Source: Bacteroidales bacterium
Lineage (GTDB): Bacteria > Bacteroidota > Bacteroidia > Bacteroidales > JAFGHD01
DNA: 64,000 bases
Direction of reading: 5' to 3'
Assembly (NCBI GenBank): GCA_016939365.1
Contig: JAFGHD010000020.1
Coordinates: 1,758-65,757, forward strand
In this document: positions 1-64,000 of the stretch, piece after piece
Numbering within the stretch: position 1 is the first letter of the stretch
How the letters are laid out: each line of letters starts with the position of its first letter
Made by a program: the position numbers and the translations under genes
Notes under the pieces: model-generated
What the model was told of the DNA's origin: nothing
What the model saw: the letters and a program-made list of their open reading frames with translations, nothing else
Database searches by the model: none

Positions 1-183
1 TCATAAACTACAGGGATAGGTTGCTGACGTGTAAATTTCAAGCCGGTTTTCGCAAGCTCATAAGAAAGTTATTTCTTCATAGACAGATTCAAAAAGACCC
101 GGGCCAAGTGCCTTGTGAATATGATAACAGAGATCGACGATCACACCAGATATTTCGTTCTCATGCATAGCCTGATTTTTCAT
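1..183 (-). pseudogene. GxxExxY family protein, frameshifted and truncated by the window edge
   Basis: Manual translation from ATG at 183 gives MKNQAMHENEISGVIVDLCYHIHKALGPGLFESVYEEI, then TFL and a stop at 58-60. Removing one base at about 69-70 restores LSYELAKTGLKFTRQQPIPVVY, the expected continuation. GPGLFESVYE is the GxxExxY signature. Not in the ORF track. Confidence 0.85.
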
Positions 184-204
184 AATTTCCGGATAACCAA
201 TTTT

Positions 205-231
205 TCACGCAGAGGCGCAAAGGGTGCAGAG
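205..231 (+). repeat. Short degenerate GCAGAG/GCAAAG triple repeat upstream of the GxxExxY gene
   Basis: TCACGCAGAGGCGCAAAGGGTGCAGAG contains three 8-9 bp units (CGCAGAGG, CGCAAAGGG, TGCAGAG). Confidence 0.65.
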
Positions 232-248
232 AAATTAAGGTGACATTA

Positions 249-878
249 TTAATCTACATCGAAGATCAGTTTTGGATCATTGAAGAAAGAGATGTTCCTG
301 CGGATCATGTCGTCGTCCCAGTCCCACCATTGGAGGGCCAGAAGCTTTTGCCGTGTGATTTCGTCGAAGCGGTAGCGGTGGTGGGCGGCCGGGCTGCCGA
401 TCACGATGGAATAAGGTTCGACATCCTTTGTCACGAGTGCGTTCGCCCCGATGACGGCGCCGTCCCCCACCCTGACGCCGGCCAGTATGACCGCCCCGGT
501 ACCGATCCAGACGTCGTTGCCGATAACGCAGGGCTGCGTTACCTCCTCAGCAAAAGGTTTCTTTTCATTCACGAAGCCGTATTTAGGGTCGTATGCAAAG
601 GGGTGGCTGCTGACCCAGGCAGTGGGATGGTTGCCCAGGCCGATCCGGACGTGGTAGGCGATGGAGCAGAACCGCCCGATGGAGGCCGTGTTCCTGTCGA
701 CCAGGCAATATTTTCCGATGTAGGTATATTTGCCGATGTGTCCGGCCTGGATGTGCGATCCATACTCAAGGGTAACGCCTCTCTCCATTTTCACACGTCT
801 TGAAAGGGAAGCTGCCTTGATGGTGCAGGAGGGATGGTTGATCCGCAGCCAGATTTTCCAGAGAGCTTGAGCGAGCAT
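249..878 (-). CDS. Hexapeptide-repeat O-acetyltransferase (CatB/Vat-like), probably acting on a glycan
   Basis: IGRFCSIA, IGNDVWIG, VGDGAVIGANALVTKDVEPYSIVIGSPA and LQWWDW motifs. Lies downstream of the epimerase in a glycan operon. Confidence 0.85.
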   Translation of the reverse strand: MLAQALWKIWLRINHPSCTIKAASLSRRVKMERGVTLEYGSHIQAGHIGKYTYIGKYCLVDRNTASIGRFCSIAYHVRIGLGNHPTAWVSSHPFAYDPKYGFVNEKKPFAEEVTQPCVIGNDVWIGTGAVILAGVRVGDGAVIGANALVTKDVEPYSIVIGSPAAHHRYRFDEITRQKLLALQWWDWDDDMIRRNISFFNDPKLIFDVD

Positions 879-887
879 AAGTTAAAA

Positions 888-1997
888 TTACAATTCTTTT
901 TCGAGCACCTGGGTGATGCGTCCTGCCGTTTGCCCGTCCCAGAGGGCGGGAACCGATCCTTTTTTCCATGTACCATCCATGGCTTTGTGCACCAGTTCCA
1001 GGATGCGGACGGTGGAGACACCTGCCAGCTCATTGGTGCCCTTTTCGACGGTGACAGGCCGTTCGGTGTTCTCCCTGATGGTGATGCAGGGCACACCATA
1101 GACAGTGGTTTCCTCCTGTATCCCCCCGCTGTCGGTCATCACGAAAAAGGCATCCCTGACCAGGCGGCTGAAGTCGAAATATCCCAGTGGATCCGTCATG
1201 ATCAATCCACTCATTCCCCGGACCTTCGCCTCCAGTCCCAGTGAGGATATCCTGTGAAAGGTGCGGGGATGGACGGGAAACACCACCGGCAGTTTCTTCT
1301 GTATCTCACCCAGGGCCTCAAGTATGGCGAACAGCGACTCATAGGCATCCACGTTGGACGGGCGATGGAGGGTAAGGACTGCATATTTGCCGTGTCTGAG
1401 TGACAGACGATCCAGGACGTTAGAGGCGCTGATCTGCGGCTGGAATTTCATCAGGGTGTCGATCATCACATTCCCGACCAGGAATATCCTGTGACCGGGT
1501 ATGCCTTCCGTGCGGAGGTTTTCGACAGCATCTGCCGAGGGTGGAAGCAGAATATCGGCGATGGCATCGGTCACCAGCCTGTTGATCTCTTCCGGCATGG
1601 AATGGTCGCGGCTGCGTATGCCCGCTTCCACATGGACGATGCGGATACCCTTCTTGACGGCCACAAGGCTGCAGGCCATGGTGGAGTTCACGTCACCGAC
1701 CACCAGAATCGCCCCGGGCTTGTCCCGGTCGGTGTATTCATCGAATTTCTCCATGATGGCAGCCACCTGCGCCGCCTGTGATCCGGATCCGACGTTCAGA
1801 AAAGCATCGGGCTCCGGTATCTGCAGCTCCCTGAAGAAACTCTCCGACATGGAGTAGTCATAATGCTGCCCGGTATGCAGCAGTACAGGGTCCAGGACTG
1901 CCGAACGTTTCATGCTTTCAATGATCGGGGCGATCTTGACGAAATTCGGTCTCGCCCCCACCACGTTGACCACCCTGATCTTTCCTTTATCCGCCAT
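888..1997 (-). CDS. wecB: UDP-N-acetylglucosamine 2-epimerase (non-hydrolysing) family
   Basis: GARPNFVK, HTGQHYD, VVGDVNS, HVEAGIRS, MPEEINR and TDSGGIQEE motifs. RPN instead of RPE leaves the exact substrate uncertain. Confidence 0.88.
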   Translation of the reverse strand: MADKGKIRVVNVVGARPNFVKIAPIIESMKRSAVLDPVLLHTGQHYDYSMSESFFRELQIPEPDAFLNVGSGSQAAQVAAIMEKFDEYTDRDKPGAILVVGDVNSTMACSLVAVKKGIRIVHVEAGIRSRDHSMPEEINRLVTDAIADILLPPSADAVENLRTEGIPGHRIFLVGNVMIDTLMKFQPQISASNVLDRLSLRHGKYAVLTLHRPSNVDAYESLFAILEALGEIQKKLPVVFPVHPRTFHRISSLGLEAKVRGMSGLIMTDPLGYFDFSRLVRDAFFVMTDSGGIQEETTVYGVPCITIRENTERPVTVEKGTNELAGVSTVRILELVHKAMDGTWKKGSVPALWDGQTAGRITQVLEKEL

Positions 1998-3306
1998 CTT
2001 TATTCTGTTTTAATATCCCATCGAGCAACCCGGCCATCTGCCCTGTCAGTTCCCGCCTGGAGTATTTCCGTATATCCTGCGTCCTCAAGTTCAGGAGGCC
2101 TTCCGAAAAGTCGCGGAAATATGATTCCACGATCCATTTCATATGTTCACGGTCTGAAAATCCCGCCACCTGTCCGGCACCCGTGGAGCGGATGATGGCC
2201 GCACTGTCGCCCTCTTCGGGTCCGATGCATAGGATGGGCCTCCGCGCAGCGAGGTACTCGAATATCTTGCCCGGTATGATGCCCTTCACGTTGGGGGTGT
2301 TGTTCAGAGGCAGCAGAAGAACGGCTGATGATGCAGCCTTTTCGAGCACCTCCCTGTGGGGAAGATATCCGATGATCTCAACGGCATCCGTCAGGCCGTT
2401 CCGTGCCAGGCTTTCCAGCACACGTGCATCGGTCTTGCCAATGAATCTGATCCTCATTTTATCGCGAAAAGCCTCATGATCGTGATGTAATCCGGCAAGC
2501 ACCTCCCAGAGTTTCTCCGGGTTACGGTCACTGTTCAATGATCCGATATGGGTGATGTCGAAATGCCCCGGGGCAGCGGGAGTAAAAGCAAGGAAATCCT
2601 TTTCATCGAAACCGTTGGTGACGACCCGTATCCTGGCGGATGCGAGTTTTCCGAGGTCATCCGCCCATGAAGGGCTGACAGTGGTCACCATATCGGCATG
2701 TTCCAGTACCATCCTTTCCATGCGGTGGTGTTTTCGGTCGGCCCAGGAGGTAAGCATCAGCCTGTCGTAGAAATCGATACCGGTCCATGGATCCCTGAAG
2801 TCAGCCAGCCAGGGGATGCCAAGATTTTGTTTCACACCCAGGCCGATCAGATGCATGGAATGCGGCGGGCCGTTGGTGACCATGGCATCTACCGGATTCT
2901 CAGCCAGCCATTTCCGCAGGAAGCGGACTGAGGGTCTGATCCAGAATTTACGGGCGTCTGGAATGAAGAGGTTGCCCCTGACCCAGACCGACACTCTTTC
3001 TGCAAGCGTGTTGCGGGATTGCCGTTCCGAAAGGAATCCTGCCGTGATCCGGTCACTTTTCTTCTGGCCGGTGAGCCTTTTGTAGACCAGGTATGGCTCG
3101 CGGATCGGCCTTTTGATCACCCGGATACCCTCGGGAACATCATACAGGAGCGTTTCATCAAATACAGGGGGCTCCGGGTTCTCAGGGGTGTACACGACGG
3201 GCTCCCAGCCATAGTCCCTCAGATATTTGACGAACTTCAGCCAGCGCTGCACTCCTGCACCCCCCGACGGCGGCCAGTAATATGTGATCACCAGCACTCT
3301 TCTCAT
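1987..3306 (-). CDS. Glycosyltransferase family 4
   Basis: YYWPPSGGAGVQRWLKF N-terminus, ADFRDPW and PGKIFEYL motifs. The ATG at 3306 overlaps the YfhO stop, with an alternative GTG at 3309. Confidence 0.9.
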   Translation of the reverse strand: MRRVLVITYYWPPSGGAGVQRWLKFVKYLRDYGWEPVVYTPENPEPPVFDETLLYDVPEGIRVIKRPIREPYLVYKRLTGQKKSDRITAGFLSERQSRNTLAERVSVWVRGNLFIPDARKFWIRPSVRFLRKWLAENPVDAMVTNGPPHSMHLIGLGVKQNLGIPWLADFRDPWTGIDFYDRLMLTSWADRKHHRMERMVLEHADMVTTVSPSWADDLGKLASARIRVVTNGFDEKDFLAFTPAAPGHFDITHIGSLNSDRNPEKLWEVLAGLHHDHEAFRDKMRIRFIGKTDARVLESLARNGLTDAVEIIGYLPHREVLEKAASSAVLLLPLNNTPNVKGIIPGKIFEYLAARRPILCIGPEEGDSAAIIRSTGAGQVAGFSDREHMKWIVESYFRDFSEGLLNLRTQDIRKYSRRELTGQMAGLLDGILKQNKDGG

Positions 3307-5729
3307 CACTTTCCCTTGTAGGAACGGTATATCTGCATGATACCGAAACCGGCTGCCAGAAGGAGCAGCAGCAGGGAACTGGCCAGGGAGATCTTTTCAC
3401 CGACCCGGAAAACCCGTGGCTCGAACCTGAATTCCACCTTGTGTTTACCTGATGGGATGATCATCCCCCTGAGGACATAGTTCAGGCGGAAATGGGGTGT
3501 CAGCTGCTCATCCACGTAAGCGTTCCATCCCTTATCATAGTAGATGTCGGAGAATACGGCCAGCTGGTCTCTTGATGTGTTCGACTGGAATATGAGGTGA
3601 TTCGGTTCATACTGGATCAGTCCAATCATGGCTGTGCTGTCGAATGAAGGCGTAAATCCGTTCAACACAGCCTGAAACCTTCGGTCAATCACAGCAGTGA
3701 CAGCGGGATCGAAATCGGAAAGGGCATTCAGTTCCTCATCCGCATTGTTCACCCAGAGGATATCACTGACAAACCAGGCGTTCCCCAGTGCCCGGGTATT
3801 GGGCAACACTTCCGGTTTGTTGTCATTGCCCTGGCGGATGATATATTTGGTATTGAGCATGTTGAGCACATCCATGTTGTTCTCCCGGATCTGGTGGTCA
3901 TACAGTTCCTGATAACGGCGGAGCTTGGCGCCGTGATAACCGCCGATGGAATTGTGGAACCAGGAGGTGGAGGCATCTGCAAAGGGATCGACAGTGAGAT
4001 TCATCACCCGGAAATAGGGATCCTTATCCTTCAGTATGATCTCGTCAGCCTGGGTCTTCGGAAAGGGTTTCTCCATCACCGAAGGATTGACGAAGTTTTC
4101 ATTGTTGAGGTAACGCTTGTTCACCGGCCAAAGATCCACCAGAATCAGAATACCGATCAATGCGATGGCGGGGACCTTCCTGATTTTTCCATAGAGGAAT
4201 GCCAGGATCACAGCGAGTGATGCCAGGATGAGGAGCAGGGAGCGGAAGGCATCCGACTGCAGCATATTTTTCCGGTCTTCCTCAAGGGCGGGGATGAGCC
4301 AGTCGGGCAGTACACCTGCATCCTGGGGGCTGCTGAAATCGAAAAACGCACCCGGCAGGAGGGCAAAAAGGAAAGCCAGACCACCGGCCACACCCAGGCC
4401 CCATTTTATGGCATGAATCTTCAGAGGGCGAACCATCTGTTCGTCAAAGATCCGGGCAAGGGCCAGCATGGCCAGCAGCGGAATGGACACTTCCGCGATT
4501 ACAAGGGTCATGGAAACGGCCCTGAACTTATTGTATCCGGGTACATAATCCAGAAACAAATCGGTCAGAGGCATGAAATTCCTGCCCCATGCCAGCGTGA
4601 TCGAGAGTATTGTTCCGGTAAGGAGCCACCACTTGAGCTTTCCTTTAACGAGTATCAGGCCGGTGATAAACAGAAACACCATGATGGCGCCTACGTAAAC
4701 CGGGCCGGATGTGAAGGGCTGAGGACCCCAGTAGGTGGGCATTCTTTGGATGTATTGTCTGGCCTGGTTCTCAGGTATCTGGTTTTTGACCATTTCACGG
4801 AAGGTGTGGGATGACTCGCTCATGGAGCCGTTGGAAGAGCCTCCCCTGACATTGGGGACCATGAGGGTGAATGTCTCCCCCACCCCATAGCTCCATTGGG
4901 TCGCATAATCCTTGTCAAGGCCCGAGGTGCGGTTTTCTTCCTCCGATGTGAGTTCCGTCTTTCCGCGGATGGTGTATTTACCGTATTCCCAGGTTGCCCA
5001 AAGGCTGGTGATATGTGTCATAACTGCAAGGACCGAAGCAAGAACAAGAAGGCCCGTGGCTTTGGCAAATTCCGCCAGTGTCTTCTGCCTCAGGTGTATA
5101 AAGAACTCAAAGAGAGCCAGGATTATGACCAGGAGTAACAGGTAATAGGTGATCTGGGGATGACCGGCATAGACCTGGAGTGCAAGTGCAAGGCCTGTGA
5201 TCAGGGCACCTGCCAGATAACGGCCGCGGTATGTCATGATGATACCGGCCAGCACAGGCGCCATATATCCGATGGAATGCGCTTTTGAGTTATGCCCGGC
5301 CTCCAGTATGATAAAGAAATAGGATGAGAACCCAAAAGCCACCGCGCCTACCATACTCAACCAGGGATTCATCCGCAAGGTCAGCATCAGAAAATAGAAT
5401 CCCAGCATGTAAAGAAACACCAGGCCGGCCGGATGCGGCAGCCCGAGCCGGATCACATCATCCAGGAAACGGATGAGATTGCCCTTGTATTTGACGGATA
5501 TCTGGTAAGCCGGCATGCCGCTGAACATCGAGTTGGTCCACAGGGGCTCCCCACCTGTCCTGTCGCGGAACTCCACAATCTCCCTCGACATCCCCTTATG
5601 CCGCATAATGTCATCCTGCCTGAGACGCTTGCCCTCGAAAAGAGGGTTAAGATATATGAAGGTGATCAAAATGAAAATCACAAGGGCCACTGCATGAGGG
5701 AGCCCGCTCCGGATGAGGGTCGTGTTCAT
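3306..5729 (-). CDS. YfhO family polytopic membrane protein (putative GT-C glycosyltransferase)
   Basis: LWTNSMFSGMPAYQI, GHPQITYY, SIGGYHGAKLRRYQEL and YYDKGWNAYVD...NYVLRGM...G.H.VEFRFEP motifs, with many TM segments. Confidence 0.88.
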   Translation of the reverse strand: MNTTLIRSGLPHAVALVIFILITFIYLNPLFEGKRLRQDDIMRHKGMSREIVEFRDRTGGEPLWTNSMFSGMPAYQISVKYKGNLIRFLDDVIRLGLPHPAGLVFLYMLGFYFLMLTLRMNPWLSMVGAVAFGFSSYFFIILEAGHNSKAHSIGYMAPVLAGIIMTYRGRYLAGALITGLALALQVYAGHPQITYYLLLLVIILALFEFFIHLRQKTLAEFAKATGLLVLASVLAVMTHITSLWATWEYGKYTIRGKTELTSEEENRTSGLDKDYATQWSYGVGETFTLMVPNVRGGSSNGSMSESSHTFREMVKNQIPENQARQYIQRMPTYWGPQPFTSGPVYVGAIMVFLFITGLILVKGKLKWWLLTGTILSITLAWGRNFMPLTDLFLDYVPGYNKFRAVSMTLVIAEVSIPLLAMLALARIFDEQMVRPLKIHAIKWGLGVAGGLAFLFALLPGAFFDFSSPQDAGVLPDWLIPALEEDRKNMLQSDAFRSLLLILASLAVILAFLYGKIRKVPAIALIGILILVDLWPVNKRYLNNENFVNPSVMEKPFPKTQADEIILKDKDPYFRVMNLTVDPFADASTSWFHNSIGGYHGAKLRRYQELYDHQIRENNMDVLNMLNTKYIIRQGNDNKPEVLPNTRALGNAWFVSDILWVNNADEELNALSDFDPAVTAVIDRRFQAVLNGFTPSFDSTAMIGLIQYEPNHLIFQSNTSRDQLAVFSDIYYDKGWNAYVDEQLTPHFRLNYVLRGMIIPSGKHKVEFRFEPRVFRVGEKISLASSLLLLLLAAGFGIMQIYRSYKGK

Positions 5730-5858
5730 AACTGGGTGATGTCTGTATTGATATTCCTTCTGAATCGCCGGATCATCATCTGACGGATGAATGATTTAAT
5801 CTCTTCATCGAGTGAAGAGTGATAACAAAAGTAAGAAACATCAGGGTACGTGATATGT

Positions 5859-5899
5859 AAAAACAAAGGAGACTGCTTCGCTTTGTGAAGCAGTCTCCT
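5859..5899 (-). terminator. Intrinsic terminator of rpmH
   Basis: 13-bp inverted repeat AGGAGACTGCTTC (5867-5879) / GAAGCAGTCTCCT (5887-5899), followed on the minus strand by a T-rich tract. Confidence 0.85.
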
Positions 5900-5927
5900 C
5901 ATTGCAAGGTCAACTAACCCTGTTCTG

Positions 5928-6086
5928 TTATCGTTTATCGAGCTTTTCGTCTGAAACGCTGAGTTTCTTCCTTCCCTTGGCCCTTCTGTCCGACAACACC
6001 TTCCTGCCATTCTTCGTTGCCATGCGGGATCTGAAACCGTGTTTATTCGCTCTTTTCCTTCTGGAGGGCTGAAAAGTCCTTTTCAT
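5928..6086 (-). CDS. rpmH: 50S ribosomal protein L34
   Basis: Manual translation gives [52 protein letters not shown] (52 aa). Not in the ORF track. Confidence 0.98.
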
Positions 6087-6108
6087 GTTGTCCTGAATTT
6101 TGGAGGTG

Positions 6109-6139
6109 CAAAGATATAACTAATTTCTTTCAGGGCAAA
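6109..6139 (-). promoter_or_regulatory. Bacteroidota primary-sigma promoter for rpmH
   Basis: Minus strand reads TTTG (6136-6139), 19 nt, TATCTTTG (6109-6116), matching TTTG-N19-21-TAnnTTTG. Confidence 0.8.
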
Positions 6140-6174
6140 TTTTTTATACAATCTTTCAGGAATAGCGTTGTATT

Positions 6175-7632
6175 TCATTTCACGGCGGGTACCGCCCTGA
6201 GTGTTTCCACAAGGAATTCCCAGAATCGGGCCACGGTTCCGATATGTACCTTTTCATCCGGTGAATGAGGATATCGTATGGTAGGTCCGAAGGAGATCAT
6301 GTCCCATCCGGGATAGGCAGACCCTAAAATACCGCACTCCAGCCCGGCGTGTATGGCCTTGACCTGAGGTATCTTTCCCCATTTCCTGTTATACACATCC
6401 TTCATGATACCGAGTATTTCCGATTCAGGATTGGGCTTCCAACCCGGATATTGTCCGTCCATAACGACCTCGGCACCGGCCAGGCTGAAAACGGAGGCCA
6501 CCATATGCTCCAGATCCTCCTTCGCTGAGTCCACGGAACTGCGGAGCAGGCATTGTACTTTCACCTCACCATTACCGGATTTGACGATGGCCAGGTTGGT
6601 GGAGGTCTCCACAAGGCCGGGCATGGAGTCATTCATCCGGATCACCCCATTGGGACAGCCGTAAACGGAGAGGATCAGACTCTCCTGCGTGGCAGAATCC
6701 ATCACAAATGTGGGTTTACCCGTCTCTTCAGCGGTGATCCTCAGATCAGGTTCGGTGACCTTTAATTCGGCCTTCACTGTCTGTTCAAATTCCCTGATGC
6801 ACTCAAGCAACTTCTCCTTGTTTGCCATAGGGACTGTAATGACGGCAAATGACTCCCTGGGTATGGCATTTCTCAGATTTCCGCCGTCAACGGAGGACAT
6901 CCGCACTCCGTGCTTTCCCGCTGCATGGCGGAGGTATCGGAACAACACCTTGTTCGAGTTTCCCCTGCCAATACCGATATCGAGTCCGGAGTGACCGCCT
7001 TTCAATCCGACCACTTTGATACGGAGGGCCACATGATCCGAAGGGACCGGCTCCTGCTGATACCTGAACTTCATGTTGGCATTGGTACCGCCCGCACATC
7101 CGATATAGAGCTCGCCTTCATCCTCGGAATCCATGTTAAGCAGGATATGCCCGTCAAGAAGTCCCGGTTTCAGATGGAATGCACCGGTCATACCGGTTTC
7201 CTCATCCACCGTGAACAATCCCTCCACCGGGCCGTGGGGGATATCCTTTGATTCGAGAATGGCCAGGGCAGCCGCAACGCCGATCCCGTTGTCCGATCCC
7301 AGGGTAGTTCCCCTCGCGGTCACCCACTCCCCATCCACATAGGCATCTATCGGATCCTTCTCGAAATCATGGTCTGTATCACTGTTCTTTTGCGGAACGA
7401 TATCAAGATGACCCTGAAGGATCACTCCTTTCCGGTTTTCCATCCCGGGTGACGCCGGTTTTTTGATGATCACATTACCCACGTCGTCCACATGGGTTTT
7501 CAATCCCAGTCTTTCCCCGAATTGTTTTACATATTCCACAGCTTTGGCCTCATGGCCAGACGGCCTGGGGATACTGACGAGGTCATGAAAGAATTTCCAG
7601 AGCAACTGGGGCTCCAAATGTTTTATTTCCAT
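6175..7632 (-). CDS. pepD: Aminoacyl-histidine dipeptidase (M20C)
   Basis: IPRPSGHE, LQGHLDIV, TTLGSDNGIG, DEETGMTGA, NMDSED, IHAGLECG and PHSPDE motifs. Confidence 0.95.
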   Translation of the reverse strand: MEIKHLEPQLLWKFFHDLVSIPRPSGHEAKAVEYVKQFGERLGLKTHVDDVGNVIIKKPASPGMENRKGVILQGHLDIVPQKNSDTDHDFEKDPIDAYVDGEWVTARGTTLGSDNGIGVAAALAILESKDIPHGPVEGLFTVDEETGMTGAFHLKPGLLDGHILLNMDSEDEGELYIGCAGGTNANMKFRYQQEPVPSDHVALRIKVVGLKGGHSGLDIGIGRGNSNKVLFRYLRHAAGKHGVRMSSVDGGNLRNAIPRESFAVITVPMANKEKLLECIREFEQTVKAELKVTEPDLRITAEETGKPTFVMDSATQESLILSVYGCPNGVIRMNDSMPGLVETSTNLAIVKSGNGEVKVQCLLRSSVDSAKEDLEHMVASVFSLAGAEVVMDGQYPGWKPNPESEILGIMKDVYNRKWGKIPQVKAIHAGLECGILGSAYPGWDMISFGPTIRYPHSPDEKVHIGTVARFWEFLVETLRAVPAVK

Positions 7633-7669
7633 AATTCTGAACTATTTATGATGTTATTGAACCCGTTCA

Positions 7670-9217
7670 TTACAATGGTTTCTGGATATTGGGGTTTTCA
7701 AGACCGTATCCTTTCCTTTTGTCCACAACTTTGAGCAACAAGGCGAATATAAGGGAAGAAAGGCTGAGGCCCACGAAGATCATCCAGGTGGTTGTATAGT
7801 TGTACATCGGTATCTCTCCGGCCTCCCTGAGCCGGATGATGATGTTCGATACTTCGGTTGAAGTAAAGCTGGTGATGCTGCTGATCTTCCCTTCGTCCAT
7901 CATTGCCTGGATGATGGGCTGGGCAGTTTCCGGTATGTTGCCGCTGATCAGGTTTTCACGGTACTGGGTGATGGCGGCCGACACATCCGGGTTGGTCTTT
8001 TCGAGTACTTTCCCGATAGTTGTAGGCACCAGCCACAATCCGATATTCTGTATCCAGAAGATCAGGGCGTACGCAGTCCCGAGGAGGCTTTCCGGGATGA
8101 TCTTGGGCACGGAGGGCCACATGGCCGAAGGTACCAGAGAAAAACCTATACCCAGAAGAATTACCGCAAAAATGGCCAGACCCGGGTATGTCAGCCCGGG
8201 GATGAACAAAATGACATGCACAATGATCAGCAATACGGCTCCAAGTATCATGATGCTGGCACCCTTTCCCTTTCTGTCATAAAGATTTCCAAAGAACGGG
8301 GTCAGGAACAGGGTACCGAAAGGAAGAAGGCTTGGAATATAACTGGCAAAATTCATGGATATGCCGTACTTATTGAACATAAGGTCTGTACCATATTTAT
8401 AGAAGGGAAACACCGCCGAATAAAACAGTACGCAAAGTATTGCGATCAGCCAGAATCCAACGCTGGAAAAAATCTTTCCGATATCGGAAAATTTGAATTG
8501 TTCTTCACTGAAATCGGGGTTGGCTCCTTTGGTTTCCTTTTCGAGTCTGACATCCATAAAGAAATAGACAATGAATGTGATGAGTCCGATACAGAGCAGG
8601 ATGGCACCGATGAGGATGGATGTCGGGATCGATGTATTTCTGGCTACCACCGGAGCGAATGCCATGGCTGCGAAAGTGCCGAGACGGGCACAGGCCATCT
8701 CCAGTCCCATTGCGAGGGCCAGTTCCCTTCCCTTGAACCACTTCACGATCACCCTTGACACCGTAATTCCCGCAAATTCGACACCTACCCCAAAAAGGGC
8801 ATAGCCCAGACAAGCGCCCAGTACCTGGGGTGTGAATGCAACCGTTTTGAACTCATCAAAAACAAAAAAGTGTATCTCACCAACAGCCGGAAGATACTTC
8901 ACGGAATAATATTTGATCCCTGCACCTATGACCATAATGACGGCAGATGCTATACCGGATATTCTCATGCCGATCTTATCCAATACGATTCCGGCTATGA
9001 TCAGCATAAACAGAAAAACGTTGAACCATCCATAGGCTCCGGTCACATAACCGAAGTCGCTGCTGGTCCAACCCAGCTCGGATTCAAGCATCGGTTTCAG
9101 CGGAGATATGATCTCGGTGAACAGATAACCGGTTAACATGGTAAAGGCTACAATGGCAAGGGCGCTCCACCGTGCTACTTTGGATTCCCTCAGTGTCTTT
9201 TTGATCGCTTCGGTCAT
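7670..9217 (-). CDS. MFS transporter, MFSD1-like
   Basis: About 12 TM segments with LDKIG and YDRKG motif-A loops. WFKGRELALAMGL...ARLG and LGTAYALIFWIQNIGL resemble the MFSD1 family. Confidence 0.85.
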   Translation of the reverse strand: MTEAIKKTLRESKVARWSALAIVAFTMLTGYLFTEIISPLKPMLESELGWTSSDFGYVTGAYGWFNVFLFMLIIAGIVLDKIGMRISGIASAVIMVIGAGIKYYSVKYLPAVGEIHFFVFDEFKTVAFTPQVLGACLGYALFGVGVEFAGITVSRVIVKWFKGRELALAMGLEMACARLGTFAAMAFAPVVARNTSIPTSILIGAILLCIGLITFIVYFFMDVRLEKETKGANPDFSEEQFKFSDIGKIFSSVGFWLIAILCVLFYSAVFPFYKYGTDLMFNKYGISMNFASYIPSLLPFGTLFLTPFFGNLYDRKGKGASIMILGAVLLIIVHVILFIPGLTYPGLAIFAVILLGIGFSLVPSAMWPSVPKIIPESLLGTAYALIFWIQNIGLWLVPTTIGKVLEKTNPDVSAAITQYRENLISGNIPETAQPIIQAMMDEGKISSITSFTSTEVSNIIIRLREAGEIPMYNYTTTWMIFVGLSLSSLIFALLLKVVDKRKGYGLENPNIQKPL

Positions 9218-9367
9218 AGCCAGTTTGTTTGATTTTTTAGAGGATTGAATGGGCGAAGATAATTAAATTCCTGATGCAGTTTTAACAGAAAAAATAGACG
9301 GTGGGTGGTATCTCCGTCATGGATCAGGTAAATTTAAGTGTCATGCCGCGATACCGGCAATCTGGTA

Positions 9368-10006
9368 TCAGGTTCCGGGTATGTAAAGGAGCTTCTTGGT
9401 CCCGAAATAGGGTTCACTTATAAACTGCGATAATAAAAACACCTGTGCTCCAGGGTATGATCCGGATGATAGCTTCACCATGTCTCCGCCTGTAAGATAC
9501 AGTACCCCGTTTCTGAGATCATTGAACTGCCTTCCGGAGAGCAGGGGGAAAGCCCATTGACAGAACTGCCTGATGGGTGCCACGGCACGACCGGTGATGA
9601 ATTCAAAACGGTCTTTCATCTCTTCAGCACGGATATGACATGGATTCACGTTAGGGATTCCCAGTTGACGGACGATCTCATAAACTGCAATGATTTTCTT
9701 GGCAGTAGAGTCAATAAGCGTGAATTCACAATCGGGGAACAATACCGCAAGGGGGATACCGGGAAAACCGCCTCCCGTACCGATATCCAGGATGCGGGTT
9801 CCCTTACTGAACCGGATCACCCGTGATATGGACATGGAAGGCACCACATGATGCAGGAAGAGATGATCCATATCCTTCCTCGATATTAAATTGATACGGG
9901 CATTCCACTCCTGATAAAGAGCCTCCATCGCCAGGATAACTGACCGTTGGTGATCCGTCAGTTCCGGAAAGTACTTCATGACGGCATCCATCGTATCGGA
10001 TCTCAT
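9368..10006 (-). CDS. rsmG: 16S rRNA m7G527 methyltransferase
   Basis: WNARINLISRKD, LDIGTGGGFPGIPLA, IDSTAKK and RAVA motifs. Confidence 0.95.
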   Translation of the reverse strand: MRSDTMDAVMKYFPELTDHQRSVILAMEALYQEWNARINLISRKDMDHLFLHHVVPSMSISRVIRFSKGTRILDIGTGGGFPGIPLAVLFPDCEFTLIDSTAKKIIAVYEIVRQLGIPNVNPCHIRAEEMKDRFEFITGRAVAPIRQFCQWAFPLLSGRQFNDLRNGVLYLTGGDMVKLSSGSYPGAQVFLLSQFISEPYFGTKKLLYIPGT

Positions 10007-10138
10007 CTGACTCCAGGTTTTGCAATGATGAATTCCCTCGCGAAGATAAGCTGTATGAGCCGGAACTGCATCAACCGCCTGAGATTATAACTGGTCATGT
10101 CAGGTCGGATATGCCGGTTAGGAAGAACTGTTTTCGGG

Positions 10139-11323
10139 TCAGGATGATGCGGGGATCAATGGCAGGAAAAAACAGACTTCACTCCCCGAGCCTTTCACGC
10201 TTTGTATTTTGATGGTGCCCCCGTTTCTCTCAATGAATTCCCTGGAAAGCATAAAGCCCAGGCCTGAACCTGTCTCGCTTTCTGTCCCGCGGGTAGTATA
10301 AGGCTTTGAAGAATGATAGAGCTTCTCGATTTCAGCTTCAGACATTCCCACGCCATTATCCTTGACACTGATCATGACTTCATCGGTCGACTTTCTGGAA
10401 CTGACGTTGATCATCCCACCTCTCCCGGTGAATTTGATGGCATTGGTCAGGATGTTCCTCAATACCGTAGTCAGCATATATTCATCGCCATCAACAACCA
10501 GATCCGGGGGAATGTCGGATATGATCCGGATGTCTTTGCTGTCGGCCAATCCGGCCAATAACTGCAGGTTTTCATCCACCAGGCTTTTGACCCGGACGGT
10601 TTGGTGAGCCGGTCCGGACTCAATATCGGAAAGCCTGGCCCAGAATTGGAAATTCTCGATCAGTTCGTGTATGGAAGCCGCAGAGCGCCTGACGCTTGTC
10701 AGTAGATCCCGCATCTCTTTCATTCCTTCCGTTCCAGGATCATCCAGCATCAGATCCATGAGTACCCGGATGTTACCTACCGGTGCTTTCAGGTCATGTA
10801 CAAGGATCGAAAAGATCTTCTCGCGGGTAAGTTCACCGAATTGTATGGGGCGGTCTGCCTCCGGAGGAACGGAAAGTGGCTCATCCACAGAAGCCGGGGG
10901 CATTCCATCCGGATATTCCTGAAGATAATAATGTTCAACAAGCGCAGCAACCAATCTGGAAAGTCTTTTGGCAGCCTCTTTCCGGCTGTTGTCACGATCA
11001 TGCCATTCAAAGGAGACCTGCCTTGTTTCTCCCTGGTGAACCCGGTATGTGATTACCTGATATTTCTCTGATACAGGATCCCTGAGCACCTGTTTCAGCA
11101 ATCCGGTCATCTTTCCATTCCGGCCTGCATTGACCATCACCACATGCACATTCTCAGCTCCACCCTTGCCCGCCAATCCATCAATCATATTGAAAGGGAT
11201 GAGCATCAGCCGCCTATTGTCCAGAACCATCAGGCCGGTCATCAAGCTGATGTACCTGAACAGATACGGGTCATCATCCAGGATCACAACATTCCAGGTA
11301 TTGTCGAATGTCATTTTCGCCAT
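10139..11323 (-). CDS. Cytoplasmic histidine kinase with a degenerate N-terminal receiver-like region
   Basis: H-box SILVHDLKAP, N-box NILTNAIKF, G1 DNGVGM and G2 GSGLG. The N-terminus has VVILDDD. Confidence 0.88.
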   Translation of the reverse strand: MAKMTFDNTWNVVILDDDPYLFRYISLMTGLMVLDNRRLMLIPFNMIDGLAGKGGAENVHVVMVNAGRNGKMTGLLKQVLRDPVSEKYQVITYRVHQGETRQVSFEWHDRDNSRKEAAKRLSRLVAALVEHYYLQEYPDGMPPASVDEPLSVPPEADRPIQFGELTREKIFSILVHDLKAPVGNIRVLMDLMLDDPGTEGMKEMRDLLTSVRRSAASIHELIENFQFWARLSDIESGPAHQTVRVKSLVDENLQLLAGLADSKDIRIISDIPPDLVVDGDEYMLTTVLRNILTNAIKFTGRGGMINVSSRKSTDEVMISVKDNGVGMSEAEIEKLYHSSKPYTTRGTESETGSGLGFMLSREFIERNGGTIKIQSVKGSGSEVCFFLPLIPASS

Positions 11324-11559
11324 ACGGATTCATCCCGATTTTCTATAACATCACCCAATCCTGTAATCATACCGGTCAGGTATTGAAAACTCGATGGAGT
11401 TGGAGAACAGCAACAATTATACCCAACTGAATAATGAAATGATACACAAAGCAATGTGTTGGACGGCAAGATGTGGGTCTTACAAAAAACCGAAAAGTCC
11501 TATTAAAACCGGATAGTATTTTAATAACAGTCTGGAATAATGGAAGAATTGAAAGCGAA

Positions 11560-12231
11560 TCACTTTGAAACGGCTCTGTTAAGAAACATGTTGAGGGGGA
11601 CCATCGCCTGAAACAATTCCAGAATGGTCTCAGTTACTTCAGGCCTGACCAGCAGATCGTTTTCCAAAGGGTAAAATACATGATAACTCTTATATCTGAT
11701 GTATTCCGCATGGATAAAATCCTCGGGAAATCCTCTCGGAATCTTCGCCAGCTGATCTCCGGCCAGTGATCCGAAGTATCCGATAAATGAATGGTCCCTG
11801 ACGATTTCAAGAAACTCCTGAATGTTGATGAAGACATGCTCCCTGATTTTCTTCAGAACATCGGCCGGGGGCATGAAAACCCCACCGGCAACAAAGGAAT
11901 TTTGGGGTTCGAGATGAATATAGTAACCTGCACGGCCTCCCGACCTCCCTCCCTGCGAAATAAAACCGCCGAAGTTTGTTTTGTAGGGTGTTTTGTCCCT
12001 GGAAAAGCGGATATCCCTGTATATTCTGAATATACACTGCTTTGCGATCGGATAACCAACAGAGGGATCAAGCCTGATGATTCCCGGTATGATATTTTCA
12101 AGCAACTGCTCAAAGATTGCAAGTGCTTCCTGATACCTGGATTTGTTAGACTGAAACCACTCCTTGTCGTTATGATCCCTGAGATCGTGAAGAAAATTAA
12201 AAACAACTGAAATATCCATATCAGATTTCAT
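11560..12231 (-). CDS. DUF2461 family protein
   Basis: HNDKEWF, IFRIYRDIRFSRDKTPYK and AGYYIHL motifs. Start moved to ATG 12231 (or 12219), downstream of the promoter box. Confidence 0.9.
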   Translation of the reverse strand: MKSDMDISVVFNFLHDLRDHNDKEWFQSNKSRYQEALAIFEQLLENIIPGIIRLDPSVGYPIAKQCIFRIYRDIRFSRDKTPYKTNFGGFISQGGRSGGRAGYYIHLEPQNSFVAGGVFMPPADVLKKIREHVFINIQEFLEIVRDHSFIGYFGSLAGDQLAKIPRGFPEDFIHAEYIRYKSYHVFYPLENDLLVRPEVTETILELFQAMVPLNMFLNRAVSK

Positions 12232-12244
12232 TGATTTGTAACTG

Positions 12245-12260
12245 CAAATGTATATATTTG
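12245..12260. promoter_or_regulatory. Two abutting divergent -7 promoter boxes
   Basis: CAAATGTATATATTTG reads TACATTTG on the minus strand (12245-12252) and TATATTTG on the plus strand (12253-12260). Confidence 0.7.
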
Positions 12261-12287
12261 ACCTGCCAACCAGAACCAAATACCTGC

Positions 12288-13166
12288 ATGTCACTGCTGC
12301 CGAATACCTGCCGTGGCCTGGCAGCCTTCATGGAAGCCTTGATCCTCATATTCACCCCCGAGTTCCTGTATCCTTCACATGACAAGACGGTTCAGGGTGC
12401 ACGAGCCATCTCAATGGGTAATGCATCCGTTACAACATCAGATTTCTGGTCGCTGCACAACAACCAGGCGGGGTTGGCCGGGCTGAAAAGTACCCAGGCA
12501 GGAATCTTCTGCCGGAATTTTTACCTGGTGGGAGAAATGAATTTCCAATCAGCCGGGGTAGCCATTCCTTCAGGGAGAGGCGCTCTTGGGCTCAGCATGT
12601 CGTATTTCGGATATTCGCAGTACAGCGAAAAAAAAATAGGCCTGGCATACAGCCACTCGCTCAGGGGGTCATTATCCGCAGGCATACAGCTGGACTACCT
12701 GCATACTCACATTTCAGAAGGATATGGCAACAACAGCCACCTGACATGCGAAGCGGGGATGATTGCAAAGCTATCGGAGGAGTTGACCATAGCCGCTCAT
12801 GTTTTCAATCCTCTGATGATCGGTGTCCGGCAAGACGAGGAAGAGCGGATTCCTGTCGTTTTCATTGCCGGGTTCTCATGGAGGCCCTCCGGGAAGATCA
12901 TTACGGTTATTGAGGCCGAAAAGCATACCGGTTACAAACCCGCAATAAGGGCAGGAATGGAATATCTTCCTGATCTGTGTTTCCGGGTAAGGCTGGGATA
13001 CACCACTCCTTCAGTGCCATCCGGCAGTGTCAGGAGTGTAATGGCTTCAATGTTCACCTTCGGTGCAGGATACACCCGGGGAAGGTTTGAAGTAAGCCTG
13101 GCCGCCACTTTACACCAGGCCATCGGCTGGTCACCTGCCTTCTCAGCGGTTTATTCATTCAGGTAA
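12288..13166 (+). CDS. Outer-membrane beta-barrel protein (PorV/FadL-like N-terminus), function unknown
   Basis: GARAISMGNA...NNQAGLA motif, amphipathic beta strands and a C-terminal YSFR. Start moved to ATG 12288, after the promoter. Confidence 0.65.
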   Translation: MSLLPNTCRGLAAFMEALILIFTPEFLYPSHDKTVQGARAISMGNASVTTSDFWSLHNNQAGLAGLKSTQAGIFCRNFYLVGEMNFQSAGVAIPSGRGALGLSMSYFGYSQYSEKKIGLAYSHSLRGSLSAGIQLDYLHTHISEGYGNNSHLTCEAGMIAKLSEELTIAAHVFNPLMIGVRQDEEERIPVVFIAGFSWRPSGKIITVIEAEKHTGYKPAIRAGMEYLPDLCFRVRLGYTTPSVPSGSVRSVMASMFTFGAGYTRGRFEVSLAATLHQAIGWSPAFSAVYSFR

Positions 13167-13179
13167 ACAGATCACTTCG

Positions 13180-15333
13180 ATGGTAATCACCTCCAACCGG
13201 CACAGGATATTGAGATATTCAGCAATAACCCTACTGATTTCTCTTGCTGCTGCAGGGGAGGGTCAAATACCTGTCAGACCGGGTGTGGTTTATCTAACAC
13301 ATCTGTCCGATCCGCTGGAGATCATGGCTGAGGAGATGGAAGATGAACCCGATTTCAACGACATGCTGGACGACCTCCTCTACTTCAGGGAGCATCCCCT
13401 GAGCATCAATACGGCCGGACGCGATGAACTTGAAAAGCTGATGATCCTGACCCCCCGGCAGATCCACGACCTCCTCGCCTACCGGGAAACGTACGGCAGA
13501 ATATTTTCGCTATCCGAGCTGTTGGTGATTCCCGGCTGGAGCAATCAGGTACTCGACGGTATCAGCCCTTTCATTACCACAGACGCTGTTGCCGGTGAAA
13601 GGGTGTTCAGGCACCAGTACCTGTGGTCCGATGCACGGTTTGAATTTCTCTCGCGTTACCAGCGTATTGTACAGAAAAAAAAGGGTTACCTGTCGTCTGA
13701 CGATCCTTACTGGCGGGAGCATCCCGAAGCAGGTTACCTGGGTGATCCTTCACGGCTGCTGGTAAGGATGGGATATCGCTGCAGGGATGTGGTCCGAGCC
13801 GGGATGGTGGCTGAAAAAGATCCGGGTGAAGCCCTGCTCCGGGGAAGATGGAATGACACGATTGAAGAACTGATACATCCTTACTACCGCCAGGGTTTTG
13901 ATTTCTATTCCGGATTTCTGATGATTCAACCCGGGGGGGCGTTCAAAAGGATCATCATTGGCGACTATCACCTTCAGTTCGGGCAGGGCCTCACCTTATG
14001 GAGCGGATTCAGCAATGTCAAGGCTATGGACGTCAGTTCATCCAGGCGTTATGCAACCGGGATCAAACCCCGCGCATCAGCTTCCGAGGCCGGCTTTTTC
14101 AGAGGGGGAGCTGTCACAGTGAATTGGAAAAAACTGGATGTCAGTATATTTCATTCCGACGACAAGGTTGATGCCCGTACGGTACAACCGGATGATAAAC
14201 CCGGTGCAGAGTTGGAGATCACGTCTCTTGCAGACGACGGCCTTCACCGAACGGTTTCCGAGATCAGCCGTAAGGACAGGGCCCGGGTACGGCTGACAGG
14301 CACCAACCTCACGTATAAAAGAGACCGCTTTCAGGCCGGTATCACAGGATTCACGAGTACGCTTCAGCCGGGGATAAAAAAGCCTTCAGAGCCTTACAAA
14401 CGATTCGACATATACGGAAGCAATCAGTCCGCAATGGGAGCCGATTACCAGTACCATTTCAGGAAGCTTTACCTGTTCGGCGAATGTGCTACCCATAATG
14501 GCATAGCTTGGGCCCTGCTGCAGGGGCTGATGTTCTTTCCCGATCCCCGAGTATCCATTTCCGTTCTTTTCCGTCATTACCCGGCCGGCTACCGGAATAT
14601 GTTCCAGCAATCTTTTGGCATCAACGAAAGAAGTGCCAACGAACGGGGAATATACACGGCTTTGTCCCTGCTTGTCCATAAGTCATGGACATTGTATGCC
14701 CAGGTCGATACCTACCGGTTTCCATGGTTGAAATACCAGGTTCATGGGCCGTCAGCCGGAAATGAATACATGATAAAAATCGACCATCATCCTTCAAGAA
14801 CTCATTTTTTCTATTTCAGGATCAGACACCGGGAGAAGCTGGTCAATGAATCTGAAACCGGCAGTTATACGGTTCCATTAAGGGTGGAATCGATGACAAG
14901 CTTCAGGGTCAATGCGCAATATGCGCTATCCGGGTGCTGGGTACTCAGAAACAGGCTGGAGATCGTGCGTCATTGCAGTGGGGAAATCCCTCCTGCCTTC
15001 GGATCACTTCTTTACCAGGACTTGCAGTGGAGTCATCCCTCACAGAAATATTCAGCATCGACGCGCCTGGCAATCTTTGATACGGATTCCTACCATGAAA
15101 GAATATATGCCTATGAAAGCGATAATTTGTATTCTTACTCCATTCCCGCTTATTATTACCGGGGATTAAGGTGTTACCTGCTTGTTCACCTCCGACCTGT
15201 CAAACACCTGGAATTCTGGTTCCGGATCGCACAAACCCTATATACAGACAGGCAACAGATTGGCACGGGTCTCGAAGAGATCCCGGGAGATCAGAAAAGC
15301 GAATGGAGTATTCAGATGCGTATCCGGCTGTAG
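13180..15333 (+). CDS. Helix-hairpin-helix (ComEA-like) domain fused to an outer-membrane beta-barrel
   Basis: PLSINTAGRDELEKL...YRETYGRIFSLSELLVIPGW (HhH), EKDPGE, GDYHLQFGQGL, RIYAYESD and a terminal beta strand. Confidence 0.8.
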   Translation: MVITSNRHRILRYSAITLLISLAAAGEGQIPVRPGVVYLTHLSDPLEIMAEEMEDEPDFNDMLDDLLYFREHPLSINTAGRDELEKLMILTPRQIHDLLAYRETYGRIFSLSELLVIPGWSNQVLDGISPFITTDAVAGERVFRHQYLWSDARFEFLSRYQRIVQKKKGYLSSDDPYWREHPEAGYLGDPSRLLVRMGYRCRDVVRAGMVAEKDPGEALLRGRWNDTIEELIHPYYRQGFDFYSGFLMIQPGGAFKRIIIGDYHLQFGQGLTLWSGFSNVKAMDVSSSRRYATGIKPRASASEAGFFRGGAVTVNWKKLDVSIFHSDDKVDARTVQPDDKPGAELEITSLADDGLHRTVSEISRKDRARVRLTGTNLTYKRDRFQAGITGFTSTLQPGIKKPSEPYKRFDIYGSNQSAMGADYQYHFRKLYLFGECATHNGIAWALLQGLMFFPDPRVSISVLFRHYPAGYRNMFQQSFGINERSANERGIYTALSLLVHKSWTLYAQVDTYRFPWLKYQVHGPSAGNEYMIKIDHHPSRTHFFYFRIRHREKLVNESETGSYTVPLRVESMTSFRVNAQYALSGCWVLRNRLEIVRHCSGEIPPAFGSLLYQDLQWSHPSQKYSASTRLAIFDTDSYHERIYAYESDNLYSYSIPAYYYRGLRCYLLVHLRPVKHLEFWFRIAQTLYTDRQQIGTGLEEIPGDQKSEWSIQMRIRL

Positions 15334-15380
15334 CAATTTCCGGAGATGAGTACACTGCAGCAATCCCGGCTGGAATGCCG

Positions 15381-17606
15381 CTATTCTCCCAGTATCTTGA
15401 TTTTCGCAGACAGCAATTCAATTTCGTTGCGGGCCATCTGGATCTTTTTCTCGAATTCCTCCTTTAAAAGATTGGCACGTGCTGATTCGGCAAAAAAACC
15501 GATATTGTTCTCCAGAAGCTTGATCTCATCCTCCAGCTTTCTTCTTTTGTTGATCAGAAAAGTTCTCTCATTATTAATCATCCTCCTGGATTGCGGATCA
15601 TCTCTCAGGTTTTCGACTCTTTGCCGGAAATTAAGGGTTTGCAGTTCTGCCTGGCTGATATCGAGACGGGCCATCTGTTCATTGATTGCGGTTCTGAATT
15701 CCGACTGGAGCCTGTCTTTTTCACTGTGAGGCACATGGCCGATCTCAGTCCATTGCCGCTGAAATTCCTTGAGGGTCTCGAAAGTCTCATTCCGGTTATC
15801 ACTGAAATGAAATTCCCTGATCTGACGGATGATATCCTCCTTGGCTGCCAGGTTTTCGCCTTCCCTTTTTTCAATATTGGAGAAATAGTCAGATTTGCGC
15901 ATGAAGAACTCATCGCAGGCTGCCCGGAATTTTTTCCAGAGTTTGTCCGATTGCTTCCGCGGTACAGGACCGATTTCCCTCCACTCTTTCTGAAGCGCGA
16001 TCATTTCCTGAGTTGTTTTCTTCCAGTCGGTACCGGATTTTATGGCTTCCGCCTGCATGCACAGATTGAGCTTCAGGTTATAGTTGTTCAGTTGCTCTTC
16101 CTTGATGCTGTTCAGATACTCTTTCTTGGCTGAGAAGAAGTTATCCAGGGAAGATTTGAAACGTTCCCATATTTCGTCATTCTGTTTTCTGGGGGCCGGG
16201 CCTATAGTTTTCCAGACCTTTAAAAGCTCGCTCATCTGGCCCGATGCATCCTGCCAGTCCCTGAGCGTATGGAACTCCCGGGTAATGATCTCCTCTGCAT
16301 TCTCGCAAAGAGCCGTTTTGGCCAACAGGTTCTTTTTCTGATCTTCGGAAAGCTGCGCATAATGCTCGCTTCTGCGCTGGTTGATCTTATCTGTAGCAGC
16401 CTTGAATCTCTCCCAAATCTCATCTTTTTTGTCATTGGGGGCAGGACCGATCTCCTTCCACCTTTCGTGAAGTTTCTGAAGCTGCTTGAAGGAGGCCATG
16501 ATACTTGTTTCAAGGAGCAATGACTCAGCCTCCTCACACAGGCTGATCTTCGCCTCCAGATTCTTCTTCAGGTCCAGATCCCTGAGTTCCTTGTTAATCC
16601 TGACCTTGTCAAAAAACTTCTCAATATAAAAATGATAGCTCTGCCAGAGATTGTTTACCTCTGATCTGGGAACAATCCCTATTTGCTTCCAGCGATCCTG
16701 CAAAGCACGGAACTCATCATACGTTTTTTTCAGAGTTTCCTCTGAATCAATGAGGGTTTTCAACTCCTCAAGAATGATCTTCTTGGATTCCAGGTTCAGT
16801 TGCTTGACTTTTTCCTGTTCTTCCAGATAACGTTGCCGCCGGGCCTTGTAAATGGCAAAAAGATCATTGAATTTCTGGCTGATTTCGTCTGTCTTTTCTT
16901 CAGCCCCCTCTTCACCCCCATCCTCGGAGACCAACTGCTCCATTTTTTCCTGCTGCTCTTCCTTGGTAATTTTCAGGAAAGCCACCTTGATCAGGGCCAC
17001 TTTTGCTTTGATGGCTGTAACATCCTCTTCCTCAAGGTTTTTTTCGAGAAGATCAACCAGTTCGGAACGGGACAAGTGGTAATAGCTCTCTTCCGGATGA
17101 CCCGTTTCCATTTCCGAATCCTCATCCTCGCTCCCACCCTCTGTATCAGACAGTTGTTCCGTTCCCGTCTGAGAGTCCTGCTCAAAAGGAACAGTTTCCG
17201 GTTCAGCTAACGGGGTTGAGGAAGATTCACCGCTTAGCGTTTCATTATGTGAAAAATTTTCTGTCTCCTCCGGTGGGCTTAATCCGGCATCTTGTTCTAT
17301 TTGCCGGGATAGTTGCGGCTCCTCGGTTGCCACTTCATCTGCCGTTGCAGAATGATCCTCCGTCTCATTTGCCTGACCGGCCGTTTTTTGTCCATGGAGA
17401 TCATACACGGATTCAGGGCTGTCGGATGAAGGGCTTTCGACATCCTCTGGTTCGGTAATTGGTTCCCGACCGCCAGATTCGGATTCCTGTGATACAGGTT
17501 CAGATCGATCGTGAGATGAATTTCCGGTCGCTCTTTCTGCGGCCTGCGCGTTCTCCTCCTGTTGTTCCTTCACTTCAGGATTCTGATAAAATTCGTTTTT
17601 TTCCAT
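15381..17606 (-). CDS. DUF349 repeat protein with an acidic disordered N-terminus
   Basis: Repeated W(K/R)xIGPxP...D.IW.RF units and KLLENNIGFF near the C-terminus. Confidence 0.92.
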   Translation of the reverse strand: MEKNEFYQNPEVKEQQEENAQAAERATGNSSHDRSEPVSQESESGGREPITEPEDVESPSSDSPESVYDLHGQKTAGQANETEDHSATADEVATEEPQLSRQIEQDAGLSPPEETENFSHNETLSGESSSTPLAEPETVPFEQDSQTGTEQLSDTEGGSEDEDSEMETGHPEESYYHLSRSELVDLLEKNLEEEDVTAIKAKVALIKVAFLKITKEEQQEKMEQLVSEDGGEEGAEEKTDEISQKFNDLFAIYKARRQRYLEEQEKVKQLNLESKKIILEELKTLIDSEETLKKTYDEFRALQDRWKQIGIVPRSEVNNLWQSYHFYIEKFFDKVRINKELRDLDLKKNLEAKISLCEEAESLLLETSIMASFKQLQKLHERWKEIGPAPNDKKDEIWERFKAATDKINQRRSEHYAQLSEDQKKNLLAKTALCENAEEIITREFHTLRDWQDASGQMSELLKVWKTIGPAPRKQNDEIWERFKSSLDNFFSAKKEYLNSIKEEQLNNYNLKLNLCMQAEAIKSGTDWKKTTQEMIALQKEWREIGPVPRKQSDKLWKKFRAACDEFFMRKSDYFSNIEKREGENLAAKEDIIRQIREFHFSDNRNETFETLKEFQRQWTEIGHVPHSEKDRLQSEFRTAINEQMARLDISQAELQTLNFRQRVENLRDDPQSRRMINNERTFLINKRRKLEDEIKLLENNIGFFAESARANLLKEEFEKKIQMARNEIELLSAKIKILGE

Positions 17607-17675
17607 AATTACCAGTATACTGGTATAACACCATCCGGTCGGGGTTTCTCGAACTTGGACCGGTCAAAAGGACTG

Positions 17676-17683
17676 CAAAGTTA
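17676..17683 (-). promoter_or_regulatory. -7 promoter box for the DUF349 gene
   Basis: TAACTTTG on the minus strand, 70 nt upstream of the start. Confidence 0.6.
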
Positions 17684-17878
17684 TAAAATATTTGATCCCT
17701 GCTTGTTTTTCATGAGCCGATCTTTCTGGAGATTTTCTGGTCTTTCTTCCGGATCGGGGGCAACAGCATTTCCACATCTGGCTTTAAGTGTGAATATGTC
17801 GAGTGCCTGATTCCCAGATAAAAAGAGGCTTCGGGAGGCCCGGCAGGAATGACCTGATAAGAAGAGTCCGGGATGAAA

Positions 17879-20215
17879 TCAATCAAAAGGTCGTTTATTG
17901 AACAGATGATAACCGATATTGATGCTGAAATACGCCGGATCATCTGTTTGATCATACCAGTTCAGCACCATGCTGATCGGGCCGAAGGGTGCATGGTAAA
18001 CCAGTGAGGAGGCTCCGATCAGATACCTCTTGGCAAAATAATCGCCCAGAATGACCTGATCGCCTTCTTTGCGCAGAATCTCATGATAAGGCTGAAAACC
18101 ATATACTTCAAGGCGCAGATCCAGGTTCTTCATCAATTCAACGACACCCTTGAGTCCTGCGGCAAAATAGGTGTGCGCCCTGTATTCCGGGTGAAAGACG
18201 GTCGGACTTTCAGGAAGGGGTTGAAAAGAAGGCGCGGAAAGTAAACTGGCTGTGTAATTACTGAACAGTGCTTGGTTCGTGAAGGTCACCTCTCCGTAAA
18301 AACCCAGCTTAAGAGGGCCGAAAGTGTCGAAGTAATTGTCATATTTGAACCTTAACTCCAGCCATCGGTGTTTTTTGGAAATACCTTCAGTTCTGCCTGA
18401 TGTGGATCCGGGTACATTATTTTCATTTCCCGATACCACCCTGAAAGATGCCCTGAGAAATAGGCCGGATGTGGCATACTGTTTCCTGTTCATGGAATTG
18501 AGCTCAAAAAAAGCACCCCCGGAAGCAAAATCAAAAGTGGTAATATCAGCGGTATCCAGGCGGCTGAACTGATTGCTCTGGTAATACTCATTCTTTTGCC
18601 TGCCGGCATTGAAATTCATACAGAATCTGCCGAAATTGGATACAGGAATGCCGGTATTGACTTTCCAGTAGTTGTCGACCTGAACCAGGTATATCGGCTT
18701 TTCGTCTTCAAAAAAGTAGGTGCTGGTCCGGAAATAATTCCAGAGATTGTATGTATACGCTGCCTCGGCAAAATAGGACAGGCTCCCGGCAATAATGATC
18801 CTTGCATTGATCAGTCCCGAGTTGTAAAACCTCCCGAGATAGGTGTTTCCCGTCAGTGTCAATGAATTTTTTCTCCAGCGGCTGTAATTCAACTGAAAAA
18901 ATATCTCATTGATGGCGCGGGAGGAGACCAGGCCGCCCAGTTCCGCGGTAAGGGGATGCTCCTTATGGAACTGCAGGTAAAGATCATAGCTGCCCTGTTC
19001 ATGAACCAATCTTGGAAAGAGGTAATCGATTTTTTCATCGGTGGCCACTTTGTAGTAATAAGGTTTCATCTGACCAAGCCTGATCCGTGGAAGCACTCCC
19101 GTGTCCAATGAGAGGTTGTGCTTCCAGGCGTCGGGGCGGATCATCCTCCGGACGTAGGAATGTTGCTCGTTGGTCAGACCGGATGTACGGATATCGCTGA
19201 TTTCCGGGGGAGGTATCCGTGAAATGAAAGCTTCCCGTTTGCTATCCACTTCAGCAGAGGTACGTACTGTTGGGACAAGTTCCCTAATGGCAGGTATTGA
19301 CCGCAGGGCGGCGGCATAACCGCTGTCAATAAAAGCCTCTGTTTTTGAGAAGTCGGTAATATTGACCCTTTCCAGATCGGGCTCAATGACGATACCCGAC
19401 CCCGTTTCAATCCGGTATTCGGTATTTTGCATCAGCATGCTCTGTATCTGCGAGATCAGGTCGTCATCTTTCGGTGGGCCATAGTTGGATGCCGCCTTTG
19501 AACCTATGATCACGTCGGGCTGAAAGGCTTCCATCATCACATCTACCGGGAAGTTGTTATACATGCCTCCGTCGAAAAGGAGTTTGCCATTGATCCGGAT
19601 GGGTTTGAATATGAAGGGGAATGTCATCGAAGCACGAACCGCTTCACCCACATCACCCTCTGAGAGCACCAGCGGTTTGTTTTCAGCTATATCTGCCGCC
19701 ACACAGCGGAAAGGAATGAAAAGACTGTCGAAGTTATAGGATGCGGCAGCCGAAGGGCCTGCAAACTGTTCCATAAAAGCAAAGTCAAGCTCATAAGGCG
19801 AAACCAGGTTGGTGGGCAACTTTGTTCTCAATATCGAATCATAGGTGATCTTAAACAGCTTCCATGAAGCGGTCAGTTCAGGCTCCTTGAAGTAGAACTT
19901 ATAGCCCTGTCCGATGCTGCCGCTCATCCAGGTGCTTATTTGACCTGAGACGAACAATGTCTCGATTTGCGTGGGTGAATAACCGCATGCATATAACGCC
20001 CCGATAATCGCTCCCATTGAGGTGCCGACGATAAAATCCACCGGTATGTTATGTTCCTCCAGGGCCTTGATCACCCCGATATGCGACACTCCCCTGGGGC
20101 CGCCGCCACTCAGTACCAGCCCCACCTTCTGCGGCAGAACCAGGCCGGGGACAAGCCACAGCAATAAAAAAACCAATACCCTTCCCGTATATCTTAATCG
20201 TATCATGAGGGGCAT
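17879..20215 (-). CDS. Patatin-like phospholipase with a C-terminal outer-membrane barrel (PlpD-like)
   Basis: Signal peptide, LVLSGGG, GTSMG nucleophile and FDGG, followed by a beta-barrel ending PFGPIS...INIGY. Confidence 0.88.
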   Translation of the reverse strand: MPLMIRLRYTGRVLVFLLLWLVPGLVLPQKVGLVLSGGGPRGVSHIGVIKALEEHNIPVDFIVGTSMGAIIGALYACGYSPTQIETLFVSGQISTWMSGSIGQGYKFYFKEPELTASWKLFKITYDSILRTKLPTNLVSPYELDFAFMEQFAGPSAAASYNFDSLFIPFRCVAADIAENKPLVLSEGDVGEAVRASMTFPFIFKPIRINGKLLFDGGMYNNFPVDVMMEAFQPDVIIGSKAASNYGPPKDDDLISQIQSMLMQNTEYRIETGSGIVIEPDLERVNITDFSKTEAFIDSGYAAALRSIPAIRELVPTVRTSAEVDSKREAFISRIPPPEISDIRTSGLTNEQHSYVRRMIRPDAWKHNLSLDTGVLPRIRLGQMKPYYYKVATDEKIDYLFPRLVHEQGSYDLYLQFHKEHPLTAELGGLVSSRAINEIFFQLNYSRWRKNSLTLTGNTYLGRFYNSGLINARIIIAGSLSYFAEAAYTYNLWNYFRTSTYFFEDEKPIYLVQVDNYWKVNTGIPVSNFGRFCMNFNAGRQKNEYYQSNQFSRLDTADITTFDFASGGAFFELNSMNRKQYATSGLFLRASFRVVSGNENNVPGSTSGRTEGISKKHRWLELRFKYDNYFDTFGPLKLGFYGEVTFTNQALFSNYTASLLSAPSFQPLPESPTVFHPEYRAHTYFAAGLKGVVELMKNLDLRLEVYGFQPYHEILRKEGDQVILGDYFAKRYLIGASSLVYHAPFGPISMVLNWYDQTDDPAYFSINIGYHLFNKRPFD

Positions 20216-20265
20216 GGAATTACCCGGGTTTCAGCAATTCTGCCTCTGTAACCGGAGGAGTTTTA

Positions 20266-21447
20266 TCAAATGTGCGAAAGTGCCTGCTCCAGGTCAGCCA
20301 GAATATCTTCCACATCCTCGATCCCGACCGAAATCCTGACCAGTCCGCCTGTGATGCCGGCCTTGATCCTTTCCGGTTCAGGCACCTTGGAATGTGTCAT
20401 GGAAGCCGGATGCTGGATCAGGGTTTCCACCCCTCCCAGGGATACTGCAAGCAGAGCCAGTTTCACGCCGTTCATCACTTTTTTACCGGCTTCAAGCCCC
20501 CCTTTCAGCTCGAAGCTGATCATGGCACCGGGTCCCTTCATCTGACGGCAAGCCAGGTCATATTGAGGATGGGATCTGAGCCCGGGATACCTCACCCATT
20601 CGACGGCTTCATGACCTTCCAGAAACTCCGCCACCTTCATGGCACTTGTCTGGGCTCTCTCTACCCGGAGACCAAGGGTCTTCAATCCCCTTCTGACCAG
20701 AAATGCCTGGTGCGGATCCATGTTGAATCCCATATTGACCATCACAGTTCTGAGACGCTGGTAGGTCTCCCGGTTACCGGCAACGATCATACCTGCAACG
20801 ACATCGGCATGACCGTTGATGAACTTGGTCATGGAATGTAAAACAATATCGGCGCCCAGGTCCAACGGCTTCTGCAGGTAAGGGCTGCAGAAGGTGTTGT
20901 CTACGCAAACCGGGATACCTCTTTCGTGGGCGATGGCGGATATCGCAGCAATATCGGTCAGCCCGATCGTGGGATTGGCAGGAGTCTCGAGATAGATCAG
21001 CCTGGTGTTGGGTCTGATGGACCGCTTCACATTCTCATGATCAGAGGTATCGAGATAGGTATACTCAACTCCATAGCGGGGATAAAGGGTCTCCATGATA
21101 TTCCTGGAGGGGCCGTAAAGGGCATCATGGCTGAGGATATGGGCACCCGCACCGAGGCAGCCCAGATATACCGTATTCACTGCTGCCATACCGGATGATG
21201 TGGCAATTCCTCCGTATCCGTTTTCCAGTTCGGCCATCGCATTTTCCAGCTCCTGAATCGTTGGATTGCCCAAACGTGTATAAATATAACCCTCTTCCTC
21301 TCCGCTGAAGCATCGCGCTCCATGATCCGCATCCCTGAATTGAAATGTCGAAGTCTGGTAGATGGGGGTTACCGCACTGCCCATCGAATCGGTAACCCCT
21401 CCCGAATGTACCAGTTTGGAATGAAATCCAAGTTCTTTTGTATCCAT
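20266..21447 (-). CDS. PLP-dependent trans-sulfuration enzyme (methionine gamma-lyase / cystathionine lyase family)
   Basis: PIYQTSTF, YTRLGNPT, SSGMAA, ETPANP, DNTF, HSMTKF (PLP Lys), SLGGVETL and HPASMTH motifs. Confidence 0.9.
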   Translation of the reverse strand: MDTKELGFHSKLVHSGGVTDSMGSAVTPIYQTSTFQFRDADHGARCFSGEEEGYIYTRLGNPTIQELENAMAELENGYGGIATSSGMAAVNTVYLGCLGAGAHILSHDALYGPSRNIMETLYPRYGVEYTYLDTSDHENVKRSIRPNTRLIYLETPANPTIGLTDIAAISAIAHERGIPVCVDNTFCSPYLQKPLDLGADIVLHSMTKFINGHADVVAGMIVAGNRETYQRLRTVMVNMGFNMDPHQAFLVRRGLKTLGLRVERAQTSAMKVAEFLEGHEAVEWVRYPGLRSHPQYDLACRQMKGPGAMISFELKGGLEAGKKVMNGVKLALLAVSLGGVETLIQHPASMTHSKVPEPERIKAGITGGLVRISVGIEDVEDILADLEQALSHI

Positions 21448-21476
21448 GATTGTTGATCTAAAGTTAATACTGCGGG

Positions 21477-21484
21477 CAAAGGTA
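21477..21484 (-). promoter_or_regulatory. -7 promoter box for the PLP-lyase gene
   Basis: TACCTTTG on the minus strand, 30 nt upstream of the ATG. Confidence 0.6.
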
Positions 21485-21696
21485 TTCAGATAAATCAGAT
21501 ACTAAAAGCCTTTGCGGGGTGTTTTATCTCCAAATGTCGGAGAAAGTACCTTAAAATACTATTTTTGCAGGCGTCTTGGGTTTGACCGTCCGAAATGAAT
21601 AATCTCCGGCCAAAAAAGATTATTCTTAACAACAACCTGTTAATAAATCCGTTGATTTTCTGACAGATCGGTTGCTGTTCAACCCAGCGAAATGAG

Positions 21697-21704
21697 TAAA
21701 TTTG
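21697..21704 (+). promoter_or_regulatory. -7 promoter box for gyrB
   Basis: TAAATTTG about 33 nt upstream of the ATG. Confidence 0.6.
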
Positions 21705-21730
21705 TAGGAAAAGGAGAGAAGAATAACTGA

Positions 21731-23701
<1,971 letters not shown>

Positions 23702-23836
23702 TTTCCTGTTATCCCGGTGATCCTGCATATGAAACAGATCTCCGGTTTTTAGCATTTGCATGATGTTAACCGGCATTATTTAAGGAATTTAACAGTTTTT
23801 AACGCCGGTCAACGACATCAATCTCTTAAAAGAAAG

Positions 23837-23844
23837 TAACTTTG
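23837..23844 (+). promoter_or_regulatory. -7 promoter box for prc
   Basis: TAACTTTG, implying a 5' leader of about 110 nt. Confidence 0.65.
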
Positions 23845-23961
23845 CACATTGCTTCAACGGGACAGGAACACAATAACCGGGTGATTTTGCGGTTTACACA
23901 TCGCTGACACGGAAATCATTCGCATAATACCGGCCTGTCTTCCTGCTGTAAATGATCCAAT

Positions 23962-26103
23962 ATGAAAATCCGATCTGTTCAATGGCTTATCATCCCGGTC
24001 GTATTAGCTCTGCTGAGCATCATCGTCCTTGCCCACCGGGGAAATATAAAGGAGGAACGAAAGGAGATCCTTGCCAAGGTCTCGTTGTTCGCGATCAACA
24101 GCGGCCACTATAATCCCGGTAATATCGATGATTCGTTTTCCGGAAAGGCTTTCAACCTCTATATGGAAAGGCTGGACTATGGGAAAAAATTTCTGCTCGC
24201 CGGTGATGTCGAAGCGATGAGACCCTATGAAAATCAGATGGATGATGCCTTCAGAACAGCCGATTTCAGCTTTTTTGACCTCACATCTTCACTGATCCGG
24301 GACAGAATCGGTGAGGTTGAAGAATACTTCACTGAAATTCTTGGTAAACCCTTTGATTACAACCGGCAGGAAACATTTGAAATTGATCCTGAGAAAACGG
24401 ATTGGGCCGTTGACCGCGAAGAGTTGAGGGAACGCTGGCGCCAGTCGCTGAAATATGAAACGATCAGCCGGATATATGATAAACTGCAGGAGCAGGAACA
24501 GGCGGCAGAGAAAAGCGACACCGTTACTGTGCTCACATTTGCTGAAATCGAAGCAAAAAGCAGGGAGGAACTGCTGAAAAGGTATGAAGACTGGTTTCAC
24601 AGGCTCTCGAAACAGAACGATGACGACTGGCTGAATCTCTACATGAATTCCTTACTTAATGTTTTTGATCCCCATACGGTCTACTTCCCCCCCAAGGACA
24701 AGGAAAACTTCGATATTCGTTTCAGCGGACAGCTTGAAGGTATCGGGGCCCAGCTGATACAGAAAAATGCATACATCGAGGTCAGCCGGATTGTACCCGG
24801 CAGTCCTTCCTGGAAACAGGGCGAGCTCGAGGTCGGCGATTTCATTCTGAAGGTCGCACAGGGGGATGCAGAACCTGTTGATGTGGTCGATATGAGACTG
24901 GATGATGCCGTTCAGCTCATCAGGGGACCGAAAGGAACAGAGGTCAGCCTGACCATCAAAAAGCTTGACGGCACCATCCGCGAGATATCCATCATCAGGG
25001 ATGTGGTCATCCTTGAAGAAACATATGCAAGGAGCACGATCATCGGGATGCCCGGCCAAAGCCTGAGCATCGGATACATCAAGCTTCCTTCGTTTTACGA
25101 AGATTTTGAAAACAAACAGGGAAGAAGCTGCTACACCGATGTCAGGAATGAGCTTGAAAAGCTCCGAAAGGAAGGTATTGACGGCCTGATCTTCGATCTT
25201 CGTGACAATGGGGGCGGATCCCTCGAGGATGTGGTGAAGATCGTAGGACTCTTCATTGAACAGGGTCCTGTCGTCCAGGTTCGGGGAAAGGGCGGTTTCA
25301 ACAGGATTCTGGCTGACACCGATCCTTCCATTATTTACAAAGGACCTCTTGTTGTAATGGTTAACGCTGTAAGCGCCTCAGCTTCAGAGATCTTTGCAGC
25401 AGCCATCCAGGACTACCGGCGGGGGATCATTATCGGCGGCACTAAAACCTTCGGAAAAGGTACAGTCCAGAATTTCTCCGACCTGGACAGAATGGTGAAC
25501 AACAAACCGGAAGGGATGGATGACCTGGGCTCACTGAAGCTGACCGTTCAGAAATTCTACAGGATCAATGGCGGGGCGACACAGCTCAATGGGGTGTCGC
25601 CGGATATGGTCATCCCGGATTATTATAATTATATTGACTACGGAGAACGCGACCTCGATTATGCCATGGAGTGGGACGAAATCGCATCTCTGAACTTTAG
25701 TCCCTGGAATCCTCCATACGACCTCGAATTTATCCTTAAGATCAGTGAAACCCGGATCAGCGGGGATACTCTTTTTGAGCTGATTGACGAGAACGGAAGA
25801 AGGCTGAAGCACATCCGGAATGAGACGCAGGTCCCCCTCGAATATGATGCCTATGACCACCTGATGACCACACGCGAGCAGGAATCAAAGCGGATGGACC
25901 GGATCGGCAAGGATTCTCTGGGATTGCAGATCAGACCCCTGGCTGCCGATCTTCCTGAGATCAATGCGGATACCTCCAGGAGAGCCAGAATCGATGCGTG
26001 GCTTGGTACACTTCATAAAGATATCTACCTGAAAGAAGCATTCCACATCATGAGAGACGTCAACGAATCCCTGATGAAGAATGCCCGTAAGGAAGACCAA
26101 TGA
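23962..26103 (+). CDS. prc: Carboxy-terminal processing protease (S41A, Prc/Tsp)
   Basis: DPHT, GIGA-PDZ, DLRDNGGG, SASASEI (catalytic Ser), FGKGTVQ (catalytic Lys) and KFYRINGGATQ motifs. Confidence 0.93.
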   Translation: MKIRSVQWLIIPVVLALLSIIVLAHRGNIKEERKEILAKVSLFAINSGHYNPGNIDDSFSGKAFNLYMERLDYGKKFLLAGDVEAMRPYENQMDDAFRTADFSFFDLTSSLIRDRIGEVEEYFTEILGKPFDYNRQETFEIDPEKTDWAVDREELRERWRQSLKYETISRIYDKLQEQEQAAEKSDTVTVLTFAEIEAKSREELLKRYEDWFHRLSKQNDDDWLNLYMNSLLNVFDPHTVYFPPKDKENFDIRFSGQLEGIGAQLIQKNAYIEVSRIVPGSPSWKQGELEVGDFILKVAQGDAEPVDVVDMRLDDAVQLIRGPKGTEVSLTIKKLDGTIREISIIRDVVILEETYARSTIIGMPGQSLSIGYIKLPSFYEDFENKQGRSCYTDVRNELEKLRKEGIDGLIFDLRDNGGGSLEDVVKIVGLFIEQGPVVQVRGKGGFNRILADTDPSIIYKGPLVVMVNAVSASASEIFAAAIQDYRRGIIIGGTKTFGKGTVQNFSDLDRMVNNKPEGMDDLGSLKLTVQKFYRINGGATQLNGVSPDMVIPDYYNYIDYGERDLDYAMEWDEIASLNFSPWNPPYDLEFILKISETRISGDTLFELIDENGRRLKHIRNETQVPLEYDAYDHLMTTREQESKRMDRIGKDSLGLQIRPLAADLPEINADTSRRARIDAWLGTLHKDIYLKEAFHIMRDVNESLMKNARKEDQ

Positions 26104-26151
26104 GCCTGCAAATTTGAACTCTACTGCCGGCCGGCCTTCTGCTTCCGGTTA

Positions 26152-29100
26152 TTACACAATGGTATCCCTCTCCGGTAGCCTTCCGGAGACACCTCCACCG
26201 TATTTCAAATGATTGATAAAGGCCCACAGAGCTGTGATACCTATTATGGCAAGGGTATAATAAACGAATGACGGGATGGGAACAGGATCACCCTTGGCGT
26301 AGGAATGGAGCCCGGATAGATAATAATTCACTCCGAAATAAGTCATCAGGACAGAGCTGTATGCGATCAAACCGGCAAAGCTCAATGCGAAATTCCCCCT
26401 GAACCCGGGGATATAACGCATATGCATTATGAACGCATAAACCAGGACCGTGACGAGAGCCCATGTTTCCTTGGGATCCCAGCCCCAGTATCGGCCCCAC
26501 GATTCATTGGCCCAGACCCCTCCGAGGAAAGTCCCCACAGTCAGCATGAACAATCCGACCATAAGCGTCATTTCGATGACCAGCACCAGCTCATGTATGG
26601 TCAGATTCATCCTCTGATGGTTGGAATGGGTGCGGAACAACATCAGTACCAGATTGAAGAAACCCAGCAGTGCACCCAATCCCAGAAAACCGTAACTGGC
26701 TGTAATGACGGCCACATGGATGATCAGCCAGTATGACTTCAGTACGGGAACCAGGTTGGTGATTTCAGGATCCATCCAGCTCATTCCGGCAACTGAAAGG
26801 ATCAGTGATCCAAGCAACGATACCAGAGAGAGTGTGATCCCCGACCTGCCGGCAAACAGCAAGCCCGCCAGAACGGTCGCCCATCCGATATAAATCATGG
26901 ACTCATAACCGTTACTCCATGGTGCATGGCCGGATATGTACCACCTGAACCCAAGCCCGGCAGTATGGATGGTAAAAAGCAATATCACCAGAAACATGGC
27001 AATCCGGATAACCGGTCTCAGATTGACGGCAGGTCTGAGGAGTCCGATAAAACTCAATATCAGCATGACGAACCCTATCAGTCCATAAAAGCCTGCCAGC
27101 CGTCCGAAAACATTGGCGCTGTTATAGAAGACCTCAAACTTTTGCCTGGCAGCAGGCGGAATGATCTCCTGCCCGTATTTTTCCTGAAAACTCCTGATAT
27201 AATCAAGATATTCCCCGGCCCGTGTCCAATCATTGTTTCTTTTCGCATTCCCAACAGCCTCCAGGTACAACGACAGCATGCCACCGACAAACAAGGCCTC
27301 CTCATCCCCGAACATCTCTCCTGCCTTTCCGGGATTCACCCATTTGTTTTCAGGGTCATCAGGAACCGGAAACAGGTTCATGAAATCCCCGGTATAAACC
27401 ATATAACAGATATTGACCCTTTCGTCCACGGCAATGACATCCTTGTCAAGTTTGGATCTTCTGGCAGGCTGCCTCTTGTAAGCCTCATCGACCAGGCTGC
27501 TGATGGCATATCCTCCCGGATGGTTTACGTTCACCAGGTCGTTAAATGAAGCATATTTCCCTTCAATGCCCAGCATCTGTTTCAGTTCTGGGTGAGAGAT
27601 CCTGATCATGGGTATTTGCTGCCAGCGGACCGGATCAGACATCATCCCCAGCATCACCTGTTCCGGTATCAGGTCATTGAAACTGTTTTTCCGGGATACT
27701 TTCCGGAGCACTTCAGAGGCCAGGGTTCCAACGGGCTTCACCCTTCCGTCACGATCCTGAAGGAGTAACCTGCCGAATTGCCGCGCATGGTTCCGGTCGA
27801 CCTCCGTCACAGAGATGGTATCTGAAGCCAGAACCTTGCCGGGCAAACCGGCCAGAACAAAAAACAGGGGAAGTAATGCCGTAATCCCTGTTCTTCTGAG
27901 CCTTCTCAGTCTCCCTGAAGTCTTCAGGAGAAAGCTGAAACGGCTTTCGCGCGAGAACAGTGCTGCGATCATTCCCATGGTCATCAGGAAATAACCCAGA
28001 TAGCTTACCACCGTACCCGGCATATCATGGTTCACCGACAGGATCGTTCCCTTTTCATCCTGGTCGTAAGATGACTGATAGAAACGGTATCCCTTATAGT
28101 TCAGGACGTTGTTCATAAATATCCTGAAAGGGAAGCTTCTGTCATCCACTGGATCGTAAACGGTCACTTCACTGGAAAATGAAGAAGGGCTGCTTGATCC
28201 GGGGTAGCGTTCCAGGATGAAATCATTCAAATGAAGAGAGAACGGCAAAGCGATAGGTTTGGCCCCATAACCGACTGACACCTGGAAACCATTAATTTCA
28301 TTTTCAACAGGATGCGTCAGGTATCCTTTTCCACCTGCCACGAAAATATCCCTTTCTTCCTGGTCAACGCGCACCCTGCAAACCAGCACATCCAAATAAT
28401 TACGGTAATCATCTCCTGAAGCCACATAATCGATCCTTCCCTTAGGAAGATAGTCTTTAAGCACAAAATCCAAATCCTTCAGGGAATACAGATATCTCAC
28501 CTGAAATGGGTATACCGAATCAGGAATGAACTGATTCTTCATTCCGGTGTGCATACCTGAGAACTCCACTGTATCGGAAGCCTGAAGATATAAACCGGAT
28601 CCGTTTCTTGTGATACGGACAGCTTCATTCCCATCCGGCAGACCGAATGAAAAAGCAATCCCTGAATATTTTTTGACATCTCCTTCCTTTAAAATGAAAT
28701 CCTTCCTGCCTTCCGGCCCTCCGGAAACCACAAGGACTGCCAGAGGAATCCCATCCGGATCCATGACGGCCCTTTCACTTGCGGAGGGAACGAATCTTAC
28801 CGGCTCCACGGAGACTTCATGATCCCCAAACTGCAACTTTTCGCGAAACCTTGGTGATGTCAGTGACGAAAACATCACCGGGCGTTCCCTCGTAATGGTG
28901 CTGTCATTTTTTGACACGCTGATGCTCAAATAGGTCCGGTCAGATATGATATAGGCTTCTGATTCCCCTTCGCGGATTCGCATCATTCCCTCAAAACCAG
29001 TAAACCGGCTAACCGCGGCACCACCCAGGATCAAAAGAAAGGCAACATGAAACAACAGCACAGTCCATTTTTCGCGACGAACCATTCTATGTCTGAAAAT

Positions 29101-29292
29101 ACTACCTGCCAGGTTGATTGCCAGCAATAGCAGCAAAAACTCAAACCACCTCGCGTTGTAAACCCTGGCCCGGGCAGCCTGCGTCCCGAAATCATTCTCG
29201 ATGAAAGTGGCCACAGCGATCACTACGGCAAAAAGGATCAGCAGTAATCCTGTCATCTGAAGGGAAAACAGCCATTGCAGTATCTTCCTCAT
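26152..29292 (-). CDS. ccsA: Fused cytochrome c biogenesis protein CcsBA (System II)
   Basis: N-terminal ResB/CcsB region (ATFIE, LFHVAF, MNNVL...YRFYQSSY). C-terminal CcsA with HAPWSNGYE, WLIIHV, WANESWGRYWGWDPKETW and GLHSYA. Confidence 0.95.
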   Translation of the reverse strand: MRKILQWLFSLQMTGLLLILFAVVIAVATFIENDFGTQAARARVYNARWFEFLLLLLAINLAGSIFRHRMVRREKWTVLLFHVAFLLILGGAAVSRFTGFEGMMRIREGESEAYIISDRTYLSISVSKNDSTITRERPVMFSSLTSPRFREKLQFGDHEVSVEPVRFVPSASERAVMDPDGIPLAVLVVSGGPEGRKDFILKEGDVKKYSGIAFSFGLPDGNEAVRITRNGSGLYLQASDTVEFSGMHTGMKNQFIPDSVYPFQVRYLYSLKDLDFVLKDYLPKGRIDYVASGDDYRNYLDVLVCRVRVDQEERDIFVAGGKGYLTHPVENEINGFQVSVGYGAKPIALPFSLHLNDFILERYPGSSSPSSFSSEVTVYDPVDDRSFPFRIFMNNVLNYKGYRFYQSSYDQDEKGTILSVNHDMPGTVVSYLGYFLMTMGMIAALFSRESRFSFLLKTSGRLRRLRRTGITALLPLFFVLAGLPGKVLASDTISVTEVDRNHARQFGRLLLQDRDGRVKPVGTLASEVLRKVSRKNSFNDLIPEQVMLGMMSDPVRWQQIPMIRISHPELKQMLGIEGKYASFNDLVNVNHPGGYAISSLVDEAYKRQPARRSKLDKDVIAVDERVNICYMVYTGDFMNLFPVPDDPENKWVNPGKAGEMFGDEEALFVGGMLSLYLEAVGNAKRNNDWTRAGEYLDYIRSFQEKYGQEIIPPAARQKFEVFYNSANVFGRLAGFYGLIGFVMLILSFIGLLRPAVNLRPVIRIAMFLVILLFTIHTAGLGFRWYISGHAPWSNGYESMIYIGWATVLAGLLFAGRSGITLSLVSLLGSLILSVAGMSWMDPEITNLVPVLKSYWLIIHVAVITASYGFLGLGALLGFFNLVLMLFRTHSNHQRMNLTIHELVLVIEMTLMVGLFMLTVGTFLGGVWANESWGRYWGWDPKETWALVTVLVYAFIMHMRYIPGFRGNFALSFAGLIAYSSVLMTYFGVNYYLSGLHSYAKGDPVPIPSFVYYTLAIIGITALWAFINHLKYGGGVSGRLPERDTIV

Positions 29293-29477
29293 GCTATTTC
29301 AGAATTTAGTATCGCAAATGCAAAAATAGGCTATTAAATCACTCTCCCGGTTCACGGCAATCGGCGGACTGCTATTGGGTTGACCAGGCTTGAATTTTTA
29401 AACTTTCCAGTGATGCATTTCATTATTATCATAGAAAGTATTAATTTTGGTTTGCAACAATTCAAATCTCCCACGGT

Positions 29478-29687
29478 ATGAAATTTTCTCAGATTTGCAA
29501 AATTGCCGGTTTAATATCTGGCATCATTGCCGTTTTGTTGATGATTGGCGGCTTGATAGGTCTCTTTTCGGGTGAATTCCTCAGTGTCAGGCGATACTCG
29601 AATTTTTTCTGGTTTGCCAATACCTTTCTTTTCCTGGGAATATTCTTCCTGCTGATCTGGCTGGGAGATAAGGAAAAGAGCGCCTGA
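29478..29687 (+). CDS. Small two-TM hypothetical membrane protein
   Basis: 69 aa with two hydrophobic segments, preceded by TAATTTTG at 29442-29449. Confidence 0.7.
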   Translation: MKFSQICKIAGLISGIIAVLLMIGGLIGLFSGEFLSVRRYSNFFWFANTFLFLGIFFLLIWLGDKEKSA

Positions 29688-29831
29688 CATCCCTCCTTGG
29701 GGGTATTGTGGTTTTATCGCACTCCTTCTTTCCCCGGAAAGGATTATCAAAGTAATGCCATGAGGTTGGATATAGGTCGTTTTTAGCTCCCACAGATTTG
29801 CCTTGCACGGGATCATTTTTCGGGATCCTTT

Positions 29832-30857
29832 TCAGAGTTTCATTCCCTCGGTGCAGTTCCGGCATATCTCTATTGATGACCTGCTGGCAAATATCTGTTT
29901 GCGAAAGCGGTCATATAAGACACCCGTCCAGATTTCCCCGAATTCAGCCTCTGAGAGGTTTCCCAGCCGGTGGCTGGCATCCTTGTCGAAACAGCATGGT
30001 ACGACAAGGCCATCCCATGTAATAACAGATCCGCTCCACATTCGGTAGCAGCGGTTGGGGAGGCTGTTTTTGAAAATGTAAGATCCGTCAGGGAGCCTCC
30101 GGTACCTTGAATAGCGGTCTATCGTAGGGATGAGGTCGTTGCCGTTACGGTAGTCGTTGATCTGTGCTGTTTTGAACTGCAATTCATCCACCCCCAGATC
30201 ACGGCACAGTTCTTTTGCTTCATCCAACTGATGTTCATTGGTACGGAAAACGATGAACTGGACAATGAGGTGAGGGGTATGTGACTTCAGTTCCTTTCTG
30301 GCCTGGATCAGATTCCGGATACCATCGATTACGCGCTGGTAGCGTCCCCCAACCCTGTATGCAGCATAAGCCTCCTGGCCGATCCCGTCCAGTGATATAA
30401 TCAGGCGGTTCAGACCGGATTCAACAGTTTTCCTGGCATTTTCCGGGTTCAGGAAATGGGCGTTGGTCGAGGTGGCCGTGTAAATCCTGCGTTCCCGTGC
30501 CATCCTTACAAAATCGAAGAAATGAGGATTCATGTAGGGTTCTCCCTGAAAATAAAGCAGAAGATACCAGAGATCTTTTCCTGTCTGGCGGATGATGGAC
30601 TGATAAAGATCCAGGTTCATCATTCCGGTATTCCTGGAAAACTTCCTCAAGCCGGATGGGCACTCAGGGCAGCGGAGATTGCAGGAGGTAGTGGGCTCAA
30701 CCGAGAGTGACAGAGGCATTCCTGCATGCCAAACCACTCCTGTAAGCCTTGACCAGTAAAAGCTTGTGACCGTAAGAAAGAGATTCCACAGCCGCCGGGG
30801 GGTAGTCCCGGCCAATATGCTGATCCGGTCCCTGATTATCCTGAAATCCATTCCCAT
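29832..30857 (-). CDS. Radical SAM protein with a SPASM/twitch domain
   Basis: CNLRCPEC (CxxxCxxC), QGEP and SLDG motifs, then C-terminal CYRMW...PCCFD...CRNC. TACCTTTG box at 30952-30959. Confidence 0.92.
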   Translation of the reverse strand: MGMDFRIIRDRISILAGTTPRRLWNLFLTVTSFYWSRLTGVVWHAGMPLSLSVEPTTSCNLRCPECPSGLRKFSRNTGMMNLDLYQSIIRQTGKDLWYLLLYFQGEPYMNPHFFDFVRMARERRIYTATSTNAHFLNPENARKTVESGLNRLIISLDGIGQEAYAAYRVGGRYQRVIDGIRNLIQARKELKSHTPHLIVQFIVFRTNEHQLDEAKELCRDLGVDELQFKTAQINDYRNGNDLIPTIDRYSRYRRLPDGSYIFKNSLPNRCYRMWSGSVITWDGLVVPCCFDKDASHRLGNLSEAEFGEIWTGVLYDRFRKQIFASRSSIEICRNCTEGMKL

Positions 30858-31048
30858 AATCTTCTAACGGGCCGTAAACCGGCCGGCGTTTTATTCCGGT
30901 CTCAGGAGACCTCAGCCGCAGACCGGATTACCGCAAAAAAACAGACGGCTTCAAAGGTACATTTTTGTAAGTCCATTGTCTATCATCAAACACATAATCC
31001 GGTGCATTGTTTCCGGCAGGAAGTCAAAAAAGGCGGGGCAGGTCAAAG

Positions 31049-32143
31049 TCAAATCTTGGCGGTAAGTTTTTTCACCAGCTTGAACTGGCTGAGAAATTCC
31101 TTGGCAACAATCCGGATGACGGTATAGCCAGGTATCGCCAGGATCATTCCGGGTACCCCGGCCAGGCTTCCGGCCATGAGGATCACAAGAAATATCTCGA
31201 TAGGATGTGCTTTCACACTGTTGGAGTATATCACAGGTTGAAGCACCAAATTATCGATGAGATTGGCCACCACGAACGCTCCAACCACACGGAGGGAAAT
31301 ATCCAGCAGGCCTGAATATATTTCGGCGCTCAGACTGCTGGTTACGGCGATGATCACCCCCATGATAGCGCCGATGACAGGACCGAGGTAAGGTATGATG
31401 TTCATAAACCCTCCAAGGAAGCCGATGAGCAGGGCATTTTCCACCCCCAGAAGCAACAAGCCGGATGTCAGCAAGGTGATCATCGAAATCACTTCAAGAC
31501 TGAGCCCGATGAAATACCTGCTGAGTAAATTCTTGATCTCATTCAGTGCATTGGCCGCTTTCTCCTCATATTTCACGGGAACGAACAATAAAATACCGTT
31601 GAAAAACAAATGCCGGTCCCGGAGAAAAAAGAAGGTCAGGAAAACAACAGTAAACACAGCAATAAACAGTGTGCCTGTCAGGCTGATGAGATTATTGAAA
31701 AAATTTGCAAAGGTGGCCATGCTCAGGACCGATTGCAATTGTGTTTTAATGGATGATTCAATGGTTTGGTCATCGGCAATGATATTATAACGAATGAGAA
31801 AATCCTGCAGACTGGCAATCGGAGACTGGAGATCAAAGGTGATCTTCTCAATATCGATTCCTGCGATGGTCTCGGCTTGCCCTGCGACCAATGGAATAAA
31901 TAACAGAACCAGGGAGACCATCACACCCAAAATAATGATCAGCGCAAGGACGGCGCTGAGACTATGGGGAAACTGAACATTCCGGATACGGATTCGATCA
32001 AAAAGGGACACCAGGGGATGGCCCATGAATGACAATACGCCCGAGACCAAAATATAGACCACAATATCGGAAAAGAACCAAATCATGTAAATTCCCAGCA
32101 CGAAGAGCAAACCTCCCAGGATAAACTGTCCGGTTTTATTCAT
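31049..32143 (-). CDS. AI-2E family transporter
   Basis: LTFFFLRD, NIIPYLGP, DNLVLQP and HP...G.LAGVPGMILAIP motifs. Confidence 0.92.
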   Translation of the reverse strand: MNKTGQFILGGLLFVLGIYMIWFFSDIVVYILVSGVLSFMGHPLVSLFDRIRIRNVQFPHSLSAVLALIIILGVMVSLVLLFIPLVAGQAETIAGIDIEKITFDLQSPIASLQDFLIRYNIIADDQTIESSIKTQLQSVLSMATFANFFNNLISLTGTLFIAVFTVVFLTFFFLRDRHLFFNGILLFVPVKYEEKAANALNEIKNLLSRYFIGLSLEVISMITLLTSGLLLLGVENALLIGFLGGFMNIIPYLGPVIGAIMGVIIAVTSSLSAEIYSGLLDISLRVVGAFVVANLIDNLVLQPVIYSNSVKAHPIEIFLVILMAGSLAGVPGMILAIPGYTVIRIVAKEFLSQFKLVKKLTAKI

Positions 32144-32281
32144 ATTCAGGATGTTTCAGCAAAATTAGAAACAATTAATGAGAGGAGCCGATATGGATGC
32201 CGCACGTTGTCTTCGTAACAGAATGATAATGAGCATAGATCAAAATCCGTCATCCGGCTCGTGGATGATGAAGCCAGAAGG

Positions 32282-32680
32282 TCATAAACAGTCTTTCTCC
32301 CAGACAAAAGCCGGCCGGAGTAAATCATGCGGCCAGAGCCGGTGATAATTCAGCAGGATAAACTTGAGCTGGCTTGTTGAAAGGGTCTTGACAATATAAA
32401 CAATCACCTTGCCTGAACCGGTTTGGTCGTCAAACCATCCCTCTTCATTCACCGACAACACCTCACTGACGGGATACTGAAAAAGATAAGTCCTTGAAAA
32501 GAAATGGAAGGCTTGCCTGTCAAGCATCTCAAGGGCTTCAGCCTCCCTGAGGTACTCCCTTTCCCGGCGGTCAAGACGCTCCAGCATACCAAATCCTGAA
32601 AAATTGAGGATCACGGCAGCCGAAAAGATGACCACCGACATCGATATCTTTTTTGTCAACGTTTTGACATTCATTTGCAT
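32282..32680 (-). CDS. Hypothetical protein with an N-terminal hydrophobic segment
   Basis: 132-aa ORF filling the intergenic gap. No motif recognised. Confidence 0.45.
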   Translation of the reverse strand: MQMNVKTLTKKISMSVVIFSAAVILNFSGFGMLERLDRREREYLREAEALEMLDRQAFHFFSRTYLFQYPVSEVLSVNEEGWFDDQTGSGKVIVYIVKTLSTSQLKFILLNYHRLWPHDLLRPAFVWEKDCL

Positions 32681-32903
32681 AATAAATCAATCGCCCAATC
32701 CTTTGCCAAAACGGGGTGATAATCTGTACCCTTCAGTCACAGGGTATGAAATTACAATTTTTTCTTCATATGGAAACTCTGGCAGTGCGATGGCTGATCA
32801 TCCGGAAGAAATCCGGTGGGAACCAATAAGGTTGACCGATCTGTATTAAATTTGTATGTCATCCGGGAAATCTCCAGGAATAGAATAAATATATTCCAGC
32901 ATT

Positions 32904-35078
32904 ATGAAAGTGTCAAAACGGACCCTGATCACGTTTATCGTTTTCGCTTCACTGTTTCCCATGTCCTCTGATTGCCAGTGGATCAGTGTCCCGGATCCCT
33001 ACCTTCAGATCCACGCAGATGCGGATGATCCCCTGTATACGACCTATTCCGCAGCTCCTGAAAGGTCACGGCTTTATGGTGACAAGGCATATAAAATGGA
33101 CTATTATTCCGATTGCAATCCCATTCATTTTCAATCTGATCCATACGGCAGGTTCTATCATCTGTGGATGATCGACAAGGTGGTAATCGATCTCACCGGC
33201 AAATACTATAAAAAACCGGTGGTCACCGCATCCTTTCCTGACATGGCCATTCTGGAATATGAACCCGTAAAAGGTCTTCGGGTGCGTCAATGTTTCCTGG
33301 TTTACAGTTCCCGGAGTGCAATGGTCGATCTGATGATCCGTAATGAAAGCGGACGGGAACATCTCGTTGAAATCTATCCGATTCTGGAAATGGGCAACGA
33401 TTCCTTGCTGATATCAGGTTTTGATGACAACCTGAACGGTTATGTTACACATCACCGGGAGACAAGGGAGCGGCTGATCAGTGATCTTTATGCTGCGGCA
33501 CCATACCCCACAGAGTGGACAGGTTTTTTTTCTGCCGGTTTTCCGCTCTATTCCCGTGGTGGATTTCACGGAAGCATCCCGGAGTTTTATCAGTATATCA
33601 AAACCGACTTCTATGAAGAGGAACGAAGCCACGACTCTCTGAACTTCCTTGAAGAAGGGAATGTTGATTTCATTGCACTTCACGGCCAATTTGAACTTGC
33701 CTCCGGAGCGGAAATGAGCCTGAGGTATTTCAGGTCTCTTCAGGGGTCGGATGAGCCGATTGAGACGTTGCGGGATGAAATGGAGACACTCCAAACGGTC
33801 AGTCTGCAGGATTTTCTGGACGCCAATACAGCTCTTTTCAAGAGCATACCGAGGCCTGAACTGATTACGGAGGAAGAAAAACTGTTATATCTGGGCTCGT
33901 TCAACCTCGTCAGGGGATGCATGCTTCCACCCACCGGTCATACCAGGAACCATTATTATGTTTTTTCGAGGAATCCCATATGGGGGTGGGGTCATGGTCA
34001 TCAGGTGCTGCATGAATCCCTCAGCATGCTGGCTTATGTCTATCTCGATTGCCGGACGGCCATGGAATCACAGCGCGTGTTCATGGAGCAGCAGGGGGAG
34101 GATGGACTTATCGCTTACCGTCATGGCCCGCGTGGTCCGCAAACCTATCCACACAAGGGTCAGCCGACCACTTCAGCACCCTTTTACAATTGGATCAACT
34201 GGGAATTATTCAGGGTTTGTCCTGACACAGCATTTCTTAAGGATGCCTATGTCTCCGGCACCAGTTATATAGACTGGGTTCTGGGAAACCGCGATAAGGA
34301 CCGCGACGGATCCCTTGAATGGGGACCATATGGTATCATTGAGAACGTCCGTGACTGGTATAATGTGGTTTTCCAGGTTTCAAAGGAACGTTACCTGGAT
34401 ATCGACAAAGAAGACATCTCAGATGAACTGGAATGTCTGGACCTGAACCTGATGGTCATCAATGAAATGAGATGTCTTTCATCAATGGCCGGGATTCTGG
34501 ATATACCTGAGGATTCTGTTAAATGGAAGGGACTGGCCGACAGCATGTCCATGCGGATCAATGAATACATGTGGGATCCGGCATCCGGATTCTATTACCA
34601 TGTGGATATGAAAAACCACAGTTTCCGTTTTATGGAGAGAGACCTGCGCAGGCAGGAAATCATTGGCTTCCTTCCCCTGTGGGCGCAGGCGACTGATTCC
34701 GCAAGGGCCGGCCGGCTTATCAAAGCACTGACTGATACCACGAAATTCTGGAGGGAATTTGGCATTCCCACCCTGGCCGCAGATGATCCCTGGTACAGCC
34801 CCGACGTGGATTATTGCTGCAAATGGAACGGCCCTGTCTGGATGCTTTGGGATTACATGGTGTTTGATGGCCTTCTGAAATATGGGTACGAAAACCTCGC
34901 TCTCCGCCTTGGAGAGAAAATGGTGCATGCTGCATCTGCACAGCTCAGGATCAACCACAACTTCTGGGAGTCATACAGCCCCGACAATACTGTGCTTGAC
35001 TGCCCTTCCAATTACATTTGGGATGCCATACTGGCTAAGATTCTCATCGAGCTGAACCGCCTGCGGGTTGGACAATAA
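32904..35078 (+). CDS. Secreted six-hairpin glycoside hydrolase (GH63/MGH1/trehalase-like)
   Basis: Signal peptide. DKDRDG, DLN, MWDPASGFYY, FLPLWA, GIPTLA, WNGPVW and FWESYSP are typical of (alpha/alpha)6 glycosidases. TAAATTTG at 32847-32854. Confidence 0.78.
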   Translation: MKVSKRTLITFIVFASLFPMSSDCQWISVPDPYLQIHADADDPLYTTYSAAPERSRLYGDKAYKMDYYSDCNPIHFQSDPYGRFYHLWMIDKVVIDLTGKYYKKPVVTASFPDMAILEYEPVKGLRVRQCFLVYSSRSAMVDLMIRNESGREHLVEIYPILEMGNDSLLISGFDDNLNGYVTHHRETRERLISDLYAAAPYPTEWTGFFSAGFPLYSRGGFHGSIPEFYQYIKTDFYEEERSHDSLNFLEEGNVDFIALHGQFELASGAEMSLRYFRSLQGSDEPIETLRDEMETLQTVSLQDFLDANTALFKSIPRPELITEEEKLLYLGSFNLVRGCMLPPTGHTRNHYYVFSRNPIWGWGHGHQVLHESLSMLAYVYLDCRTAMESQRVFMEQQGEDGLIAYRHGPRGPQTYPHKGQPTTSAPFYNWINWELFRVCPDTAFLKDAYVSGTSYIDWVLGNRDKDRDGSLEWGPYGIIENVRDWYNVVFQVSKERYLDIDKEDISDELECLDLNLMVINEMRCLSSMAGILDIPEDSVKWKGLADSMSMRINEYMWDPASGFYYHVDMKNHSFRFMERDLRRQEIIGFLPLWAQATDSARAGRLIKALTDTTKFWREFGIPTLAADDPWYSPDVDYCCKWNGPVWMLWDYMVFDGLLKYGYENLALRLGEKMVHAASAQLRINHNFWESYSPDNTVLDCPSNYIWDAILAKILIELNRLRVGQ

Positions 35079-35284
35079 GATGAGGTTTCCATCGTATTTT
35101 CAGAGACAAAATACAATAGAACCCCCATCACATTCTAAGCTATTACCCCTTCCGGCCAGAATAGGATACTAACACCCGGTAAAAATTCATCTTCAGTCCG
35201 GAAGCACTCATGACAGAGTACCGGTTATGGGCATACCCGGACACGCGGATCGTCCGGTTTAGAATCAAAATAAACGGAATATGA

Positions 35285-35755
35285 CTATCCGAGGAAGTAT
35301 TCAAACTGATTGGAGGTCGGGTTCTTTTCCCTTTTCAGTTTGTTTTCCTTCACCAGTTTCATCAGAGGACCTGAAAGGTCAGTGCTCTTGAAATCGGTCT
35401 TCAGGTTTTCGTTGCAATGGGCAACAACATCGCCCAAAGCTCTGTGGGTTTTGAAGAAATCACCGTCCATCAGGATGTCAAGGGTTTTGGATGGCCCTAC
35501 TTTTCTTTTTCTCGGTCCACCCTTTGGGCCGGGTTTGCGACCGCCCCTTTTCCCGGGCTCCTTCACCTTGGCCACAACCTCAACCTTTGGTTTGCGTCCC
35601 GGTTTTTTCCTGCCCACTTTTGCAGGTGCATCGACCTCAATCCCCTTAAGCAGGGATTCCACGATCTTCAGCTGAACAGCCTCGGATTTAAATGAATTCA
35701 CAATTCCGGCAAGCTCTTTCAGCTCATCTTTTAGATTACCCAGTAATTTTGCCAT
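35285..35755 (-). CDS. Basic hypothetical protein, putative DNA-binding (Lys/Arg/Gly/Pro-rich linker and winged-helix-like C-terminus)
   Basis: GRKKPGRKPK and KRGGRKPGPKGGPRKRK segments, with C-terminal FFKTHRALGDV...LSGPLMKLVKENKLKR...QFEY. TATTTTTG box at 35812-35819. Confidence 0.7.
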   Translation of the reverse strand: MAKLLGNLKDELKELAGIVNSFKSEAVQLKIVESLLKGIEVDAPAKVGRKKPGRKPKVEVVAKVKEPGKRGGRKPGPKGGPRKRKVGPSKTLDILMDGDFFKTHRALGDVVAHCNENLKTDFKSTDLSGPLMKLVKENKLKREKNPTSNQFEYFLG

Positions 35756-36012
35756 ACATCAAGTTTTTAATTGAGTATTTATCACAGGTTCAAAATGAAC
35801 CTTATGGATAACAAAAATAAGTATATTTTTCAAAATATCTAATTTATTTCGGATATTTTTTTGAAATCAGTCTGCGACCAATGTTTGATCAGGGGGTAAA
35901 GCCTTGCTTCTTAGATATTTAAAACATCCATTGTATGTTAGCAGAATGCGGATCAATAACAGTAATAATACTGTCTTTTCAGCTGTCTGGCAAGGATAAT
36001 CCCGTTCAATGA

Positions 36013-39000
36013 CTATTTGTTCTTCTCCGGATAGGAAGGTATTTCCAGCCAGTTTTCAGGCCAGTTTTTCAGATCTTCCAGGATCAATTCTATGGCTTTA
36101 TTCAGCTGGTCATCATTTCCATCATATTCACGTGCCGGATCATTGTCGACCCAGACATCGGGTTCGACGCCCCTGCCTTCGATCACGAACTGTTTCATTT
36201 GCAGGTCGTAGTGTGCAAATTCAGGCCGGATCAGGGCACCGCCATCGACAAAGGGTATAGGGCTGCGGTAACCCACCACACCGCCCCATGTCCTGACGCC
36301 CACCAGTTTTCCCAGCCCCAGCTTCCTGAACTGATACGGGAAAAGATCGCCGTCAGAAGCAGAATAGTTGTCGATGAGCATAATCTTGGGGCCATGCTGT
36401 AAACCTGCCGGCTTGGTATTGGGAGATCCGTTCCTGCCAACCGACATGATGGTGATCTCGCGGGCAAGTCTTTCGATGATCATCGGGGAGACGTTACCGC
36501 CGCCGTTACCCCGGTTATCAATGATCAATGCCCTTTTCCTCAGCTGGGGATAGTAATGCTTTACAAATTCATTCAGCCCTTCCGAACTCATATCCGGAAT
36601 GTGGATATAACCCACTTGTCCCTCCGTAGCCGCCTCTACCTTCCGTATATTGTCCTGCACCCAATTGTAATAATACAAACCGCTTTCATCCCGGGCAGGA
36701 ATAACGGTCACCCTTCGTGCCCCATCCAGTGAAGGGACATTGTTCACCGTGAGCTCCACCTGTTTTCCAGCCATGCCAAACAGCGATTGATAAATGTCGT
36801 TCATTTCCGTGGTGGATTTCCCGTTGACCGCCAGAATGTAGTCGCCCTCATGAACATCCACACCCACCTCCGTCAAGGGAGAACGGGTGGCATCATTCCA
36901 GTTTTCACCCTGCAAAATACGATCGATCCGGTATGTTCCTTCAGGGTCACGACTAAGTTCTGCACCCAGCAATCCCATACTGATCCGTTCCGGGGCGGGT
37001 TTGTCCCCGCCGGTTATGTATGCATGGCCGGCATTCAGCTCACCGATCATTTCACCGATCACATAGTTCAGATCGTCCCGGTGATATACATAAGGGATCA
37101 ATGCGGCATATTTTTCATACACCGCATGCCAGTCCACCCCATGCATCCCGGGATCATAGAAGAAATCCCGCATCAGTCTCCAGGCTTCATTGAAAATCTG
37201 GTTCCACTCCTCCCGGTAATCAACCATTATTTTCATACCGGACAGATCGACGAACTTGTCCAGGTTTACTTTCGAGGCGGGAATGTCGATTACAGCATAC
37301 TGAGCCCCGCTGCTGACGGCCATCTTTTTCCGGTCGGCTGAAATGATGAAGCTTCCGAATTCACCGATGGTTTTCTCGCTGCGATCATCCAGATCAAACA
37401 TCTTCAGGCTGGCTTTCTCCTGGCTGGCATCTCTGAAGCAGTAGTACAACCTGTTTTCTGCGGGCTGGAGGTTCCAATAGCTACCGTTTTCCACCGGTAA
37501 TGCAATGATCCGGCCTTCTATCCCGTCGAAATCTATCCCGACAAGCGGATTGTCCTTTTCCCCCTCCTGACCCGGCGGTTCATTTCCAGGATCTTTTTTG
37601 ATATTTACCTCATCATTCCGGGGGCCGAGTGGATTTTCCACCGATTTCTCCAGTGTGAGGGCGAATAGTTTGTGCATATCCCTGTAGATATGGTTCCATT
37701 CCGTCCAGCTGTAGGCCGGAGAGAAATCCCTGGATGAGACGAAGAAGAGATATTTGCCGTCGATACTGAAAACCGGTGATCCGGAAGCGTACCAGCTGTC
37801 TGTTACCGGTCTTTTCACGCCTCCTTCAAGCTGGTATATCCAGATACGGGGCATACCCTCCTTTTCAGGTTTCACATATGCGATCCATCGGCTATCGGGC
37901 GACCACACATATTCATTGAACTCCCCATCCCGTGTTTCATCCACCATAACAGGCAGACCTGTTTCAACATCGGCATATTGCAGCCTTTGTTTCTTATCGG
38001 ACCATAACATTTTCCTGTTGTCTGGCGACCAGACCGGATTATAAACATATGTGTCACCCAGGCGGACCACGCACCGTGCCTCAGTCATGCCATCCTGCTG
38101 CTGTACGTAAATGTCATCACTTCCATTCTGGTCGGAGACGAAGGAAATATACTTCCCGTCGGGTGACCATTCCACATTTCTTTCGTTTACACGGGAAGTG
38201 TTGGTCAGATTCCGCGTGATCCCATGGCGTACAGGAACGGAAAAGACATCCCCTCTGGCTCCGAAAACCATCCGGTTGCCATCCGGAGAGAGGGCCCAGC
38301 TCCTGATGAAATGGCTGGCATCTTCGATCCCATTGCGACTCCACGAATGGTCATCTGCGATGACAACAGGAATTCTTGAAACCTGACGGTCAGAAAGGTT
38401 GAAACGGTAGAGAAAGCCCCCATTTTCATAAATAATGGAATGATCGCCCAGGCTTGGAAATTTGATATCATAACCGGTATAATGTGTCAGCTTTTCGGTT
38501 TCGCCCGTCAGGGTATTATAGGCAAAAAGGTTCATCGTCCTGTCACGGTCCGACAGGAAATAAATCATGTCACCGTGCCACATAGGGATGATATCCTGCG
38601 CTTCATTGTTGGTGATATTGATTGTTTGCCGGGTTTCGAAATCATATATCCAGACATCATCAACCATCCCCCCACGGTAATATTTCCAGGTCCTGAACTC
38701 ACGGAAAACACGGTTGAATGCCAGTTTCTTCCTGTCAGGGGAAAAGCTGCAGAAACCGGCACAGGGTAAAGGAAACTCATCAGAGAGGCCGCCTGAGGTT
38801 GACACTGTGTAGAGTCTTCCCTTGAAAGGGTTGAATGAGTTTTTGCGGGAGCGGTAAATGATCTCGTGATCATTTTTCCAGCCCATGACGATATTATTCG
38901 GGCCCATCCGGTCTGAAATATCGTCTCTGGACAAGGTGGCCGTATATGTCAGCCTTTCCGGAATACCGCCACCGGAGGGTATCAGATATACTTCTGTATT

Positions 39001-39252
39001 TCCGTCATACTGGCCGGTGAAAGCGATCTGGTTTCCGTCCGGTGAGAAACGGGCAAACATCTCGAATCCTACGTCATTCGTCAGTTTACGTGCCACGCCA
39101 CCCTCCAGTCCGACAGAATAAAGGTCGCCGGCAAAGGTAAATACTACCATATCCCCGTGGACAGCCGGGAATCTGAGAAGCCGGGCTTCCTCCTGGGATT
39201 TGAGCAGCCATGTGAGGCAAAGCAGTGCAGAAATCAAAACCAGTCTTTTCAT
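36013..39252 (-). CDS. Tricorn protease homolog (S41B)
   Basis: ARLLRFP, PD40-type propeller repeats, GELNAGHAY, PDZ, GYIHIPDM, RGNGGG, SASDGD and RTWGG motifs. Start moved to MKRLVL at 39252, which gives a signal peptide. Confidence 0.95.
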   Translation of the reverse strand: MKRLVLISALLCLTWLLKSQEEARLLRFPAVHGDMVVFTFAGDLYSVGLEGGVARKLTNDVGFEMFARFSPDGNQIAFTGQYDGNTEVYLIPSGGGIPERLTYTATLSRDDISDRMGPNNIVMGWKNDHEIIYRSRKNSFNPFKGRLYTVSTSGGLSDEFPLPCAGFCSFSPDRKKLAFNRVFREFRTWKYYRGGMVDDVWIYDFETRQTINITNNEAQDIIPMWHGDMIYFLSDRDRTMNLFAYNTLTGETEKLTHYTGYDIKFPSLGDHSIIYENGGFLYRFNLSDRQVSRIPVVIADDHSWSRNGIEDASHFIRSWALSPDGNRMVFGARGDVFSVPVRHGITRNLTNTSRVNERNVEWSPDGKYISFVSDQNGSDDIYVQQQDGMTEARCVVRLGDTYVYNPVWSPDNRKMLWSDKKQRLQYADVETGLPVMVDETRDGEFNEYVWSPDSRWIAYVKPEKEGMPRIWIYQLEGGVKRPVTDSWYASGSPVFSIDGKYLFFVSSRDFSPAYSWTEWNHIYRDMHKLFALTLEKSVENPLGPRNDEVNIKKDPGNEPPGQEGEKDNPLVGIDFDGIEGRIIALPVENGSYWNLQPAENRLYYCFRDASQEKASLKMFDLDDRSEKTIGEFGSFIISADRKKMAVSSGAQYAVIDIPASKVNLDKFVDLSGMKIMVDYREEWNQIFNEAWRLMRDFFYDPGMHGVDWHAVYEKYAALIPYVYHRDDLNYVIGEMIGELNAGHAYITGGDKPAPERISMGLLGAELSRDPEGTYRIDRILQGENWNDATRSPLTEVGVDVHEGDYILAVNGKSTTEMNDIYQSLFGMAGKQVELTVNNVPSLDGARRVTVIPARDESGLYYYNWVQDNIRKVEAATEGQVGYIHIPDMSSEGLNEFVKHYYPQLRKRALIIDNRGNGGGNVSPMIIERLAREITIMSVGRNGSPNTKPAGLQHGPKIMLIDNYSASDGDLFPYQFRKLGLGKLVGVRTWGGVVGYRSPIPFVDGGALIRPEFAHYDLQMKQFVIEGRGVEPDVWVDNDPAREYDGNDDQLNKAIELILEDLKNWPENWLEIPSYPEKNK

Positions 39253-39388
39253 ATCTCTTTTTATTGAAAACAATTGCAAAGCCAAATGTTGTACCATGAA
39301 ATCAATGCATTAAATGTCAGACCCATATGCCGGAACACATGTGAATTCCGGTTGGATAACGGACGGTGGATGTCCACTGCCGGACAGG

Positions 39389-40024
39389 CTACCATCCCAG
39401 TACGTCTGAAAAAAACCACTCATCAAGACCTGATGCCCATGCCAGCATGGCCAGACCTCCTGCAAACAACGGTACGAATAAAAGGGCAATCAGGTAATTG
39501 GCCAGCAGGGAGATTTTCTGTGATGCACCCAGTTGTCCAAGTTTTCGTCCCCCCTTGATTTTCCAACCGCGAAAATAGAAATAACAGCCAAAGACCACTG
39601 ATATCAAAAGCATCAGGATCCCACCCGAATATCCCACGATGCCGATGCTCCCCGATAGAAATGCCGAATAGAGCATTTGCAACACTACGATCCCCATATA
39701 GAGGAGAAGTGCAGACATGAGCCAATATTTGGCAAGTCCACCAGCCATCCAACTCAGTGAGATGCCCCTGTAGAACATCACAACCAATACGGCCATGGGC
39801 GCCATCAGGGTCAAGGCCCGGAGATGGATACGTAAGGGTATATGGTCGCGGCCTGCTGCAAAGAGAATGAAAATAAGCAGACTAAAAAGTATCAGCAGAT
39901 AGGAAATTCCACGGCTGATTTTCGTTTCAAAGACATTCTTTGGCCTGACCACCCTCCGGCCCGCCCTGAAAAAGCCATCCACCTGATTATGGATAAATCC
40001 GGGAAAGTGGCTTCCCATCATCAT
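39389..40024 (-). CDS. Hypothetical membrane protein (about 5 TM)
   Basis: 211-aa ORF with several hydrophobic segments, co-oriented with its neighbours. Confidence 0.6.
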   Translation of the reverse strand: MMMGSHFPGFIHNQVDGFFRAGRRVVRPKNVFETKISRGISYLLILFSLLIFILFAAGRDHIPLRIHLRALTLMAPMAVLVVMFYRGISLSWMAGGLAKYWLMSALLLYMGIVVLQMLYSAFLSGSIGIVGYSGGILMLLISVVFGCYFYFRGWKIKGGRKLGQLGASQKISLLANYLIALLFVPLFAGGLAMLAWASGLDEWFFSDVLGW

Positions 40025-40115
40025 TCATGCCCGCATTAGATATATTCTGTTTCCCTGCAAGGATTAAACGAGACGGCATATATGAGTAACCCTTGCAAGG
40101 AGTATATTCAGGGAG

Positions 40116-40742
40116 TTACAAAATCGCCACCAATCTGATGCTCCAACCCAGGTTCATCGAGAGGACGATAGGGAAATCTTCCCATCCGGAAACCATCATC
40201 GAATACATTTTGTTAAAATTCAGCAATTTGATTGCAGGAAATGCATTGACCCCGCCAAATCTCTGATCGGTAACCACAGGAAATTCCGTAAGGGCATTTT
40301 CAAAACTCTTGTTATCCTGATCTCCGAAGTAGGCAACAAATTTCAGCGGTTCCTCCTCCCCCATATCGAATGTGACGGTTTTTCCTTCTTTGAGGGACCG
40401 GTAGGCCGCTTGTGAGACCCACCCGGATGTTTGGTCTGTCAGAGTATAATTTCCATCCGAATAATAATTCATCATTGCTGTTGCCTTCTCAAGGGCCTCC
40501 CGGGTCATGGTCAGTGTGCCTCCCGACATATTGTGCGTCATCATCCACTGCATGGTGACGCTGTCGGCAGACAGATGCTTCAACTTGATGATAAACAGGT
40601 ACACTGATCCTTCATAATCAACCTGATAGACAAAGATGGTACCGGGTTGTGCAACGGCCTCCTTGAAATCTTTTTGTGCATGAACCGGACCCGCCAGCCA
40701 TGCAATCAATAAGGTCAATGTCAATGTGAAGATCTTTTTCAT
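40116..40742 (-). CDS. Secreted hypothetical protein
   Basis: MKKIF...VHAQ SPI signal peptide with +1 Gln, and a beta-rich mature domain. Confidence 0.75.
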   Translation of the reverse strand: MKKIFTLTLTLLIAWLAGPVHAQKDFKEAVAQPGTIFVYQVDYEGSVYLFIIKLKHLSADSVTMQWMMTHNMSGGTLTMTREALEKATAMMNYYSDGNYTLTDQTSGWVSQAAYRSLKEGKTVTFDMGEEEPLKFVAYFGDQDNKSFENALTEFPVVTDQRFGGVNAFPAIKLLNFNKMYSMMVSGWEDFPIVLSMNLGWSIRLVAIL

Positions 40743-40776
40743 AGTTTCCGGTTTTTATCAGAACAAAAATAGGAAA

Positions 40777-43700
40777 TCAAAACCACCTGACAAGGTTCAG
40801 ATCATGCCTGTAAGGTAACAGCGGAGATTTAGGTGCAATCCGGAAGGCAAACTCAAATATACCGGAAGCTGTCATCGGGAAATCACACTCGTAGACAGCA
40901 TACGGATTTTTCTTTTCCCGCAGATCAAGTTCGTTTGTATACCAGGGACAATCCACATGATCATTGATCCGGCGTCCGAATATCACCTCTGCCCTGATTT
41001 CCTCAGGGGGTATTTCTCCGGTTTTCAGGACCAATGTGGCTTTGAAATTCTGCCCCATGGTCAGGGAACTCTGAATATTTCCGGGGATATCAATTGAAAC
41101 CAGTTCAATGTCATCCCAGAACCGCCGGATCTTTCTTTTCCAGCCCGTGATCTCGCGAGCCAGGGTATAATCGTTGTGGATCAGTTTGGTGTTTCGCTGG
41201 CGGAGTTTATGGTAATATTGCCCGGTGTAATCATCCAGCATCCGCTTCATTGTGAAATGAGGTGCGATCTGGGCCATGCTGTTCCTTACAAATTTGAGCC
41301 AGCCACCCGGAATACCCTTATTGTTCCTGGTGAAAAAGAGGGGTATGATTTCCTCCTGAAGCAGGTTAAGGATTGTCTCTGCGTCAAGTTCGTCCTGATA
41401 TTGTTGATTTGCATAAATCCTGGCTTCATTCAGGGCCCATCCTGCGTTTTCTTTGAAACCCTCCGACCACCAACCATCCAGGACGCTCAGGTTCAGCACT
41501 CCGTTCATCACAGCCTTCTGCCCGCTGGTTCCTGAGGCCTCCAGCGGTCTGGTCGGTGTATTCAGCCAGACGTCAACGCCTGCGATGAGATTTCGGGCCA
41601 GGTGCATATCATAATTCTCGAGGAAAATGACCTTTCCGAGAAAGCGTGGATTCTTCGAAATGGTCACGATCCTCTGGATCAGATCCTGACCCGGCTTGTC
41701 GTTGGGATGTGCCTTTCCTGCAAAGATGAAACGCACCGGGCGCTCGGGGTCATTGACGATCTCTTCCAGCCGGTCGGTGTTCCCAAAAAGGAGATGTGCC
41801 CTTTTATAGGTGGCAAATCTCCTGGCAAAACCAATATAAAGTGCCTCTTCGCTGATCTCATTCAGGGTTTCGATAATGATCCTCGGATTTTCCTGCCGTT
41901 TGGTCAGGTCGGAGTTGATCTTCTTTTTCAGAAAGCGGGTCATGACCGATTTGGAAGCCTTCCGTTCTTCCCAGAGTTCCTCATCTCCGATCTGAAACAC
42001 CCGTTCCCAATGTTCCGGACTATTGACCTGGCTGACGAAATCCTTCCCGAAATACTTCCTGTGGAGTTCCTGCCAATTGCGGGCTGTCCAGGTTCCGTAA
42101 TGCACACCGTTGGTAACATGACCGATATGGAGTTCGCCAGGGAAATAGCCCGGGTACAGATCCCTGAAAATCTCACGGGTCACCCTTTCGTGGATTTTGC
42201 TGACCCCGTTTGCCTCCTGACACAGCTTCATGGCCAGTATGCTCATTGAAAACCGTCCGTCCTGCGCACTTCCATCGATCTGTCCCATGTTCATGAACTC
42301 CCTCCAGGATATCCGCAGCCTGTCGGCATAGTGGGGAATATATGTACGAAGGATGTCTTCACTGAAGGTGTCATGGCCTGCCGGCACCGGCGTATGCGTT
42401 GTGAAAAGGGAAGATGACCGGACTACCTCAAGAGCCACCTCAAAGGGAAGGTTGTCATACTGAACATACATCCGCAGTCTTTCAAGCCCGGCAAAGGAGG
42501 CATGTCCTTCGTTCAGATGGAGTATATCGGGTTTCACGCCCATTGCGTCCAGAAGCCTCATACCCCCGACACCGAGCAACAGCTCCTGCTTGAAACGGTT
42601 CTCCCAGTCGCCGCCATAAAGATGGTAAGTAATGGCCCGGTCTTCGGCCGTGTTTTCATCAATATCCGTATCCAGTAGGTAAAGCGGTATCCTCCCCACA
42701 TCAACCCGCCATGCACGGGCTGTAAGAGACCTCCCTGGAAATACAATACTGATCTTCAGTGGATTGCCCTTGTCATCGTTGACCTCCTGAATGGGAAGTG
42801 TGGAGAACTTCTGCGGGATATACAAGTTGAGCTGATCTCCATGAAGGGAGATGCTTTGCTGGAAATATCCATACCTGTAAAGGATACCGACACCGATCAT
42901 GTGTACATTGGAATCACTTGCTTCCTTGAGGAAATCCCCGGCCAGAACACCGAGACCTCCCGAATAGATGGTTAGTGATTCATGCAGGCCATACTCCATG
43001 GAGAAATATGCGATCCGTGGATCATTTCCAGGAAAATCCTGAGATATATATTCGTTGAATTGTTCCAGCACAGTGGCCAGTTTCTTCTGGAATCCCACAT
43101 TTTTCTCAAGGTTTGCCCATTGTACCGAGTCGAGCGAATCCAGCAGTGAGAGTGGGTTTTGCCTGTGCTTTTCCCATAAATCCACATCAATCAACCGGAA
43201 AAGCTCTTCCGCCTGGGGATTCCATGACCACCACAGGTTCATGGCCAGTTTATGCAGAGCTTCCATCGATTCCGGATAGCTGGGACGGATATTTATCTGG
43301 CGCCACTCCGGCTCAAACCTTGGTAATCTGGGGGAAACGGGAGGAACGGCCTTTTCTGCAGCTTTCTTTGTAACGAACAGATCCTTCCTTCCTTCCACTT
43401 TTTCAAGGGCTACACTGTAGGCTTCCCTGTAATGATCATAAAGGGTATTCCATGTGATCCCGGCTGCAATTTCCAGTGCCTCCATTCTGGTGCTTTCCAG
43501 CATGTCCGGTGAATATGCGGCGAACTGAAGAATGGCTTCGGCTATATCCCCTACGGCCTTCTCATCATTTCCATCCATCCGGTCAAGAATAGTCACGGCA
43601 TTCGTTTTTCCCGGGAATTCACCGGCGACCCACTTGCCGAAGCCAGCCAGGGAGGTAGTTATGGTAGGTATCCCGAAAGCCACGCTTTCCATAGGTGTAT

Positions 43701-45078
43701 AACCCCAGGGCTCGTAGTAGGAGGGAAACACGGTCTGGTCGAATCCCAGAAGGAAATGATAATAGGGTATGTTGAAGATGCCATCGTCTCCATTCAGGTA
43801 TGCCGGGATGAAAAAAGCATTTACAGCATCACCGGCTTTGTTGTGAATTCCTTTCTGCAAAAGGTTGCTGATGATCTGGTCTGAGGCGGGATCCATCAGC
43901 AAATGAGTCAAATAGATACTACCACTCTGGGAATCAGGACTATTTTTGGGCTCCTCACTGAGAATATCCATTCTTGGTCCGGTCTGATATGCAGGTATGG
44001 CGAAGAAAACGAGAATCTGCCGTTCGGTCTTCCTGTCCCTGACTTTGGCCAGTGCATCAATCAGGAGGTCGATACCCTTGTTCCTGTATTCATAACGGCC
44101 GCTGGTGAGAACCAGCCAGGCATTCCGGCCGATTTTACGGCCCAGGACAGCTTCGGCAACACGAATGATCCGGTTACGGATATCCTCCCGGCTGGTCTGG
44201 CGGGAAACGGGATCCGGGATGAGGCCGGGATCAAACCCGTTCGGGGTGATGATATCAGGCGATCGTTGCAGAAAGCGGCGACATTCGGAAGCGGTCACCT
44301 CACTCACAGTAGCAAAGGAATCAGCCTCCTGTGATGCGGTCTTTTCCAATGAGTGTTTGGAAACCACTCCAAAGCGCCTTATCAGCGACTCCAGATCAAG
44401 TTTATCGGGCTCATGGTAGAGGGGCAGCCCGTTACCTGCAATGGCACGGCCGGCAACTGTGGCATGGGTCGTGAAGACTGTGCCTACCTGAGGCACTTTA
44501 TCCTTCAGGTAAAGCACCCCGGCGCCCGTCATCCACTCATGAAAATGAGCAATGACACGGTCTGAAGCTGACAAATAGTATTCATAAAAACTTTCGATCA
44601 CCTTGCCTGCCGCATACCCAAAAAGGGCCGGTTCCACATAATCCCATTGTCCCTGGAGCGAGTCCAGTTTGTAAAGCTCCCAGAATTTGGAAAATATCCT
44701 GTCTTTTTCAGGGAAAAAGGGAGTAAAATCAACCAGGATGGCGATGGGTTTTCCCGGCACATTCCATCTTCCGACTCTCAGCCTCAGGCCTTCCTGCTCG
44801 GCCTTACTCCTCCATCCCGGCAAGAGAGACCTGTCCTCTGAGAAATCCGGGTGTTCCGGTGTTTCCTTCCAGACATCCGGGCCGATCATGAAATACCTCT
44901 CCTTAAGGTCTTTGACAACGATCGGTGCCTTGCTGGAAATTACGGTATAAATTCCACCGATCTTGTTGCACACTTCCCAACTGATCTCAAATAGATAATC
45001 CGGTCTGTTCAATTTCATCGTTCCTGTTTCATCATTTAGTCCGGGCAAAAATATCCCTTTGATTTTCTTTACGGACAC
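40777..45078 (-). CDS. glgP: Fusion of GT3 glycogen synthase and GT35 alpha-glucan phosphorylase
   Basis: N-half has WEVCNKIGGIYTV, HFHEW and FPSYYEPWGYTPMES. C-half has NLWWSW, YFSMEYG, YSGGLGVLAGD, HLNEGH, ARRFATYKR and EASGTSGQK. The start may be ATG 45018. Confidence 0.93.
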   Translation of the reverse strand: MSVKKIKGIFLPGLNDETGTMKLNRPDYLFEISWEVCNKIGGIYTVISSKAPIVVKDLKERYFMIGPDVWKETPEHPDFSEDRSLLPGWRSKAEQEGLRLRVGRWNVPGKPIAILVDFTPFFPEKDRIFSKFWELYKLDSLQGQWDYVEPALFGYAAGKVIESFYEYYLSASDRVIAHFHEWMTGAGVLYLKDKVPQVGTVFTTHATVAGRAIAGNGLPLYHEPDKLDLESLIRRFGVVSKHSLEKTASQEADSFATVSEVTASECRRFLQRSPDIITPNGFDPGLIPDPVSRQTSREDIRNRIIRVAEAVLGRKIGRNAWLVLTSGRYEYRNKGIDLLIDALAKVRDRKTERQILVFFAIPAYQTGPRMDILSEEPKNSPDSQSGSIYLTHLLMDPASDQIISNLLQKGIHNKAGDAVNAFFIPAYLNGDDGIFNIPYYHFLLGFDQTVFPSYYEPWGYTPMESVAFGIPTITTSLAGFGKWVAGEFPGKTNAVTILDRMDGNDEKAVGDIAEAILQFAAYSPDMLESTRMEALEIAAGITWNTLYDHYREAYSVALEKVEGRKDLFVTKKAAEKAVPPVSPRLPRFEPEWRQINIRPSYPESMEALHKLAMNLWWSWNPQAEELFRLIDVDLWEKHRQNPLSLLDSLDSVQWANLEKNVGFQKKLATVLEQFNEYISQDFPGNDPRIAYFSMEYGLHESLTIYSGGLGVLAGDFLKEASDSNVHMIGVGILYRYGYFQQSISLHGDQLNLYIPQKFSTLPIQEVNDDKGNPLKISIVFPGRSLTARAWRVDVGRIPLYLLDTDIDENTAEDRAITYHLYGGDWENRFKQELLLGVGGMRLLDAMGVKPDILHLNEGHASFAGLERLRMYVQYDNLPFEVALEVVRSSSLFTTHTPVPAGHDTFSEDILRTYIPHYADRLRISWREFMNMGQIDGSAQDGRFSMSILAMKLCQEANGVSKIHERVTREIFRDLYPGYFPGELHIGHVTNGVHYGTWTARNWQELHRKYFGKDFVSQVNSPEHWERVFQIGDEELWEERKASKSVMTRFLKKKINSDLTKRQENPRIIIETLNEISEEALYIGFARRFATYKRAHLLFGNTDRLEEIVNDPERPVRFIFAGKAHPNDKPGQDLIQRIVTISKNPRFLGKVIFLENYDMHLARNLIAGVDVWLNTPTRPLEASGTSGQKAVMNGVLNLSVLDGWWSEGFKENAGWALNEARIYANQQYQDELDAETILNLLQEEIIPLFFTRNNKGIPGGWLKFVRNSMAQIAPHFTMKRMLDDYTGQYYHKLRQRNTKLIHNDYTLAREITGWKRKIRRFWDDIELVSIDIPGNIQSSLTMGQNFKATLVLKTGEIPPEEIRAEVIFGRRINDHVDCPWYTNELDLREKKNPYAVYECDFPMTASGIFEFAFRIAPKSPLLPYRHDLNLVRWF

Positions 45079-45213
45079 ATTTCTTCTTCATATAAGAAAT
45101 GCGCCATCAATACCACCTGTTTATAAGCCATGCAAATCCAAAAGGAGACTCTTATGTCCATAATCAGCATTGATCACCGCCGGAAACGGGAAGCCGGTGA
45201 GTCCGGCGGGGTT

Positions 45214-46746
45214 TCAGGAAATATCAGAAAGGATAGCTGATAACCTTGACAAAGCCTGTCTGATCCGTGTACGTCCTGCCTCGGCGGCGTCTTCCGACAT
45301 CTCTTTCACCTTCTTTTTCTTCCCTTCACTGATATATTTCATCACCCGTTCCGTTGCAGCCGGATCGATTTCCCTGATAAGGACAGATAAATCGAACGGG
45401 TCAGCCTTGCTGATAAACTTCCTGAGGTCCTTGACTTTCAGCCCCAACAAATCAGGGTATGCAACCGTTTTTCCGGGTCTCATCACAGCGGAGACTTTGA
45501 CGGATGGTGCGGTTGATCTGACGCGGATTCCGGAAGCCGGACCCGGCATGTCTTCCTGGACGGCTTCATCCAGTCTGATCATAAAATCAGACAGGACATT
45601 CATGTAATTGATAAAAGCTTCGTAGGGTGTCGCGTAAGGGTTGAAGTACCTGTGGACATCGCCGTCGGAGAACCATTTGGTACACATGTAGTAAAAATGG
45701 TCGCTCGCCTGAAGATTGTTCCAGTCGTTCAGTAGCCGGCCGTCCCTGCACTGACGGACTTGATCTGAAATGCTGTAGAGTCTCGCGAATGCCTCATCCT
45801 GCATCTCATTGCCCAGCCAGGCGGTCAGGTCCCGTTCCTCGTCGGCCCAGGATATCGGGTGCGGAACGGATATTTCAGCAACAGGCCGGTGCATGGAGGA
45901 CAATTCAGCGGGAGTCCGGAAAGCAAAATCAGAATCCTTTAGCAACATTCCGGGTAGGGATTCCATGAACTGGAAAATACCCGAATCAGCCGGCTGATGC
46001 TCTCCCAGGGTCTCGTAATCAATGAAAATATTTACGATTTCCTGATCCTGATCCAGGTTGTTGATCCATCCCGCATATTTTTCTGCAGTGAGCGGCCATT
46101 CATTCCAGCTTTTGTCTGAAAACCGGAAGGCAATATCATCACTCAACCTGAAATTCTTGAGGAGCAGGTTCAGCCCTGTCCTGGTCGGATTACGATACAG
46201 ATAATTCGGGCTTTTCCATCCGAGTATGTGTTTAGCCCCCTCAGTAAGCAAAGTATTATATCCCATATCATACACCATCTCTCCGATCTGATCGGAGTAA
46301 ACCAGCTCGGTATTCCTGAAAGTAGCAGGCCTGATGCCAAAAAGCTCATTCATTTTGTGGCTGTGGGCCTCCACCTGGCGGATGAATTCCTCTTTGCTGA
46401 CCAGGGATGCAAGCGAATGGGCATAGGTCTCGGTGAGAAATTCCACAGATCCGGTAGCAGCAAGTTCCTTAAAGCTATCGAGCACAGCAGGGGCAAACAT
46501 CTCAAACTGATCGACCGCCAGACCCGAAATGGAGTAACTGATCCGGAACCGGTCCCCGTATTTTCCGATCAGGTTGAGCATCATTCTGTTGGCAGGCAGA
46601 TAACATTTGTCCGCGATCCTTTGCATGATAGACCGGTTGAGGAAATCATCGTAATAATAATGATCTGAACCAATGTCGAAAAACCGGTAGGTTCTCAGCC
46701 TGAAAGGCTGGTGTACCTGAAAGTACAGACAGATTGATCTCATCAA
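45214..46746 (-). CDS. Glycoside hydrolase family 57 (alpha-amylase-like) with a FliG-C-like C-terminal extension
   Basis: QVHQP, ETYAHSL, FRNTEL, DYETLGEH and SDHFYYM motifs, plus an extra domain of about 80 aa after a Pro/Ser linker. Confidence 0.9.
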   Translation of the reverse strand: MMRSICLYFQVHQPFRLRTYRFFDIGSDHYYYDDFLNRSIMQRIADKCYLPANRMMLNLIGKYGDRFRISYSISGLAVDQFEMFAPAVLDSFKELAATGSVEFLTETYAHSLASLVSKEEFIRQVEAHSHKMNELFGIRPATFRNTELVYSDQIGEMVYDMGYNTLLTEGAKHILGWKSPNYLYRNPTRTGLNLLLKNFRLSDDIAFRFSDKSWNEWPLTAEKYAGWINNLDQDQEIVNIFIDYETLGEHQPADSGIFQFMESLPGMLLKDSDFAFRTPAELSSMHRPVAEISVPHPISWADEERDLTAWLGNEMQDEAFARLYSISDQVRQCRDGRLLNDWNNLQASDHFYYMCTKWFSDGDVHRYFNPYATPYEAFINYMNVLSDFMIRLDEAVQEDMPGPASGIRVRSTAPSVKVSAVMRPGKTVAYPDLLGLKVKDLRKFISKADPFDLSVLIREIDPAATERVMKYISEGKKKKVKEMSEDAAEAGRTRIRQALSRLSAILSDIS

Positions 46747-48047
46747 ATATGATTTTCTTTGCTATTGGCAACAACATCCCTGTACACTTCCACAATATGG
46801 GATGCAGCATTTTCCCACTTCAGATGATCAACTTCAGCCCGGCCATACCGAACAAACATCTTGGAGAGTGCCGGATAATGGATCAGGCCATAAATGGCAT
46901 CTGCCATACCATTGACATCCCAGAAATCCACCTTGATGGCATGCTTGAGTACTTCCGCCACGCCGGATTGCTTGGAGACAACAACGGGCACATTGGTTCT
47001 CATAGCTTCCAGGGGAACCAGCCCGAAGGGTTCTGATACGGATGGCATGACAAAGACATCGCTCATGGCGAACATCCTGTCCACATCATCTCCCCTCAGA
47101 AAACCTGCGAAGTGGAACCTGTCGGCTATTTTCAGCTGTGCTACGCGCCGTACCATTTTATACAGCAAATCCCCTGAACCGGCCATAACAAAACGGATAT
47201 TACGGTCTCTGGTGAGCACCTTATGTGCTGCTTCAATAAAATACTCAGGTCCTTTCTGGAAAGTGATCCTGCCCAGAAATGAAACAATATACTCCCTGAC
47301 GTTTTTTTGTGTGTTGAGCAATTCAGGTTTCTCAATTGTTTCAATGGCATTATGTACAGTGACCACCTTATCGGGATTGATACCATACCGGTCGATCACA
47401 ATACGGCGGGTAAGGTGGCTGACTGCGATGACACAGTCGGCGGCCTCCATTCCGCGACGTTCAATATCATAGACCAGGGAGTTGATATTTTCACCAGATC
47501 TGTCAAATTCCGTTGCATGAATATGGACAACCAGGGGTTTTCCGCTCATTCTTTTCGCGGCAATACCGGCATAATAAGTCAACCAGTCGTGGGAATGGAT
47601 AATGTCGAACTCATGCTGGGCGGCAATGGCACCACCTACCAGTGCATACCTTGACACCTCCTCCATCAGGTTCTGTCCGTATTTACCTGAAAAGTGGTAT
47701 TTTGCTGAGAACACCCGGTTCCGGAGTTCTTTTTCTTCCCTGACGGTTTCGCGGTATATTCGTTCAAATTCCTCCGGGCCCAGATAGGGAACCAGGTTGG
47801 CTCCCACTTCGATATAGCTGAGGTTGTGTGCCAGCTGGCGGAATTCCTGGTCATAGATGTTCACAGCTACATCACTTGCATTGATGAGACGGACTGCCTG
47901 CTGGTCTTCATCGCCGAAGGCTCTGGGAACCACAAAAAGAACCTGAACGCCGTGCTTCATCAGGCCTTTGGTCATCCCATAGCATGCGGTGCCCAGCCCC
48001 CCTGAGATATGGGGTGGAAACTCCCAGCCGAACATCAGTACCCTCAT
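46743..48047 (-). CDS. GT4 glycosyltransferase (glycogen synthase-like)
   Basis: GWEFPPHISGGLG, HSHDW, LGRITFQKG and PSVSEPFGLVPLEA motifs. Confidence 0.9.
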   Translation of the reverse strand: MRVLMFGWEFPPHISGGLGTACYGMTKGLMKHGVQVLFVVPRAFGDEDQQAVRLINASDVAVNIYDQEFRQLAHNLSYIEVGANLVPYLGPEEFERIYRETVREEKELRNRVFSAKYHFSGKYGQNLMEEVSRYALVGGAIAAQHEFDIIHSHDWLTYYAGIAAKRMSGKPLVVHIHATEFDRSGENINSLVYDIERRGMEAADCVIAVSHLTRRIVIDRYGINPDKVVTVHNAIETIEKPELLNTQKNVREYIVSFLGRITFQKGPEYFIEAAHKVLTRDRNIRFVMAGSGDLLYKMVRRVAQLKIADRFHFAGFLRGDDVDRMFAMSDVFVMPSVSEPFGLVPLEAMRTNVPVVVSKQSGVAEVLKHAIKVDFWDVNGMADAIYGLIHYPALSKMFVRYGRAEVDHLKWENAASHIVEVYRDVVANSKENHI

Positions 48048-50005
48048 GATGCAACAGTGTGTTTACAAAGGATATCAATGAGATATTTCATTCTTAAAAG
48101 CTCGGCCACACTCCATGCCTGTGAGATTGAGCCCCTTGGTCTGTGGGGAGGGTCTCCATCATAAATCTCAGAAATACTGCCCACTCCATGTTCAGCCAGC
48201 TCATCTTCAAAACCATAGTAAAGCTTTCTAATGAGCGGCAATCCTGATCTCCCGTGAAGGCGGAGATATCCTTCGGCAAAATGGCCCAACATCCATGGAA
48301 AAACGGATCCCTGATGATAGGCTGTATCACGCTGGGCGGAACTTCCTTCATATATGCCCCTGTATTCCGGATGATCGGGGGCGAGAGATCTTAATCCCCT
48401 GATTGTCAATAGCTCACTTTCAATATGATCGAACACCTTTTTCCTGACATCCTCAGGAACAGGGGAATAAAGCAGGGATGCGGTAAAAATCTGGTTTGGT
48501 CTGAAACTCCAGTCCGGCTTCCCGTTATACACTACATCGGCCAGGTATCCTTTCTCCTCATTCCAAAAAACCTTCATGAATGATGCTGGAATACTCCGTG
48601 CCAGCTCCAGCCAATCTGAGACAGCCCCCTGATACTTTGAATCCCTGAAAAGATCCAGGGTAAACATGATGGCATGATACCATAGGGCATTGAGATCAAC
48701 AGCCAGGCCAGTGCGCGGTGTAACGGGCATCCCTTCCACCACGGCATTCATCCATGTCACGGGTTTCCCCTCTATGCCTGCACCCAAAAGTCCATCCTCC
48801 TGCATATGGATCTGGTGTGAAGTCCCCTTTCGGTATTCCGAGAGTATCATCCGGATCAGTTCCCCGTAACGCTTCCTGATCCTTTCACGGTCACCCGTGA
48901 ACTGCACGTATTGCTGCAAAGCCCAGATGAACCACAGTGATGTGTCTGCGGACTCGTAAAATGATTCATTCCCCTTTCTGTAATCAGGGAAAAAAGGGCC
49001 CTTCATGCGACGGACCATGGTGTCGATAACAGAGAAGAAAGTCAGGTGGTCATTGCGGGTGAGCATAAGGCCGGGAATTGAGATGAATGTGTCGCGGCCG
49101 ATCACATCAAACCAGGGGTAGCCGGCAATGATTTCAGTATCTCCGTTGCGCCTGATGACAAACTGGTCTCCCGAATTATGAAGGCAGTGCTCAAAACTGT
49201 CACGGGGGGTCCTCGATCTGAGTTCCTTACTGAAAAGCCTTTTCAGCGTGGAGGGATCCTTGCCGGAAATCCCGGCTGAAAACATCACACTCTCCCCCTT
49301 TTTTATGTCCAGCTCGAAGTATCCGGGGACCCACAGATCTTCCTTGAAATCATATCCCCGTTCCTCCTCCCGGTCATATTCCAGGCCGAAATACCAGTCC
49401 GGGGCATGGTGATACTCCACCTGTTTGGAGAACTGCATGTAAACGGGTGTGTAGTTAGGGTACAAGCTCATCATGATCCCGTTGGGAATGGAATCATACC
49501 CGGTACGCACATCGGAATTTGCGCTGCTCAGCATGTGGCGCTGTCTGAATGCCAGGAAAGGCCTTAAGCGGAGTTTTGTGGGAGAATGGGCTTCTACCAA
49601 ACTGTACCTGATCAGGATTCGGTCGTCAATGGAGGAAAAAACCCGCTCGACCGTCAGTACCACCCCGCCAACGGTGTAGGTCAGATGCGGAATCGGATCC
49701 GATCTGAAATCCCTGATGTATTTGTGCCCTTTCGGATTGTACAGGTTATTCCGGTACTTGTGTATGCCGAGGTTGAATTCAGCATTACGCTGTATTACAG
49801 TAACATCCAGAGAAGAAAGCAAAACATGAAGCTCGTGATCGATCTCCGGTTGACGAACGATCAGTAATCCATGATACTTCCTTGTATTACAGCCAACAAT
49901 CGTCGTTGTCGCAAACGACCCCATACGGTTTGACCTGATAAGCTCCTTCGAGAGTGAATACTCAAGATTGACCAGTTCATTCTTATCAAATTCAATATAT
50001 CCCAT
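48044..50005 (-). CDS. Glycogen debranching enzyme (amylo-alpha-1,6-glucosidase, GDE_N + GDE_C)
   Basis: NTRKYHGLL, IIAGYPWF, GRDTFIS, TWM, RPNQ, YHQGSVFPW, SEIYDG and SQAWSVAE motifs. TATATTTG box at 50034-50041. Confidence 0.93.
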   Translation of the reverse strand: MGYIEFDKNELVNLEYSLSKELIRSNRMGSFATTTIVGCNTRKYHGLLIVRQPEIDHELHVLLSSLDVTVIQRNAEFNLGIHKYRNNLYNPKGHKYIRDFRSDPIPHLTYTVGGVVLTVERVFSSIDDRILIRYSLVEAHSPTKLRLRPFLAFRQRHMLSSANSDVRTGYDSIPNGIMMSLYPNYTPVYMQFSKQVEYHHAPDWYFGLEYDREEERGYDFKEDLWVPGYFELDIKKGESVMFSAGISGKDPSTLKRLFSKELRSRTPRDSFEHCLHNSGDQFVIRRNGDTEIIAGYPWFDVIGRDTFISIPGLMLTRNDHLTFFSVIDTMVRRMKGPFFPDYRKGNESFYESADTSLWFIWALQQYVQFTGDRERIRKRYGELIRMILSEYRKGTSHQIHMQEDGLLGAGIEGKPVTWMNAVVEGMPVTPRTGLAVDLNALWYHAIMFTLDLFRDSKYQGAVSDWLELARSIPASFMKVFWNEEKGYLADVVYNGKPDWSFRPNQIFTASLLYSPVPEDVRKKVFDHIESELLTIRGLRSLAPDHPEYRGIYEGSSAQRDTAYHQGSVFPWMLGHFAEGYLRLHGRSGLPLIRKLYYGFEDELAEHGVGSISEIYDGDPPHRPRGSISQAWSVAELLRMKYLIDILCKHTVAS

Positions 50006-50138
50006 CGCGCAGTTCGTGAGTATTTATACCTGACAAATATAGAACAAAACCTCCACCCTTTGTGACAGGGTGCCATGGAAGAGAAAAACAATTACACATA
50101 CATGTGATCACTGCCCGGGAGACAGACGGTGAACTGGC

Positions 50139-50363
50139 TCATCGAAAGAAATTGCGCCGGATGTCATGAAGTCTCTTTAGAGAATAAACTGCTGCCGCGA
50201 CCATGATCCATAAGATGCCGCCATCCATCGGTGCCCCTCCTCCAACCGGCAAATCTCCTGAACCGGGACCACCTCCGGGATTGGGAGGTTCATCGGGAAA
50301 AACTGATGATGAAACGAGAACAAAGAATATCACAATAAGCAATGTCGCTGGTATTTTTTTCAT
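50139..50363 (-). CDS. Stand-alone PID-CTERM-like protein-sorting microprotein
   Basis: MKK plus hydrophobic signal, Pro/Gly linker, APMDGG, TM helix and basic tail KRL...RR. Start moved to ATG 50363. Confidence 0.75.
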   Translation of the reverse strand: MKKIPATLLIVIFFVLVSSSVFPDEPPNPGGGPGSGDLPVGGGAPMDGGILWIMVAAAVYSLKRLHDIRRNFFR

Positions 50364-50579
50364 AAGCCTATTCATTAATATAGGTATCCAATTCAATATG
50401 ACAAAACATCAAACCATCCGCACACGGAAAAGTTACCGACCGTAACGATCAAATTCCATGCAAAACTTTAATCCCACCTTCTTTCCGTTACTTACTCCTT
50501 CGAACTGCATGAAATATTCCATTCCTGGGAACAGGTAAGACCAAATTGAAACCTTGTCAGGAAAGCCTTATTTTTTTAT

Positions 50580-50587
50580 TATATTTG
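50580..50587 (+). promoter_or_regulatory. -7 promoter box for the TonB receptor operon
   Basis: TATATTTG about 25 nt before ATG 50613. Confidence 0.65.
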
Positions 50588-50612
50588 CAAGGTATTTCAA
50601 TTACCATAGGTA

Positions 50613-52976
50613 ATGAACAGGGGAGCATGCATAGCCCTGATATTGTTTTCATTGTCATATTACGCCTGCGCGCAAAGCGGTCTGATCATTACCGGAAAGA
50701 TACTCGACGGGGATGAGTTGCATCCTGTCCCCGGGGCGGAAATCATCCTGAACGAAAAATCTGTCGGAACACTAAGTGATGCCTATGGAAACTTCCGTCT
50801 GGACGGACTTTCATCCGGCACTATCACATTAACGGTCAGGCATATCGGGTATAAGGTATTGCGAAAGAAGGTTGAGCTGGCGGATGAAAACATCGAGTAC
50901 CTTACACTTTTGCTGACTCCTGATATTAAAACATTATCTGAATTCGTACTCACTGATAAGGCACCCGGCCGAAGTCGTATACCGGGCAAGGCCATTCCGG
51001 TATCCCGCATGAGTCCTCTGACTGACGGAACCGTGCAGCATGATCTGGGAGATTATATGCGAAATGCCGCCAACATCTCCGGCATCAGGAAAGGTGCCAT
51101 CGGCATTGATCCGGTGATCAGGGGATTCAAATACAGCCAGTTGAACGTCCAGATAAACGGAGGTCACAAGATCGAAGGGGGGTGCCCCAACCGGATGGAC
51201 CCGGCAACTTCACATGTTGAAATGGAAGACCTTGAATCTGTATCTGTGATAAAGGGGCCTTACGCATTGAGATTCGGCCCTTCGCTCGGTGGTGTCATCT
51301 CCCTGGAAACGCATATTCCGGTCACGGCCAGTGATTTTTATACATCGGTTCATACCTTGCTGGGTTACGAAAGTAACTGGAACGGTTTCCGGGAACACCT
51401 GCGTGTTACTGCCGGCGGCAGGGGATACTTCCTCTCCATTACCGGGGGAAGGAAGGAATATGATGATTACAATGCGGGAACCGGAGATTTAATCCCCTCT
51501 TCATTCACAAGATACAACTTCAAATTACAGGCGGGAGCCCTGCTGTCCGATCATCAGAAGCTGGTTCTGAGTGCAGAAGAGCAAAATGGCTATCATGTTG
51601 CATTTCCCGCCTTGCCCATGGATGAACGGCGCGACCACACCCGCCTTGCCTCAATGGACTATTCTTACCTTCCGGAGGAAGGCCGGATCCGGTCAATCAT
51701 TGCAAAAGCGTATTATTCCGTTATCAATCATCTAATGGACAATAAAGAAAGACCCTCTTCGGATACCGTGACGGCGGTATCAGAGATCGATGCGGTGAAC
51801 AGGGGAGTCCGTATGGAAGCAAGCCTGCATGCCGGTCAGGGAAATCTGACCCTGGGAGTGGATATTGAGAATATTCTGAAGGACGGTCAGAGGACCAAGT
51901 CGATGATCCTGCAACCTGCATTACCGGTAAAAAGGGAAAGTCTTTGGAATAGAGGCGTTATTGTCAATACAGGTTTCTTCACGGATTATTCCCTGATGCT
52001 CGGAAGTTATGAAGTCACACTGGCCGCACGGCTGGATATAAACCATGCGGAATCAGGAGCACTTGAGGTCTTTGGCGGTAACCAGCAGGAGTTGTACAGG
52101 TTCGGTAAAGACTCGATCCGGTCGGATTTTCTGAATTTTAGTGTGAGTGCCGGTGTCCATAGGATGCTGAATGAGTATGTCTCGTTTTCACTTGCACTGG
52201 GAAGAGGTGTCAGAAGCCCCGATATGACAGAACGATTTATTATCCTTCTTCCGATCGGTTACGATCCCTTTGATTATCTGGGGAATCCTGCCCTTAAACC
52301 TGAAACCAACAACCAGATTGACATCGGCCTGAAATATCAGCAGCCGCAATGGGGTGAAGCCGGTTTGACCTGCTTCTACTCCCTTGTGGAAAATTTTATT
52401 ACAGGACAAATCATTCCACCCTCCGTTCAGAAGCCTCTGTCCAAAGACGTTGTGGGAGTAAAAAAATTCCACAACGGGGGCCTTGCCAGGCTAAGGGGAT
52501 TCGAAATGGAATATACCTCCCCTGGCAGCCTGCTGATCTCGGGAGGTATCCGCGCATCTTTCACATACGGTACTATCGCTGAAGCGGTGCAATATACCAC
52601 CGACGGACAGGGTGATCCCACAGGACAGGAGGTGATCGCGAATGATGCACTGTCTGAAATACCACCCTTTGAAGCAAGTGGGTTCATTCAGGGGAACATC
52701 GCAGGAGGCAAACTGAAACCCAAAATCTCCTGCAGGCTGGTAGCTCCCCAGAATCATGTTTCAGAAGTACAGTATGAAAAAAAGACACCCGGCTTCATCG
52801 TGGCGAACATCGCCTTCATCGCCAGGCTTAACGGGCATATCGAAATAAACGGGGGGGTGAACAATCTGTTCGATGCATCCTATTATGAACATCTGAACCG
52901 GAACATCATAGGTTCGGAATTGCCGTTATATGAACCCGGCCGTGTTTTTTATATCAACCTGGTTTTTTCATTATGA
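50613..52976 (+). CDS. TonB-dependent receptor, OprC-like copper receptor
   Basis: Signal peptide and CarboxypepD_reg-like N-domain. Plug has DPVIRG, GGCPNRMDP (CxxxM) and VIKGPY. Barrel has NHLMDN (HxM), GNPALKPE, NNLFD..YYEHL and EPGR. Confidence 0.88.
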   Translation: MNRGACIALILFSLSYYACAQSGLIITGKILDGDELHPVPGAEIILNEKSVGTLSDAYGNFRLDGLSSGTITLTVRHIGYKVLRKKVELADENIEYLTLLLTPDIKTLSEFVLTDKAPGRSRIPGKAIPVSRMSPLTDGTVQHDLGDYMRNAANISGIRKGAIGIDPVIRGFKYSQLNVQINGGHKIEGGCPNRMDPATSHVEMEDLESVSVIKGPYALRFGPSLGGVISLETHIPVTASDFYTSVHTLLGYESNWNGFREHLRVTAGGRGYFLSITGGRKEYDDYNAGTGDLIPSSFTRYNFKLQAGALLSDHQKLVLSAEEQNGYHVAFPALPMDERRDHTRLASMDYSYLPEEGRIRSIIAKAYYSVINHLMDNKERPSSDTVTAVSEIDAVNRGVRMEASLHAGQGNLTLGVDIENILKDGQRTKSMILQPALPVKRESLWNRGVIVNTGFFTDYSLMLGSYEVTLAARLDINHAESGALEVFGGNQQELYRFGKDSIRSDFLNFSVSAGVHRMLNEYVSFSLALGRGVRSPDMTERFIILLPIGYDPFDYLGNPALKPETNNQIDIGLKYQQPQWGEAGLTCFYSLVENFITGQIIPPSVQKPLSKDVVGVKKFHNGGLARLRGFEMEYTSPGSLLISGGIRASFTYGTIAEAVQYTTDGQGDPTGQEVIANDALSEIPPFEASGFIQGNIAGGKLKPKISCRLVAPQNHVSEVQYEKKTPGFIVANIAFIARLNGHIEINGGVNNLFDASYYEHLNRNIIGSELPLYEPGRVFYINLVFSL

Positions 52977-53356
52977 CAGTAATACACCACATGAAAACCC
53001 TGATCATACTGAATATGATCATCATCCTGGCTGCAATGTTGGGGTGCACCCGTTATGACGAAAAATTGGCGGTCGAGTATAGTATCTCCAAATCCTATTC
53101 GGATGTCAATGTTCAATTCCGTGATGGGGATGGTGTTTTACGCGACACGATAATTCATTTGCAGAGCATTGAGGATCAATGGCAATACCATTTTGAGGCC
53201 AGACGGGGAGATATAGTGTATGTATCGGCCATCTACTTCGATTCCTCATCCACTGTCACGGCAGGAATCCTATTGGAAGGCAAACTGTTCAAACAGGGAA
53301 GCAGCAATAAGGAACCCGGAAAATACGTTACTGTATCCGGGACGGTACCCTATTAA
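52973..53356 (+). CDS. Small beta-sandwich lipoprotein (MmpS-like)
   Basis: Lipobox MLGC and alternating beta pattern. Start overlaps the receptor stop (ATGA). Confidence 0.7.
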   Translation: MTVIHHMKTLIILNMIIILAAMLGCTRYDEKLAVEYSISKSYSDVNVQFRDGDGVLRDTIIHLQSIEDQWQYHFEARRGDIVYVSAIYFDSSSTVTAGILLEGKLFKQGSSNKEPGKYVTVSGTVPY

Positions 53357-53364
53357 ACAACCAG

Positions 53365-54174
53365 ATGGAACGTCTCATTAAATTATTATTCATAGCCGCA
53401 GCGGGTATCGCCCTTCTGGCAGGTTGCAAGAAAGAGACAAAAATCACCGAAGTGAGCAGCGGCAAGATCATCATTTGTTTTGATCACCGGGTGGATGACC
53501 TGCCCATGGTCCGTGACTCCCTGATGTACACCAATGAGGCGGGCAATCCATACATGATCAATGAAATTCAATATTTCATTTCAGACTTCACCCTTTATGG
53601 TGCCGGCGGAAGCCAGGTGGTCATCGATGATTGGAAAGACATCCATTATGTGGATACGGATATTCCCGAAACATGGACATGGGAAGTCTATGACGAGATA
53701 CCCCAGGGATGGTACGATTCTGTTTCCTTCACCTTCGGCATCACTGCCGAAAAAAATAAATCGTTCATGTATGTCAATCCTCCCGAAAGGGATATGTTCT
53801 GGCCGGAATATCTGGGAGGGGGATACCACTACCTGAAACTGAACGGCAAATGGCTGCCGGCAGGTCAGGCATACCAGACCAGGCCCTTTGATTTCCACCT
53901 CGGTATCGGTCAGATATACTTCAGCTATCCCGACTCCATCACCGGATATGTGCAAAACTATTTCACGGTATGTCCTCCGGGTTCTGCCCTTCAGGTGATC
54001 AATGGCCAATCCACGAAATTCAACATCGTCATGAATATTGAAAACTGGTTCAAGGAGCCCCATATTTATGATCATGACCAATGGGGCGGTTATATCATGC
54101 AGAACCAGGATGCCATGGCTTTGGCAAGGGAAAACGGACACAATGTATTCACTTTGGAACTGTGCAAAAAATGA
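53365..54174 (+). CDS. MbnP family copper-binding lipoprotein
   Basis: Lipobox LAGC. YTNEAG..Y.I...YFISDF, YDSVSFTFG, MFW....GGYHYLKLNG and FHLG motifs. Upstream of an MbnH-like gene. Confidence 0.82.
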   Translation: MERLIKLLFIAAAGIALLAGCKKETKITEVSSGKIIICFDHRVDDLPMVRDSLMYTNEAGNPYMINEIQYFISDFTLYGAGGSQVVIDDWKDIHYVDTDIPETWTWEVYDEIPQGWYDSVSFTFGITAEKNKSFMYVNPPERDMFWPEYLGGGYHYLKLNGKWLPAGQAYQTRPFDFHLGIGQIYFSYPDSITGYVQNYFTVCPPGSALQVINGQSTKFNIVMNIENWFKEPHIYDHDQWGGYIMQNQDAMALARENGHNVFTLELCKK

Positions 54175-54827
54175 ATACCTACAGGCTGCTGTCCGGCATG
54201 GTTATTCTGTTATGGGGTTTCCTTCCAGGGTGCAGGGAAAAAGATGACATTCCTCCTGTGATCACATTGAAGGGAAGCGGTTACATGACCACCGAACTCA
54301 ACCAGCCATTTTCCGATCCCGGTGTTACTGCAACAGATGATTCGGATGGAGATATTACGTCAAGGGTATACGTTGAAAGTGATCTGGACATCGACCGGGT
54401 GGGGATTTACAATCATGTTTACCGGGTGACTGATCAATCCGGTAATACAGCCAATCCGTTGGTCCGGGAAATTGAGGTGGTTAACGGATCGAGGCAATAC
54501 GAAGGCAACTATAACGGAACAGATAAAGGAATGTTCCCGGATGCGGACAGCCTGGCCTTCAGCACATATCTACGGTTTGATTCCACACTGAATCACAGAA
54601 TGATCTTCTCCGGTTTCGGAGGGCAATCCGGCTGGGTTGTGATGGCAGATATCTCCGGGGGATTGATGATCATTCCCTTTCAGGTAATCCAGGATTCTCT
54701 GGGTGGGTTCAATATCCAGGGGGCGGGCACGGTCAGCGACACCCTGATTGAAATGAATTATACACGTGAAACAGAAACAGAAATTCTTCTGAGAAATGCC
54801 GTTTTCAACAAAATACCGAAAGGATAA
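54171..54827 (+). CDS. Lipoprotein with a DUF5011/bacterial Ig-like domain
   Basis: Lipobox LPGC. PPVITLKG...FSDPGVTATDDSDGDIT...G.Y...YRVTDQSGN...R. Start moved to ATG 54171 (ATGA overlap). Confidence 0.85.
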   Translation: MNTYRLLSGMVILLWGFLPGCREKDDIPPVITLKGSGYMTTELNQPFSDPGVTATDDSDGDITSRVYVESDLDIDRVGIYNHVYRVTDQSGNTANPLVREIEVVNGSRQYEGNYNGTDKGMFPDADSLAFSTYLRFDSTLNHRMIFSGFGGQSGWVVMADISGGLMIIPFQVIQDSLGGFNIQGAGTVSDTLIEMNYTRETETEILLRNAVFNKIPKG

Positions 54828-56004
54828 ATATGGCCTTCAAATGCCAGGTTTGTTCCCGGTAGCGGTCATTGTCGCTTCATTGATTTTCAGTTGCAGCAAA
54901 AAGGATGACGGCACGGAACCAGAACAGCCCTATCAACCACATCCATACTCCCTGGAAATACCCTATGGATTTCCCACCCAGTTGAATATTCCTTCAGACA
55001 ACCCGCTCACAGAAGAAGGGGTGGCATTGGGAAGATACCTTTTTTATGACGGCAGGCTGGGGGGACGCGACCACCCCGACTCCCTGATGAGCTGTGCCAC
55101 ATGCCATCTTCAGCAAAATGCTTTCGAATGTGGTACGGATCACCCGGTATATACCAACGGATTTACCCATGGCATCAACGGTAAACCGACTCCCCATGTA
55201 ATGCTGCCGTTGTTCAATCTCGTCTGGAACAGTAACGGTTATTTCTGGAATGGCCTTGTCGGTCCCGACAATCCAGACGAGCATTACCGGAATATCGAGG
55301 ATATAGTATGGATGGGTGTAGTGGTCGAGCACGAAATGGACAGCGATACGAACCGTGTCAGGGAACTCATACAGTCCATACCGGGCTATCCCGACCTGTT
55401 TGAAAAAGCGTTCGGGTCGCGCCAGGTAACGATGCGGAATATCGGAAGGGCCGTTGCACAATTCATCAGGACGATCACATCGGCCGAATCAAAATTCGAC
55501 AGGTATCTGCGCGGGGAAGAACAGCTCTCTCCGCAGGAGTTGAATGGATTTGTTCTTTTTACCACTGAAGAGGGGGCAGACTGTTTCCACTGCCATGGCG
55601 GCTCGGGAAATCCCCTTTTTACGACCAACAAGTTTTACAATAACGGCAAGGATTCATTGTTTACCGGACCGTATGAGGATCCAAGGGACCGGTATCATGT
55701 CACCGGCGACCCCATGGACCTGGGCGCATACAAAGCCCCAACCCTGAGAAATATCATCTTTACTGCACCCTATATGCATGACGGCCGTTTCGCTACACTA
55801 GACTCTGTAATCCATTTTTACAATACCAGTCTGGTCTGGTCACCCTATATCGATCCTCTGATGCATCATATTGCCAATGGCGGAACACAGATGATTCCCC
55901 AGGAAGTCAGCGATCTGAAAGCCTTCATTCTTTCACTTACCGATTATCAGATCCTCAGCGACCCCGACCTGGGTCCTCCTGAGAAGTTTCCCGACGAGGA
56001 GTAG
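54796..56004 (+). CDS. Di-heme cytochrome c peroxidase superfamily lipoprotein (MbnH/MauG-like)
   Basis: Lipobox IFSC. NPLTEEGVALGRYLFYD, two CxxCH motifs (CATCH, CFHCH) and YKAPTLRNI.FTAPYMHDGRF. Alternative start at 54841. Confidence 0.92.
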   Translation: MPFSTKYRKDKYGLQMPGLFPVAVIVASLIFSCSKKDDGTEPEQPYQPHPYSLEIPYGFPTQLNIPSDNPLTEEGVALGRYLFYDGRLGGRDHPDSLMSCATCHLQQNAFECGTDHPVYTNGFTHGINGKPTPHVMLPLFNLVWNSNGYFWNGLVGPDNPDEHYRNIEDIVWMGVVVEHEMDSDTNRVRELIQSIPGYPDLFEKAFGSRQVTMRNIGRAVAQFIRTITSAESKFDRYLRGEEQLSPQELNGFVLFTTEEGADCFHCHGGSGNPLFTTNKFYNNGKDSLFTGPYEDPRDRYHVTGDPMDLGAYKAPTLRNIIFTAPYMHDGRFATLDSVIHFYNTSLVWSPYIDPLMHHIANGGTQMIPQEVSDLKAFILSLTDYQILSDPDLGPPEKFPDEE

Positions 56005-56164
56005 TCTGTTCTCATCGGAAACACACTCACGAGGCAAACGGATACCTGGAATTATCGGCAAATGCCAGACAAAGAGAAGTAGGAACGTTTTTCATTGAAT
56101 CCAAAAGTTCTATTTTCGTCCTTCCTTAAGAGGATATTAATCCCTGATCAACACTTTGAAACTG

Positions 56165-56824
56165 ATGCAGAAATCAGGCAGACTGGCACGATGGCTTGGA
56201 AGACTGTCGTTTTTAATCCTGTTCCTATTGGCAGCCGACATTATTGCAATGTTCATTTACTACCATATGGTAAAGAACTTTATCGCCAGCCAGCCTCAAC
56301 AATTCCGTGCCGATGTTGCAGTGATATTCTATGGTGATACCAAGGATGGAGAGCTTGGTGATGACAGCAGGCTTCGTGCAGACAAGGGGCTTGAACTTTA
56401 CCGGAGCGGGAGCATCAGTTATTTCATTTGCGCAGGGGGATACCGGAACGGCCAGCTCTCCATTCGTCCGCACATGATGAAGGAATACCTTGAAGACCGG
56501 GATGTTGATCCGGCACGGATTTATTATGACTCCCTCTCATTCAACACCATAACGAACTGGGAGGAGGCCCAAAAGATCATCAGCCGGCGGGGCTTTCAGA
56601 GAATTGCAGTTGTCAGTGCCCCTTGGCACGTCTATCGTATAGCAAAGATGATCGGAGATGATTCGGTCATTTTTTCAGCCTATGATTGCCGGTTGCATAC
56701 ACTGATTGATTACTGGGAGTTGGTCGGAGATATTCATCATGAGTGGATCAGTCTCTCTCTTTCGGCGTTGCTTGATAACACGACACGGAACAGGCTGGTT
56801 GGCTGGATCAGGGAAAATATTTAA
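56165..56824 (+). CDS. YdcF/DUF218 (ElyC/SanA-like) protein
   Basis: N-terminal TM, ADVAVIFYG, RADKGLELY, AGG, DSLSFNT..N and VVSAPWH.YR motifs. Confidence 0.85.
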   Translation: MQKSGRLARWLGRLSFLILFLLAADIIAMFIYYHMVKNFIASQPQQFRADVAVIFYGDTKDGELGDDSRLRADKGLELYRSGSISYFICAGGYRNGQLSIRPHMMKEYLEDRDVDPARIYYDSLSFNTITNWEEAQKIISRRGFQRIAVVSAPWHVYRIAKMIGDDSVIFSAYDCRLHTLIDYWELVGDIHHEWISLSLSALLDNTTRNRLVGWIRENI

Positions 56825-56829
56825 GGGCA

Positions 56830-57750
56830 ATGAACAAGCAGGTCAAGGCCATTATGATGACCCTGGTGGTAATACTCTTCTGGTCCACTATTGCTTCCGC
56901 TTTTAAAATCTCCCTGCGGTACCTGCCTTTCCATCAATTGTTGCTACAGTCCACATTCGTTGCATGCATAATTCTATTTATCATAATCACCACAACAGGC
57001 AAGGTTGGCATGCTGAAACGCCTGAACCGGAAAGACATCCTACATTCCGCTTTCATGGGATTGCTCAATCCTTTCCTGTATTATCTCGTGTTGCTGAAAG
57101 CCTATTCATTACTGAAGGCCCAGGAGGCCGGTACCCTGAACTATATCTGGCCCGTAACCCTGGTACTTCTTTCCATTCCACTGCTCAGGCAGAGGATCTC
57201 GTGGACAGGCATGGCCGCAATATTGATCAGTTTCTCAGGCATAGTGGTCATTTCCACCCAAGGAAACATCTCTTCACTAAAGTTCAGCGATCCGCTGGGT
57301 GTCGGGCTGGCACTGTGCAGTTCGGTTTTCTGGTCGCTTTACTGGATCCTCAATATGAAGAGCCGAACAGATGAAGTGGTCAAGCTTTTTCTCAACTTTC
57401 TCTTCGGTTTCATATATCTTGCCATTTCGGTGCCCCTCCTTTTTGAAATGAGCATACCTCATCTCTATGGAATGGCAGGCAGCATATATATTGGTATTTT
57501 TGAGATGGGGCTGACCTTCGTGCTCTGGCTCAGGGCGTTGAAAATGGCAAACCATACAGCGGCCCTCGCAAACCTGATATTTCTTTCACCATTCCTATCC
57601 CTGATCATCATTAGGTTTTCTGTTGGCGAGCTCATCCTGCCCTCCACCATCATGGGATTGATACTTATCACGGTGGGAATTATCCTGCAGCAGAACTGGG
57701 GAAACCAACGGATTCATCCCACCAGTCCCGGCTCAGGCAGGGATGAGTGA
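56830..57750 (+). CDS. DMT/EamA family transporter
   Basis: About 10 TM in two repeats, with FWST, NYIWP...L.QR and LIFLSP motifs. Confidence 0.9.
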   Translation: MNKQVKAIMMTLVVILFWSTIASAFKISLRYLPFHQLLLQSTFVACIILFIIITTTGKVGMLKRLNRKDILHSAFMGLLNPFLYYLVLLKAYSLLKAQEAGTLNYIWPVTLVLLSIPLLRQRISWTGMAAILISFSGIVVISTQGNISSLKFSDPLGVGLALCSSVFWSLYWILNMKSRTDEVVKLFLNFLFGFIYLAISVPLLFEMSIPHLYGMAGSIYIGIFEMGLTFVLWLRALKMANHTAALANLIFLSPFLSLIIIRFSVGELILPSTIMGLILITVGIILQQNWGNQRIHPTSPGSGRDE

Positions 57751-57780
57751 AATATTCATATTATTGCGAATCAGATTGGA

Positions 57781-60240
57781 TCAGGAGGGTTTGATTTTGG
57801 TGGGGATTGAGAAGTAGAATGTGGATCCTTCACCCAGGCGCGAAACGACCCACAACTTACCCCCGAGAAGGCCCGCAAGTTGCCTGGAAATAGCGAGGCC
57901 CAATCCTGTACCTCCATAGCGCCGGGTATGGGAATCATCCCCCTGCATGAACCGTTCGAATACCTTGTCGATCTTATCCTCCGGTATACCGGGTCCCGTA
58001 TCGCGAACGAAGAAAACGAAATGGTTTTCGCCCTCAGTATTATCCGTTTCGTATCCGAATTCCACGCTCCCCTCCTCTGTGAACTTTAATCCGTTCCCGA
58101 TCAGGTTATACATAATCTGCCTCACCCTGTGCGGATCCGTATAACATATGGAGCTATGAGGCATCCCGGGTAGCCTGAGATCCAGCTTTACCGCACGGGT
58201 GGTACGTGTCCGATCCATTTCTTCAAACAATCCGGTCATCAATTCCCTCATATCACATTCAGCAAATGAGAGATTCAGCTGTCCTGCCTCGATCTTTGAA
58301 ATATCAACAATATCATTGATGATGTGCATCAGAGTATTGCTTCCGTTAATGATATATTGAAGGTATTCCCTGGATTTCCTGGCAGAGAGGCCCTGATCCA
58401 GGAGCAGGTGTGCAAACCCCACCAGGGAATTCATCGGGGTCCTGATCTCGTGTGACATGTTTGCCAGAAAGGCTGATTTCAGCCGGTCCGATTCTTCGGC
58501 CTTATCCCTGGCCATTTTGAGCTCTTCGATAAACCGGCTTCGCTCAGTCACATCAATGATATTTGTGACCACTGCAACCGAGTTTCCCCTGGAATCCCTG
58601 ATTGAGGCACTGGAAAGCTCGGCGATGAATGAGGTATCGTCACTGCGAAGCAATCTGTAATCATTCCGGACATTCTTGCCCTGTATCATGGCTTTCCTGA
58701 AGTTTTCCGCTGCCAGTGTCCTGTCCTCCCGGGGAATGAAATCCGTTATGTTTTTTCCGATAATCTGATCCCTGGAGTCAAGTCTGAAAAGCTTTAGTCC
58801 TGCAGGATTGCAGTCAATAATGACACCGTTTGCATCGGCCAGTGAAATGCCGTGCGGCGAGGATGTAAAGATTTGCCTCAGGGTCTCCTGGTCTTTCTGA
58901 AGGGTTTCCTCAGCTTTCCTGATCTGCCTGTTCATCCTGAAAAGCAGAAAGGAAATGATCAGCAATGCAATGGAAAAGCCGACGATTCCGGCAATGATCA
59001 TGTTTTTCCTGTGCAGTGCATCCCTGTTGTGGGCGATCTCCAGGTCCTTAAGTTGCTGATCGCTTGTCAGACGATCAATTTCGCTCTCCATCCTTCCGGT
59101 CTGGTATGCATTCTGGATTTCGATGAGACGGTTGTTGTAACGCTGGTTTTCAAGGCTGTCCTGGAATTTATCATACATCAGATACTGCTCAAATGCTGAG
59201 GCATAATCACCCTGTCTTTCAAAGAGTACACTGAAATTCTTTCTGATGTTTTTCAGATCATTGATATCCCCTGTTTTCTGAGCATCAGCCAAAGCCCTGG
59301 AAAGGAAATCACCTGCAGCGGAATATTCTCCCTTTTCAATATACACCTGGGCAATATTATTCAATATCAGCGCACTCTCCAGTCCGATCTGCCGGTTTTG
59401 CCTGAGCGCTTCCTCGTAATAATAGACTGCCCGGTCAAAATCCTTCCGGAGATAATGGATCCTTCCCAGGTTATTATATACATTGGCAAGACCTTCGGGG
59501 TTATCAGAATCACGAATTGCCGCAATGGACCTGATGAAATGCTCCCGGGCTGTTTCCAGATCACCCTTGTCCATATGGATCATCCCGATATTACTGAGCA
59601 ATATATGTATGAATGCCTTGTTCTTCAAATGCTCTGCATAATCGAGGGCTGTCCGGAAGTTCGCAAGTGCCTCATCCAGACTGCCGATGGAATAGTAAAT
59701 GGATCCGATATTGTTAAACGAACTGATCTCTGACAAAGAATCATGCATGGCTTTTTTCATTTTAAGGGAATGAAGGTGATATTCGAGGGAGCGACGGTAC
59801 AATCCCATCCTGTTAAACACCACCCCGAGGTTATTGGAGGCTTTTGCCATGCCCATGGTATCACCGAGGGTCCGGTAGATCGTTAGGCTCGAATCATAAT
59901 ATCTGAAGGCAAAGTCATTTTCACCCGTATAATAATGGATATTACCGGCATTCTTCAGGGCATTTGCAAGTGCGGCCCGATCACCTGACTTCCTGGCCAA
60001 GGACAAGGCTGAATCAGCCAGTATAAGGGCGGACTCGGACGATCGGCCGGTCATCCCGGCTGATAAACTGATCAGGCTTTCCACTCTTTTTAACAAGGAG
60101 CTGTCCGTGCTATTACCCGAACCGGCAGCCTGTGGCATCGCAAAAACCGGGAGGAGTACCAGACAGATAATGGTGAAGCGGTTTAATCCCGAACCTGCAA
60201 TTATCCTCGACTGCACTGTATGAGAAAGCCCAACATTCAT
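57781..60240 (-). CDS. TPR-TM-PAS sensor histidine kinase
   Basis: NNLG/NNIG TPR repeats, TM helix, PAS, H-box FLANMSHEIRTPMN, NLIGNGLKF, DTGPGI and GGTGLGL. Confidence 0.92.
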   Translation of the reverse strand: MNVGLSHTVQSRIIAGSGLNRFTIICLVLLPVFAMPQAAGSGNSTDSSLLKRVESLISLSAGMTGRSSESALILADSALSLARKSGDRAALANALKNAGNIHYYTGENDFAFRYYDSSLTIYRTLGDTMGMAKASNNLGVVFNRMGLYRRSLEYHLHSLKMKKAMHDSLSEISSFNNIGSIYYSIGSLDEALANFRTALDYAEHLKNKAFIHILLSNIGMIHMDKGDLETAREHFIRSIAAIRDSDNPEGLANVYNNLGRIHYLRKDFDRAVYYYEEALRQNRQIGLESALILNNIAQVYIEKGEYSAAGDFLSRALADAQKTGDINDLKNIRKNFSVLFERQGDYASAFEQYLMYDKFQDSLENQRYNNRLIEIQNAYQTGRMESEIDRLTSDQQLKDLEIAHNRDALHRKNMIIAGIVGFSIALLIISFLLFRMNRQIRKAEETLQKDQETLRQIFTSSPHGISLADANGVIIDCNPAGLKLFRLDSRDQIIGKNITDFIPREDRTLAAENFRKAMIQGKNVRNDYRLLRSDDTSFIAELSSASIRDSRGNSVAVVTNIIDVTERSRFIEELKMARDKAEESDRLKSAFLANMSHEIRTPMNSLVGFAHLLLDQGLSARKSREYLQYIINGSNTLMHIINDIVDISKIEAGQLNLSFAECDMRELMTGLFEEMDRTRTTRAVKLDLRLPGMPHSSICYTDPHRVRQIMYNLIGNGLKFTEEGSVEFGYETDNTEGENHFVFFVRDTGPGIPEDKIDKVFERFMQGDDSHTRRYGGTGLGLAISRQLAGLLGGKLWVVSRLGEGSTFYFSIPTKIKPS

Positions 60241-63170
60241 CCCATCAGAAAATTTGAAATTTTTTGAATCAGTTCGTTAGGGCGGATCGGCTTGGACAGG
60301 TATTCATCGCAACCGGCCTGAAGACTTTTTTCCCTGTCCTCAGTCATGGCATATGCCGTTAAAGAAATCACCGGCATTTTCGGTCTGAATTCCTTTATTG
60401 CCCTGGTCGCATCATAACCATTCATCAGGGGCATCCGGATATCCATCAGTACCAGGTCGATATTCCCGTTGGAATGACACATTTTCAAAGCTTCATGTCC
60501 ATTCCGGACATGCAGGAGCCTTGCTCCCGTATGTTCCAATATGGCACGTACCAACTCGAAGTTGGATATTTCATCCTCGGCAACGAGAATGAGCTTGTCG
60601 GACCAATCGGGGTACCCAGTGACAGTGGTGGTTGCTTCGGAAATTTCCTCATACCGGCTCTCGCCAGGTTCATATGGCAGTGTGAATGTAAACCTGCTGC
60701 CCTTCCCCTTCTCTGACTTCACCGAAATCTCGCCACCCAGGATTTTGACCAGTTTTTCGGAAATTGTCAATCCAAGTCCAGTTCCGCTATATCCGCGTGT
60801 CAGGGAATCCTCAGCCTGACGAAAACGTTCGAAGATGATTCCCAGCTTGTCTTCTGAGAGACCGATGCCCGTATCCTCCACAAAAAATGATATATCATCA
60901 TCTCCCTTCATTTCATAGCCTACACATATCCAACCCTTGTCGGTAAATTTCAGGGCATTATCGATCAGGTTGCTGAATATCTGTCTGAATCTCAAAGGAT
61001 CGGTAATGACCGAAAAACCGGGATCATCCATTTCTTTCATCGGTTTCAGAACGACATGCTCCTTCCCCATCCTGGCCGCTTCAATCCTGTAATGCTCAAG
61101 CAATTCATCAATGATTCTGTTGACCTGGCAGGGGGATTTGACGATATTGACCTGTTCGGCTTCAATTTTGGCAACATCAATGATATCCTCTATCAGTTTG
61201 AGTAGTATCTGGCTATTTTCACTGATGAGGCTGATGTACTCATTACGCGATTCCACAGAAAGATCAGTATCACCTAGCAGTTGGGAGAAACCGACGATGG
61301 CATTCATGGGAGTGCGTATCTCATGCGACATGTTTGCCAGGAAGGCCGTTTTCAGCCGGTCTGATTCCTCGGCTCTCTCCTTGGCGAATTTCAGGTCCGT
61401 TTCAGCTCTTTTTCTTGCAGTTATGTCGATGGCAATCCCGATCACCACCTGTTCATCATCCGATCTGAAACTGTATGGGATTTTAAAGGCCTGCAAAATG
61501 ATCGTCGTTCCGTCATGACGTGTGAAGCGACCGTCAGGAACGGACATGATCCTGTTGGATTTTATTACTTCCAGGTCCTCCTGATGGTATTTTTCCCATT
61601 CCGCCCTTACCGGGTGCACATCCTTCTGCAACTTGCCCACAAGTTTTTCCGCGGTTGTACCATATGCTTCCGCCATGGCTTTATTGACCATGAGAAACCT
61701 TCCCAGGTTGTCCTTGGCGAATATCATATGGGGAACCAAATCAATAATTGCCCTGAGGCGCCGTTCACTTTCACGCAGGGCATCCTCTGCCCTCTTTTGG
61801 GCGATGGAGAGGGCCACCTGATTGGATACGAATTCGAGAATGATCAGGTCTCTTTCACCAAAAGCACGGGCATTTGTCATGTTATGTACAACCATTGCAC
61901 CCATTACTTTCTCATTCGCCTTAAGTGGAACTCCCATCCAAACCAGGGGCCAGGGACCTTCATTCCGGAGAATGCCTTGCCTTGCCAGCTCAGTGATCTC
62001 CTCCTTCTGCAGGAGCAAGGGCTGATTCCTGCTTATCAAGTACATTGCAAGGGCATTCCCAGCGTAATTATATGGTTCCTTGCCATCTGGGGGTGCAGGG
62101 GGGAATACCATTTGAACCGTCTGATCTTCCGGATCAAAGAAAAATATCTGCAGCATTGAAGTATCGACCACCCTCCCCATCTCGATCCGGATGATCCGAT
62201 ATAAATCATCCAGATCGCCTGTCATATTGACCGCATTGGATATCTGATAAACAACGGATTGTAACTGCTGGTAACGTATGCGTTCCGCTTCGATCATTTT
62301 TTCACGGGTAACATCCCGGGCACTCCCCACCGTTCCCATCGTCCGGCCGTTATCAAACCATAACGGTGCCTTGAAAACATCGAGATATACCTTGCGGCCC
62401 TCTATATACCCCACCTCCTCAAAACGTTTTAATTCACCCGTTTCCAAAACCTCGCGATCTGACTTTGAAAAGGCAAAATCCATGGTATACCATGTATCGG
62501 AGCCCGGAGTTGTTTTCCTCTGACGTTCTGCAAAATAGAGATCGGTCTTGCCAATCGCTGTCGCTGTATCGCAGCCACCCAGCAATTTCTCACAGACTGC
62601 CCTGTTGGCAAAAATATAGCGGTTATTCAGGTCCTTCGCCCATATCATGTCGGGCACATTATCCGTCATCATGCGGAACAGGGTAAAAAGCGACTGGTAT
62701 TTCGATTCGTCAAAATGAACCTTTGGTTCCTGAAGCCGGGAAGAGGAAACATCATGGACTATAGCCATCATAACCGGCTGCCCTCTTAAGGTCACAAGGG
62801 AAACCCGGATATCAGCCCATCTCCCGGAACCATCCTTCGTACACACCTTGATTCTATAACTCTTCTTCACCCTTCTCCCTTTCAGCCGTCCGGATTCCCT
62901 TTTTCGGACGATTTCTCTGTGATCAGGATGCACCCAATCAAAAAAATTCATTTTCAGGAGTTCCTTCTCACTGTAGCCGCTAAAAATCAAGGCCTGAGGG
63001 CTGATATGGAAGAAACACCCATCCTCTCTGAAAAGGAAAACCGCAGACCGGATGTTTTCTGAAAGTGCCCTGAACAAGCTCCCGTGATCCAGAATTTCTT
63101 CACACGGCACATGTGGCCTGGTGACCAATTTGTCGGTTCCTCCGTTGGCTCTCTTTTTCATTTCATTCAA
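60237..63170 (-). CDS. Cytoplasmic PAS-PAS-GAF-PAS hybrid histidine kinase with a C-terminal receiver domain
   Basis: PAS (VHPDHR, IWAKD, IFAKD), GAF (WMGVPL), FLANMSHEIRTPMN, NALKF, GTGLGL, and REC with AEDE, LMDIRMP and SKP. Stop overlaps the start of the TPR kinase. Confidence 0.93.
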   Translation of the reverse strand: MNEMKKRANGGTDKLVTRPHVPCEEILDHGSLFRALSENIRSAVFLFREDGCFFHISPQALIFSGYSEKELLKMNFFDWVHPDHREIVRKRESGRLKGRRVKKSYRIKVCTKDGSGRWADIRVSLVTLRGQPVMMAIVHDVSSSRLQEPKVHFDESKYQSLFTLFRMMTDNVPDMIWAKDLNNRYIFANRAVCEKLLGGCDTATAIGKTDLYFAERQRKTTPGSDTWYTMDFAFSKSDREVLETGELKRFEEVGYIEGRKVYLDVFKAPLWFDNGRTMGTVGSARDVTREKMIEAERIRYQQLQSVVYQISNAVNMTGDLDDLYRIIRIEMGRVVDTSMLQIFFFDPEDQTVQMVFPPAPPDGKEPYNYAGNALAMYLISRNQPLLLQKEEITELARQGILRNEGPWPLVWMGVPLKANEKVMGAMVVHNMTNARAFGERDLIILEFVSNQVALSIAQKRAEDALRESERRLRAIIDLVPHMIFAKDNLGRFLMVNKAMAEAYGTTAEKLVGKLQKDVHPVRAEWEKYHQEDLEVIKSNRIMSVPDGRFTRHDGTTIILQAFKIPYSFRSDDEQVVIGIAIDITARKRAETDLKFAKERAEESDRLKTAFLANMSHEIRTPMNAIVGFSQLLGDTDLSVESRNEYISLISENSQILLKLIEDIIDVAKIEAEQVNIVKSPCQVNRIIDELLEHYRIEAARMGKEHVVLKPMKEMDDPGFSVITDPLRFRQIFSNLIDNALKFTDKGWICVGYEMKGDDDISFFVEDTGIGLSEDKLGIIFERFRQAEDSLTRGYSGTGLGLTISEKLVKILGGEISVKSEKGKGSRFTFTLPYEPGESRYEEISEATTTVTGYPDWSDKLILVAEDEISNFELVRAILEHTGARLLHVRNGHEALKMCHSNGNIDLVLMDIRMPLMNGYDATRAIKEFRPKMPVISLTAYAMTEDREKSLQAGCDEYLSKPIRPNELIQKISNFLMG

Positions 63171-63254
63171 ACGGGGTTTCGATCGTGTATAACAGGAACC
63201 CCGTCAATCCCATAAAGGGTGTTATCCCAAACAAATGATAAAATTACGCAATAA

Positions 63255-63322
63255 ATGGTTTTAAACCCCAGGGCAAGCCCTGATCCCTCTTTTCCGGGGC
63301 AAGCCCCGGGACATTAAACCAT
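63255..63322. repeat. REP/MITE-like element with two GC-AA-GC palindromes inside an imperfect inverted repeat
   Basis: CAGGGCAAGCCCTG (63269-63282) and CCGGGGCAAGCCCCGG (63294-63309), flanked by ATGGTTTTAA and TTAAACCAT. Confidence 0.6.
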
Positions 63323-63331
63323 ACCTTCTCG

Positions 63332-63358
63332 TCCGCCGAAGCGGAATGCGAAGGAGGA
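63332..63358. repeat. Imperfect palindromic interspersed repeat (CCGAAGC-n-GCGAAGG type)
   Basis: TCCGCCGAAGC-GGAAT-GCGAAGGAGGA forms a stem with symmetric internal GAA/GAA mismatches. Confidence 0.55.
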
Positions 63359-63386
63359 TTAAATTCCAGGCCCTCCACAGGGAAAT

Positions 63387-63417
63387 TTTGGTATAATTAG
63401 CGCTTTCCGTAAATTTG
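63387..63417 (+). promoter_or_regulatory. Primary-sigma promoter for the inositol monophosphatase gene
   Basis: TTTG (63387-63390), 19 nt, TAAATTTG (63410-63417). Confidence 0.75.
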
Positions 63418-63433
63418 GACGAAATTTCATCCC

Positions 63434-64000
63434 ATGAATCTTGAACTGATCACCAAACAAGTATCAAATCTTTGCAGGGCGAATGGCAGATATATCAGGA
63501 ATGAGCTGGATCATTTGACTGGAATTCAGATCGAGGAAAAAGGGGAGAACAGTTTTGTCACTTATGTCGACAGGACATCCGAGGAGCGGCTGGTCAGCGA
63601 ACTGGCCAAGATCCTGCCGGAAGCGGGATTCATTGCGGAAGAGAACGACAGCTATCCAAGGGAAGTGAGGTATAACTGGGTAATTGACCCCCTGGATGGC
63701 ACCACCAATTTTATTCACGGTGTGCCGCTCTATTCCGTGAGTGTAGCCCTGCTGGATGATAACGAAGTCATATCCGGGGTCATCCTGGAGGTCAACCTGC
63801 AGGAATGCTTCTATGCCTGGAAAAATGGTGGCGCCTGGCTGAACGGCCAACCCATTAATGTTTCCAAAGTGGCCACCCTGAAAGAGAGTCTGCTGGCGAC
63901 GGGATTCCCCTATTCCGATTACAGCCGGATGGAGGAATACCTGCAGGTGTTCAACTACCTCATCAAGAATTCCCATGGCTTAAGACGTTTGGGCTCAGCC
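63434..64000 (+). CDS. suhB: Inositol monophosphatase family protein (partial, runs off the window)
   Basis: Manual translation gives MNLELITKQV...FVTYVD...FIAEE...WVIDPLDGTTNFIHG...LATGFPY...LRRLGSA. Not in the ORF track. Confidence 0.92.
   Translation, partial: MNLELITKQVSNLCRANGRYIRNELDHLTGIQIEEKGENSFVTYVDRTSEERLVSELAKILPEAGFIAEENDSYPREVRYNWVIDPLDGTTNFIHGVPLYSVSVALLDDNEVISGVILEVNLQECFYAWKNGGAWLNGQPINVSKVATLKESLLATGFPYSDYSRMEEYLQVFNYLIKNSHGLRRLGSA

Follow-up and report, generated by a model that had tools for sequence, protein, structure and literature searches.

Organisation of the five-gene locus

Five co-oriented, tightly packed open reading frames lie at 50613-56004 on the + strand of the window (the whole stretch of DNA that was analysed, 64,000 nucleotides), which comes from an uncultured sediment Bacteroidales bacterium whose genome is 97.5% complete. 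This is the arrangement given in the original prediction. Gene 1 (50613-52976, 787 aa) encodes a TonB-dependent receptor of probable OprC type. It is followed by gene 2 (52991-53356, alternative start 52973; 121 aa) for a small lipoprotein with a predicted MmpS fold, gene 3 (53365-54174, 269 aa) for a putative MbnP-family lipoprotein, gene 4 (54171-54827) for an Ig-like lipoprotein and gene 5 (54841-56004, alternative start 54796; 387 aa) for a probable MauG/MbnH-type di-haem lipoprotein. Because homologues of gene 2 begin at the Met equivalent to 52991, the junction between genes 1 and 2 is probably a 14-nt gap. Thus only one of two predicted ATGA overlaps, that between genes 3 and 4, was retained, together with the predicted 8-nt gap between genes 2 and 3. 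Homologues of gene 5 begin at the Met of 54841, which leaves a 13-nt gap before this gene.

A lipobox had been predicted in all four downstream products, and each has a Cys behind a hydrophobic leader that is kept in homologues. This lipid Cys is C19 in gene 2 (68/68 homologues), C21 in gene 3 (invariant), C21 in gene 4 and C18 in gene 5 (both conserved). In all four families it is followed by K-(D/E)(D/E), and positions +1 to +7 contain 2.2-2.4 acidic residues on average. We take this pattern to resemble, as a motif only, the lipoprotein export signal of Bacteroidota.

The single box expected ahead of the operon, TATATTTG, was found by pattern scan at 50580-50587 (+ strand), 26 nt before the receptor ATG. 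It is a Bacteroidota-type -7 promoter box, the consensus of which we take to be TAnnTTTG. This pattern is not enriched across the whole window (33 matches versus 27.8 expected). Its position is conserved: 37 of 46 related loci have a match that precedes the inferred receptor start by 10-120 nt, compared with a background of 7.6% of random 118-nt windows.

Family assignments of the receptor and the MbnP/MbnH-type pair

The receptor consists of a CarboxypepD_reg-like N-terminal domain (PF13715), a plug (PF07715) and a barrel (PF00593). A search with copper-receptor models gave a mixed outcome in that TIGR01778 (TonB-copper) is the best NCBIfam model, about 95 bits ahead of all others, but its score of 212 bits is under the equivalog cut-off of 472. 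The best solved relative is OprC (PDB 6FOK; E 2.7e-38), with the runner-up at 1.3e-08. OprC (PA3790) of Pseudomonas aeruginosa and NosA of P. stutzeri are described as TonB-dependent importers of ionic copper, and the copper ligands of OprC are named as Cys143, Met147, His323 and Met325 (available text of PMC8610252). Both motifs highlighted in the original prediction, GGCPNRMDP and NHLMDN, were located. C191-P-N-R-M195 in the plug (CxxxM; codons 51183-51197, the Cys codon being at 51183) aligns with OprC CPNRMD, and H373-L-M375 in the barrel wall (HxM; codons 51729-51737) aligns with OprC H323-I-M325, so that C191, M195, H373 and M375 are in register with the four ligands. CxxxM and HxM are invariant in the receptor-family alignment; GGCPNRMD occurs in 55/55 and HxMDN in 60/60 of the homologues that cover the respective site. 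On this alignment the receptor is most likely an OprC-type copper transporter with the OprC copper site, as had been proposed.

The receptor shares with OprC and NosA the plug-and-barrel design and the identical, in-register CPNRMD and HxMDN motifs, but differs from them in its low TIGR01778 score and its additional N-terminal domain. A further difference concerns the methionine track of OprC, which is reported to be surface-exposed (L5) in the available text of the OprC paper. Receptor M336 aligns with Met286 of this track, whereas the Met338-343 loop is replaced by a conserved, Met-free motif, NKxRPFSDTVVAVS. The available text of PMC8610252 describes OprC as conserved in Proteobacteria and gives it a PepSY-type partner, PA3789; by contrast, the partners here are an MmpS-fold lipoprotein and an MbnP/MbnH-type pair. 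The flavobacterium Bizionia is also reported to have a receptor with CxxxM and HxM (PMC11213822).

The MbnP assignment of gene 3 was borne out by Pfam, where PF20243 is matched above cut-off (E 1.4e-22), and by fold. Its model (pLDDT 85) has chains of 7L6G as the top six Foldseek matches (probability 1.00, TM 0.5, 14% identity). Judged by domain match and modelled fold, gene 3 is a distant member of the MbnP family. No match to TIGR04052 was obtained in NCBIfam, and in our alignments gene 3 has neither the four-Cys motif nor the second Trp of WxW. Three residues, W146 (53800-53802), H178 (53896-53898) and M245 (54097-54099), are candidates for a copper site. They are invariant in 27 gene 3 sequences and share columns with the canonical M-x-W-x-W, H-L-G-S and C-M-S motifs in one MAFFT alignment. 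The subfamily profile detects no solved MbnP by sequence, and hhalign of the subfamily against methanotroph MbnP aligned only the N-terminal 100 columns, with a probability of 19.7%; the mapping of the three residues therefore rests on that MAFFT alignment. The stretch around the W146 motif (136-153) is the sole low-confidence part of the gene 3 model (pLDDT <50). In MbnP it is the first of the two Trp in WxW that is converted to kynurenine, and the mapping of W146 also relies on this assignment.

Gene 5 matches PF03150, and its best NCBIfam model is TIGR04039 (MbnH family). The closest solved structure is 6E1C (E 4.2e-40), deposited as 'Di-heme enzyme', which we take to be MbnH of Methylosinus trichosporium OB3b. 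Thus, for the predicted MbnH, the closest family and structure are of the MbnH type, but the score of 189 bits is under the equivalog cut-off of 363. Two haem motifs, C85xxC88H89 (55093-55107) and C248xxC251H252 (55582-55596), are conserved together with Y327 in 74 gene 5 sequences. From these matches, gene 5 is a di-haem enzyme of the MauG/MbnH type, closest to MbnH. As in the M. trichosporium OB3b pair (7L6G and 6E1C; the 'metallo-mystery pair' TIGR04052/TIGR04039), the two genes are neighbours in the locus with MbnP first, the MbnP fold appears to be the same, and the MbnP sequences share alignment columns for a Met-x-Trp motif, a His and a Met. Isolated pairs of this kind in Methylosinus likewise adjoin a TonB-dependent transporter (PMC3621798, available text). 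Unlike the Methylosinus proteins, both members of the Bacteroidales pair are lipoproteins, and the adjoining transporter is OprC-type rather than MbnT-type.

A small lipoprotein that travels with the receptor

The original prediction included two Ig-like lipoproteins. This holds for gene 4, which has an N-terminal PF16403 surface Ig-like domain (E 1e-16), but not for gene 2, which has no match in Pfam or NCBIfam. The PF16403 match is confined to the N-terminal part of gene 4; no domain was assigned to the C-terminal half, and homologues have no conserved Cys, His or Met except the lipid Cys. Family membership of gene 2 as an Ig-like protein was therefore rejected in favour of an MmpS fold. Its model (pLDDT 94.6) has MmpS5 and MmpS4 as top Foldseek matches (8EM5, TM 0.76 normalised to target; 9MVZ, E 3e-05). 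PF05423, the mycobacterial MmpS family, is not matched by gene 2 itself but is passed by 2/25 of its remote relatives, which provides a remote sequence bridge. From the model, gene 2 represents a lipoprotein family without a name, whose fold is an MmpS-type beta-sandwich. MmpS4 and MmpS5 function in siderophore export. Like MmpS, an accessory of MmpL transporters, the gene 2 product is small and is encoded next to the large transporter that it partners; it differs in having a lipid Cys anchor instead of a transmembrane helix, and an outer-membrane barrel instead of an inner-membrane RND pump as its partner.

Conservation of both accessory lipoproteins with the core had been put forward as a test of the proposed system. 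In MbnP-centred loci, gene 2 is present in 67/75 with room for it, but gene 4 in only 25/78 with room and in 12 of the 47 complete loci, i.e. those with room for all genes. The order receptor-small lipoprotein-MbnP-MbnH is read in 26/47 complete loci, and 12/47 hold all five genes; MbnP-MbnH occurs without a receptor in 6/47 and a receptor without MbnH in 3/47. In a gene 2-centred sample, the receptor is directly upstream in 41/42 loci, MbnP lies no more than 900 nt downstream in 36/42, and MbnH is present in 24/29. No further gene family is common to more than 27 of 80 related loci. These data indicate that the small lipoprotein travels with the receptor and that gene 4 is an optional member of the operon.

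A complex of gene 2 with the receptor was predicted with a median ipSAE of 0.63 (runs 0.02, 0.67 and 0.63), compared with 0.00 for the best of three controls; one of the three runs thus scored only 0.02. The runs share at least 71% of contacts, with a partner pLDDT of at least 83. In the calibration of the prediction tool, this mark was reached by 58/80 solved complexes and 2/110 mismatched pairs, counts that apply only roughly here because custom alignments were used. In the models, gene 2 contacts receptor residues 327-328, 378-387 and 430-437, which align with the Met286 loop and the Met338-343 loop of OprC. Gene 2 is thus predicted to dock on those receptor loops that in OprC bear the methionine track. 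Apart from the lipid Cys, homologues of gene 2 conserve no Cys, His or Met and therefore give no hint of metal binding.

Proposed copper import and its alternatives

We consider it reasonably probable that the locus is an operon for TonB-dependent import of ionic copper in uncultured Bacteroidales and related lineages. Copper would bind directly to the receptor, at a buried site made up of C191, M195, H373 and M375 and similar to that of OprC, and would be passed inward when TonB energises the receptor; direct binding is suggested because the ligands are invariant and in register. The MmpS-fold lipoprotein would be a fixed accessory of the receptor, a role for which co-occurrence is observed and binding and side are modelled. 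It may sit on three consecutive barrel loops, at least the middle one being the counterpart of the extracellular methionine-track loop of OprC, which has no methionines in this receptor. By analogy with Methylosinus, the MbnP-type lipoprotein would be the copper-binding partner of the transporter, in which the MbnH-type enzyme oxidises W146 to kynurenine, so that this residue, H178 and M245 together form a copper site; in the periplasm, MbnP would then collect copper from the transporter and deliver it to cuproproteins. The Ig-like lipoprotein would be a dispensable add-on of one sub-lineage. Chalkophore genes would play no part: the prediction that mbnABC is missing from the window was extended to the genome, in which neither MbnB nor MbnC was found. 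The genome encodes a single COX1, close to a CuA-like domain; no match to NosZ scored over cut-off, and no multicopper oxidase was found. This single haem-copper oxidase is the likely consumer of the copper.

The residues that follow the lipid Cys in all four lipoproteins favour exposure at the cell surface and count against placing MbnP in the periplasm. It is conceivable, though rather unlikely, that the four lipoproteins are flipped outside and form a SusCD/BtuBG-like complex with the receptor, in which MbnP with its kynurenine serves as a protein 'chalkophore' that catches copper outside the cell and feeds CxxxM/HxM, and is matured at the surface by MbnH, in parallel with the scheme put forward for methanotroph MopE/CorA and the di-haem proteins that partner them. 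The modelled position of gene 2, on residues that align with a surface-exposed track, and the naming of PF16403 for Bacteroides surface proteins agree with this. However, the export-signal reading is one of motif resemblance, canonical MbnP and MbnH are reportedly periplasmic, and MbnP-MbnH pairs also exist with no receptor nearby. In addition, c-type haem is attached in the periplasm, and none of the literature examined documents that Bacteroidota export a di-haem lipoprotein once it has folded. MopE, with its kynurenine copper site, is surface-associated (PMC3621798, PMC11951088; available text), but OprC binds ionic copper with no partner at all (PMC8610252, available text).

Import of copper on a small ligand or foreign chalkophore, with MbnP and MbnH stripping the metal afterwards, seems improbable to us. 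When a methanotroph loses mbnP or mbnH, copper-bound methanobactin stays behind in the medium, from which the authors infer that these genes help to release or take up copper (PMC13729199, available text), and the loss of the OprC methionine-track loop from this receptor may mean that free Cu(I) enters differently. Transporters of the CrtA family do import chelated copper, but they cluster apart and have no conserved Cys and Met (PMC12914433, available text), whereas the four ligands that bind the bare ion in OprC are invariant here, and the chalkophore synthesis genes searched for were not found in the genome. It is more improbable still that the receptor imports haem, zinc or another thiophilic metal and that the di-haem enzyme oxidises an MbnP-like residue for some other purpose. 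The receptor does match haem/haemoglobin receptor models (E 1e-33 to 1e-34), all NCBIfam scores are below cut-off, and the MbnP-like copper-site residues were mapped only indirectly. Against this stand the lead of the TonB-copper model, the E-value of OprC, which is 30 orders of magnitude better than that of any other structure, the invariance of the exact CPNRMD and HxMDN motifs, and the binding of copper by every characterised kynurenine protein of the MbnP or MopE/CorA type, as covered by the available text of PMC11951088.

Among the published systems closest to this locus are the copper-regulated, cruR-headed operons of Proteobacteria, whose gene list includes TIGR01778 OprC-type transporters and MbnPH-like genes (Roy et al., mBio 2022; PMC9426467, available text). 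Since both kinds of gene are listed there in the same operon class, the link between them is already published. The Bacteroidales locus differs in its phylum, in having no PepSY_TM gene and in the 26 nt between box and receptor start, which are too few to hold a leader ORF; the parts of that paper available to us make no mention of the MmpS-fold lipoprotein. MbnPH pairs near TonB transporters outside Mbn operons are likewise on record (PMC3621798, available text). Because both associations are already in print, we rate the locus as a variation on a known kind of system, most likely a lineage-specific version of copper import.

Gene order and conservation of the operon

Five open reading frames, all on the + strand, occupy 50613-56004. 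The receptor (gene 1, 787 aa) lies at 50613-52976, the MbnP-like protein (gene 3, 269 aa) at 53365-54174, and gene 4 (218 aa), which has an ATGA overlap with gene 3, at 54171-54827. The ORF of the small lipoprotein (gene 2) opens at 52973 and ends at 53356, and that of the di-haem protein (gene 5) opens at 54796 and ends at 56004. A promoter box, TATATTTG, sits 26 nt 5' of the first ATG. A pattern scan for TAnnTTTG across the whole window showed no enrichment (33 matches versus 27.8 expected). In 37 of 46 related loci, a copy is found 10-120 nt 5' of the receptor start, as compared with 7.6% of random 118-nt windows. Because the ORFs are in place, the box lies directly upstream of the first ATG and its position is kept in related loci, these results confirm the original prediction of a co-oriented five-gene unit behind one promoter box, except that homologues shift two of the start codons, to the Met codons at 52991 (gene 2) and 54841 (gene 5). 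A CruR-like leader peptide was ruled out because there is no room for one between the box and the start codon.

To define how widely this gene order is kept, species-representative genomes were scanned with an MbnP profile, and 80 of the 248 confirmed loci were retained, nearly all from Bacteroidales, Lentimicrobiaceae and other Bacteroidota MAGs. Gene orders were counted in the 47 loci that had space for all of the genes. In 26 of these the order is receptor, small lipoprotein, MbnP and MbnH, and a further 12 have all five genes including the Ig-like gene. Three smaller arrangements were each seen in 3 of the 47 loci: MbnP, Ig and MbnH only; MbnP and MbnH only; and receptor, small lipoprotein and MbnP without MbnH. 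MbnP stands beside an MbnH-type gene in 60 of 65 loci with room for it. The receptor and the small lipoprotein are gained or lost as a pair. Two loci that have no receptor keep the same glycogen genes that lie upstream in the window, and since these are still in place, the receptor and small lipoprotein were lost there.

As a second sample, we collected 58 metagenome contigs around genes for the small lipoprotein. The receptor is directly upstream of the small lipoprotein in 41 of 42 cases, and 36 of 42 have MbnP no more than 900 nt downstream of it. MbnH was found in 24 of 29 and the Ig-like gene in 5 of 29. The expectation that both extra lipoproteins would be kept with the receptor-MbnP-MbnH core therefore stood for gene 2 (receptor beside it in 41/42) and failed for gene 4 (12/47 and 5/29), which is an optional member of the operon. 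The bacterial surface Ig-like domain PF16403 was present in all 15 gene 4 homologues scanned, from 26 found. Identification of gene 4 as a BT_2262-like protein was ruled out, with the BT_2262-like C-terminal domain PF16404 in none of the 15 homologues at E 1.

Two related loci differ in other ways. In one (L066:6920-11977), MbnP-MbnH directly follows four genes that resemble one ExbB, two ExbD and one TonB, as read from N-terminal sequences, and no receptor lies within 10 kb of the pair. In a related MAG (L027:10334-12574), MbnP, Ig-like and MbnH sequences are present as fragmentary short ORFs of 133, 125, 251 and 178 aa, with no receptor pair, and the locus resembles an operon copy in decay.

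No further conserved neighbours were found beyond the five genes in these loci, the commonest being a 354-aa family in 27 of 80. Upstream and divergent on the – strand (45214-50005) are three genes whose translations read as glycogen-type, namely GH57-like, a glycosyltransferase and debranching-enzyme-like; synteny between them and the copper operon is seen in 14 of 80 related loci. Between them and the operon is an 85-aa ORF (50139-50396, – strand) with a signal-like leader and a Pro/Gly-rich middle, which has a counterpart in 0 of 80 related loci. The downstream genes for a 222-aa protein and an EamA protein also recur in 0 of 80. An 819-aa TPR-PAS-histidine kinase is encoded 1.8 kb downstream of the operon (57781-60240, – strand). 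Only 6 of the 80 related loci encode a similar protein, so it is probably not the regulator of the operon.

An even sample of 401 genomes from the phylum contained 44 with a match to the MbnP profile. Only the window's own genome exceeds 130 bits, and no other in the sample has this subfamily. Ten of the better neighbourhoods from this sample comprised eight with MbnP adjoining MbnH, one with MbnP alone and one with MbnH alone; none of the ten has an OprC-type receptor or the small lipoprotein. A Chondrinema litorale plasmid (Cytophagales; L086:6965-11300) carries a mirrored array of peroxidase, MbnP, a 127-aa Cys-rich ORF, MbnP and peroxidase, adjoining a putative outer-membrane protein of 327 aa and an efflux system. 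Small ORFs beside MbnP/MbnH in Chondrinema were considered as kin of gene 2 and proved unrelated.

The receptor and the small lipoprotein

Gene 1 has a CarboxypepD_reg-like domain, a PF07715 plug and a PF00593 TonB-dependent barrel in Pfam, with plug and barrel above cut-offs. Its best NCBIfam model is that for the TonB-copper receptor (TIGR01778), which at 212 bits is far ahead of haem receptor models and is below the equivalog cut-off of 472.45 bits. The sole strong solved relative is OprC (PDB 6FOK; E 2.7e-38; next match 1.3e-08), the ionic copper importer of Pseudomonas aeruginosa. The phmmer alignment to 6FOK sets ggCPNRMDp on gaCPNRMDa and nHLMDN on dHIMDN. This places C191/M195 (the CxxxM of the plug) and H373/M375 (the HxM of the barrel wall) in register with Cys143, Met147, His323 and Met325, the copper ligands of OprC (PMC8610252). 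Every related receptor that covers the position keeps the motif, with 55 of 55 for GGCPNRMD and 60 of 60 for HxMDN, the counts leaving out 11 and 6 receptors, respectively, truncated at contig ends. The OprC-type motifs first noticed in the sequence are therefore borne out, and by homology and conservation this receptor is predicted to bind and import ionic copper as OprC does. A CxxxM-HxM receptor has also been noted in a flavobacterium (PMC11213822).

The methionine track of OprC (Met286/339/341/343/348) is largely missing. Only the equivalent of the track ligand Met286 is kept, as M336 in the alignment, and the Met338-343 loop of OprC is replaced by a Met-free conserved segment, DNKERPSSDTVTAVSEID.

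The protein that accompanies this receptor belongs to an unnamed family. Gene 2 and 24 relatives have no Pfam or NCBIfam match, with the MmpS model PF05423 in 0 of these 25 family members. At E 0.001 the family numbers 469 in a collection of 5.8 billion proteins; the 120 listed are all without a Pfam domain on record, are 113-138 aa long (mostly 118-122 aa) and seldom have names (two 'choline kinase', others 'hypothetical'). Against 1.84 billion representatives, gene 2 reaches 19 clusters at 1e-30, 60 at 1e-10 and 556 at 1e-3. Its predicted structure (pLDDT 94.6) has MmpS5 and MmpS4 as best Foldseek matches, and 2 of 25 remote relatives pass the Pfam MmpS model. The modelled fold, together with this bridge through remote relatives, supports a likeness to MmpS. 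Besides the lipid Cys, gene 2 has no conserved Cys, His or Met.

Because the two genes travel together, complex prediction was run on gene 2 and the receptor. The score had a median of 0.63 (runs of 0.02, 0.67 and 0.63) and the best of three controls scored 0.00. As a comparison, in the calibration of the tool this mark was attained by 58 of 80 solved complexes and by 2 of 110 mismatched pairs, counts that are approximate here given our own alignments. At least 71% of contacts agree between runs and the pLDDT of the partner is at least 83. These data support, and do not show, binding of gene 2 to the receptor. On the receptor side the modelled interface comprises residues 327-328, 378-379, 383-384, 387, 430 and 432-437. 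Mapped through the 6FOK alignment, these lie beside the Met286 equivalent, at OprC 328-342 (the methionine-track loop) and at OprC 385-392. Since this track region of OprC is described as surface-exposed, on L5 (PMC8610252), the model puts gene 2 on the outer face of the barrel, where it would sit over the copper path to the buried site.

The MbnP-like protein and its di-haem partner

Gene 3 matches PF20243, the Pfam model for MbnP, at E 1.4e-22 (80.9 bits versus a cut-off of 27), and matches nothing in NCBIfam, including the MbnP model TIGR04052, at E 0.01. At E 0.001 its subfamily numbers 1607 proteins out of 2109 candidates. The best 120 of the 1607 are 55-67% identical to gene 3, the window's own protein (100%) aside; where a name among these 120 includes an organism, this is always a Bacteroidales or Bacteroidetes MAG, and most are unnamed or 'hypothetical', with one 'MbnP family protein' and one 'MbnP-like'. 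The NCBI name 'MbnP family protein' is thus already carried by some of the subfamily.

The solved MbnP of Methylosinus trichosporium OB3b (7L6G) was not reached from gene 3 by phmmer or by a profile of 27 relatives. It was reached by structure. The top six Foldseek matches of the AlphaFold model of gene 3 (pLDDT 85) are the six 7L6G chains (E 1.5e-07, probability 1.00, TM about 0.5, 14% identity; next match E 3e-03). The only low-confidence stretch of this model, 136-153, holds the invariant motif around W146. On the Pfam match above cut-off and the modelled fold, gene 3 is assigned to the broad MbnP family, as had been proposed.

The copper site of 7L6G consists of a His, a Met, water and Kyn174, the last derived from a Trp of the WxW motif (PMC11951088). 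As a reference we used a methanotroph MbnP, that of Methylocystis from an annotated plasmid, which matches 7L6G at E 8.7e-79 and has the motif MAWNW. With hhalign, this protein aligned with the subfamily profile over the N-terminal 100 columns only, at 19.7% probability. Mapping of the site therefore rests on MAFFT, since phmmer, profile and hhalign gave no usable route to 7L6G. The alignment contained 12 subfamily members and seven sequences of other phyla (five annotated MbnPs, one MbnP-like Deinococcus protein and one unrelated Diaphorobacter protein). It sets M144-F-W146 on the M-x-W of MAWNW, while the His of H-L-G-S is matched by H178 and the Met of C-M-S by M245. Each of 27 subfamily sequences keeps W146, H178 and M245, and the first Trp of WxW is presumably the one modified to kynurenine. 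A conserved copper site in gene 3, with W146/H178/M245 as candidate ligands, is thus plausible. Unlike canonical MbnP, gene 3 has neither the second Trp of WxW nor the four-Cys motif, and the only invariant Cys in the 27 sequences is the lipid Cys21.

Gene 5 has PF03150, and its best NCBIfam model is MbnH (TIGR04039) at 189 bits, versus 120.5 for MauG and a TIGR04039 cut-off of 362.85, which it falls below. The best solved relative is 6E1C, a PDB entry named 'Di-heme enzyme' (E 4.2e-40). Both haem motifs, C85xxC88H89 and C248xxC251H252, are kept across 74 sequences. The best family model, the best structure and the two CxxCH motifs all agree with the earlier identification of gene 5 as MbnH-type. 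Y327, also conserved in the 74 sequences, is within the segment aligned to 'iYs' of 6E1C, and we read it as probably occupying the position where bacterial peroxidases carry a Met ligand. Assignment of this Tyr as the sixth ligand of the second haem is assumed from MauG.

Topology and biological meaning

In all four lipoprotein families a Lys and then two or three acidic residues come after the lipid Cys, a stretch that we take to resemble the lipoprotein export signal of Bacteroidota. This bears on where MbnP acts. By analogy with the canonical system, we rank first the reading that MbnP is a periplasmic acceptor of copper. Ranked second is a reading in which the whole lipoprotein set is exposed at the surface and MbnP captures copper outside the cell, and it is this that the export-signal-like residues in all four families favour. 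In its fullest form, it would make the locus a surface 'copper utilisome' in the style of Bacteroidota: gene 2 would cap the OprC-type barrel at the place of the Pseudomonas methionine track, and lipidated MbnP, matured by lipidated MbnH to a kynurenine copper site, would feed the transporter extracellularly as a protein chalkophore. We think this form improbable. If true, MbnP/MbnH would gain a defined role independent of methanobactin, and OprC-type ionic copper import would have its first partner protein. According to the OprC paper, the periplasmic partner of OprC is unidentified (PMC8610252).

The genome (97.5% complete) has one MbnP gene and one OprC-type receptor. The absence of visible methanobactin synthesis genes, claimed for the window, extends to the genome, where MbnB was not found and MbnC was not found either, the latter a weak blank given that the MbnC control matched in no control genome. 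One haem-copper oxidase subunit I gene is present, with a CuA-like domain nearby. NosZ over cut-off and multicopper oxidase domains were not found in the genome.

A 2013 paper described MbnP/MbnH pairs that lie outside methanobactin operons and close to TonB transporters (PMC3621798). For Proteobacteria, OprC-type transporters and MbnPH-like genes are reported among the members of operons that begin with CruR, a copper-sensing leader (PMC9426467). Our literature search found no description of the operon in Bacteroidota; Kenney 2019 (JBC), Manesis 2021 (PNAS) and the supplements of PMC9426467 may show related orders. Nor did the search find the MmpS-fold lipoprotein family described, alone or paired with an OprC-type receptor. 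Three features distinguish the locus: a lipidated MbnP subfamily that lacks the four Cys, an OprC-type receptor without the methionine-track loop, and a constant partner of MmpS fold that is predicted to lie where this loop would be.

Together, these data indicate that the locus is real, and homology and conservation give its copper reading a good foundation. It bears on two open questions, copper acquisition in Gram-negatives and the role of MbnP/MbnH outside methanobactin operons, by linking an OprC-type site and MbnP/MbnH in one conserved operon of a genome without detected methanobactin genes, and it adds an unnamed lipoprotein family that accompanies the receptor. It also provides a testable set, namely the complex of receptor and small lipoprotein, the candidate W146/H178/M245 site and the choice between surface and periplasm topology. 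The carriers are uncultured Bacteroidales of sediment and sludge. Because one haem-copper oxidase is the only copper enzyme detected in the genome, the system may offer a view of how microaerobic sediment bacteria obtain trace copper.
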